The notes under the pieces: model-generated | What the model was told of the DNA's origin: nothing | The model's database searches: none | The model's input: the letters and a program-made list of their open reading frames with translations, nothing else | Source: Escherichia coli | GTDB lineage: Bacteria > Pseudomonadota > Gammaproteobacteria > Enterobacterales > Enterobacteriaceae | Strand: one strand, 5' to 3' | Length of the DNA: 64,000 bases | Assembly (NCBI RefSeq): GCF_024502345.1 | Contig: NZ_JALDNN010000001.1 | Shown: in pieces, positions 1 to 64,000 of the stretch | Position numbering within the stretch: position 1 is the stretch's first letter | Layout: the number at the start of each line of letters is the position of its first letter | Translations under genes and position numbers: made by a program

Positions 1-15433: not shown

Positions 15434-15449
15434 TTTCTTTATTGGCACA
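15434..15449 (+). promoter_or_regulatory. Sigma54 (-24/-12) promoter of glmY
   Basis: TGGCAC-agtta-CTGCA matches TGGCAC-N5-TTGCA; positioned ~12 nt upstream of the glmY 5' end. Confidence 0.7.
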
Positions 15450-15460
15450 GTTACTGCATA

Positions 15461-15652
15461 ATAGTAAGCAGTGGCTCATTCACCGACTTATGTCAGCCCC
15501 TTCGGGACGTGCTACATAAAATTCGAATGACGCACAACAAGGTGCCTGCCGTCCAACTTCTGATATCAGCGTAGCTATATCAACCATCGGGCGAAACGTC
15601 GAGTTAGGCACCGCCTTATTCCATAACAAAGCCGGGTAATTCCCGGCTTTGT
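15461..15652 (+). ncRNA. glmY: Small RNA GlmY
   Basis: Sequence agtggctcattcaccgacttatgtcagcccc... recognised as GlmY; ends in hairpin gccggg-taatt-cccggc plus U-tract (15631-15653); lies between purL and glrK on the same strand. Confidence 0.8.
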
Positions 15653-15711
15653 TGTATCTGAACTTCCCCTCGGTTAGCATCAGGCTATTCGCGTCTGACG
15701 AGAGTAACACC

Positions 15712-17139
15712 TTGAAACGCTGGCCCGTTTTTCCCCGCTCATTACGACAACTGGTAATGCTGGCATTTTTGCTAATTCTACTACCCCTGTTGGTGCTGGC
15801 ATGGCAAGCCTGGCAAAGCCTGAATGCGCTTAGCGATCAGGCGGCGCTGGTTAACCGCACTACGCTTATTGATGCCCGGCGTAGTGAAGCGATGACCAAC
15901 GCGGCGCTGGAGATGGAGCGTAGCTACCGTCAGTATTGCGTGCTGGACGACCCTACGCTTGCGAAGGTTTATCAAAGCCAGCGCAAGCGTTACAGCGAAA
16001 TGCTCGATGCCCACGCAGGCGTACTGCCAGACGATAAACTTTACCAGGCATTGCGTCAGGATTTGAACAATCTGGCCCAACTTCAGTGTAACAACAGTGG
16101 TCCCGATGCTGCCGCCGCCGCGCGTCTTGAAGCCTTTGCCAGTGCCAATACCGAAATGGTGCAGGCCACGCGCACAGTGGTGTTCTCTCGTGGGCAGCAA
16201 CTTCAGCGTGAAATCGCCGAACGTGGGCAATATTTTGGTTGGCAATCGCTGGTGCTATTTCTGGTGAGTCTGGTGATGGTGCTACTTTTCACGCGGATGA
16301 TTATCGGGCCGGTGAAAAATATCGAGCGCATGATCAACCGTCTGGGGGAAGGGCGTTCTCTGGGCAATAGCGTTTCGTTCAGTGGACCGAGCGAGTTACG
16401 CTCGGTTGGGCAACGTATTCTTTGGTTAAGTGAGCGCCTGTCATGGCTGGAATCCCAACGCCATCAATTTTTAAGACATTTATCTCATGAATTAAAAACG
16501 CCACTGGCGAGTATGCGCGAGGGCACTGAATTACTGGCTGACCAGGTTGTCGGGCCGCTTACGCCAGAGCAAAAAGAGGTGGTGAGCATTCTTGATAGCA
16601 GCAGCCGCAATTTGCAAAAACTGATCGAACAACTGCTTGATTACAACCGTAAACAGGCGGACAGTGCGGTGGAACTGGAGAATGTTGAATTAGCACCGCT
16701 GGTGGAGACAGTGGTTTCTGCTCATAGCCTGCCCGCACGGGCTAAAATGATGCATACCGACGTCGATCTCAAAGCAACAGCTTGCCTGGCGGAGCCAATG
16801 CTGCTGATGAGCGTACTGGATAATCTTTACTCCAATGCGGTGCACTACGGGGCTGAATCCGGTAACATTTGCCTTCGCAGCAGTTCACATGGTGCGCGGG
16901 TTTATATTGATGTCATCAATACAGGCACGCCCATTCCGCAAGAGGAACGCGCCATGATCTTCGAACCCTTTTTTCAGGGAAGCCACCAGCGAAAAGGGGC
17001 GGTGAAGGGCAGCGGTCTGGGATTAAGCATTGCCAGGGATTGTATTCGCCGTATGCAAGGGGAACTGTATCTGGTCGACGAGAGCGGGCAAGACGTTTGT
17101 TTCCGCATTGAATTACCGTCGTCGAAAAACACGAAATAA
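15712..17139 (+). CDS. glrK: Sensor histidine kinase GlrK (QseE)
   Basis: Start set at TTG 15712 (MKRWPVFPRSLRQL..., 475 aa) because the track ORF start overlaps the glmY terminator; TM segments, HAMP, H-box HELKTP, ATPase domain. Confidence 0.85.
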   Translation: MKRWPVFPRSLRQLVMLAFLLILLPLLVLAWQAWQSLNALSDQAALVNRTTLIDARRSEAMTNAALEMERSYRQYCVLDDPTLAKVYQSQRKRYSEMLDAHAGVLPDDKLYQALRQDLNNLAQLQCNNSGPDAAAAARLEAFASANTEMVQATRTVVFSRGQQLQREIAERGQYFGWQSLVLFLVSLVMVLLFTRMIIGPVKNIERMINRLGEGRSLGNSVSFSGPSELRSVGQRILWLSERLSWLESQRHQFLRHLSHELKTPLASMREGTELLADQVVGPLTPEQKEVVSILDSSSRNLQKLIEQLLDYNRKQADSAVELENVELAPLVETVVSAHSLPARAKMMHTDVDLKATACLAEPMLLMSVLDNLYSNAVHYGAESGNICLRSSSHGARVYIDVINTGTPIPQEERAMIFEPFFQGSHQRKGAVKGSGLGLSIARDCIRRMQGELYLVDESGQDVCFRIELPSSKNTK

Positions 17140-17303
17140 TGCTAACAGCCTATCCTATCAGGCTATTTTATTTGTCAGTTCGGCCCCGGGCAGTGCTCGA
17201 AATCTTCACGTACGATATGTACGCTCCGGTTTCTCCGCGCTGTCCATGTCCAGACTGTCTGCAACAATTACGCCCACTGGGATAGGCTTTAAGTCTGGTG
17301 AAT

Positions 17304-18017
17304 ATGCGACACATTTTTCAACGATTATTGCCCCGACGGCTGTGGCTGGCAGGGCTGCCATGTCTGGCATTGCTGGGTTGCGTGCAGAATCACAATAAGC
17401 CAGCCATTGATACGCCAGCAGAAGAAAAAATTCCGGTTTATCAACTGGCTGACTATCTTTCTACTGAATGTAGCGACATCTGGGCGCTGCAAGGTAAATC
17501 AACCGAAACCAATCCGCTTTACTGGCTGCGGGCGATGGATTGTGCTGATCGTTTAATGCCTGCGCAGTCGCGTCAGCAAGCTCGCCAATATGACGACGGC
17601 AGCTGGCAAAATACCTTTAAACAAGGGATTTTGCTCGCCGACGCCAAAATTACGCCGTATGAGCGCCGCCAGCTGGTCGCGCGTATTGAAGCGTTAAGTA
17701 CCGAGATCCCGGCACAGGTTCGCCCACTGTATCAACTCTGGCGCGACGGTCAGGCGCTGCAACTGCAACTGGCGGAAGAGCGCCAACGTTACAGTAAACT
17801 CCAGCAGTCCAGCGACAGCGAGCTGGATACATTGCGCCAGCAACATCACGTTCTACAGCAGCAACTGGAACTCACCACCCGCAAGCTGGAAAACCTGACC
17901 GATATTGAACGCCAGCTCTCGACCCGCAAACCGGCTGGAAATTTCTCGCCGGATACGCCGCACGAGAGTGAAAAGCCCGCGCCATCCACCCATGAGGTCA
18001 CTCCTGATGAGCCATAA
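17304..18017 (+). CDS. qseG: Outer-membrane lipoprotein QseG (YfhG)
   Basis: 237 aa from ATG 17304; lipobox LLGC; Gln-rich coiled-coil C-terminus; overlaps glrR start by 11 nt. Confidence 0.85.
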   Translation: MRHIFQRLLPRRLWLAGLPCLALLGCVQNHNKPAIDTPAEEKIPVYQLADYLSTECSDIWALQGKSTETNPLYWLRAMDCADRLMPAQSRQQARQYDDGSWQNTFKQGILLADAKITPYERRQLVARIEALSTEIPAQVRPLYQLWRDGQALQLQLAEERQRYSKLQQSSDSELDTLRQQHHVLQQQLELTTRKLENLTDIERQLSTRKPAGNFSPDTPHESEKPAPSTHEVTPDEP

Positions 18018-19341
18018 ACCTGCGCATTTATTATTGGTCGATGACGATCCGGGATTGCTGAAACTGCTTGGCCTGCGCCTGACCAGCGAAGGCTACAGTG
18101 TGGTCACGGCGGAAAGTGGCGCTGAAGGATTACGGGTACTGAATCGCGAAAAAGTAGATTTAGTTATCAGCGACCTGCGGATGGATGAAATGGACGGTAT
18201 GCAGCTGTTTGCTGAAATCCAGAAAGTGCAGCCGGGAATGCCGGTAATTATTCTTACCGCGCATGGTTCTATTCCCGATGCCGTTGCTGCAACACAGCAG
18301 GGCGTTTTTAGTTTCCTCACCAAGCCTGTCGATAAAGACGCGCTATATCAGGCAATTGATGATGCGCTGGAACAATCCGCGCCAGCCACCGACGAACGCT
18401 GGCGCGAGGCGATTGTCACCCGCAGCCCGCTGATGCTGCGTTTGCTGGAACAGGCGCGGCTGGTGGCGCAATCAGACGTCAGCGTTTTGATTAATGGCCA
18501 GAGCGGCACCGGGAAAGAGATTTTCGCCCAGGCTATCCACAACGCCAGCCCGCGCAATAGCAAACCATTTATTGCTATTAACTGTGGTGCATTGCCTGAG
18601 CAATTGCTGGAGTCGGAGCTGTTTGGTCATGCGCGTGGCGCGTTTACTGGCGCTGTCAGCAATCGCGAAGGTTTATTCCAGGCGGCGGAAGGCGGAACGC
18701 TATTTCTCGATGAGATTGGCGATATGCCTGCGCCGTTGCAGGTTAAACTGTTGCGCGTGTTGCAGGAGCGTAAAGTGCGCCCGCTGGGCAGTAACCGCGA
18801 TATTGATATCAATGTGCGGATTATTTCTGCCACTCACCGTGATCTGCCAAAAGCGATGGCGCGCGGGGAATTCCGCGAAGATCTCTATTACCGCCTCAAC
18901 GTTGTCAGCCTGAAAATTCCGGCACTGGCGGAGCGCACAGAAGACATTCCGCTACTGGCAAATCACCTGTTGCGCCAGGCGGCAGAGCGGCATAAACCGT
19001 TTGTCCGCGCGTTCTCTACCGATGCGATGAAACGCCTGATGACCGCGAGCTGGCCGGGTAATGTGCGCCAGTTGGTCAACGTGATTGAACAGTGCGTGGC
19101 ACTGACCTCATCTCCGGTGATTAGTGATGCATTAGTAGAGCAGGCGCTGGAGGGCGAAAATACGGCGCTGCCAACCTTTGTTGAGGCACGTAATCAGTTT
19201 GAACTCAACTATTTGCGTAAGCTGCTGCAAATTACCAAAGGCAACGTCACCCACGCGGCGAGAATGGCGGGGCGCAACCGGACAGAATTTTATAAACTGC
19301 TTTCCCGACACGAGCTGGATGCAAACGATTTCAAGGAATGA
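18007..19341 (+). CDS. glrR: Sigma54-dependent response regulator GlrR (QseF)
   Basis: Start set at ATG 18007 ([14 protein letters not shown], 444 aa); receiver domain, AAA+ sigma54-activator domain with GAFTGA, C-terminal HTH. Confidence 0.9.
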
Positions 19342-19365
19342 ATTGGCGTTATGTGTTACGTTTAG

Positions 19366-19740
<375 letters not shown>

Positions 19741-19753
19741 ACCGCGTCAAGGG

Positions 19754-19777
19754 TTGCCGGATGTTTCCATCCGGCAA
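19754..19777. terminator. Bidirectional hairpin terminator between convergent glnB and hmp
   Basis: ttgccggatg / catccggcaa perfect 10-bp stem with tttc loop. Confidence 0.6.
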
Positions 19778-19784
19778 CATCAAA

Positions 19785-20975
19785 TCACAGCACCTTATGC
19801 GGGCCAAAGCATTCGTAATGAATGTTTTCCTGCTTCACGCCCAGATCCACTAACTGTTTCGCGGCAAACTGCATGAAGCCAACCGGGCCGCAGAGATAGA
19901 ACTGCATTGTCGGATCGCTGAACGCACCTTCCAGTTTGCTCAAATCCATCAGACCTTCGCTATCAAACTGACCTTTAGCGCGATCGGCTTCGCTCGGCTG
20001 ACGATACCAGGTGTGCGCGGTAAAGCGCGGCAGTGACTGCCCCAGTTCCTTAACTTCATCGGCAAAGGCGTGAACATCGCCATTTTCTGCCGCATGGAAC
20101 CAGTTCACTTGTGCTGTGTGGCCTGCTTTTGCCAGCGTGTCGAGCATTGCCAGCATTGGCGTTTGACCAACACCGGCAGAGATTAACGTCACTGGTGTGT
20201 CATCTGCGACAGCCATAAAGAAATCACCTGCCGGAGCGACCAGTTTCACGACATCGCCAACATTGGCGTGATTGTGCAACCAGTTGGATACCTGCCCACC
20301 CTCTTCGCGTTTCACCGCAATACGATAGCCTTTGCCATCCGGTTTGCGAGTCAAAGAGTACTGACGAATTTCCTGATGCGGGAAACCTTCCGGCTTCAGC
20401 CAGACGCCGAGATATTGCCCCGGACGGTATTCTGCCACTGCGCCACCGTCGACCGGCTCCAGTTCGAAGCTGGTGATAAGCGCGCTGCGCGGTGTTTTAG
20501 CCACAATGCGGAAATCGCGAGTACCTTCCCAACCACCGGCTTTGCTGGCGTTTTCGTTATAGATTTCCGCCTCGCGATTGATAAATACATTAGCCAGTAC
20601 ACCATAGGCTTTACCCCACGCGTCCAGCACTTCCTGCCCCGGGCTGAACATTTCGTCCAGCGTTGCCAACAGGTGTTCACCGACGATGTTGTACTGTTCC
20701 GGTTTGATCTGGAAGCTGGTGTGCTTCTGCGCGATTTTTTCTACCGCTGGCAGCAGCGCAGGCAGGTTTTCAATATTACTGGCGTAGGCGGCAATAGCGT
20801 TAAACAGGGCTTCACGTTGATCGCCATTACGCTGGTTACTCATGTTAAAAATTTCTTTGAGTTCTGGGTTATGAGTAAACATACGGTCGTAGAAATGGGC
20901 GGTTAACTTTGGCCCCGTTTCCACCAGTAAAGGGATGGTGGCTTTTACTGTAGCGATGGTTTGAGCGTCAAGCAT
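19785..20975 (-). CDS. hmp: Flavohemoprotein (NO dioxygenase)
   Basis: Start set at ATG 20975 ([17 protein letters not shown], 396 aa) with AAGGAAG SD; globin domain plus FAD/NAD reductase domain. Confidence 0.92.
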
Positions 20976-20999
20976 ATGGTCTTCCTTTTTTTGCATCTT

Positions 21000-21024
21000 A
21001 ATTGATGTATCTCAAATGCATCTT
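21000..21024 (-). promoter_or_regulatory. NsrR-type operator in hmp promoter
   Basis: Minus-strand reading AAGATGCATTTGAGATACATCAATT resembles the NsrR inverted-repeat consensus; located just upstream of hmp. Confidence 0.5.
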
Positions 21025-21302
21025 ATAAAAAATAGCCCTGCAATGTAAATGGTTCTTTGGTGTTTTTCAGAAAGAATGTGATGAAGTGAAAAATTTGCAT
21101 CACAAACCTGAAAAGAAATCCGTTTCCGGTTGCAAGCTCTTTATTCTCCAAAGCCTTGCGTAGCCTGAAGGTAATCGTTTGCGTAAATTCCTTTGTCAAG
21201 ACCTGTTATCGCACAATGATTCGGTTATACTGTTCGCCGTTGTCCAACAGGACCGCCTATAAAGGCCAAAAATTTTATTGTTAGCTGAGTCAGGAGATGC
21301 GG

Positions 21303-22556
21303 ATGTTAAAGCGTGAAATGAACATTGCCGATTATGATGCCGAACTGTGGCAGGCTATGGAGCAGGAAAAAGTACGTCAGGAAGAGCACATCGAACTGAT
21401 CGCCTCCGAAAACTACACCAGCCCGCGCGTAATGCAGGCGCAGGGTTCTCAGCTGACCAACAAATATGCTGAAGGTTATCCGGGCAAACGCTACTACGGC
21501 GGTTGCGAGTATGTTGATATCGTTGAACAACTGGCGATCGATCGTGCGAAAGAACTGTTCGGCGCTGACTACGCTAACGTCCAGCCGCACTCCGGCTCCC
21601 AGGCTAACTTTGCGGTCTACACCGCGCTGCTGGAACCAGGTGATACCGTTCTGGGTATGAACCTGGCGCATGGCGGTCACCTGACTCACGGTTCTCCGGT
21701 TAACTTCTCCGGTAAACTGTACAACATCGTTCCTTACGGTATCGATGCTACCGGTCATATCGACTACGCCGATCTGGAAAAACAAGCCAAAGAACACAAG
21801 CCGAAAATGATTATCGGTGGTTTCTCTGCATATTCCGGCGTGGTTGACTGGGCGAAAATGCGTGAAATCGCTGACAGCATCGGTGCTTACCTGTTCGTTG
21901 ATATGGCGCACGTTGCGGGCCTGGTTGCTGCTGGCGTCTACCCGAACCCGGTTCCTCATGCTCACGTTGTTACTACCACCACTCACAAAACCCTGGCGGG
22001 TCCGCGCGGCGGCCTGATCCTGGCGAAAGGTGGTAGCGAAGAGCTGTACAAAAAACTGAACTCTGCCGTTTTCCCTGGTGGTCAGGGCGGTCCGTTGATG
22101 CACGTAATCGCCGGTAAAGCGGTTGCTCTGAAAGAAGCGATGGAGCCTGAGTTCAAAACTTACCAGCAGCAGGTCGCGAAAAACGCTAAAGCGATGGTAG
22201 AAGTGTTCCTCGAGCGCGGCTACAAAGTGGTTTCCGGCGGCACTGATAACCACCTGTTCCTGGTTGATCTGGTTGATAAAAACCTGACCGGTAAAGAAGC
22301 AGACGCCGCTCTGGGCCGTGCTAACATCACCGTCAACAAAAACAGCGTACCGAACGATCCGAAGAGCCCGTTTGTGACCTCCGGTATTCGCGTGGGTACT
22401 CCGGCGATTACGCGTCGCGGCTTCAAAGAAGCAGAAGCGAAAGAACTGGCTGGCTGGATGTGTGACGTGCTGGACAGCATCAATGATGAAGCCGTTATCG
22501 AGCGCATCAAAGGTAAAGTTCTCGACATCTGCGCACGTTTCCCGGTTTACGCATAA
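21303..22556 (+). CDS. glyA: Serine hydroxymethyltransferase
   Basis: Start set at ATG 21303 ([16 protein letters not shown], 417 aa); PLP-lysine motif region [14 protein letters not shown]. Confidence 0.96.
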
Positions 22557-22595
22557 GCGAAACGGTGATTTGCTGTCAATGTGCTCGTTGTTCAT

Positions 22596-22694
22596 GCCGG
22601 ATGCGGCGTGAACGCCTTATCCGGCCTACAAAACTTTGCAAATTCAATATATTGCAATATCCGTGTAGGCCTGATAAGCGTAGCGCATCAGGCA
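22596..22694. repeat. REP doublet (BIME-like) downstream of glyA
   Basis: gccggatgcggcgtgaacgccttatccggcctaca (22596-22630) and gtaggcctgataagcgtagcgcatcaggca (22665-22694), palindromic REP units. Confidence 0.7.
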
Positions 22695-22714
22695 ATCTTA
22701 GGTATGTGATCATC

Positions 22715-22740
22715 AAGGCTTCCTTCGGGAAGCCTTTCTA
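22715..22740 (+). terminator. Hairpin downstream of REP doublet (possible glyA terminator)
   Basis: aaggcttcc-ttcg-ggaagcctt perfect stem-loop followed by tctacgtt. Confidence 0.35.
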
Positions 22741-22753
22741 CGTTATTGCGCCA

Positions 22754-23947
22754 TCAAATCTGTCGTAACTGCGCCTCAACATACAAATAGCCAATCCCCA
22801 ACACCTGTTGTGCGCGGCTTAATTGCCCAAAGCCAATTTGCGTTGCTTTCACGCTCGGCCCTTCGTCGCGGTCGAACGGGTTAAATCCCGTCTGGCGAAT
22901 AATGGTATTAAGCCAGTGCTCACCAAAGGCACAACTGCGACCGTACAACCAAATCTGATTAATATTGAGGATGTTGAGGAAGTTATACAGACTCAAACCA
23001 ATGGCATTGGCACTGCGATCAACCCAGCTGGTGATCCACGGTTCTCCACTCTGCCAGGCAGCGATTAACTGCGCGGTTGTCAGTTTTTCAGGATCAAGCT
23101 GAGTATTAACCGGTTGTGATTTTAGCCATACCCGCGCCTGTTTTTTTAATGCACTTAACGAGGCGACGGTTTCCAGGCAGCCGTAACGTCCACAGTCGCA
23201 GACGACGCCATCCGGATTAACGATGGTGTGACCAATCTGTCCGCTACCATACAAACTGCCGCGATAAATTTGCTCGTTAATCACGAACGACGAGCCAATG
23301 CCGTAATCAACGTTGATCACGCAGAAATCCCGTTCCTGCGAATTATTTTGCCATTTCTCCGCCAGCGCCAGCATCACGCAGTCATTATCGACCATCACCC
23401 GAATGCCCAGCTTCTCTTCCAGCAGATACTTCACCTCAACCGGCGTTGTCCACGGCGCTTGCGGCATGGTTTGCGACACGCCGGTCACCGGATCAACCTG
23501 ACCGTGGATTGCCAGCGCCAGATTGATGGTGCGGTCCGGCCACAATTTACGGTGGCGATGCCAGCATTTTTCGATTTCGGACAGCAGCGCCTGCGGCGTC
23601 GGTGCATCAATCTGTAAATACTCAAATTCACCTTTCGGACTTAAACAAGCATTAGCAACCTGACACTCAATACTGGTGGGCGTCACGTTCAGGCACAGCG
23701 TCCAGTCACCTTCCGGCGCAATCAGCCATGTACCGCTACTATGCCCGCGCGTCTGGCTTTCATCGTCGATATTCACCACCCGTTTTTCGCTTTCCAGTTC
23801 CTGCAAAATATTACTGACTGCCGGAATCGAAATTTGCGCCAGCCGGGCCAGCGTTGATTTATTGGCGCGCTTTTGCCGGTACAGCAGTTCCAGAATCACG
23901 CATTTGTTATGGTGGCGAATCTGTTGATTGTTAATGCAGGCTCTCAT
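22754..23947 (-). CDS. yphH: ROK (NagC/XylR)-family transcriptional regulator YphH
   Basis: 397 aa from ATG 23947; N-terminal HTH and ROK sugar-kinase-like fold with CxCGxxGC zinc motif. Confidence 0.85.
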   Translation of the reverse strand: MRACINNQQIRHHNKCVILELLYRQKRANKSTLARLAQISIPAVSNILQELESEKRVVNIDDESQTRGHSSGTWLIAPEGDWTLCLNVTPTSIECQVANACLSPKGEFEYLQIDAPTPQALLSEIEKCWHRHRKLWPDRTINLALAIHGQVDPVTGVSQTMPQAPWTTPVEVKYLLEEKLGIRVMVDNDCVMLALAEKWQNNSQERDFCVINVDYGIGSSFVINEQIYRGSLYGSGQIGHTIVNPDGVVCDCGRYGCLETVASLSALKKQARVWLKSQPVNTQLDPEKLTTAQLIAAWQSGEPWITSWVDRSANAIGLSLYNFLNILNINQIWLYGRSCAFGEHWLNTIIRQTGFNPFDRDEGPSVKATQIGFGQLSRAQQVLGIGYLYVEAQLRQI

Positions 23948-24064
23948 CTTCACTAAACCTTGTTTAGTTAATTGCGTGATTATTCCGCGAAAACATTGCC
24001 AGATTGTTCAATACACTGCCACAAATCTTTTAATTCAGTATGTCTTGTTAATATTGAGGGCACC

Positions 24065-27000
24065 ATGACTCCAGTAAAAGTGTGGCAAGAGCGCGTTGAG
24101 ATCCCGACCTATGAAACCGGGCCGCAGGATATACATCCCATGTTCCTGGAAAATCGCGTTTATCAGGGATCGTCCGGCGCGGTTTATCCCTACGGCGTGA
24201 CCGATACGCTGAGCGAGCAGAAAACCCCGAAATCCTGGCAGGCGGTGTGGCTGGAAAACGACTACATCAAAGTGATGATCCTGCCGGAACTGGGCGGTCG
24301 GGTGCATCGCGCATGGGATAAAGTGAAACAACGCGATTTTGTCTATCACAATGAAGTCATTAAACCTGCGCTGGTGGGGCTGCTGGGACCGTGGATCTCT
24401 GGCGGGATTGAGTTTAACTGGCCGCAACACCATCGCCCGACCACCTTTATGCCCGTTGATTTCACCCTCGAAGCCCATGAAGACGGCGCACAGACGGTGT
24501 GGGTCGGCGAAACGGAGCCGATGCACGGTTTACAGGTGATGACAGGTTTCACCCTGCGCCCTGACCGGGCGGCGCTGGAAATCGCCAGCCGCGTCTATAA
24601 CGGCAACGCCACGCCGCGTCATTTCTTGTGGTGGGCCAACCCGGCAGTGAAAGGGGGGGAAGGGCATCAGAGCGTTTTCCCGCCGGATGTGACTGCGGTG
24701 TTTGATCACGGCAAACGGGCCGTCTCCGCTTTCCCCATCGCCACCGGCACTTACTACAAAGTGGACTACTCCGCTGGAGTGGACATTTCTCGCTATAAAA
24801 ATGTGCCCGTTCCAACCTCATATATGGCCGAAAAATCGCAGTACGATTTTGTTGGCGCGTGGTGTCACGATGAAGATGGCGGTTTGCTACACGTTGCCAA
24901 CCACCATATTGCGCCAGGTAAAAAGCAGTGGAGCTGGGGACACAGTGAATTTGGCCAGGCGTGGGATAAGAGCCTAACTGATAATAACGGCCCGTATATC
25001 GAACTGATGACCGGTATTTTTGCCGATAACCAGCCCGATTTTACCTGGCTTGATGCTTACGAAGAGAAGCGTTTTGAGCAGTATTTCCTGCCTTATCATT
25101 CTTTGGGCATGGTGCAAAATGCCTCCCGCGATGCGGTGATAAAACTCCAGCGTAGTGAGCGGGGGATTGAGTGGGGGCTGTATGCCATCTCTCCGTTGAA
25201 CGGATACCGCCTGGCGATCCGCGAAATCGGCAAATGCAACGCGTTACTTGATGATGCCGTGGCACTGATGCCTGCGACCGCCATCCAGGGCGTGTTGCAC
25301 GGTATCAATCCTGAAAGGCTGACCATTGAGCTCTCCGATGCCGACGGCAATATTGTACTGAGTTATCAGGAACATCAGCCGCAAGAGTTGCCGTTGCCGG
25401 ACGTCGCCAAAGCGCCACTGGCAGCACAAGACATTACCAGTACAGATGAAGCCTGGTTTATCGGTCAGCATCTGGAGCAATATCATCACGCCAGCCGTTC
25501 ACCGTTCGATTACTACCTGCGCGGCGTGGCGCTGGATCCGCTGGATTACCGCTGTAACCTGGCGCTGGCGATGCTGGAATATAACCGCGCAGATTTCCCG
25601 CAAGCGGTGGCGTATGCCACTCAGGCTCTGAAACGCGCACATGGGCTGAACAAAAATCCGCAGTGCGGACAGGCGAGTTTGATTCGCGCCAGTGCTTACG
25701 AACGTCAGGGACAATATCAACAAGCCGAAGAGGATTTCTGGCGTGCGGTCTGGAGCGGCAACAGTAAAGCCGGAGGCTATTATGGTCTGGCACGACTGGC
25801 GGCGCGTAATGGTAACTTCGACGCGGGTCTGGATTTTTGCCAACAAAGTCTTCGCGCCAGCCCAACCAATCAGGAAGTGCTTTGCCTGCATAATCTGCTG
25901 CTGGTGTTAAGTGGTCGTCAGGACAACGCGCGTTTGCAGCGCGAGAAACTGCTGCGCGATTATCCGCTGAACGCCACTCTGTGGTGGCTGAACTGGTTCG
26001 ATGGTCGTAGCGAATCAGCTCTCGCGCAGTGGCGCGGTCTGTGTCAGGGACGCGACGTTAACGCCCTGATGACCGCCGGGCAACTGATTAACTGGGGAAT
26101 GCCCACCCTGGCGGCAGAGATGCTGAACGCACTGGACTGCCAGCGCACGCTGCCGCTTTACCTGCAAGCCAGCTTGCTGCCGAAAGCCGAACGTGGCGAA
26201 CTGGTCGCAAAAGCCATTGATGTCTTTCCGCAGTTTGTCCGTTTCCCGAATACGCTGGAAGAAGTGGCGGCGCTGGAGAGTATTGAAGAGTGCTGGTTTG
26301 CTCGCCATTTACTGGCCTGCTTCTACTACAACAAACGTAGCTACAACAAAGCCATTGCCTTATGGCAACGTTGCGTAGAGATGTCGCCGGAGTTTGCCGA
26401 CGGCTGGCGCGGGTTAGCGATCCATGCGTGGAATAAGCAACACGATTATGAGCTGGCCGCGCGTTATCTTGATAATGCTTATCAGCTTGCGCCGCAGGAT
26501 GCACGTCTGCTTTTCGAACGGGATTTGCTTGATAAGTTAAGTGGAGCCACACCGGAGAAACGACTGGCGCGTCTGGAAAATAATCTGGAAATTGCGCTGA
26601 AACGCGACGACATGACCGCAGAACTGCTCAATTTATGGCATCTCACGGGGCAGGCAGACAAAGCGGCGGACATTCTCGCCACGCGCAAATTCCACCCGTG
26701 GGAAGGCGGGGAAGGGAAGGTCACCAGTCAGTTTATCCTCAACCAGTTATTACGCGCCTGGCAGCATCTTGATGCCAGACAGCCGCAGCAGGCCAGCGAA
26801 CTGCTTCATGCCGCGCTGCATTATCCGGAGAATTTAAGCGAAGGCCGTTTACCGGGGCAAACTGATAACGACATCTGGTTCTGGCAGGCGATATGCGCCA
26901 ACGCGCAGGGCGATGAAACTGAAGCGACGCGTTGTTTACGTCTGGCGGTGACCGGCGATCGCACCATTAACATCCACAGTTATTACAACGATCAGCCGGT

Positions 27001-27346
27001 TGATTATCTCTTCTGGCAAGGAATGGCGCTGCGACTGCTGGGCGAACAACACACCGCACAGCAACTGTTTAGTGAAATGAAACAGTGGGCGCAAGAGATG
27101 GCGAAAACCAGTATTGAGGCGGATTTCTTTGCTGTTTCACAACCTGATCTGTTGTCGCTGTATGGCGATTTACAACAGCAGCATAAAGAAAAATGCCTGA
27201 TGGTGGCGATGCTGGCGTCCGCGGGACTCGGGGAGGTTGCGCAATATGAGTCTGCTCGCGCTGAATTGACGGCGATTAATCCGGCCTGGCCGAAAGCGGC
27301 ATTATTCACCACCGTGATGCCTTTTATTTTTAACCGCGTTCACTAA
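24065..27346 (+). CDS. yphG: Large TPR-repeat protein YphG (function unknown)
   Basis: Start set at ATG 24065 (MTPVKVWQERVEIPTYE, 1093 aa); multiple TPR-like repeats in the C-terminal half. Confidence 0.85.
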   Translation: MTPVKVWQERVEIPTYETGPQDIHPMFLENRVYQGSSGAVYPYGVTDTLSEQKTPKSWQAVWLENDYIKVMILPELGGRVHRAWDKVKQRDFVYHNEVIKPALVGLLGPWISGGIEFNWPQHHRPTTFMPVDFTLEAHEDGAQTVWVGETEPMHGLQVMTGFTLRPDRAALEIASRVYNGNATPRHFLWWANPAVKGGEGHQSVFPPDVTAVFDHGKRAVSAFPIATGTYYKVDYSAGVDISRYKNVPVPTSYMAEKSQYDFVGAWCHDEDGGLLHVANHHIAPGKKQWSWGHSEFGQAWDKSLTDNNGPYIELMTGIFADNQPDFTWLDAYEEKRFEQYFLPYHSLGMVQNASRDAVIKLQRSERGIEWGLYAISPLNGYRLAIREIGKCNALLDDAVALMPATAIQGVLHGINPERLTIELSDADGNIVLSYQEHQPQELPLPDVAKAPLAAQDITSTDEAWFIGQHLEQYHHASRSPFDYYLRGVALDPLDYRCNLALAMLEYNRADFPQAVAYATQALKRAHGLNKNPQCGQASLIRASAYERQGQYQQAEEDFWRAVWSGNSKAGGYYGLARLAARNGNFDAGLDFCQQSLRASPTNQEVLCLHNLLLVLSGRQDNARLQREKLLRDYPLNATLWWLNWFDGRSESALAQWRGLCQGRDVNALMTAGQLINWGMPTLAAEMLNALDCQRTLPLYLQASLLPKAERGELVAKAIDVFPQFVRFPNTLEEVAALESIEECWFARHLLACFYYNKRSYNKAIALWQRCVEMSPEFADGWRGLAIHAWNKQHDYELAARYLDNAYQLAPQDARLLFERDLLDKLSGATPEKRLARLENNLEIALKRDDMTAELLNLWHLTGQADKAADILATRKFHPWEGGEGKVTSQFILNQLLRAWQHLDARQPQQASELLHAALHYPENLSEGRLPGQTDNDIWFWQAICANAQGDETEATRCLRLAVTGDRTINIHSYYNDQPVDYLFWQGMALRLLGEQHTAQQLFSEMKQWAQEMAKTSIEADFFAVSQPDLLSLYGDLQQQHKEKCLMVAMLASAGLGEVAQYESARAELTAINPAWPKAALFTTVMPFIFNRVH

Positions 27347-27722
27347 ATCTTATTAACTGTAATATTTGAGCGGCACGCGCTGCCGCTCATCACAAAATAA
27401 TTAGAATAAGCCGTTGTAAATAAAAACCCTACAGGAGGCACTATGCCTAAAAAAATGAGAACAACCCGTAATTTATTATTAATGGCTACGCTATTGGGTA
27501 GCGCACTATTTGCCAACGCTGCGGATAAAGAAATGACCATTGGCGCAATATACCTTGATACCCAGGGATATTACGCTGGAGTGCGTCAGGGCGTTCAGGA
27601 TGCGGCAAAAGATTCTTCAGTACAGGTACAGTTAATTGAAACTAACGCCCAGGGTGATATTTCGAAAGAAAGTACCTTTGTTGATACCCTCGTGGCGCGT
27701 AATGTCGATGCCATTATTTTAT

Positions 27723-27731
27723 CGGCAGTGT
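27723..27731. repeat. Target-site duplication, left copy (CGGCAGTGT)
   Basis: Identical 9-mer immediately flanks both IS ends. Confidence 0.9.
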
Positions 27732-28788
27732 GGCTTTGTTGAATAAATCGAACTTTTGCTGAGTTGAAGGATCAGATCACGTATCTTCCCGACAACGCAG
27801 ACCGTTCCGTGGCAAAGCAAAAGTTCAAAATCACCAACTGGCCCACCTACAATAAAGCCCTCATCAACCGTGGCTCCATAACTTTCTGGCTGGATGATGA
27901 AGCTATTCAGGCCTGGTATGAGTCAGCAACACCTTCTTCACGAGGCAGACCTCAGCGCTATTCTGACCTTGCCATCACGACTGTGCTGGTCATTAAACGC
28001 GTATTCAGGCTGACCCTGCGCGCTGCGCAGGGCTTTATTGATTCCATTTTTTCTCTGATGAACGTTCCGCTACGCTGCCCGGATTACAGCTGTGTCAGCA
28101 GGCGGGCAAAGTCGGTTAATGTCAGTTTCAAAACGCCCACCCGGGGTGAAATCGCACACCTGGTAATTGATTCCACCGGGCTGAAGGTCTTCGGTGAAGG
28201 CGAGTGGAAAGTCAAAAAGCATGGCCAGGAACGCCGCCGTATCTGGCGTAAGCTGCATCTCGCCGTTGACAGTAAAACACATGAAATCATCTGCGCTGAC
28301 CTGTCGCTGAACAACGTTACGGACTCAGAGGCCTTCCCCGGGTTAATCCGGCAAACCCACCGGAAAATCAGGTCAGCCGCCGCCGATGGCGCTTACGATA
28401 CCCGGCTATGTCACGATGAACTGCGGCGTAAGAAAATCAGCGCGCTTATCCCTCCCCGAAAAGGTGCGGGTTACTGGCCCGGTGAATATGCAGACCGTAA
28501 CCGTGCAGTGGCTAATCAGCGAATGACCGGGAGTAATGCGCGGTGGAAATGGACAACAGATTACAACCGTCGCTCGATAGCGGAAACGGCGATGTACCGG
28601 GTAAAACAGCTGTTCGGGGGTTCACTGACACTGCGTGACTACGATGGTCAGGTTGCAGAGGCTATGGCCCTGGTACGAGCGCTGAACAAAATGACGAAAG
28701 CAGGTATGCCTGAAAGCGTGCGTATTGCCTGAAAACACAACCCGCTACGGGGGAGACTTACCCGAAATCTGATTTATTCAACAAAGCC
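27732..28788 (+). mobile_element. IS903-group insertion sequence (IS5 family), 1057 bp
   Basis: 18-bp perfect terminal inverted repeats ggctttgttgaataaatc at 27732-27749 and reverse-complemented at 28771-28788; single DDE transposase ORF; flanked by 9-bp direct repeats. Confidence 0.9.
27809..28732 (+). CDS. IS903-type transposase
   Basis: Frame open from 27764; GTG at 27809 gives 307 aa, matching the remembered IS903 transposase length; true start codon uncertain. Confidence 0.8.
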   Translation: MAKQKFKITNWPTYNKALINRGSITFWLDDEAIQAWYESATPSSRGRPQRYSDLAITTVLVIKRVFRLTLRAAQGFIDSIFSLMNVPLRCPDYSCVSRRAKSVNVSFKTPTRGEIAHLVIDSTGLKVFGEGEWKVKKHGQERRRIWRKLHLAVDSKTHEIICADLSLNNVTDSEAFPGLIRQTHRKIRSAAADGAYDTRLCHDELRRKKISALIPPRKGAGYWPGEYADRNRAVANQRMTGSNARWKWTTDYNRRSIAETAMYRVKQLFGGSLTLRDYDGQVAEAMALVRALNKMTKAGMPESVRIA

Positions 28789-28797
28789 CGGCAGTGT
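28789..28797. repeat. Target-site duplication, right copy (CGGCAGTGT)
   Basis: Identical to 27723-27731. Confidence 0.9.
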
Positions 28798-29514
28798 CTG
28801 AAAATGGCAGTAGCCGTACCGTTCGTCGCGCCAGTGAAGCGGGTATTCCGGTGATTTGCTACAACACCTGTATTAATCAAAAGGGGGTCGATAAATATGT
28901 CTCGGCGTATCTGGTCGGCGATCCGCTGGAATTTGGTAAAAAACTGGGTAACGCTGCCGCCGATTATTTTATTGCCAATAAAATTGACCAGCCGAAAATT
29001 GCCGTCATCAATTGCGAAGCCTTTGAAGTTTGTGTGCAGCGACGTAAAGGATTTGAAGAAGTATTAAAATCCCGCGTTCCCGGCGCGCAAATTGTCGCTA
29101 ATCAGGAAGGGACTGTTTTAGATAAAGCGATTTCCGTTGGTGAAAAACTGATTATCTCCACGCCGGATCTCAACGCCATTATGGGGGAGTCGGGCGGTGC
29201 GACACTCGGCGCGGTAAAAGCGGTACGTAATCAAAATCAGGCCGGAAAAATTGCTGTTTTCGGTTCGGATATGACAACCGAAATTGCTCAGGAGCTGGAA
29301 AACAATCAGGTGCTGAAAGCGGTAGTGGATATTTCCGGTAAGAAAATGGGCAATGCTGTTTTCGCGCAAACATTGAAGGTTATCAATAAACAAGCCGACG
29401 GTGAAAAAGTGATTCAGGTGCCAATCGATCTCTATACCAAAACGGAAGATGGTAAACAGTGGCTGGCAACGCACGTTGATGGTCTGCCCTAATCGCTGAT
29501 TCGCAGAGGTCCCT

Positions 29515-31026
29515 ATGTTCACGGCAACAGAGGCAGTCCCGGTAGCAAAAGTGGTGGCAGGAAATAAGCGTTACCCCGGCGTCGTTGCGCTGGATAACGT
29601 TAACTTCACGCTCAATAAAGGCGAAGTTCGTGCGCTGTTAGGTAAAAACGGCGCGGGCAAATCGACTCTCATTCGAATGCTTACCGGCAGCGAACGCCCG
29701 GATAGCGGTGATATCTGGATTGGCGAGACGCGACTGGAAGGTGACGAAGCTACGTTGACTCGCCGTGCCGCTGAACTGGGGGTTCGTGCGGTTTATCAGG
29801 AGTTAAGTCTGGTGGAGGGACTGACGGTGGCGGAAAACCTCTGCCTCGGTCAGTGGCCCCGCCGCAACGGCATGATTGATTACCTGCAAATGGCGCAGGA
29901 TGCCCAACGTTGCTTACAGGCGCTGGGCGTTGACGTTAGCCCTGAACAACTTGTTTCAACGCTAAGCCCGGCGCAAAAGCAACTGGTGGAAATTGCGCGG
30001 GTGATGAAGGGCGAGCCGCGCGTGGTCATTCTTGATGAACCTACCAGTTCGCTTGCCAGTGCGGAAGTTGAACTGGTGATCAGCGCGGTGAAAAAGATGT
30101 CGGCACTGGGCGTGGCGGTAATTTATGTCAGCCACCGGATGGAAGAAATTCGCCGCATTGCCTCCTGTGCCACTGTTATGCGCGATGGTCAGGTGGCGGG
30201 CGATGTGATGCTCGAAAACACCTCCACGCATCATATTGTGTCGCTAATGCTAGGGCGTGATCACGTTGATATTGCGCCGGTAGCCCCTCAGGAAATTGTG
30301 GATCAGGCCGTGCTGGAAGTCCGTGCATTACGCCATAAGCCCAAGCTGGAGGATATCAGCTTTACGTTACGTCGCGGCGAAGTGCTTGGCATTGCTGGCC
30401 TGCTGGGGGCAGGGCGCAGTGAATTGCTGAAGGCGATTGTTGGGCTGGAGACGTATGAACAGGGCGAAATTGTTATCAACGGCGAGAAAATCACGCGCCC
30501 CGATTACGGCGACATGCTGAAACGCGGCATTGGCTATACGCCAGAAAACCGCAAAGAAGTGGGGATCATTCCCTGGTTGGGCGTTGACGAAAATACAGTG
30601 CTGACCAATCGGCAAAAAATCAGCGCCAACGGAGTGCTGCAATGGTCCACCATCCGCCGCCTGACCGAAGAGGTGATGCAGCGGATGACGGTCAAGGCCG
30701 CCAGTAGCGAAACGCCCATCGGCACGCTTTCTGGTGGCAATCAGCAAAAAGTGGTGATCGGTCGTTGGGTCTATGCCGCCAGCCAGATTTTGTTGCTCGA
30801 CGAGCCAACGCGCGGCGTCGATATCGAAGCCAAACAGCAGATTTACCGTATTGTCCGTGAGCTGGCTGCCGAAGGAAAAAGCGTGGTGTTTATCTCCAGT
30901 GAAGTGGAGGAGTTGCCGCTGGTGTGCGACCGCATCCTGTTGTTACAGCACGGTACGTTCTCGCAGGAGTTTCACTCGCCGGTCAATGTGGATGAGCTGA
31001 TGTCCGCCATTCTGTCTGTGCACTGA
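29515..31026 (+). CDS. yphE: Sugar ABC transporter ATP-binding protein (duplicated ATPase domains)
   Basis: 503 aa; two Walker A/ABC signature (LSGGNQQK) modules typical of ribose/xylose-type importer ATPases. Confidence 0.9.
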   Translation: MFTATEAVPVAKVVAGNKRYPGVVALDNVNFTLNKGEVRALLGKNGAGKSTLIRMLTGSERPDSGDIWIGETRLEGDEATLTRRAAELGVRAVYQELSLVEGLTVAENLCLGQWPRRNGMIDYLQMAQDAQRCLQALGVDVSPEQLVSTLSPAQKQLVEIARVMKGEPRVVILDEPTSSLASAEVELVISAVKKMSALGVAVIYVSHRMEEIRRIASCATVMRDGQVAGDVMLENTSTHHIVSLMLGRDHVDIAPVAPQEIVDQAVLEVRALRHKPKLEDISFTLRRGEVLGIAGLLGAGRSELLKAIVGLETYEQGEIVINGEKITRPDYGDMLKRGIGYTPENRKEVGIIPWLGVDENTVLTNRQKISANGVLQWSTIRRLTEEVMQRMTVKAASSETPIGTLSGGNQQKVVIGRWVYAASQILLLDEPTRGVDIEAKQQIYRIVRELAAEGKSVVFISSEVEELPLVCDRILLLQHGTFSQEFHSPVNVDELMSAILSVH

Positions 31027-31050
31027 TGAATTTTACCGAGGAACCTGAAG

Positions 31051-32049
31051 ATGTCTGCTTCGTCATTATCATTGCCGCAGGGCAAGAGCGTCTCGCTCAA
31101 ACAATTTGTCAGTCGCCATATTAATGAGATCGGTTTGCTGGTGGTAATCGCCATTCTTTATCTGGTCTTCTCCCTGAACGCGCCTGGCTTTATCTCATTG
31201 AATAACCAGATGAACGTGCTGCGCGATGCCGCCACCATTGGGATTGCCGCCTGGGCGATGACGCTGATTATTATCTCCGGTGAAATTGATGTCAGCGTTG
31301 GGCCGATGGTGGCTTTTGTCTCGGTGTGCCTGGCATTTTTGCTGCAATTTGAAGTTCCGCTGGCGGTGGCGTGTCTGCTGGTGTTGCTGTTAGGCGCGCT
31401 GATGGGAACGCTCGCCGGGGTGCTGCGCGGCGTGTTTAACGTACCAAGTTTCGTTGCCACACTGGGGCTGTGGAGCGCCCTGCGCGGAATGGGGCTGTTT
31501 ATGACCAACGCACTGCCAGTGCCGATTGACGAAAACGAGGTGCTGGACTGGCTGGGCGGACAATTTCTCGGTGTGCCAGTATCCGCGCTGATCATGATGG
31601 TGTTGTTTGCGCTGTTTGTGTTCATTAGCCGAAAAACCGCCTTCGGGCGCTCGGTTTTTGCCGTTGGCGGTAATGCCACGGCGGCGCAGTTGTGCGGTAT
31701 TAACGTTCGTCGGGTGCGCATTCTTATCTTTACCCTTTCGGGATTATTAGCGGCGGTGACCGGCATTTTGCTGGCGGCACGCCTCGGTTCCGGTAACGCA
31801 GGTGCCGCAAACGGTCTGGAGTTTGACGTCATCGCTGCGGTCGTGGTCGGCGGTACGGCACTTTCCGGCGGTCGCGGTTCCCTGTTCGGTACATTGCTTG
31901 GTGTGCTGGTGATTACGCTAATCGGTAACGGTCTGGTGCTGCTCGGTATTAACTCCTTTTTCCAGCAGGTGGTACGCGGCGTCATCATCGTGGTGGCGGT
32001 GCTGGCGAATATCTTGCTGACCCAGCGAAGCAGTAAAGCGAAACGCTAA
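31051..32049 (+). CDS. yphD: Sugar ABC transporter permease
   Basis: 332 aa, multi-span hydrophobic protein of RbsC/AraH type. Confidence 0.9.
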   Translation: MSASSLSLPQGKSVSLKQFVSRHINEIGLLVVIAILYLVFSLNAPGFISLNNQMNVLRDAATIGIAAWAMTLIIISGEIDVSVGPMVAFVSVCLAFLLQFEVPLAVACLLVLLLGALMGTLAGVLRGVFNVPSFVATLGLWSALRGMGLFMTNALPVPIDENEVLDWLGGQFLGVPVSALIMMVLFALFVFISRKTAFGRSVFAVGGNATAAQLCGINVRRVRILIFTLSGLLAAVTGILLAARLGSGNAGAANGLEFDVIAAVVVGGTALSGGRGSLFGTLLGVLVITLIGNGLVLLGINSFFQQVVRGVIIVVAVLANILLTQRSSKAKR

Positions 32050-32114
32050 ACCTTAACGCCCCTGGCGCGGGTGCGGCAGGGATGAAAATTAATCGTATTG
32101 TTAATGAGGGATTT

Positions 32115-33176
32115 ATGAAAACGATGCTGGCAGCTTATTTACCAGGAAATTCAACCGTCGATCTGCGGGAAGTTGCGGTGCCGACGCCGGGGATTAACCA
32201 GGTACTGATCAAAATGAAATCCTCCGGGATTTGCGGAAGCGATGTCCACTATATCTATCATCAACACCGTGCCACGGCGGCGGCACCCGATAAACCGTTA
32301 TACCAGGGATTTATCAACGGTCATGAACCGTGCGGGCAGATTGTGGCGATGGGGCAAGGCTGCCGCCATTTTAAAGAGGGCGACCGCGTGCTGGTGTATC
32401 ACATTTCTGGCTGTGGTTTTTGCCCGAACTGCCGCCGCGGCTTTCCTATCTCTTGTACTGGCAAAGGAAAAGCGGCTTACGGCTGGCAGCGTGACGGCGG
32501 TCATGCCGAATATCTGCTGGCGGAAGAAAAAGATCTGATCCTCCTGCCGGATGCGCTGAGCTACGAAGATGGTGCGTTTATCAGTTGCGGCGTTGGCACG
32601 GCCTATGAAGGGATTTTGCGCGGCGAAGTTTCCGGCAGCGATAACGTGCTGGTGGTCGGTCTGGGGCCGGTCGGCATGATGGCGATGATGCTGGCGAAAG
32701 GTCGCGGTGCAAAACGGATCATCGGCGTTGATATGCTGCCGGAACGTCTGGCGATGGCAAAACAGTTAGGGGTGATGGATCACGGCTATTTAGCAACCAC
32801 CGAAGGTCTGCCGCAGATTATCGCCGAACTCACCCACGGTGGCGCGGATGTTGCGCTCGATTGTTCTGGTAATGCCGCAGGTCGCTTGCTGGCACTGCAA
32901 TCCACCGCTGACTGGGGACGGGTGGTTTACATTGGTGAAACCGGAAAAGTGGAATTCGAGGTCAGCGCCGATCTGATGCACCATCAACGGCGGATTATCG
33001 GCTCCTGGGTGACCAGTCTGTTCCATATGGAAAAATGCGCCCACGATTTGACTGACTGGAAGCTGTGGCCGCGTAACGCCATTACCCATCGCTTCTCGCT
33101 GGAACAGGCAGGTGATGCCTATGCGCTGATGGCGAGCGGCAAATGCGGGAAAGTTGTGATTAACTTCCCGGATTAA
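32115..33176 (+). CDS. yphC: Zinc-dependent alcohol/polyol dehydrogenase
   Basis: Start set at ATG 32115 (MKTMLAAY..., 353 aa); GHEPCG zinc motif and GLGPVG NAD-binding motif. Confidence 0.85.
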   Translation: MKTMLAAYLPGNSTVDLREVAVPTPGINQVLIKMKSSGICGSDVHYIYHQHRATAAAPDKPLYQGFINGHEPCGQIVAMGQGCRHFKEGDRVLVYHISGCGFCPNCRRGFPISCTGKGKAAYGWQRDGGHAEYLLAEEKDLILLPDALSYEDGAFISCGVGTAYEGILRGEVSGSDNVLVVGLGPVGMMAMMLAKGRGAKRIIGVDMLPERLAMAKQLGVMDHGYLATTEGLPQIIAELTHGGADVALDCSGNAAGRLLALQSTADWGRVVYIGETGKVEFEVSADLMHHQRRIIGSWVTSLFHMEKCAHDLTDWKLWPRNAITHRFSLEQAGDAYALMASGKCGKVVINFPD

Positions 33177-33187
33177 GGAGTTAGCGG

Positions 33188-34060
33188 ATGACCATCTATA
33201 CCTTATCCCACGGGTCGCTAAAGCTGGACGTTTCTGACCAGGGCGGCGTAATCGAAGGCTTCTGGCGCGATACGACGCCGCTCTTACGTCCTGGTAAAAA
33301 AAGCGGTGTGGCAACCGATGCCTCATGTTTTCCGCTGGTGCCATTTGCAAACCGGGTGAGCGGCAACCGTTTTGTCTGGCAGGGGCGTGAGTATCAACTG
33401 CAACCGAATGTTGAGTGGGATGCGCACTATCTACACGGCGATGGCTGGCTGGGCGAGTGGCAATGTGTCTCGCACAGCGATGATAGTTTGTGTCTGGTGT
33501 ATGAACATCGCAGCGGTGTCTATCACTATCGGGTAAGTCAGGCGTTTCATTTAACGGCGGATACGCTGACGGTGACGCTCTCTGTCACCAATCAAGGAGC
33601 AGAGACGCTGCCATTTGGTACCGGCTGGCATCCTTATTTTCCGTTGTCACCACAAACGCGGATTCAGGCGTAGGCGAGCGGTTACTGGCTGGAACGGGAG
33701 CAGTGGCTGGCGGGTGAGTTTTGCGAGCAGCTACCGCAGGAACTGGATTTTAACCAGCTCGCGCCGTTGCCGCGCCAGTGGGTGAACAATGGTTTTGCCG
33801 GATGGAATGGTCAGGCCCGCATCGAGCAGCCGCAGGAAGGTTATGCCATCATCATGGAAACGACGCCACCTGCACCGTGTTATTTCATCTTTGTTTCCGA
33901 CCCTGCGTTTGATAAAGGATATGCGTTTGATTTCTTCTGTCTGGAACCGATGAGCCATGCGCCGGATGATCATCATCGCCCGGAAGGGGGTGATCTCATT
34001 GCGCTAGCACCAGGGGAATCAACAACTTCAGAGATGTCGTTGCGGGTAGAGTGGCTGTAA
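33188..34060 (+). pseudogene. yphB: yphB (aldose 1-epimerase family) interrupted by in-frame amber codon
   Basis: Single frame 33188-34060 (290 codons) broken only by TAG at 33671-33673; both segments (161 aa and downstream) read as one mutarotase-like protein. Confidence 0.8.
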
Positions 34061-34069
34061 TTTATTAAA

Positions 34070-34101
34070 TGCCGGATAAGGCGTTCACGCCGCATCCGGC
34101 A
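34070..34101. repeat. REP element
   Basis: tgccggataaggcgttcacgccgcatccggca palindromic unit between convergent yphB and yphA. Confidence 0.6.
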
Positions 34102-34107
34102 TCTTTC

Positions 34108-34530
34108 CTAACGCCGATCGAGAGAAATTGCCCCCGGCCCGGTAATTGCCAATAGCAAGAACGCGCCAGCGATACTGACATTCTTCCAGAAATTAATCAT
34201 ATTTGGCCCAACCGCATCGCCGGTCATATCCCAGTAATGGTGACCAATCACCGCCGTACCCAGCGTGTAGAAAATAAACAGCACTGCCAGCGGACGGGTG
34301 AAAAAGCCAAGCACGATTAATATCGCGGCGGGCACTTCCATAACTACCGCAATAATCGCTGCCAGCATCGGCATTGGCGCGCCCAACGAGGCCATATATT
34401 GGACCGTACCGTCAAAGCCCATCATTTTGGGAAAACCAAAAATAATGAAAATTAAGACCACGGCGATACGGGCAATTAATAACAAAACGGGGCGGGCAGC
34501 TCCAAAATCAAAATAACGTAGTGTGTTCAT
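34108..34530 (-). CDS. yphA: DoxX-family inner membrane protein YphA
   Basis: Start set at ATG 34530 (MNTLRYFDF..., 140 aa); four hydrophobic segments. Confidence 0.85.
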
Positions 34531-34626
34531 AACCAATCCCTTTGCAAGATAATGTGATTTAAACGTAATACACACTCTTGCACCTCGCCACGCCCCAGGC
34601 GTTGAGATATTCGCTAATTATCCTGG

Positions 34627-35838
<1,212 letters not shown>

Positions 35839-36651
35839 TTAAAGATCCAGCCCAGCCGCTACGTGGCGAATGCCGCGAATCGCTAAACCCGCATCAGCGT
35901 TGATCATCACACCGCTTAATGCGCGATTATTGCGCCGCGATGCCAACATCACATACGGCCCCGTAAAATCCGCCGGTTGCGGGAAAAATTGCAGCGGTAA
36001 AATGGCGGCAATTTTCTCCGGCGTCAGAGACTGCATTATCGAGGTTTCACTTTGCCCGAGCGCCTGTGGGCCGCGCAGGTCGCTGGCCATACCACACGGG
36101 CCGACGCCATTCACCCGCACTTTCGGTGCCAGTTCATAAGCCAGTTGGCGAATAAGTCCGGTTGCGGCATGTTTACTGGCGGTGTACAGCGGGCCACCGC
36201 CGCCAGGATACCAGGCGGCATTTGACAGTGTGAAAATCATGCTGCCTTCACTGGCGATTAACGCCGGAGCGCAGGCTTTTGCGCCCAGCAGGTAACCGAG
36301 AACATTGACGTTAAACAGCTCGTGGAAGCCGGTTTCGAGCGTCTCTGCGGGAGTATTAACCAGTGAGGCATTGTGATCCCAGATGCCTGCATTGCCGATA
36401 AAACAATCCAGCTTGCCGGAACGAGTCAGGATCTGATCGACCGCGCGTTGATAATCGGCATAACAGGTCACGTTACCTTCCACCGCCAGAATATGTTCGC
36501 CAAATCGCTGACGCAGACTGGCGACTTTTGCCGCCGACAGTTCCAGCGTGGCAACCTGCGCGCCTTCTTCGATAAATCGCTCGACCAGCGCCAGCCCTAA
36601 TCCCGATCCGCCGCCGGTAATAAAAATGGACTCGTTATGCAGATCGCTCAT
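35839..36651 (-). CDS. hcaB: 2,3-dihydroxy-2,3-dihydrophenylpropionate dehydrogenase (SDR)
   Basis: 270 aa short-chain dehydrogenase, TGGGSGLG motif. Confidence 0.92.
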
Positions 36652-36967
36652 GGCTGCGCCTCCGGTAAGTCGATGAAAATGTCACCACCTTCAACGTGTA
36701 CTGGATAAGTGGTGAGCGGATCGGTGGCGGGCAGGCATAACGCTTTCCCCGTTTTCAGGCAAAAACTGGCGGCGTGTAGCGGGCACTCCACCGTGGCGTC
36801 ATCTTCCAGATACCCTTCTGACATTGACGCATTACCATGGCTGCAACGATCGTTAATGGCATAAAACTCGCCGCCAACGTTGAACAGGGCGATGACGGGC
36901 GAGGTATCGATCCGGAGAGCCTCACCCTCCGGCACATCCGCAACGGGACACGCATAAATTCGATTCA

Positions 36968-36968
<1 letters not shown>
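36648..36968 (-). CDS. hcaC: Rieske ferredoxin component
   Basis: 106 aa with CxH...CxxH Rieske motif. Confidence 0.92.
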
Positions 36969-38880
<1,912 letters not shown>

Positions 38881-38979
38881 CTATTTTTGTGCCATAAGGA
38901 TGTTGCTGGTTGGTTGCTAATATGTGAAATAGTTAATTTCTACCAGCTGAGACGTTTTTTCGATAACAAGGGGAAGGTG

Positions 38980-39870
38980 ATGGAACTACGGCATTTACGC
39001 TATTTCGTCGCAGTGGCGCAGGCACTGAACTTTACCCGTGCGGCGGAAAAACTGCATACCTCACAGCCTTCGTTAAGCAGCCAGATCCGCGATCTTGAAA
39101 ACTGTGTCGGTGTTCCGTTACTGGTGAGGGATAAGCGCAAAGTCGCGTTGACGGCGGCGGGAGAATGTTTTCTCCAGGACGCGCTGGCAATCCTCGAACA
39201 AGCGGAAAATGCCAAATTACGGGCGCGGAAAATTGTTCAGGAAGACAGACAATTAACCATTGGCTTTGTGCCATCGGCGGAAGTGAATTTACTGCCAAAA
39301 GTATTACCGATGTTTCGTCTCAGACAGCCAGACACCTTGATTGAGCTGGTGAGTTTAATCACCACGCAACAGGAGGAAAAAATTCGCCGTGGTGAACTCG
39401 ACGTCGGCTTAATGCGCTATCCTGTTTATAGCCCGGAGATTGATTATCTGGAGCTTTTTGACGAACCATTAGTGGTTGTGTTACCGGTTGATCACCCTTT
39501 AGCACATGAAAAAGAGATCACCGCCGCGCAACTGGATGGCGTGAATTTCGTCAGTACCGATCCGGCGTATTCCGGTTCGCTTGCGCCGATCGTTAAAGCG
39601 TGGTTTGCGCAAGAAAACAGCCAGCCAAATATCGTCCAGGTGGCAACGAATATTCTGGTGACCATGAATCTGGTGGGCATGGGGCTGGGCGTCACTTTGA
39701 TACCCGGTTATATGAATAATTTTAATACCGGACAGGTTGTTTTTCGTCCCATTGCCGGAAATGTGCCTTCCATTGCTTTACTGATGGCGTGGAAGAAAGG
39801 GGAGATGAAGCCGGCATTACGCGATTTCATCGCCATTGTGCAGGAACGTTTGGCAAGCGTAACGGCATAA
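38980..39870 (+). CDS. hcaR: LysR-family activator of the hca operon
   Basis: Start set at ATG 38980 (MELRHLRYFVAVAQ, 296 aa); divergent from hcaE. Confidence 0.88.
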   Translation: MELRHLRYFVAVAQALNFTRAAEKLHTSQPSLSSQIRDLENCVGVPLLVRDKRKVALTAAGECFLQDALAILEQAENAKLRARKIVQEDRQLTIGFVPSAEVNLLPKVLPMFRLRQPDTLIELVSLITTQQEEKIRRGELDVGLMRYPVYSPEIDYLELFDEPLVVVLPVDHPLAHEKEITAAQLDGVNFVSTDPAYSGSLAPIVKAWFAQENSQPNIVQVATNILVTMNLVGMGLGVTLIPGYMNNFNTGQVVFRPIAGNVPSIALLMAWKKGEMKPALRDFIAIVQERLASVTA

Positions 39871-40029
39871 TTACGCATTATTTTTGCAACATGCGTCGCG
39901 GATCGCAGTTTTTTAGTGCTTGTGAACTGGCGTTACAGACATCGGGAAGCAGGCTCGAATATTCTTATTTTTCAACTTGCACCAACATTCGATTAACCCC
40001 AGACTAACGCCTCCTGACGGGAGGGACTC

Positions 40030-41169
40030 ATGGTTTTGCAATCCACGCGCTGGTTGGCGCTCGGCTATTTCACATACTTTTTTAGTTACGGCATTTTTCT
40101 ACCTTTCTGGAGCGTCTGGCTTAAAGGGATTGGTTTAACGCCAGAAACCATCGGCCTGTTATTGGGGGCAGGTCTGGTTGCCCGTTTTCTCGGGAGTTTG
40201 CTCATCGCGCCCCGCGTCAGCGATCCTTCTCGCCTGATTTCCGCCTTGCGCGTGCTGGCAATGATGACACTTCTCTTTGCTGTCGCCTTCTGGGCGGGGG
40301 CGCACGTAGCGTGGCTGATGCTGGTGATGATTGGCTTTAACCTCTTTTTCTCACCGCTGGTACCGTTGACCGATGCACTGGCGAATACGTGGCAAAAGCA
40401 GTTCCCGCTTGATTACGGCAAAGTGCGACTGTGGGGCTCGGTGGCGTTTGTCATTGGCTCGGCGCTGACGGGCAAACTGGTCACTATGTTTGATTATCAG
40501 GTGATCCTCGCGCTGTTAACATTGGGCGTGGCATCCATGCTGCTCGGCTTTCTCATCCGTCCGACGATTCAGCCACAAGGGGCAAGCCGCCAGCAGGAGA
40601 GCACCGGTTGGTCAGCGTGGTTGGCGCTGGTTCTCCAGAACTGGCGCTTTCTGGCCTGCGTTTGTTTATTGCAGGGGGCACATGCGGCCTATTACGGTTT
40701 TAGCGCCATTTACTGGCAGGCAGCTGGCTACTCGGCCTCGGCGGTGGGGTATTTGTGGTCGCTGGGCGTGGTGGCGGAAGTCATTATCTTTGCACTGAGT
40801 AATAAACTTTTCTGCCGTTGTAGTGCACGCGATATGCTGTTGATCTCGGCGATTTGCGGCGTAGTGCGCTGGGGCATTATGGGAGCAACTACGGCGTTGC
40901 CGTGGTTGATAGTGGTGCAAATTCTGCATTGCGGCACCTTCACGGTCTGCCACCTGGCCGCCATGCGCTATATTGCCGCTCGCCAGGGTAGCGAAGTCAT
41001 CCGTTTACAGGCGGTTTACTCTGCCGTCGCGATGGGCGGCAGTATCGCTATCATGACCGTTTTCGCCGGTTTCCTGTATCAATATCTGGGCCACGGCGTG
41101 TTCTGGGTGATGGCGCTGGTGGCGCTTCCGGCAATGTTTTTGCGCCCGAAAGTTGTTCCCTCATGCTGA
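40030..41169 (+). CDS. hcaT: MFS transporter (putative phenylpropionate permease)
   Basis: 379 aa, 12-TM-like hydrophobic profile. Confidence 0.9.
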   Translation: MVLQSTRWLALGYFTYFFSYGIFLPFWSVWLKGIGLTPETIGLLLGAGLVARFLGSLLIAPRVSDPSRLISALRVLAMMTLLFAVAFWAGAHVAWLMLVMIGFNLFFSPLVPLTDALANTWQKQFPLDYGKVRLWGSVAFVIGSALTGKLVTMFDYQVILALLTLGVASMLLGFLIRPTIQPQGASRQQESTGWSAWLALVLQNWRFLACVCLLQGAHAAYYGFSAIYWQAAGYSASAVGYLWSLGVVAEVIIFALSNKLFCRCSARDMLLISAICGVVRWGIMGATTALPWLIVVQILHCGTFTVCHLAAMRYIAARQGSEVIRLQAVYSAVAMGGSIAIMTVFAGFLYQYLGHGVFWVMALVALPAMFLRPKVVPSC

Positions 41170-42441
41170 TTCGAGCATTTTGCGGATCTGCTCCTGTTGA
41201 TGTGTTGTCAGCGTCAGGTCCGTATAGATCAGCGGTGGTGAAAAGAGCGGTAACGGCATGGTATAAGGAGCAATAATCAGTGCTGCGCCACGCGGAGCGC
41301 CTGTCTGCAAAAATGCCTTTACCGACATATGTTTAATGTTGAGCGGCAGTAACGTTAGTTCGCGTAACTGCTGCTCAATCTGCGCTTCTCGCTCGCTATC
41401 ATTCCCGGTCAGTAGAATAATCTGTTTTTCATGCAGATCGTTTTCCTGCATTAGCCAGGCACCGAAAATCACCGCGACCAGACCACTTTCCTCATCAGAA
41501 AGATGGACGCCGTATTCACTTTCAAATCCGGCCAGCGCCGCGCGGGTGGTGCGTACCAGGCGTGGATACAGTCTGGCGAACTCTTCCGGCAGGGTATTAT
41601 CAATACCGATAGCAAACAAACTGCGATTTAACGCCTGGGCGAGGTGGGTATAAAGCTGATCACATAACCCCTGTTCATCATAAAAACGAACATTTCCCAG
41701 CTCACGAAAATGGTTTACCAGACGTTTGATAGACTGACGCAATTGTCTGTCCCGCTGATGCGCATCCCGCAATGGATCGGGAACCCGCAACATGGAAAAA
41801 AGTAGTGCCATAAACAGTGGTTCATCAGGTGGTACAGGCTGGAGCGCCCGACGCTGCCAGTGGCGTCCAATTTCCTGCGCTACCTGAAATTCAAGGCAGG
41901 ATTCCGCCCAGCGACGTTGGAGCGGATTAAACTGAGGCGTAATTCCAGCGTGGTGCTGCAGCAAACAATATTGCAGATACAGACACAGGAAATGAATATC
42001 GCGCGATTCAAAGCGTTTTTGCAGCCGTCGGGAGCAGAGATTCACTAACGCTTGTAGATTGGTATCGTCGTAAAAGTTACGCGCAATTCCGCGCCGCTTC
42101 AGTTCACTCTTCAGGGCGGGGGTGAATTGGCTGGTAATAAATGACGGACACAGACGGAAACCACGTCGTAGCCAGTGAAATAAACACAAACGTTGGTTAA
42201 GCACTGTACCTTCAACCCGGTAGCTACCGTCATAACCAGTCGTCAGTGTGAGTTGATGATAGCGCAGGATCTCCCGTTCTGTTTCGCTGATATCAAGACT
42301 GGCAATATCATCATCCACACCATTAAGCTCGCTGAAGGTTGCCATGGTGGCGGTCAACCCCGGCTGAAAGAGCGTCAGCAAGATCTGGCAGCGGCGCTGG
42401 GGAGCCGAAAGGACAGATGGTGGAGCAAGCGTAGGCATCAT
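41161..42441 (-). CDS. csiE: Stationary-phase inducible protein CsiE
   Basis: Start set at ATG 42441 (MMPTLAPPSVL, 426 aa); 3' end overlaps hcaT by 9 nt (convergent). Confidence 0.85.
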   Translation of the reverse strand: MMPTLAPPSVLSAPQRRCQILLTLFQPGLTATMATFSELNGVDDDIASLDISETEREILRYHQLTLTTGYDGSYRVEGTVLNQRLCLFHWLRRGFRLCPSFITSQFTPALKSELKRRGIARNFYDDTNLQALVNLCSRRLQKRFESRDIHFLCLYLQYCLLQHHAGITPQFNPLQRRWAESCLEFQVAQEIGRHWQRRALQPVPPDEPLFMALLFSMLRVPDPLRDAHQRDRQLRQSIKRLVNHFRELGNVRFYDEQGLCDQLYTHLAQALNRSLFAIGIDNTLPEEFARLYPRLVRTTRAALAGFESEYGVHLSDEESGLVAVIFGAWLMQENDLHEKQIILLTGNDSEREAQIEQQLRELTLLPLNIKHMSVKAFLQTGAPRGAALIIAPYTMPLPLFSPPLIYTDLTLTTHQQEQIRKMLESA

Positions 42442-42631
42442 CTGTAGATCTCCCATAAGCATAATTGATAAGAATAGCTAAAGTTTGCTCAGGGAAATGG
42501 CGAAGGGAATGCTAATCATCAGAAATGTTGGCAAGCGTCACAGAATTTTTCTCATCTTAAATTGTTCTGACCAGTGGATTAGCATGTCTTAAGGTGGTTT
42601 TGTGAATGATTATCGTGCTAGCGATCATGGG

Positions 42632-43486
42632 TTAGTTCTGCGGATTCAACGCGCTAAGGATAAAGTCCACCATCTGTTCGCGATAAACATCGCCGTGACG
42701 ATCGGAAAAAGCATCAATGTGTTCGCCATCCGGGATTAGGATCAACCGTTTTGGCTCTTTTGCCAGGCTATACAACTTTTCGCTGTGCTGCCATGGGATA
42801 ACGTGATCGGCTTTACCGTGAATGAGTAAAAGCGGGATCGGGCTGACGCTGGCGATGTAATTTTCGCCGCTGTAACTCTCATCAAGTAAGTAGCCACTGC
42901 CGGGGATCATCTGGTTGGCGATGGTTGCATAAGAGGCAAATGTGGAGTCGAGGATCACCGCACGTATGCCTTCACGATCACCCTGACCAATAACAGCAAG
43001 AATATTCGCCCCGCCAATACTCTGCCCGAACAGCACCAGCCGTTGTGGGTTTACATCACTGCGATGGCGCACCACATTGATGGCGCTTTGCGTATCGTCC
43101 AGCAATCCGGCCTGGGACGGCGTGCCTTTTGATTTACCAAACCCGCGATAATCAAACATAAAAACGTTGAAATTACGCTCGGGTAACCAACTGACCAGCG
43201 GCCAGTGGGCGGACATATTTCCGGCATTGCCGTGAGCATGAATGATGGTTGCGATGGCGTTGTCAGCAGGGCCCGTCGAAGAAGGGATAAACCAGCCTTG
43301 CAGACGAGTACCGTCCTTAGCCGTAAATTCGACGGATTCCGCCGACCAGGGGTCGGGACCGTAAATTTTATCGTCAGGATAATAGAAGAAGTTGATAGCA
43401 ACGCGCGGCACTAAATAAACGCAGAAGGCAACAACAAAGAGAATAAACAGAATTTTGGGAACGCGTTTGTTCACTGGCAGTGCCAT
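42632..43486 (-). CDS. yfhR: Alpha/beta-hydrolase (S9-like peptidase) YfhR
   Basis: Start set at ATG 43486 with AAGGAAAGG SD (284 aa); N-terminal TM anchor; GQSIGG nucleophile elbow. Confidence 0.82.
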   Translation of the reverse strand: MALPVNKRVPKILFILFVVAFCVYLVPRVAINFFYYPDDKIYGPDPWSAESVEFTAKDGTRLQGWFIPSSTGPADNAIATIIHAHGNAGNMSAHWPLVSWLPERNFNVFMFDYRGFGKSKGTPSQAGLLDDTQSAINVVRHRSDVNPQRLVLFGQSIGGANILAVIGQGDREGIRAVILDSTFASYATIANQMIPGSGYLLDESYSGENYIASVSPIPLLLIHGKADHVIPWQHSEKLYSLAKEPKRLILIPDGEHIDAFSDRHGDVYREQMVDFILSALNPQN

Positions 43487-43630
43487 AACCTTTCCTTGCG
43501 ACTTCTTTATCATCCATTAATCGGGGAAAGATGGTGGGAGAGTGACGAAAGAAAGTAAAGCGGTGAGGAAGTATTTCGGAATAGCGCCTGAAAGGCGAGG
43601 GCGGGTGAGTGATATCACCCGCCTGAGTCA

Positions 43631-44434
43631 TTAACGCTTCAGAGCGTCGCTTAACTCGTCACGCATGTTCGCCAGCATGGCTTTAACAACACGCGGGTTA
43701 CCAGCAACGATGTTACCGGTCAGCATATAGTTATGACCACCGGTGAAGTCGCTGACGATGCCGCCCGCTTCACGAACCAGCAGCTCGCCTGCAGCGAAGT
43801 CCCACGGGCGCAGACCGATTTCAAAGAAACCGTCAACACGACCCGCAGCGACGTAAGCCAGATCCAGCGCCGCAGAACCGGTACGACGGAAGTCTGCACA
43901 TTCGTTGAACAGTTTGCCGACGATGTTGATGTAGGTAGTGGCGTACTGTTTTGCTTTGAACGGGAAGCCGGTCGCCAGAATAGTACCGTCGAGATCGCGA
44001 GCGGTGCTGCCGCGCAGACGGTAGCCGTTCAGCTGTGCGCCCTGACCCCGAGTGGCGGTGAACAGTTCGTTACGCATAGGATCGTATACCACAGTAACTT
44101 CGGTGCGGCCTTTGATACGAACGGCGATAGATACCGCGAAGTGCGGCAGACGTTTGATAAAGTTGGTAGTGCCATCCAGTGGATCGATAACCCATTGAAC
44201 ATCCTGATCGGTACCTTCAAGTTCACCGCTTTCTTCGGTGATGATGGTGTGCTGTGGGTAAGATTTACGAATCGTGTCGATAATCACCGCTTCGGCAGCT
44301 TTATCTACGTTGGTCACGAAATCGTTACTGCCTTTCTGGCTCGCTTCTACAGCGTCCGGGGTTTCATAGTTTTTGGCAATTAAATTACCCGCCTTGCGCG
44401 CTGCGCGCACGGCGATGTTCAGCATCGGATGCAT
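43631..44434 (-). CDS. suhB: Inositol monophosphatase family protein SuhB
   Basis: 267 aa MHPMLNIAVRAARKAG...; IMPase motifs. Confidence 0.95.
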   Translation of the reverse strand: MHPMLNIAVRAARKAGNLIAKNYETPDAVEASQKGSNDFVTNVDKAAEAVIIDTIRKSYPQHTIITEESGELEGTDQDVQWVIDPLDGTTNFIKRLPHFAVSIAVRIKGRTEVTVVYDPMRNELFTATRGQGAQLNGYRLRGSTARDLDGTILATGFPFKAKQYATTYINIVGKLFNECADFRRTGSAALDLAYVAAGRVDGFFEIGLRPWDFAAGELLVREAGGIVSDFTGGHNYMLTGNIVAGNPRVVKAMLANMRDELSDALKR

Positions 44435-44552
44435 CGGTCTCTCTCACTGGATGTTAAAGAACGGGAAAACGGCGCAGAGTATAGCAGCGAGATCGGCATC
44501 TGTCTTCGTTTTATGATAAGATGCGTGAATAATCTTTAGATGAAGAAAGACA

Positions 44553-45293
44553 ATGCTGCAAAATATTCGAATTGTGCTGGTGGAGACGTCACACACCGGC
44601 AATATGGGTTCTGTTGCCCGTGCCATGAAAACAATGGGATTAACCAATCTGTGGCTGGTTAATCCACTGGTGAAACCCGACTCCCAGGCGATTGCCCTGG
44701 CGGCGGGGGCCAGCGATGTGATTGGTAATGCTCACATCGTCGATACGCTCGACGAAGCGTTAGCCGGTTGTAGCCTGGTGGTGGGCACCAGCGCACGCTC
44801 CCGCACGCTGCCGTGGCCGATGCTCGACCCGCGCGAATGCGGTCTGAAAAGCGTCGCTGAAGCGGCAAATACCCCGGTGGCGCTGGTGTTTGGTCGCGAA
44901 CGTGTCGGCCTGACCAATGAAGAGTTGCAGAAGTGTCATTATCATGTCGCGATTGCCGCTAACCCTGAATACAGCTCGCTGAACCTGGCGATGGCGGTTC
45001 AGGTTATTGCCTATGAAGTGCGTATGGCCTGGCTGGCAACTCAGGAAAATGGCGAGCAGGTCGAGCATGAAGAGACGCCGTATCCGCTGGTCGATGATCT
45101 GGAGCGTTTTTATGGTCATCTGGAACAAACGCTGTTGGCAACCGGTTTTATCCGTGAAAACCATCCGGGGCAGGTGATGAATAAATTGCGCCGTCTGTTT
45201 ACCCGTGCGCGCCCGGAAAGCCAGGAATTGAATATCCTGCGCGGGATTCTGGCTTCTATAGAGCAGCAGAATAAAGGTAATAAGGCCGAATAA
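44553..45293 (+). CDS. trmJ: tRNA (cytidine/uridine-2'-O)-methyltransferase TrmJ
   Basis: 246 aa SpoU-class methyltransferase. Confidence 0.92.
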
Positions 45294-45300
45294 CAGTGGT

Positions 45301-45383
45301 TGCCTGATGCGACGCGTAACGCGTCTTATCAGGCCTACAGTGCACAGAGTCCCAGGGCGGATATGGCGTTCACGCCGCATCCG
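45301..45383. repeat. REP elements downstream of trmJ
   Basis: tgcctgatgcgacgcgtaacgcgtcttatcaggcctac and ggcggatatggcgttcacgccgcatccg palindromic units. Confidence 0.6.
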
Positions 45384-45449
45384 ACAACAGGTACAAACAC
45401 CACGATAAAAAAATGGCACTGAAGGTTAAATACCCGACTAAATCAGTCA

Positions 45450-45520
45450 AGTAAATAGTTGACCAATTTACTCGGGAATGTCAGACTTGACCCTGCTATG
45501 CAATACCCCCACTTTTACAA
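45450..45520 (+). promoter_or_regulatory. iscR promoter region with candidate IscR operators
   Basis: aaatagttgaccaatttactcgggaatgtcagacttgaccctgc contains two TTGACC -35-like hexamers and the sequence remembered for IscR type-1 sites; exact boundaries not verified. Confidence 0.45.
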
Positions 45521-45562
45521 TAAAAAACCCCGGGCAGGGGCGAGTTTGAGGTGAAGTAAGAC

Positions 45563-46051
45563 ATGAGACTGACATCTAAAGGGCGCTATGCCGTGACCGC
45601 AATGCTTGACGTTGCGCTCAACTCTGAAGCGGGCCCGGTACCGTTGGCTGATATTTCCGAACGTCAGGGAATTTCCCTTTCTTATCTGGAACAACTGTTT
45701 TCCCGTCTGCGTAAAAATGGTCTGGTTTCCAGCGTACGTGGACCAGGCGGTGGTTATCTGTTAGGCAAAGATGCCAGCAGCATCGCCGTTGGCGAAGTGA
45801 TTAGCGCCGTTGACGAATCTGTAGATGCCACCCGTTGTCAGGGTAAAGGCGGCTGCCAGGGCGGCGATAAATGCCTGACCCACGCGCTGTGGCGTGATTT
45901 GAGCGACCGTCTCACCGGTTTTCTCAACAACATTACTTTAGGCGAACTGGTTAATAACCAGGAAGTGCTGGATGTGTCTGGTCGTCAGCATACTCACGAC
46001 GCGCCACGCACCCGCATACAAGACGCGATCGACGTTAAGTTACGCGCTTAA
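45563..46051 (+). CDS. iscR: Fe-S cluster assembly transcriptional regulator IscR
   Basis: 162 aa Rrf2-family, [19 protein letters not shown]. Confidence 0.96.
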
Positions 46052-46291
46052 TTTAACCGTCCTGTTTCGTGTTGCATCTGCGTTGACTGCACATACTCAC
46101 TCCGGTCACTTACTTATGTAAGCTCCCGGAGATTCGTAAGTTTGTCAACTTGCTGAAACCCGAAACAGTTAGGTTAAAGATAACAAGATATTAGAATCAG
46201 GCCGGGGCGTATCGCGCTCCGTAAACACGGTCGTACATCCAGCCGGTAGCCTGGTTCCTTGCATTGAGTGATGTACGGAGTTTATAGAGCA

Positions 46292-47506
46292 ATGAAATTA
46301 CCGATTTATCTCGACTACTCCGCAACCACGCCGGTGGACCCGCGTGTTGCCGAGAAAATGATGCAGTTTATGACGATGGACGGAACCTTTGGTAACCCGG
46401 CCTCCCGTTCTCACCGTTTCGGCTGGCAGGCTGAAGAAGCGGTAGATATCGCCCGTAATCAGATTGCCGATCTGGTCGGCGCTGATCCGCGTGAAATCGT
46501 CTTTACCTCTGGTGCAACCGAATCTGACAACCTGGCGATCAAAGGTGCAGCCAACTTTTATCAGAAAAAAGGCAAGCACATCATCACCAGCAAAACCGAA
46601 CACAAAGCGGTACTGGATACCTGCCGTCAGCTGGAGCGCGAAGGTTTCGAAGTCACCTACCTGGCACCGCAGCGTAACGGTATTATCGACCTGAAAGAAC
46701 TCGAAGCGGCGATGCGTGATGACACCATCCTCGTTTCTATCATGCACGTGAATAACGAAATCGGCGTGGTGCAGGATATCGCGGCTATCGGCGAAATGTG
46801 CCGTGCTCGTGGCATTATCTATCACGTTGATGCAACCCAGAGCGTGGGCAAACTGCCTATCGATCTGAGCCAGTTGAAAGTTGACCTGATGTCTTTCTCC
46901 GGTCACAAAATCTATGGCCCGAAAGGTATTGGTGCGCTGTATGTGCGTCGTAAACCGCGCGTACGCATCGAAGCGCAAATGCACGGCGGCGGTCACGAAC
47001 GCGGTATGCGTTCCGGCACTCTGCCTGTTCACCAGATCGTCGGAATGGGCGAAGCCTATCGCATCGCAAAAGAAGAGATGGCGACCGAGATGGAGCGTCT
47101 GCGCGGACTGCGTAACCGTCTGTGGAACGGCATCAAAGATATCGAAGAAGTTTACCTGAACGGTGACCTGGAACACGGTGCGCCGAACATTCTCAACGTC
47201 AGCTTCAACTACGTTGAAGGTGAGTCGCTGATTATGGCGCTGAAAGACCTCGCGGTTTCTTCCGGTTCCGCCTGTACGTCAGCAAGCCTCGAACCGTCCT
47301 ACGTGCTGCGCGCGCTGGGGCTGAACGACGAGCTGGCACATAGCTCTATCCGTTTCTCTTTAGGTCGTTTTACTACTGAAGAAGAGATCGACTACACCAT
47401 CGAGTTAGTTCGTAAATCCATCGGTCGTCTGCGTGACCTTTCTCCGCTGTGGGAAATGTACAAGCAGGGCGTGGATCTGAACAGCATCGAATGGGCTCAT
47501 CATTAA
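46292..47506 (+). CDS. iscS: Cysteine desulfurase IscS
   Basis: Start set at ATG 46292 ([14 protein letters not shown], 404 aa); PLP Lys motif [12 protein letters not shown]; active-site loop SSGSACTS. Confidence 0.96.
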
Positions 47507-47533
47507 TCGGTATCGGAATCAGGAGAATTTATA

Positions 47534-47920
47534 ATGGCTTACAGCGAAAAAGTTATCGACCATTACGAGAATCCGCGTAACGTGGGTTCCTTTGACAACA
47601 ACGACGAGAACGTCGGCAGCGGCATGGTGGGTGCACCGGCCTGTGGCGACGTGATGAAGTTGCAGATTAAAGTCAACGATGAAGGTATCATTGAAGACGC
47701 GCGTTTTAAAACTTACGGCTGCGGTTCTGCTATCGCTTCCAGCTCCCTGGTCACCGAATGGGTGAAAGGGAAGTCTCTCGACGAAGCGCAGGCGATCAAA
47801 AATACCGATATTGCTGAAGAACTTGAACTGCCGCCGGTGAAAATTCACTGTTCTATTCTGGCAGAAGACGCGATCAAAGCCGCCATTGCGGACTATAAAA
47901 GCAAACGTGAAGCAAAATAA
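47534..47920 (+). CDS. iscU: Fe-S cluster scaffold IscU
   Basis: 128 aa with conserved Cys residues and LPPVK motif. Confidence 0.96.
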   Translation: MAYSEKVIDHYENPRNVGSFDNNDENVGSGMVGAPACGDVMKLQIKVNDEGIIEDARFKTYGCGSAIASSSLVTEWVKGKSLDEAQAIKNTDIAEELELPPVKIHCSILAEDAIKAAIADYKSKREAK

Positions 47921-47936
47921 GAGTTGAGGTTTGGTT

Positions 47937-48260
47937 ATGTCGATTACACTGAGCGACAGTGCAGCAGCGCGAGTAAATACCTTTCTGGCTAACCGCGGCA
48001 AAGGGTTTGGCCTGCGTCTGGGCGTGAGAACCTCCGGATGTTCAGGTATGGCTTATGTACTGGAATTTGTTGACGAACCGACGCCGGAAGACATCGTGTT
48101 TGAAGACAAAGGCGTGAAAGTCGTGGTCGATGGCAAAAGCCTGCAATTTCTGGACGGTACGCAGCTGGACTTCGTAAAAGAAGGCCTGAACGAAGGGTTT
48201 AAATTCACCAACCCGAACGTCAAAGATGAGTGTGGTTGCGGCGAAAGCTTCCACGTTTGA
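47937..48260 (+). CDS. iscA: Fe-S cluster insertion protein IscA
   Basis: Start set at ATG 47937 ([10 protein letters not shown], 107 aa); C-terminal CGCGESF motif. Confidence 0.95.
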
Positions 48261-48355
48261 TGCGCATACCGATAACCCCACCGTGGTCGCCTGCGCGTGG
48301 GGTTTGTTTTACCTGATTCGCCGTTATCGCGGCGGATCGCAGCCCTGAGAATGTT

Positions 48356-48871
48356 ATGGATTACTTCACCCTCTTTGGCTTGCCTGCCCGTTATCAACTC
48401 GATACCCAGGCGCTGAGCCTGCGTTTTCAGGATCTACAACGTCAGTATCATCCTGATAAATTCGCCAGCGGAAGCCAGGCGGAACAACTCGCCGCCGTAC
48501 AGCAATCTGCAACCATTAACCAGGCCTGGCAAACGCTGCGTCATCCGTTAATGCGCGCGGAATATTTGCTTTCTTTACACGGTTTTGATCTCGCCAGCGA
48601 GCAGCATACTGTGCGCGACACCGCGTTCCTGATGGAACAGTTGGAGCTGCGCGAAGAGCTGGACGAGATCGAACAGGCGAAAGATGAAGCGCGGCTGGAA
48701 AGCTTTATCAAACGTGTGAAAAAGATGTTTGATACCCGCCATCAGTTGATGGTTGAACAGTTAGACAACGAGGCGTGGGACGCGGCGGCGGATACCGTGC
48801 GTAAGCTGCGTTTTCTCGATAAACTGCGGAGCAGTGCCGAACAACTCGAAGAAAAACTGCTCGATTTTTAA
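48356..48871 (+). CDS. hscB: Co-chaperone HscB
   Basis: 171 aa J-domain protein (HPD motif). Confidence 0.95.
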
Positions 48872-48887
48872 TTTCTGGAAGCTAAAC

Positions 48888-50738
48888 ATGGCCTTATTAC
48901 AAATTAGTGAACCTGGTTTGAGTGCTGCGCCGCATCAGCGTCGTCTGGCGGCTGGTATTGACCTGGGCACAACCAACTCGCTGGTGGCGACAGTGCGCAG
49001 CGGTCAGGCCGAAACGTTAGCCGACCATGAAGGCCGTCACCTGCTGCCATCTGTTGTTCACTATCAACAGCAAGGGCATTCGGTGGGTTATGACGCGCGT
49101 ACTAACGCAGCGCTTGACACCGCCAACACCATTAGTTCTGTTAAACGCCTGATGGGGCGCTCGCTGGCTGATATCCAGCAACGCTATCCGCATCTGCCTT
49201 ATCAATTCCAGGCCAGCGAAAACGGCCTGCCGATGATTGAAACGGCGGCGGGGCTACTGAACCCGGTGCGCGTTTCTGCGGACATCCTCAAAGCACTGGC
49301 GGCGCGGGCAACTGAAGCCCTGGCAGGCGAGCTGGATGGTGTAGTTATCACCGTTCCGGCGTACTTTGACGATGCCCAGCGTCAGGGCACCAAAGACGCG
49401 GCGCGTCTGGCGGGCCTTCACGTCCTGCGCTTACTTAACGAACCGACCGCTGCGGCTATCGCCTACGGGCTGGATTCCGGTCAGGAAGGCGTGATCGCTG
49501 TTTATGACCTCGGTGGCGGGACGTTTGATATTTCCATTCTGCGCTTAAGTCGCGGCGTGTTTGAAGTGCTGGCAACCGGCGGTGATTCCGCGCTCGGCGG
49601 CGATGATTTCGACCATCTACTGGCGGATTACATTCGCGAGCAGGCGGACATTCCTGATCGTAGCGATAACCGCGTTCAGCGTGAACTGCTGGATGCCGCC
49701 ATTGCAGCCAAAATCACGCTGAGCGATGCGGACTCCGTGACCGTTAACGTTGCGGGCTGGCAGGGCGAAATCAGCCGTGAACAATTCAATGAACTGATCG
49801 CGCCACTGGTAAAACGAACCTTACTGGCTTGTCGTCGTGCGCTGAAAGACGCGGGCGTAGAAGCTGATGAAGTGCTGGAAGTGGTGATGGTTGGCGGTTC
49901 TACTCGCGTGCCGCTGGTGCGTGAACGGGTAGGCGAATTTTTCGGTCGTCCACCGCTGACTTCCATCGACCCGGATAAAGTCGTCGCTATTGGCGCGGCG
50001 ATTCAGGCGGATATTCTGGTGGGTAACAAGCCGGACAGCGAAATGCTGCTGCTTGATGTGATCCCGCTGTCGCTGGGCCTCGAAACGATGGGCGGCCTGG
50101 TGGAGAAAGTGATCCCGCGTAATACCACGATTCCGGTGGCCCGCGCCCAGGATTTCACCACCTTTAAAGATGGTCAGACGGCGATGTCTATCCATGTGAT
50201 GCAGGGTGAGCGCGAACTGGTGCAGGACTGCCGCTCACTGGCGCGTTTTGCGCTGCGTGGTATTCCGGCGCTACCGGCTGGCGGCGCGCATATTCGCGTG
50301 ACGTTCCAGGTCGATGCCGACGGTCTTTTGAGCGTGACGGCGATGGAGAAATCCACCGGCGTTGAGGCGTCTATTCAGGTCAAACCTTCTTACGGTCTGA
50401 CTGACAGCGAAATCGCTTCGATGATCAAAGACTCAATGAGCTATGCCGAGCAGGACGTAAAAGCCCGAATGCTGGCAGAACAAAAAGTAGAAGCGGCGCG
50501 TGTGCTGGAAAGTCTGCACGGCGCGCTGGCTGCTGATGCCGCGCTGTTAAGCGCCGCAGAACGTCAGGTCATTGACGATGCTGCCGCTCACCTGAGTGAA
50601 GTGGCGCAGGGCGATGATGTTGACGCCATCGAACAAGCGATTAAAAACGTAGACAAACAAACCCAGGATTTCGCCGCTCGCCGCATGGACCAGTCGGTTC
50701 GTCGTGCGCTGAAAGGCCATTCCGTGGACGAGGTTTAA
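48888..50738 (+). CDS. hscA: Chaperone HscA (Hsp70 family)
   Basis: Start set at ATG 48888 ([10 protein letters not shown], 616 aa); Hsp70 ATPase motifs [16 protein letters not shown]. Confidence 0.95.
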
Positions 50739-50739
50739 T

Positions 50740-51075
50740 ATGCCAAAGATTGTTATTTTGCCTCATCAGGATCTCTGCCCTGATGGCGCTGTTCTGGAAG
50801 CTAATAGCGGTGAAACCATTCTCGACGCAGCTCTGCGTAACGGTATCGAGATTGAACACGCCTGTGAAAAATCCTGTGCTTGTACCACCTGCCACTGCAT
50901 CGTTCGTGAAGGTTTTGACTCACTGCCGGAAAGCTCAGAGCAGGAAGACGACATGCTGGACAAAGCCTGGGGACTGGAGCCGGAAAGCCGTTTAAGCTGC
51001 CAGGCGCGCGTCACCGACGAAGATTTAGTGGTCGAAATCCCGCGTTACACTATCAACCATGCGCGTGAGCATTAA
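50740..51075 (+). CDS. fdx: [2Fe-2S] ferredoxin
   Basis: 111 aa adrenodoxin-type, Cys ligands CxxxxxCxxC...C. Confidence 0.95.
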
Positions 51076-51086
51076 CAGAGGTTAGT

Positions 51087-51287
51087 ATGGGACTTAAGTG
51101 GACCGATAGCCGCGAAATTGGCGAAGCACTGTACGATGCGTATCCCGATCTTGATCCGAAAACGGTTCGATTCACCGATATGCATCAGTGGATTTGCGAT
51201 CTGGAAGATTTCGACGACGACCCGCAGGCATCCAACGAGAAAATCCTCGAAGCGATTTTGTTAGTCTGGCTGGACGAGGCCGAATAA
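51087..51287 (+). CDS. iscX: Fe-S assembly protein IscX
   Basis: 66 aa acidic protein [17 protein letters not shown]. Confidence 0.9.
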
Positions 51288-51464
51288 TTTCCGCGTCATG
51301 CTTCACGCCGCAGGTGCGTTGGCTGCGCTCGTTCACCCCAGTCACATAGTTATCTATGCTCCTGGGGCTTCACTCACTTGCCGCCTTCCTGCAACGCGAA
51401 TCATTTAGCGGAAAAATCCTGGGGCTGCCAACTGGCGGCCCTTTTACAAAGAAGGATAACTAAA

Positions 51465-52748
51465 ATGACAGAAGCGATGAAGATTACCCTTTCTACCCAA
51501 CCTGCCGACGCGCGCTGGGGAGAAAAAGCAACTTACAGCATTAATAATGACGGCATTACCCTGCATTTGAACGGGGCAGACGATCTAGGGCTGATCCAGC
51601 GTGCGGCGCGCAAGATTGACGGTCTGGGCATCAAGCATGTTCAGTTAAGCGGTGAAGGCTGGGATGCGGATCGCTGCTGGGCATTCTGGCAAGGTTACAA
51701 AGCCCCGAAAGGCACGCGTAAAGTGGAGTGGCCGGATCTGGACGATGCCCAGCGCCAGGAACTGGATAACCGCCTGATGATCATCGACTGGGTGCGTGAC
51801 ACCATCAACGCACCGGCAGAAGAATTGGGACCATCGCAACTGGCACAGCGTGCTGTTGATCTGATCAGCAACGTCGCGGGCGATCGTGTGACTTATCGGA
51901 TCACCAAAGGCGAAGATCTGCGTGAGCAAGGTTATATGGGGCTGCACACCGTCGGACGCGGTTCAGAACGTTCTCCGGTATTGCTGGCGCTGGATTACAA
52001 CCCAACTGGCGATAAAGAAGCGCCAGTGTACGCGTGCCTGGTAGGTAAAGGTATCACTTTTGACTCCGGCGGCTACAGCATCAAACAGACTGCGTTTATG
52101 GACTCGATGAAGTCGGACATGGGCGGCGCGGCAACGGTTACCGGGGCGCTGGCATTTGCCATTACGCGCGGACTGAACAAGCGCGTGAAGCTGTTCCTCT
52201 GCTGTGCGGATAACCTGATTAGCGGCAATGCGTTCAAGCTGGGCGATATCATCACCTATCGCAACGGTAAAAAAGTTGAAGTGATGAACACTGATGCCGA
52301 AGGGCGTCTGGTGCTTGCCGATGGTCTGATTGATGCCAGTGCGCAGAAACCGGAAATGATCATTGATGCGGCGACCCTCACCGGGGCGGCGAAAACTGCG
52401 CTGGGTAATGATTATCACGCGCTGTTCAGTTTTGACGATGCGCTTGCCGGTCGTTTGCTGGCGAGTGCCTCACAAGAGAACGAACCATTCTGGCGTCTGC
52501 CGCTGGCGGAATTCCACCGCAGCCAGCTGCCGTCTAACTTTGCCGAACTGAACAATACCGGAAGCGCGGCGTATCCGGCAGGCGCGAGCACGGCGGCGGG
52601 CTTCCTGTCGCACTTTGTTGAGAACTATCAGCAAGGCTGGCTGCATATCGACTGCTCGGCGACTTACCGTAAAGCGCCGGTTGAACAGTGGTCTGCGGGC
52701 GCTACGGGACTTGGTGTGCGCACGATAGCTAATCTGTTAACGGCGTAA
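51465..52748 (+). CDS. pepB: Peptidase B (M17 aminopeptidase)
   Basis: Start set at ATG 51465 ([10 protein letters not shown], 427 aa); M17 signature NTDAEGRL. Confidence 0.9.
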
Positions 52749-52756
52749 ACTAATAT

Positions 52757-52854
<98 letters not shown>

Positions 52855-52889
52855 TTTGCGCCCCGAACGTTGAATGAATTGTGGTTCTT

Positions 52890-53666
52890 ATGTCCGAAAC
52901 AAAAAACGAACTTGAAGACCTGCTGGAAAAAGCAGCAACCGAACCGGCGCACCGCCCGGCCTTTTTCCGTACTCTACTGGAATCCACCGTCTGGGTGCCA
53001 GGTACGGCGGCGCAGGGCGAGGCTGTGGTTGAAGATAGCGCGCTTGATTTACAGCACTGGGAAAAAGAAGACGGCACCAGCGTTATTCCTTTTTTCACCT
53101 CGTTAGAAGCACTTCAACAGGCGGTTGAAGACGAACAGGCATTTGTCGTAATGCCCGTTCGCACATTGTTTGAGATGACCCTTGGCGAAACGCTCTTCCT
53201 TAATGCCAAACTGCCGACCAGTAAAGAATTTATGCCGCGTGAAATCAGTTTGTTGATTGGTGAAGAGGGAAATCCGCTGAGCAGCCAGGAAATCCTGGAA
53301 GGCGGTGAATCGCTGATATTATCGGAAGTCGCAGAGCCGCCAGCACAAATGATTGATTCACTCACCACCTTATTTAAAACTATTAAGCCGGTGAAGCGTG
53401 CTTTTATATGTTCAATTAAAGAGAACGAAGAGGCACAGCCTAATTTACTTATTGGCATTGAAGCCGATGGTGATGTCGAAGAAATTATTCAGGCGGCGGG
53501 AAGTGTAGCGACCGATACATTACCTGGCGATGAACCAATCGATATTTGTCAGGTGAAAAAAGGGGAAAAAGGAATTAGCCACTTTATTACCGAACATATT
53601 GCGCCATTCTATGAACGTCGTTGGGGTGGTTTTTTGCGTGACTTTAAACAGAACCGGATAATCTAA
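52890..53666 (+). CDS. sseB: SseB family protein (serine sensitivity enhancing B)
   Basis: 258 aa from ATG 52890 (MSETKNELEDLL); alternative GTG 52881 would add 3 aa. Confidence 0.85.
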   Translation: MSETKNELEDLLEKAATEPAHRPAFFRTLLESTVWVPGTAAQGEAVVEDSALDLQHWEKEDGTSVIPFFTSLEALQQAVEDEQAFVVMPVRTLFEMTLGETLFLNAKLPTSKEFMPREISLLIGEEGNPLSSQEILEGGESLILSEVAEPPAQMIDSLTTLFKTIKPVKRAFICSIKENEEAQPNLLIGIEADGDVEEIIQAAGSVATDTLPGDEPIDICQVKKGEKGISHFITEHIAPFYERRWGGFLRDFKQNRII

Positions 53667-53697
53667 AATATGCCGCCCCAAAGGGCGGCATTCGGGC

Positions 53698-53823
53698 TTA
53701 CCTGCTGTTCTGAAGGTTGTTAACCACCAGTAAATTGTTGCCGGAGAGACTCAGGTTATTATTTACCTCGGTTAACAGCGCACCAGAAACAATAAGTACG
53801 ATACAAAAGCACCGTATCTTCAT
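53698..53823 (-). CDS. Candidate small hydrophobic protein (41 aa), TimP-like type I toxin
   Basis: ATG at 53823 (minus) to TAA 53700-53698; translation MKIRCFCIVLIVSGALLTEVNNNLSLSGNNLLVVNNLQNSR; basic N-terminus then hydrophobic stretch; weak GGA SD; in-frame upstream ATG at 53835 also possible. Confidence 0.4.
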   Translation of the reverse strand: MKIRCFCIVLIVSGALLTEVNNNLSLSGNNLLVVNNLQNSR

Positions 53824-53886
53824 TGTGCGGTCCATGCGAAGACCGCATCACGACAGCACCACTGGCGATATTGCCGCGATAGCAAG

Positions 53887-53903
53887 CGCTGAGACGCGCT
53901 TGC
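53887..53903. repeat. 17-nt direct repeat copy A (cgctgagacgcgcttgc) within ryfA leader, embedded in palindrome agcaagcgc-tgagac-gcgcttgct
   Basis: Exact 17-mer recurs at 54047-54063. Confidence 0.85.
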
Positions 53904-54011
53904 TCTAACGGTCGCGGAACATCCTTTCCTTAAGCCAGCGCCCGCTTGCGAGACGGCGGAAAGGGCCGCAGTGGATAATACACTAACAGAACAATAATAA
54001 CTCTCTTTTGC

Positions 54012-54040
54012 TTGACAAAAAGAGAGTTACTGGCGAGTAT
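54012..54040 (+). promoter_or_regulatory. Candidate sigma70 promoter for a plus-strand small RNA
   Basis: Perfect -35 TTGACA (54012-54017), 17-nt spacer, weak -10 GAGTAT (54035-54040); sits in an 11-bp perfect palindrome aactctctttt / aaaagagagtt (53999-54029). Confidence 0.3.
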
Positions 54041-54046
54041 TGTCTC

Positions 54047-54063
54047 CGCTGAGACGCGCTTGC
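54047..54063. repeat. 17-nt direct repeat copy B (cgctgagacgcgcttgc)
   Basis: Exact match to 53887-53903. Confidence 0.85.
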
Positions 54064-54114
54064 ATTACTACGGTAATACAACCTGCTGGAAAGGCCGCGA
54101 ACCAGACCAGCAAT

Positions 54115-54142
54115 AAAAAACCGCCAAATTCGGCGGTTTTTT
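54115..54142. terminator. Bidirectional rho-independent terminator (sseA 3' end / plus-strand sRNA)
   Basis: aaaaaa-ccgcc-aaattc-ggcgg-tttttt: A-run and T-run flank the stem so it terminates in either direction. Confidence 0.7.
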
Positions 54143-54158
54143 ATTGCCTGTAAAATAC

Positions 54159-55004
54159 TTATTTCACTGGCTCAACCGGTAAATCTGCCCGCGCGCCCCA
54201 TTCACTCCATGCGCCGTCGTACAGTTTCACGTTTGGCACATCCAGCGTCGCGAGTGCTAACAAAACCACGGCTGCCGTTACACCAGAGCCGCAGCTGACG
54301 ATAATTGGTTTGTCGTAGCTGACGCCGCGACCAAAAAATATCGCATCCAGTTCATCGGTCGTTTTTAGTTCGCCTTCGCGCACCAGTTCCGTCCACGGAA
54401 CATTCAGTGCTCCGGGAATATGTCCGCGACGTAAACCTGGGCGAGGTTCATCAACTTCTGCGTTAAAACGTGCAGCCGGGCGGGCATCAATAATTTGCGC
54501 CGTATTTTCATGGCTTGCCAATAATACATCGGTTACTTTCACCACGGCTTCAGGATTAAACGCGGCGTTAAACTCTCCTTCCGGCAGCTCTACTGCACCT
54601 TCTTCTAACAACAGATCATCGCGCTGCCAGCCTGCAAGTCCACCCCCTAGAATCGACACTTTCTCTACACCAAAGGTGCGCAGCATCCACCATGCTCGTG
54701 GGGCTGAGAAAAGATTACCTTCGTCATAGACAATCAGGTGCTTATCCTGGTTAACGCCTAATTCACGCATCGCCACGGCGAACGTTTCCGGGCGCGGCAG
54801 CATGTGCGGAAGCGGGGAAGTGTGATCAGAAAGCGCTTCGATATCAAAAAACACTGCGCCGGGAATATGTCCATTCAGATACTCCTGAGCAACGTTACGA
54901 TCCTCCTGTCCAGGCGACGCCATGCGGGCATCGATAATCTGAATTTCCGGGTCATCAATATGTTCGGCGAGCCAGTCGGCTCCTACAAACCATGTCGTGG
55001 ACAT
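54159..55004 (-). CDS. sseA: 3-mercaptopyruvate sulfurtransferase
   Basis: Start set at ATG 55004 (MSTTWFVGADWL, 281 aa); two rhodanese domains, active-site CGSGVTA. Confidence 0.9.
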   Translation of the reverse strand: MSTTWFVGADWLAEHIDDPEIQIIDARMASPGQEDRNVAQEYLNGHIPGAVFFDIEALSDHTSPLPHMLPRPETFAVAMRELGVNQDKHLIVYDEGNLFSAPRAWWMLRTFGVEKVSILGGGLAGWQRDDLLLEEGAVELPEGEFNAAFNPEAVVKVTDVLLASHENTAQIIDARPAARFNAEVDEPRPGLRRGHIPGALNVPWTELVREGELKTTDELDAIFFGRGVSYDKPIIVSCGSGVTAAVVLLALATLDVPNVKLYDGAWSEWGARADLPVEPVK

Positions 55005-55210
55005 AGGCATCTCCATTTTTGCCGGGGTTAGGCTAAATTGTCGGATGTTTAGTGAAAAGCGACAAGCAAAAGAGGCTGATTTGGCTGTCTGAGCCACAAT
55101 TCTCACTAAAATTCGGATTGTATGGGCGTGATACTGAATTACATAACGTAAATTCTCACGCATAATAATTATTCGACGTTGCTAACGGGCCATTGTGGCA
55201 GGGATGAAAA

Positions 55211-58200
55211 ATGAAAAAGTTACGCGTAGCCGCCTGCATGCTAATGCTGGCGCTGGCAGGGTGCGACAACAACGATAACGCGCCAACAGCGGTGAAAAAA
55301 GATGCGCCTTCTGAAGTTACTAAAGCGGCCTCTTCAGAAAACGCGAGTTCAGCAAAACTCTCCGCGCCAGAGCGACAAAAACTGGCACAACAGAGTGCCG
55401 GTAAGGCGCTGACATTGCTGGATCTCTCTGAAGTCCAACTTGATGGTGCAGCCACGCTGGTGCTGACGTTCTCCATCCCTCTCGACCCGGATCAGGATTT
55501 CTCACGCGTTATTCATGTCGTCGATAAAAAAAGCGGCAAAGTGGATGGTGCCTGGGAGCTATCAGATAATCTTAAAGAGCTGCGTTTACGCCACCTCGAA
55601 CCGAAACGTGATTTGATCGTTACTATTGGCAAGGAGGTCAAAGCACTCAACAACGCAACCTTCAGTAAAGATTACGAAAAAACTATAACTACCCGCGACA
55701 TCCAACCCAGCGTCGGTTTTGCCAGCCGTGGTTCGCTGCTGCCTGGTAAAGTCGTTGAAGGGCTGCCGGTAATGGCGCTCAACGTTAATAATGTCGATGT
55801 TAACTTCTTCCGCGTTAAGCCAGAATCTCTGCCAGCATTCATTAGCCAATGGGAATACCGCAATTCGCTGGCGAACTGGCAGTCAGACAAACTGCTGCAG
55901 ATGGCGGATCTGGTCTACACCGGACGGTTTGATCTCAATCCTGCGCGTAACACCCGTGAAAAATTATTGCTGCCGCTGGGCGATATCAAACCGCTTCAGC
56001 AGGCGGGCGTGTATCTGGCTGTGATGAATCAGGCTGGACGTTACGATTACAGTAATCCCGCGACGCTGTTTACGTTAAGTGATATCGGCGTTTCAGCTCA
56101 CCGTTATCACAATCGTCTGGATATCTTTACCCAAAGTCTGGAAAACGGCGCGGCCCAGCAAGGAATTGAAGTCTCTTTATTAAATGAGAAAGGGCAGACT
56201 CTGACTCAGGCAACCAGTGACGCTCAGGGGCATGTGCAGCTGGAAAATGATAAAAATGCGGCATTACTGCTGGCACGTAAAGACGGTCAGACAACGCTAC
56301 TCGATTTAAAACTTCCGGCGCTGGACTTAGCAGAATTTAACATTGCTGGCGCGCCAGGCTATAGCAAACAGTTTTTCATGTTTGGCCCGCGCGATCTTTA
56401 TCGCCCGGGTGAAACGGTCATCCTCAATGGTTTGCTGCGTGATGCAGACGGTAAAGCGTTGCCCGATCAACCCATCAAGTTAGACGTGATTAAACCCGAC
56501 GGGCAGGTTCTCAGGAGCGTCGTTAGTCAGCCGGAGAATGGCCTCTACCACTTAACCTGGCCACTCGATAGCAATGCGGCAACCGGTATGTGGCATATCC
56601 GAGCCAACACTGGGGATAACCAATATCGGATGTGGGATTTCCACGTCGAAGATTTTATGCCGGAGCGCATGGCGTTGAATCTGACCGGCGAGAAAACGCC
56701 ATTAACGCCAAAAGATGAAGTGAAATTCTCGGTGGTGGGGTACTACCTGTACGGTGCACCTGCTAATGGTAATACCTTGCAGGGACAGCTTTTCCTGCGG
56801 CCGCTGCGTGAAGCGGTTTCTGCATTGCCTGGTTTTGAATTCGGCGATATAGCTGCCGAAAACCTTTCCCGCACGCTGGATGAAGTTCAGTTGACGCTGG
56901 ATGATAAAGGGCGCGGCGAAGTTTCTACAGAAAGCCAGTGGAAGGAAACGCATTCCCCATTGCAGGTTATTTTCCAGGGCAGTTTGCTGGAATCGGGCGG
57001 TCGCCCGGTGACGCGCCGCGCTGAGCAGGCTATCTGGCCTGCCGATGCATTGCCGGGGATCCGTCCGCAGTTCGCCTCGAAATCGGTTTACGATTATCGT
57101 ACTGACAGCACGGTGAAACAGCCCATTGTTGATGAAGGCAGTAACGCCGCTTTTGACATCGTTTATAGCGATGCGCAAGGCGTGAAAAAAGCCGTGTCGG
57201 GCTTGCAGGTGCGCCTGATTCGCGAACGCCGCGATTACTACTGGAACTGGTCAGAAGATGAAGGCTGGCAGTCACAGTTTGATCAAAAAGATCTGATCGA
57301 AAATGAACAAACTCTGGATCTGAAAGCGGACGAAACCGGCAAGGTCAGTTTTCCGGTAGAGTGGGGCGCTTATCGTCTGGAAGTCAAAGCGCCGAATGAA
57401 GCGGTCAGTAGTGTTCGTTTCTGGGCTGGCTATAGCTGGCAGGACAACAGCGACGGTAGCGGCGCAGTGCGACCCGACCGTGTCACGCTGAAACTGGATA
57501 AAGCCAGTTATCGCCCTGGCGACACCATTAAGTTGCATATCGCCGCGCCAACGGCGGGTAAAGGTTATGCGATGGTCGAGTCCAGTGAAGGGCCGCTGTG
57601 GTGGCAAGAGATTGATGTTCGGGCTCAAGGGCTGGATCTGACGATTCCGGTCGATAAAACCTGGAATCGTCATGATCTGTATTTAAGTACGCTGGTGGTA
57701 CGTCCTGGCGATAAATCTCGCTCCGCGACGCCAAAACGCGCGGTTGGTGTGTTGCATCTGCCGCTTGGCGATGAAAACCGTCGCCTCGATCTGGCGCTGG
57801 AAACACCAGCAAAAATGCGTCCCAATCAACCATTAACCGTGAAAATTAAAGCCAGCACTAAAAATGGCGAGAAGCCTAAACAGGTGAATGTGCTGGTGTC
57901 TGCCGTTGATAGTGGTGTGCTGAATATTACTGACTACGTCACGCCAGATCCGTGGCAGGCGTTCTTTGGTCAGAAACGCTATGGCGCAGACATTTACGAT
58001 ATTTACGGTCAGGTTATTGAAGGTCAGGGGCGTCTGGCAGCTCTGCGTTTCGGTGGCGATGGTGATGAGCTGAAACGTGGTGGTAAACCGCCGGTCAATC
58101 ACGTCAATATTGTCGCGCAGCAGGCGCTGCCGGTAACGCTCAACGAACAGGGCGAAGGCTCGGTTACACTGCCGATTGGCGATTTTAACGGTGAATTGCG

Positions 58201-60169
58201 CGTCATGGCGCAAGCCTGGACGGCAGATGATTTCGGTAGCAACGAAAGCAAAGTGATAGTTGCCGCACCGGTGATTGCTGAACTGAACATGCCGCGCTTT
58301 ATGGCGAGTGGCGATACCTCGCGTCTGACGCTGGATATCACTAATCTTACCGATAAACCGCAAAAACTGAACGTTGCCCTGACCGCCAGTGGTTTGCTTG
58401 AACTGGTCAGCGATTCACCCGCAGCCGTTGAATTAGCGCCAGGTGTGCGTACTACGCTGTTTATCCCGGTGCGAGCATTGCCGGGTTATGGCGATGGAGA
58501 AATTCAGGCCACCATTAGCGGGTTAGCGTTACCGGGTGAAACCGTTGCCGATCAGCATAAGCAGTGGAAAATCGGCGTCCGTCCGGCGTTCCCGGCACAA
58601 ACGGTTAATTACGGTACGGCGTTACAGCCTGGTGAGACATGGGCGATTCCGGCGGATGGATTGCAAAACTTCTCGCCTGTTACGCTGGAAGGGCAATTGT
58701 TGTTGAGCGGCAAACCACCGCTGAACATTGCACGTTATATCAAAGAGTTAAAAGCGTATCCGTACGGCTGTCTTGAGCAAACCGCCAGCGGCCTGTTCCC
58801 GTCACTTTATACCAACGCAGCCCAACTGCAGGCGTTGGGCATCAAAGGCGACAGTGATGAGAAACGCCGTGCATCGGTCGATATCGGCATTTCCCGTTTG
58901 CTGCAAATGCAACGTGATAACGGCGGCTTTGCGCTGTGGGATAAAAACGGTGACGAAGAGTACTGGCTGACGGCTTACGTGCTGGATTTCCTGGTCCGCG
59001 CAGGCGAACAGGGTTACAGCGTGCCGACAGACGCCATTAACCGGGGTAATGAGCGTCTGCTGCGCTATTTACAAGATCCGGGCATGATGTCGATCCCGTA
59101 CGCGGATAATCTCAAAGCCAGTAAATTCGCCGTACAGTCTTACGCTGCGCTGGTGCTGGCCCGTCAGCAAAAAGCACCACTGGGTGCGCTGCGTGAAATC
59201 TGGGAGCATCGTGCAGATGCCGCTTCTGGTTTACCGCTGCTGCAACTTGGCGTTGCGCTGAAAACCATGGGTGATGCGACGCGTGGTGAAGAATCGATTG
59301 CGCTGGCGCTGAAAACGCCGCGTAATGATGAGCTGAAATGGCTGGGTGATTACGGTAGCCCACTGCGCGACAACGCGTTAATGCTCTCCTTGCTGGAAGA
59401 AAATAAACTGCTACCCGATGAGCAGAACACTTTGCTGAACACGCTTTCGCAGCAGGCATTTGGTGAACGCTGGCTATCGACGCAGGAAAGTAACGCGTTG
59501 TTCCTGGCTGCCCGTACGATTCAGGATTTACCGGGTAAATGGCAGGCGCAAACCTCTTTCTCAGCTGAGCCGCTGACAGGCGAGAAAACGCTAAACAGCA
59601 ATCTGAATAGCGATCAACTTGCCACCTTGCAGGTGAGAAACAGTGGCGATCAGCCGTTATGGCTGCGTGTGGATGCCAGCGGTTATCCGCAATCCGCACC
59701 TTTACCGGCGAACAATGTGCTGCAAATCGAGCGTCATATTCTTGGTACTGATGGTAAGAGCAAATCGCTGGACTCGTTACGTAGCGGCGATCTGGTGCTG
59801 GTCTGGTTGCAGGTAAAAGCCAGTAACAGCGTGCCGGATGCGTTAGTCGTGGATCTGCTGCCTGCGGGTCTGGAACTGGAAAACCAGAATCTGGCGAACG
59901 GTAGCGCCAGCCTGGAGCAAAGTGGTGGCGAAGTGCAGAACTTACTGAACCAGATGCAGCAGGCGAGTATTAAGCACATTGAGTTCCGTGACGATCGCTT
60001 TGTGGCGGCGGTTGCCGTTGATGAATACCAACCGGTAACGCTGGTGTATCTGGCGCGGGCGGTGACGCCGGGAACGTATCAGGTACCGCAACCGATGGTG
60101 GAATCAATGTATGTTCCCCAATGGCGGGCGACCGGCGCGGCTGAAGATTTGCTGATTGTCAGACCGTAA
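55211..60169 (+). CDS. yfhM: Alpha-2-macroglobulin family lipoprotein (ECAM)
   Basis: 1652-aa ORF; lipobox LALAGC at N-terminus; thioester motif CLEQ (GCLEQTA) and MG domains. Confidence 0.9.
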   Translation: MKKLRVAACMLMLALAGCDNNDNAPTAVKKDAPSEVTKAASSENASSAKLSAPERQKLAQQSAGKALTLLDLSEVQLDGAATLVLTFSIPLDPDQDFSRVIHVVDKKSGKVDGAWELSDNLKELRLRHLEPKRDLIVTIGKEVKALNNATFSKDYEKTITTRDIQPSVGFASRGSLLPGKVVEGLPVMALNVNNVDVNFFRVKPESLPAFISQWEYRNSLANWQSDKLLQMADLVYTGRFDLNPARNTREKLLLPLGDIKPLQQAGVYLAVMNQAGRYDYSNPATLFTLSDIGVSAHRYHNRLDIFTQSLENGAAQQGIEVSLLNEKGQTLTQATSDAQGHVQLENDKNAALLLARKDGQTTLLDLKLPALDLAEFNIAGAPGYSKQFFMFGPRDLYRPGETVILNGLLRDADGKALPDQPIKLDVIKPDGQVLRSVVSQPENGLYHLTWPLDSNAATGMWHIRANTGDNQYRMWDFHVEDFMPERMALNLTGEKTPLTPKDEVKFSVVGYYLYGAPANGNTLQGQLFLRPLREAVSALPGFEFGDIAAENLSRTLDEVQLTLDDKGRGEVSTESQWKETHSPLQVIFQGSLLESGGRPVTRRAEQAIWPADALPGIRPQFASKSVYDYRTDSTVKQPIVDEGSNAAFDIVYSDAQGVKKAVSGLQVRLIRERRDYYWNWSEDEGWQSQFDQKDLIENEQTLDLKADETGKVSFPVEWGAYRLEVKAPNEAVSSVRFWAGYSWQDNSDGSGAVRPDRVTLKLDKASYRPGDTIKLHIAAPTAGKGYAMVESSEGPLWWQEIDVRAQGLDLTIPVDKTWNRHDLYLSTLVVRPGDKSRSATPKRAVGVLHLPLGDENRRLDLALETPAKMRPNQPLTVKIKASTKNGEKPKQVNVLVSAVDSGVLNITDYVTPDPWQAFFGQKRYGADIYDIYGQVIEGQGRLAALRFGGDGDELKRGGKPPVNHVNIVAQQALPVTLNEQGEGSVTLPIGDFNGELRVMAQAWTADDFGSNESKVIVAAPVIAELNMPRFMASGDTSRLTLDITNLTDKPQKLNVALTASGLLELVSDSPAAVELAPGVRTTLFIPVRALPGYGDGEIQATISGLALPGETVADQHKQWKIGVRPAFPAQTVNYGTALQPGETWAIPADGLQNFSPVTLEGQLLLSGKPPLNIARYIKELKAYPYGCLEQTASGLFPSLYTNAAQLQALGIKGDSDEKRRASVDIGISRLLQMQRDNGGFALWDKNGDEEYWLTAYVLDFLVRAGEQGYSVPTDAINRGNERLLRYLQDPGMMSIPYADNLKASKFAVQSYAALVLARQQKAPLGALREIWEHRADAASGLPLLQLGVALKTMGDATRGEESIALALKTPRNDELKWLGDYGSPLRDNALMLSLLEENKLLPDEQNTLLNTLSQQAFGERWLSTQESNALFLAARTIQDLPGKWQAQTSFSAEPLTGEKTLNSNLNSDQLATLQVRNSGDQPLWLRVDASGYPQSAPLPANNVLQIERHILGTDGKSKSLDSLRSGDLVLVWLQVKASNSVPDALVVDLLPAGLELENQNLANGSASLEQSGGEVQNLLNQMQQASIKHIEFRDDRFVAAVAVDEYQPVTLVYLARAVTPGTYQVPQPMVESMYVPQWRATGAAEDLLIVRP

Positions 60170-62482
60170 ATGCCTCGCTTGTTAACCAAACGCGGCTGCT
60201 GGATAACGCTGGCAGCTGCGCCATTTCTCCTTTTTCTTGCAGCGTGGGGAGCAGATAAACTCTGGCCTCTACCGCTGCATGAAGTCAATCCCGCACGAGT
60301 GGTCGTGGCGCAGGATGGTACGCCGCTCTGGCGCTTCGCCGATGCTGACGGCATCTGGCGTTATCCTGTAACAATCGAAGATGTTTCTCCTCGTTACCTT
60401 GAAGCGCTGATCAATTATGAAGATCGCTGGTTCTGGAAGCATCCTGGGGTGAATCCATTCTCGGTGGCGCGCGCAGCATGGCAAGATTTCACTTCGGGAC
60501 GGGTTATTTCCGGTGGCAGCACGCTCACTATGCAGGTTGCTCGTCTGCTTGATCCTCACCCCAAAACATTTGGCGGCAAAATTCGCCAGCTCTGGCGCGC
60601 GTTGCAACTGGAGTGGCATTTGTCTAAGCGTGAAATTCTGACCTTGTATCTTAACCGCGCTCCGTTTGGCGGTACGTTGCAGGGGATCGGTGCGGCAAGT
60701 TGGGCTTATCTCGGAAAGTCGCCTGCGAATTTAAGCTATTCCGAGGCGGCAATGCTGGCGGTTTTGCCGCAAGCGCCCAGCCGTCTTCGCCCGGATCGTT
60801 GGCCGGAGCGTGCCGAAGCCGCGCGTAATAAAGTGCTCGAACGGATGGCCGTGCAAGGTGTGTGGTCCCGTGAGCAGGTAAAAGAGTCAAGGGAAGAACC
60901 CATCTGGCTGGCACCCCGACAAATGCCGCAACTTGCACCGCTGTTTTCGCGCATGATGCTCGGTAAAAGCAAAAGCGACAAAATCGTTACTACGCTGGAT
61001 GCCGGTCTTCAACGACGTCTGGAAGAACTGGCGCAAAACTGGAAAGGACGTTTACCACCGCGCAGCTCACTGGCGATGATCGTGGTTGATCATACCGATA
61101 TACGTGTTCGCGGCTGGGTGGGATCGGTAGATCTCAACGATGATTCACGCTTTGGTCATGTTGATATGGTCAATGCGATCCGATCGCCAGGATCGGTGCT
61201 CAAACCGTTTGTTTATGGTCTGGCGCTGGATGAAGGCTTGATCCACCCGGCATCACTGCTGCAAGACGTCCCCCGGCGCACCGGTGATTATCGACCAGGT
61301 AACTTTGATAGCGGTTTTCATGGCCCGATCAGCATGAGCGAGGCGCTGGTGCGCTCGCTGAACTTACCTGCTGTGCAGGTGCTGGAAGCCTATGGACCGA
61401 AACGGTTTGCGGCAAAGTTACGCAATGTTGGATTGCCGTTATATTTGCCCAACGGTGCGGCGCCGAATCTTTCGCTCATTCTCGGCGGCGCTGGTGCAAA
61501 ACTGGAAGATATGGCGGCAGCGTATACCGCGTTTGCTCGCCACGGCAAGGCAGGCAAATTGCGCTTACAGCCTGACGATCCGCTGCTTGAACGGCCTTTA
61601 ATGTCGTCGGGGGCTGCGTGGATCATTCGCCGGATTATGGCTGATGAAGCGCAACCCTTGCCGGATGGTGCCTTGCCGCGCGTCGCCCCACTGGCATGGA
61701 AAACGGGCACCAGCTATGGCTATCGTGACGCCTGGGCGATTGGGGTTAACGCTCGCTATGTCATTGGGATCTGGACTGGCAGACCGGACGGCACGCCCGT
61801 TGTTGGTCAGTTTGGCTTTGCCAGTGCCGTACCATTGTTGAATCAGGTCAATAATATCTTACTGTCGCGCAGTGCTAATCTGCCGGAAGACCCGCGCCCG
61901 AACTCAGTCACTCGTGGCGTTATTTGCTGGCCGGGCGGACAGTCTTTGCCGGAAGGTGACGGTAACTGTCGCCGCCGCCTGGCAACCTGGCTGCTGGACG
62001 GGAGTCAGCCGCCAACTCTATTACTGCCGGAGCAGGAAGGCATTAATGGCATTCGTTTCCCCATCTGGCTGGATGAAAATGGCAAACGTGTTGCCGCTGA
62101 TTGCCCGCAAGCGCGACATGAAATGATAAATGTCTGGCCGCTACCGCTGGAACCCTGGTTGCCCGCATCAGAACGTCGCGCTGTGCGCTTACCACCGGCC
62201 TCGACAAGTTGCCCGCCATACGGTCACGATGCCCAGCTCCCGCTGCAGCTGACAGGCGTTCGCGATGGCGCGATTATTAAACGTTTACCGGGCGCAGCGG
62301 AAGCGACTTTGCCGTTGCAATCAAGTGGAGGGGCAGGTGAACGCTGGTGGTTTCTGAATGGCGAACCGTTAACTGAACGCGGGCGCAACGTGACCCTGCA
62401 TTTGACGGATAAAGGTGATTATCAATTGCTGGTGATGGATGACGTGGGGCAAATCGCGACAGTGAAATTTGTCATGCAATAG
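60170..62482 (+). CDS. pbpC: Penicillin-binding protein 1C (transglycosylase)
   Basis: 770 aa; ATG immediately follows yfhM stop; GT51 glycosyltransferase motifs and transpeptidase-like domain. Confidence 0.9.
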   Translation: MPRLLTKRGCWITLAAAPFLLFLAAWGADKLWPLPLHEVNPARVVVAQDGTPLWRFADADGIWRYPVTIEDVSPRYLEALINYEDRWFWKHPGVNPFSVARAAWQDFTSGRVISGGSTLTMQVARLLDPHPKTFGGKIRQLWRALQLEWHLSKREILTLYLNRAPFGGTLQGIGAASWAYLGKSPANLSYSEAAMLAVLPQAPSRLRPDRWPERAEAARNKVLERMAVQGVWSREQVKESREEPIWLAPRQMPQLAPLFSRMMLGKSKSDKIVTTLDAGLQRRLEELAQNWKGRLPPRSSLAMIVVDHTDIRVRGWVGSVDLNDDSRFGHVDMVNAIRSPGSVLKPFVYGLALDEGLIHPASLLQDVPRRTGDYRPGNFDSGFHGPISMSEALVRSLNLPAVQVLEAYGPKRFAAKLRNVGLPLYLPNGAAPNLSLILGGAGAKLEDMAAAYTAFARHGKAGKLRLQPDDPLLERPLMSSGAAWIIRRIMADEAQPLPDGALPRVAPLAWKTGTSYGYRDAWAIGVNARYVIGIWTGRPDGTPVVGQFGFASAVPLLNQVNNILLSRSANLPEDPRPNSVTRGVICWPGGQSLPEGDGNCRRRLATWLLDGSQPPTLLLPEQEGINGIRFPIWLDENGKRVAADCPQARHEMINVWPLPLEPWLPASERRAVRLPPASTSCPPYGHDAQLPLQLTGVRDGAIIKRLPGAAEATLPLQSSGGAGERWWFLNGEPLTERGRNVTLHLTDKGDYQLLVMDDVGQIATVKFVMQ

Positions 62483-62568
62483 TCTGTTTTGTCCCTGATT
62501 GTTGCTAAAACTCATTTTATTTTAAAAAAATGTTACCTTCATCAATAGTCAACGGCCCTGTTGCTCAT

Positions 62569-62574
62569 TATAAT
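62569..62574 (+). promoter_or_regulatory. Candidate ndk -10 hexamer
   Basis: Perfect TATAAT 57 nt upstream of ndk ATG; -35 weak (tagtca). Confidence 0.35.
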
Positions 62575-62630
62575 CCGCGCCATCTCGTACGCTGGTACAG
62601 ACAACAACAGAACAATTTACAGAGGTAAAA

Positions 62631-63062
62631 ATGGCTATTGAACGTACTTTTTCCATCATCAAACCGAACGCGGTAGCAAAAAACGTCATTGGTAATATCT
62701 TTGCGCGCTTTGAAGCTGCAGGGTTCAAAATTGTCGGCACCAAAATGCTGCACCTGACCGTTGAACAGGCACGTGGCTTTTATGCTGAACACGATGGAAA
62801 ACCGTTCTTTGATGGTCTGGTTGAATTCATGACCTCTGGCCCGATCGTGGTTTCCGTGCTGGAAGGTGAAAACGCCGTTCAGCGTCACCGCGATCTGCTG
62901 GGCGCGACCAATCCGGCAAACGCACTGGCTGGTACTCTGCGCGCTGATTACGCTGACAGCCTGACCGAAAACGGTACCCACGGTTCTGATTCCGTCGAAT
63001 CTGCCGCTCGCGAAATCGCTTATTTCTTTGGCGAAGGCGAAGTGTGCCCGCGCACCCGTTAA
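62631..63062 (+). CDS. ndk: Nucleoside diphosphate kinase
   Basis: 143 aa [15 protein letters not shown]; active-site His region NGTHGSDS. Confidence 0.96.
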
Positions 63063-63122
63063 TAATTTCGTAAATGCCGCGTGCAAACGTGGCATCCGTG
63101 CGCCAGAATTTGTACAATGCAG

Positions 63123-63165
63123 CGCCCCCGGACGAGCAGCCGCTCACCGGGGCGTTTCTTTTTTC
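63123..63165 (+). terminator. Possible attenuating hairpin/terminator between ndk and rlmN
   Basis: GC-rich imperfect stem (cccccgg ... ccgggg) followed by tttcttttttc; long loop lowers confidence. Confidence 0.35.
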
Positions 63166-63211
63166 AACCCTCCAGGGGCCATAACGTGTAATAACGAGGC
63201 CGGAATAGCAT

Positions 63212-64000
63212 ATGTCTGAACAATTAGTCACACCTGAAAACGTCACCACGAAAGATGGAAAAATCAACCTGCTGGATCTCAACCGTCAGCAGATGCGGGA
63301 GTTTTTTAAAGATTTAGGTGAAAAACCCTTCCGCGCCGATCAGGTGATGAAGTGGATGTATCACTATTGCTGCGACAACTTTGATGAGATGACCGACATC
63401 AACAAAGTGTTGCGCGGCAAACTGAAAGAGGTGGCGGAAATCCGCGCACCGGAAGTGGTTGAAGAACAGCGTTCATCCGACGGCACCATTAAATGGGCGA
63501 TCGCCGTTGGCGATCAGCGCGTCGAAACGGTGTATATCCCGGAAGACGACCGTGCCACGCTCTGCGTCTCTTCGCAGGTGGGGTGTGCGCTGGAGTGTAA
63601 ATTCTGTTCCACCGCCCAGCAGGGCTTTAACCGCAACCTGCGGGTGTCGGAAATTATCGGCCAGGTGTGGCGTGCGGCGAAAATCGTCGGCGCAGCAAAA
63701 GTCACCGGTCAGCGCCCAATCACTAACGTAGTGATGATGGGCATGGGCGAGCCGCTGCTCAACCTGAACAACGTCGTTCCGGCGATGGAAATCATGCTTG
63801 ATGATTTCGGTTTTGGCCTGTCTAAACGTCGCGTCACGCTTTCTACTTCCGGTGTAGTTCCGGCGCTGGATAAACTGGGCGATATGATCGACGTTGCACT
63901 GGCAATTTCCCTGCACGCGCCGAACGACGAAATTCGTGACGAAATTGTGCCGATCAACAAAAAGTACAATATCGAAACGTTCCTTGCTGCGGTGCGCCGT
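63212..64000 (+). CDS. rlmN: Dual-specificity rRNA/tRNA methyltransferase RlmN (radical SAM); 3' end outside window
   Basis: ATG 63212 ([23 protein letters not shown]); radical SAM CxxxCxxC motif (CALECKFC) in frame; open to window end. Confidence 0.9.

Follow-up and report, generated by a model that had tools for sequence, protein, structure and literature searches.

The yfhM–pbpC locus

[quoted passage not shown] The pair is flanked by the divergent gene sseA on one side and by ndk on the other, and its position and neighbours match those of K-12 and other E. coli. Chance open reading frames are ruled out because the products, of 1652 and 770 residues, have full-length family matches. An earlier note on this DNA had placed the yfhM stop codon at 60167-60169 and the pbpC start at 60170, and had called the module intact; the list of open reading frames and the sequence itself agree with these positions to the base, and both genes are full-length with all motifs kept. 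The locus is very probably the known chromosomal yfhM–pbpC pair of an Escherichia/Shigella-type genome, intact and ordinary, for which we infer a shared promoter and termination-reinitiation. The gene pair and the macroglobulin/PBP1C partnership were both already known.

Table 1. Features of the yfhM–pbpC locus, in coordinates of the window
Feature	Position	Strand	Basis
Candidate sigma-70-like promoter, ATTACA-17-CATAAT, 9/12	55138..55166	+	Consensus scan of the sseA/yfhM divergent intergenic region
yfhM CDS, alpha-2-macroglobulin lipoprotein (ECAM)	55211..60169	+	ORF, ATG start, 1652 aa + TAA
Lipoprotein signal peptide MKKLRVAACMLMLALAGC, lipobox LAGC, Cys18	55211..55264	+	Direct reading and regex L[ASTVI][GAS]C, residues 15-18
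Bait-region core, residues 923-942, RYGADIYDIYGQVIEGQGRL, protease-sensitive disordered segment	57977..58036	+	Residue numbering of PMC4498604
Thioester motif G-C-L-E-Q, Cys1187...Gln1190	58766..58780	+	Found in GGCTGTCTTGAGCAA
C-terminal MG-domain motifs RDDR (1593-1596) and ESMY (1631-1634)	59987..60112	+	Motif search
Predicted RNA hairpin, last ~45 nt of yfhM paired with first ~15 nt of pbpC, AUG inside	60122..60184	+	MFE folding
TAAATG stop/start junction, 0-nt spacer, TAA 60167-60169, ATG 60170-60172	60167..60172	+	Sequence reads ...cagaccgTAAATGcctcgc...
pbpC CDS, penicillin-binding protein 1C	60170..62482	+	ORF, ATG start, 770 aa + TAG
Predicted N-terminal membrane anchor, residues 10-28, CWITLAAAPFLLFLAAWGA	60197..60253	+	Best 19-aa Kyte-Doolittle window, mean 1.79
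Glycosyltransferase GT51 domain, residues 61-226	60350..60847	+	Pfam Transgly, 176 bits
Transpeptidase-type domain, residues 331-519	61160..61726	+	Pfam Transpeptidase, 45.9 bits
BiPBP_C C-terminal domain, hallmark of PBP1C-type enzymes, residues 687-767	62228..62470	+	Pfam PF06832, 63.9 bits
pbpC-ndk spacer, 148 nt, downstream boundary	62483..62630	+	No plus-strand terminator-like hairpin

Domains and motifs of YfhM and PbpC

YfhM matches 11 Pfam families above their gathering cut-offs, arranged as expected between residues 59 and 1637 (bMG1, A2M_bMG2, bMG3, MG2, bMG5, bMG6, A2M_BRD, A2M, TED_complement, CUB_A2MG and bMG10). This domain search, which the earlier note had proposed as a check, recovers the MG domains, the bait-region domain, the TED and the CUB domain. 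The protein is near-identical to the solved ECAM structures 4RTD, 4ZIQ and 5A42, and scores 3638 bits against 4RTD, named ‘lipoprotein YfhM’. The lipobox LALAGC and the thioester motif GCLEQ, both noticed earlier, are present in the translation (residues 13-18 in MLMLALAGCDNN, codons 55247-55264, and residues 1186-1190 in YPYGCLEQTASG, codons 58766-58780, respectively). The residue at position +2 after the lipobox Cys is Asp, the classical inner-membrane retention residue of lipoproteins. Anchoring of ECAM in the inner membrane has been described (PMC4498604). The ECAM thioester residues are Cys1187 and Gln1190, with identical numbering in the window YfhM, and the segment Arg923-Leu942 is disordered in elastase-cleaved ECAM (PMC4498604). 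The bait-region core is identical between the window protein and K-12, the closest substitution being at residue 969. In the C-terminal MG domain, where RDDR and ESMY hold in place either the TED or the bait region after its cleavage (PMC4498604), the ExMY motif is present in the window YfhM as ESMY.

With the lipobox, the domain series, CxEQ, RDDR/ExMY and the adjacency of pbpC all present, the sequence identifies the window YfhM as a type I bacterial alpha-2-macroglobulin. A reactive thioester and covalent protease trapping have been reported for K-12 ECAM (PMC3735191, PMC3328433, PMC4498604), and may be expected of the window protein from its 98.9% identity. Exogenous proteases, for example elastase, are trapped by ECAM in vitro (PMC3735191, PMC4498604).

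PbpC matches over its full length the NCBIfam equivalog NF008414 PbpC (1564 bits, cut-off 1121) and TIGR02073 PBP_1c (914.7 bits, cut-off 494.2), and the domain search found GT51, transpeptidase and BiPBP_C domains. The GT51 patterns sought were EDxxFxxHxG, GxSTxTxQ and KxEIL, and the motifs found are EDRWF (84-88), GGSTLTMQ (115-122) and KREIL (153-157). PbpC is further predicted to carry a transpeptidase-like domain with the SxxK, SxN and KTG motifs, as SVLK (342-345), SLN (396-398) and KTG (511-513). PBP1c has a single-span membrane anchor (PMC3328433), which in the window is called from hydropathy only. By its profile and motif matches, the window PbpC belongs to the PBP1C subfamily of class A penicillin-binding proteins.

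The junction and expression signals

yfhM and pbpC share a reading frame (4959 = 3 x 1653), with a single TAA between them. Judged by anti-SD duplex energies, pbpC has no Shine-Dalgarno (SD) match above the random-position background: its value is -3.2 kcal/mol, against -8.1 for yfhM, -7.2 for ndk and a median of -4.0 at random positions of the window. The missing SD fits translational coupling without proving it. The 120-nt stretch 60110-60229 has a minimum free energy of -48.5 kcal/mol (z = -3.29; 0/200 shuffles as stable), and a hairpin around the pbpC AUG is tentatively predicted; a comparison of 10 enterobacterial junctions (consensus -3.6 kcal/mol) shows no conservation of it outside Escherichia.

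The sigma-70-like site upstream of the pair lies 45 nt 5' of the yfhM ATG, and is only a candidate promoter because such sites are no more numerous in the region than in shuffles (7 vs 6.0 +/- 2.4). The consensus scan gave no plus-strand promoter match of at least 9/12 in the 3' part of yfhM. A sigma-E SELEX site inside yfhM has been reported (PMC5493296). No terminator-like hairpin was found on the plus strand between yfhM and pbpC or directly past pbpC, the earliest such site 3' of pbpC being at 63141-63154, past ndk; the pbpC-ndk spacer contains a promoter match for ndk (62546-62574, TAGTCA-17-TATAAT, 10/12). The earlier note had considered the two genes co-translated, which is the wrong term, since abutting genes point to co-transcription and are consistent with coupling by termination-reinitiation. 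More correctly, yfhM and pbpC would be co-transcribed, and their translation is probably coupled.

Conservation of the pair

Of the 5426 complete E. coli genomes, 5425 have the pair and the 400-nt segment around its junction. The 0-nt abutment is present in 5/5 inspected PGAP-annotated records keeping both genes, which include H1, K-12 MG1655 (b2520/b2519), strain MEW and H60 (a 91.5%-identity allele), at coordinates equivalent to those of the window. K-12 and H60, a divergent allele in which the surrounding 400 nt have diverged by 8.5%, have the identical TAAATG junction. The E. coli strain NCTC9100 has kept yfhM and is missing pbpC and ndk. The K-12 annotation collinear with the window spans 72 kb; in it yfhM/pbpC is the sole exact 0-nt abutment, and the other tight same-strand pairs (rnc/era, hcaE/F, hcaC/B, rseB/C, pdxJ/acpS, rseA/B and glrR/qseG) overlap by 4, 1 or 11 nt.

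Among 79 species-level PbpC loci, a sample with no Salmonella locus, 71 have a macroglobulin gene upstream on the same strand, and in 59 it is at most 260 nt away. Of these 59 adjacent loci, 30 from distant clades have a start codon available between -4 and +12 nt relative to the macroglobulin stop; in 11 of them, from distant lineages, stop and start overlap as ATGA or GTGA. The earlier note had proposed looking for the 0-nt spacing in other genomes; over the 79 loci, the exact TAAATG junction is limited to Escherichia and Citrobacter (E. albertii and two Citrobacter), with spacings of +1 in Enterobacter and Superficieibacter and +3 in Mangrovibacter. Elsewhere the genes are about 50-60 nt apart in Yersinia and Photorhabdus and 400-750 nt apart in Pseudomonas, and, overall, lineages outside Escherichia and Citrobacter have +1, -1 or -4 (ATGA) junctions, or gaps reaching kilobases. 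Moreover, two unrelated genes separate the macroglobulin gene from pbpC in Xanthomonas, and their order is reversed in one MAG. Given these wide, interrupted or reversed arrangements in Pseudomonas, Xanthomonas and the MAG, tight coupling is dispensable for the module. Across taxa, tight junctions and wide ones show no difference in SD strength (Mann-Whitney p = 0.96), so SD loss does not generally go with tight spacing.

In this sample it is the linkage that is conserved across species, and not the spacing. The frequency of the upstream same-strand arrangement, of its close spacing and of tight starts indicates that the macroglobulin/PbpC linkage is under selection. The pairing, which the earlier note had called a known conserved one, is indeed described as a frequent operon (PMC4498604, PMC3328433, PMC3735191), and was published by Budd 2004, as cited in PMC3328433 and PMC4498604.

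Proposed function and alternative explanations

From the sequence and from published work on ECAM, YfhM is exported and lipidated at Cys18, with the inner-membrane tether described in PMC4498604. A protease entering the periplasm cuts the disordered bait segment near residues 923-942, the TED thereby comes free of the C-terminal MG domain, and the Cys1187-Gln1190 thioester then bonds covalently to the protease while ECAM closes around it. PbpC is a class A PBP of the inner membrane with one membrane span, a glycan-polymerising GT51 domain, a transpeptidase-like domain and BiPBP_C. The joint role would be protease neutralisation and peptidoglycan repair once the outer membrane is breached, as attributed to Budd 2004 in PMC3328433 and PMC4498604, both of which still describe the functional partnership as a proposal. 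A promoter located between sseA and yfhM may drive a single transcript for both genes. Since pbpC has no SD and its AUG stands right behind the yfhM stop, most of its translation is probably the work of ribosomes that have just finished yfhM; if true, termination-reinitiation ties PBP1C output to ECAM output.

It is possible, if somewhat doubtful, that the two genes share a transcript without coupling, the 0-nt junction being a neutral by-product of streamlining in the Escherichia/Citrobacter lineage; pbpC would then be initiated de novo (SD-independent or standby) or transcribed from an internal promoter, at a level not tied to yfhM translation. The sigma-E SELEX site inside yfhM (PMC5493296) speaks for this, as do the lineage-specific spacing (0 nt to 400-750 nt among sampled loci), the lack of an SD difference between tight and wide junctions and the non-conserved hairpin. 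However, pbpC lacks an SD above background while its neighbours have one, the promoter scan of the 3' part of yfhM was negative, tight junctions recur in distant clades, and the junction is unchanged in the diverged H60 allele, all of which speak against this reading. Readthrough of the in-frame TAA, occasionally yielding a YfhM-PbpC fusion with its own function, is extremely improbable. The shared frame, the single stop codon and the zero spacer would permit it, and 15 further loci (L005, L006, L010, L025, L031, L038, L042-L044, L048, L061, L069, L073, L075 and L082) are same-frame with no other in-frame stop between the genes, but no stop codon of E. coli works more efficiently than TAA, and in most lineages the genes overlap or differ in frame, so there is no conserved fusion. 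No fused protein occurs among the homologues listed, and its topology would be implausible, joining a PbpC N-terminus that has to remain in the cytoplasm to a periplasmic YfhM C-terminus.

The linkage itself could reflect something other than defence plus repair, which we regard as unlikely: ECAM may control endogenous periplasmic or secreted proteases or be part of a physical complex protecting or regulating PBP1C, or the pair may be a horizontally transferred cassette. The defence-repair role is only proposed in the literature (PMC3328433, PMC4498604), and a direct interaction of PBP1c with the C-terminal region of ECAM has been suggested (PMC3328433). The occurrence of the pair in widely differing classes of proteobacteria, with varying content between the genes, and the loss of pbpC with yfhM kept in NCTC9100, also point in this direction. 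On the other hand, ECAM does trap proteases of outside origin in vitro, elastase among them, and a locus that keeps one core-genome position in 5425 of the 5426 E. coli genomes is not cassette-like.

Comparison with known systems

PbpC has the GT51 and transpeptidase architecture in common with PBP1A and PBP1B (mrcA/mrcB), and scores 188 bits against the PBP1A structure 4OON and 104 bits against the PBP1B structure 5FGZ; the PDB copy searched contained no PBP1C structure. It differs from them in carrying BiPBP_C in place of their ODD/UB2H regulatory domains, and in scoring far under the MrcA and MrcB equivalog cut-offs (182 vs 1263 and 174 vs 718). The type II macroglobulins (MagD of P. aeruginosa and the E. 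coli YfaS class) share with YfhM the MG fold of the superfamily and a periplasmic, inner-membrane-associated location, whereas MagD has neither the lipobox Cys nor the CxEQ thioester and is encoded in the six-gene magABCDEF operon, not beside pbpC (PMC3735191). This class was rejected for the window YfhM, in which all three type I features are present. The type I SaA2M of Salmonella enterica (PDB 4U48), an orthologue from another genus, matches residues 18-1652 of the window YfhM with 3052 bits and has the same domain order; in both, the C-terminal MG domain shields the thioester (PMC4498604).

The closest known system is the b2520–b2519 pair of K-12, to which the window YfhM and PbpC are 98.9% and 99.2% identical, respectively. 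The window YfhM is one codon shorter, missing the K-12 Ser at alignment position 1372, which is also missing in H1, and has 17 substitutions, 13 of them within residues 1258–1487, while PbpC has 6; none of these differences hits a catalytic or defining motif. The lipobox, CLEQ (1187-1190), the bait region and the GT51 and transpeptidase motifs are all shared with K-12, as are the divergent sseA, the downstream ndk, rlmN and rodZ, and the 0-nt TAAATG junction.

Gene pair and encoded proteins

On the plus strand, the TAA stop codon of yfhM, the gene of the alpha-2-macroglobulin lipoprotein YfhM (ECAM), is directly followed by the ATG of pbpC, which codes for PBP1C (junction sequence cagaccgTAAATGcctcgc). 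This abutment, claimed in the earlier note, is borne out to the base by the mechanical ORF list and by direct reading of the junction. The two genes share one reading frame, with the stop codon alone between them. The lipobox LALAGC (residues 13-18 of the YfhM translation) and the thioester motif GCLEQ (residues 1186-1190) were also found as described, so the earlier observation is confirmed exactly. The note describes a real feature at the right place and, apart from its loose wording on translation, interprets it correctly.

The domain search proposed in the earlier note was run on both proteins and agreed with their assignment. YfhM matches eleven macroglobulin-related Pfam families, all above gathering scores and arranged as is known for bacterial alpha-2-macroglobulins (bMG1, A2M_bMG2, bMG3, MG2, bMG5, bMG6, bait-region domain, A2M, TED, CUB, bMG10). 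No NCBIfam model matched YfhM, which reflects a gap in that library and is not counter-evidence to the assignment. In PbpC, Pfam identified the GT51 transglycosylase, transpeptidase and BiPBP_C domains, and the NCBIfam PbpC equivalog model gave 1564 bits (cut-off 1121). Over its whole length YfhM aligns with the solved YfhM/ECAM structures of E. coli (4RTD, 4ZIQ, 5A42) and with that of Salmonella A2M (4U48); PbpC matched PBP1A and PBP1B relatives alone in the PDB, because no PBP1C structure is deposited there. A 903-aa PbpC-like protein from an ENA assembly (P0063) shares 95% identity with the query across 93% of its length and has no recorded BiPBP_C Pfam match; it is perhaps the product of a frameshift or of faulty gene calling.

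The proteins are 98.9% (YfhM, b2520) and 99.2% (PbpC, b2519) identical to those of K-12 MG1655. YfhM is one codon short with respect to K-12 (alignment position 1372), as it is in the closest E. coli record. In YfhM, none of the differences in the alignments falls in the lipobox, in the bait region (identical to K-12 at residues 923-942), in CLEQ, or in RDDR and ESMY, two motifs of the C-terminal MG domain; in PbpC, none falls in the EDRWF, GGSTLTMQ, KREIL, SVLK, SLN and KTG motifs. Since no defining motif is touched, both genes are intact, in keeping with the earlier description of the module. All testable defining features of the two protein classes are present.

Coordinates of the gene pair and of other features of the window
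Feature	Position	Strand	Remarks
yfhM ORF	55211-60169	+	1652 aa, mechanical ORF list
GCLEQ codons of yfhM	58766-58780	+	thioester motif
yfhM stop codon	60167-60169	+	TAA
pbpC ORF	60170-62482	+	770 aa, mechanical ORF list; ATG from 60170
Promoter-like match, weak	55138-55166	+	candidate, 45 nt upstream of yfhM
Promoter-like match, better	62546-62574	+	candidate, directly before ndk
Insertion in yphF	27732-28788		1057 bp relative to K-12
Transposase ORF of insertion	27764-28732		322 aa
Flanking target duplication	27723-27731 and 28789-28797		9 bp, CGGCAGTGT
Insert after iscR stop codon	46053-46179		~127 bp without K-12 counterpart
iscRS stability element	46181-46290		Rfam match
ryfA sRNA	53665-54142	-	Rfam, 314 bits
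rncO leader	2586-2800		Rfam match at gathering threshold
ohsC antitoxin sRNA	6213-6289	-	Rfam match at gathering threshold, adjoins shoB
GlmY sRNA	15470-15617		Rfam match at gathering threshold

Conservation of the locus in E. coli

The window lines up collinearly with the reverse strand of K-12 at 2,643,495-2,706,808 (98.4-99.0% identity), and the local gene order sseA (divergent), yfhM, pbpC, ndk, rlmN is that of K-12 and other E. coli. Of 5426 complete E. coli genomes, 5425 match a 7.7-kb query over the pair, chromosomal every time, and a 400-nt junction query gave the same count. This query and the inspection of divergent records replace a previous 42-nt query, which matched 4355 of the 5426 genomes and was discarded as a count of exact conservation; megablast wants a 28-nt exact word, so its shortfall is not readable as junction loss. 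The PGAP annotation has the identical abutment in all five inspected records that retain both genes; strain MEW is among them, as is an allele with no more than 91.5% identity near the junction, in which CCGTAAATGCC is unchanged. Among the 5426 genomes, NCTC9100 (L086) is the sole case in which yfhM is kept and pbpC and ndk are lost, with rlmN 176 nt after yfhM and the first 19 nt of pbpC left (NZ_LR134239.1 1238640-1238815). Across the inspected 72 kb of K-12 annotation, no pair but yfhM/pbpC abuts at exactly 0 nt; the other compact same-strand pairs overlap by 4, 1 or 11 nt.

The sequence of the locus varies within the species. In 1109 E. coli genomes the 400 nt of the junction are 90-95% identical to the window, and they are 100% identical in O157:H7 strains. 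The divergence of yfhM from K-12 is concentrated in blocks (nt 1201-1800, ~94%; nt 3901-4500, ~96%), other stretches being 100% identical. The changes, from comparison of 55211-62482 with L085 and L002, are mostly synonymous, with 98-99% protein identity. The locus is an allelic mosaic within E. coli, which suggests recombination. The best identity of any complete RefSeq E. coli to the window is 99.0-99.1% (30000-54000, 24 kb; 55000-62700, 7.7 kb). The window probably comes from a lineage absent from that collection, perhaps a Shigella close to the O157:H7 clade. The genome in which the module is intact thus also has IS insertions, and its divergence from each complete RefSeq E. coli is about 1% or more.

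Other features of the window

The insertion that interrupts yphF, coding for an ABC-transporter periplasmic binding protein, has terminal inverted repeats (GGCTTTGTTGAATAAATCG), a transposase ORF and a 9-bp target duplication, and is therefore an IS903-type element (IS5 family). An IS5-family element in that part of yphF was found in one of 5426 complete E. coli genomes; IS1 in yphF occurs in several others. The insert directly after iscR, which just precedes the iscRS stability element, has a core (CACTTACTTATGTAAGCTCCCGGAGATTC) that we take to resemble the ERIC/IRU intergenic repeat. The ryfA/timR/timP region is present in single copy, whereas K-12 has a tandem duplication of ~321 bp. The rncO, ohsC and GlmY elements lie as expected from K-12 synteny.

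Junction geometry across species

A 40-sequence PbpC alignment (A1), whose representatives are 31-59% identical to the query, was used to scan one genome per species; a first homologue search had retrieved close Citrobacter relatives alone (86% identity), the diversity coming from the search for representatives. This yielded 79 loci, nearly all from Proteobacteria (gamma, beta, alpha and delta) with a few of other phyla, Salmonella being absent. The macroglobulin ORF was located at each by BLASTP against YfhM of the window, and start codons in the pbpC frame were listed.

A macroglobulin C-terminus lies upstream of pbpC on the same strand in 71 of the 79 loci, within 260 nt in 59 of these, and 30 of the 59 have a start codon -4 to +12 nt from the macroglobulin stop. 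The 0-nt TAAATG junction was found only in Escherichia albertii and two Citrobacter species. It is replaced by +1 in Enterobacter-like genomes and Superficieibacter, by +3 in Mangrovibacter, by -1 in Stenotrophomonas ginsengisoli, and by a -4 ATGA/GTGA overlap in 11 loci, mostly from Bradyrhizobium, Afipia and Pseudolabrys, plus Andreprevotia. Gaps of about 50-60 nt occur in Yersinia and Photorhabdus, and of 400-750 nt with no Pfam-recognisable ORF in seven Pseudomonas (L014-L019, L060); at such wider gaps the start-codon assignment is approximate. Two genes, coding for a TonB-dependent receptor and a GDPD phosphodiesterase, are inserted in Xanthomonas arboricola (L030, 1611-6794), and one gammaproteobacterial MAG has the reversed order, pbpC then macroglobulin, 163 nt apart (L023, 6899-14420). 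The linkage is therefore widely conserved and tight junctions recur, but the 0-nt geometry, whose conservation the earlier note had proposed to check, is an Escherichia/Citrobacter trait.

Expression of the pair

No terminator-like hairpin was found on the plus strand, either between yfhM and pbpC or over the 148 nt that follow pbpC. The anti-SD duplex at the pbpC start (-3.2 kcal/mol) is weaker than the median of random window positions (-4.0 kcal/mol), so pbpC has no recognisable ribosome-binding site; the values at the yfhM and ndk starts are -8.1 and -7.2 kcal/mol. A hairpin enclosing the pbpC AUG is predicted in the 120-nt junction stretch (-48.5 kcal/mol, z = -3.29). RNAalifold gave practically no consensus structure for 10 enterobacterial junctions (-3.6 kcal/mol), and the hairpin was rejected as a conserved RNA element for lack of comparative support in these; it may be specific to E. 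coli, as a tentative prediction. On regulation, the papers checked gave a sigma-E SELEX site inside yfhM (PMC5493296) and a mislabelled, uninformative table entry.

Taken together, the 0-nt spacing, the lack of a terminator and of an SD, and the predicted hairpin favour co-transcription of the two genes and coupling of their translation by termination-reinitiation. It is in this sense, which we infer for both steps, that the term "co-translated" of the earlier note should be read. Readthrough into a YfhM-PbpC fusion, for which the shared frame would allow, was rejected on the grounds of topology, of the strength of the stop codon and of the frame not being conserved. A stronger version of the coupling would have PBP1C obligatorily slaved to ECAM translation: with no SD and an AUG abutting the stop, the hairpin would be opened by terminating ribosomes alone. 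Distant proteobacterial lineages have reached junctions that are just as tight but differ in geometry (0, +1, -1, and -4 ATGA with the GAGGUG of Bradyrhizobium/Afipia), and on this view selection would have acted on a fixed-ratio output of ECAM and PBP1C as a physical inner-membrane complex, beyond mere regulon sharing. We consider this stronger version unlikely, and retain coupling by termination-reinitiation as the favoured reading. Also rejected was a division of the loci into tight junctions without an SD and wide junctions with one (medians -5.0 vs -6.5 kcal/mol, p = 0.96, 64 loci), in a comparison that is weak because the choice of start codon in wide-gap loci is uncertain.

Comparison with published systems

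The two genes, their adjacency, the ECAM structures and the hypothesis of defence plus repair have all been published before, and the locus belongs to the E. coli core genome. The present analysis adds the absence of an SD before pbpC and shows to which taxa the 0-nt junction is confined; the macroglobulin-pbpC linkage is far more widely conserved than any one junction geometry. The Escherichia junction is unlike the ATGA/GTGA junctions of Bradyrhizobium and Afipia (L066, L068, L070, L078, L079), where a strong SD-like GAGGUG (duplex -9.6 to -11.8 kcal/mol) lies 13-17 nt upstream, within the macroglobulin CDS, in the stretch of some 25 nt ahead of its stop.

The pairing was rightly called a known module: bacterial alpha-2-macroglobulins bearing CxEQ are usually encoded adjacent to pbpC (PMC3328433, PMC3735191), and a joint role in protease inhibition and cell-wall repair has been proposed, after Budd et al. 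2004 (PMC4498604). The mechanism of bait cleavage and thioester release was structurally worked out for ECAM itself (PMC4498604). In contrast, the type II protein MagD lacks the lipobox Cys and CxEQ and is not encoded adjacent to pbpC (PMC3735191); the protein of the window, which has all three features, is therefore clearly of type I.
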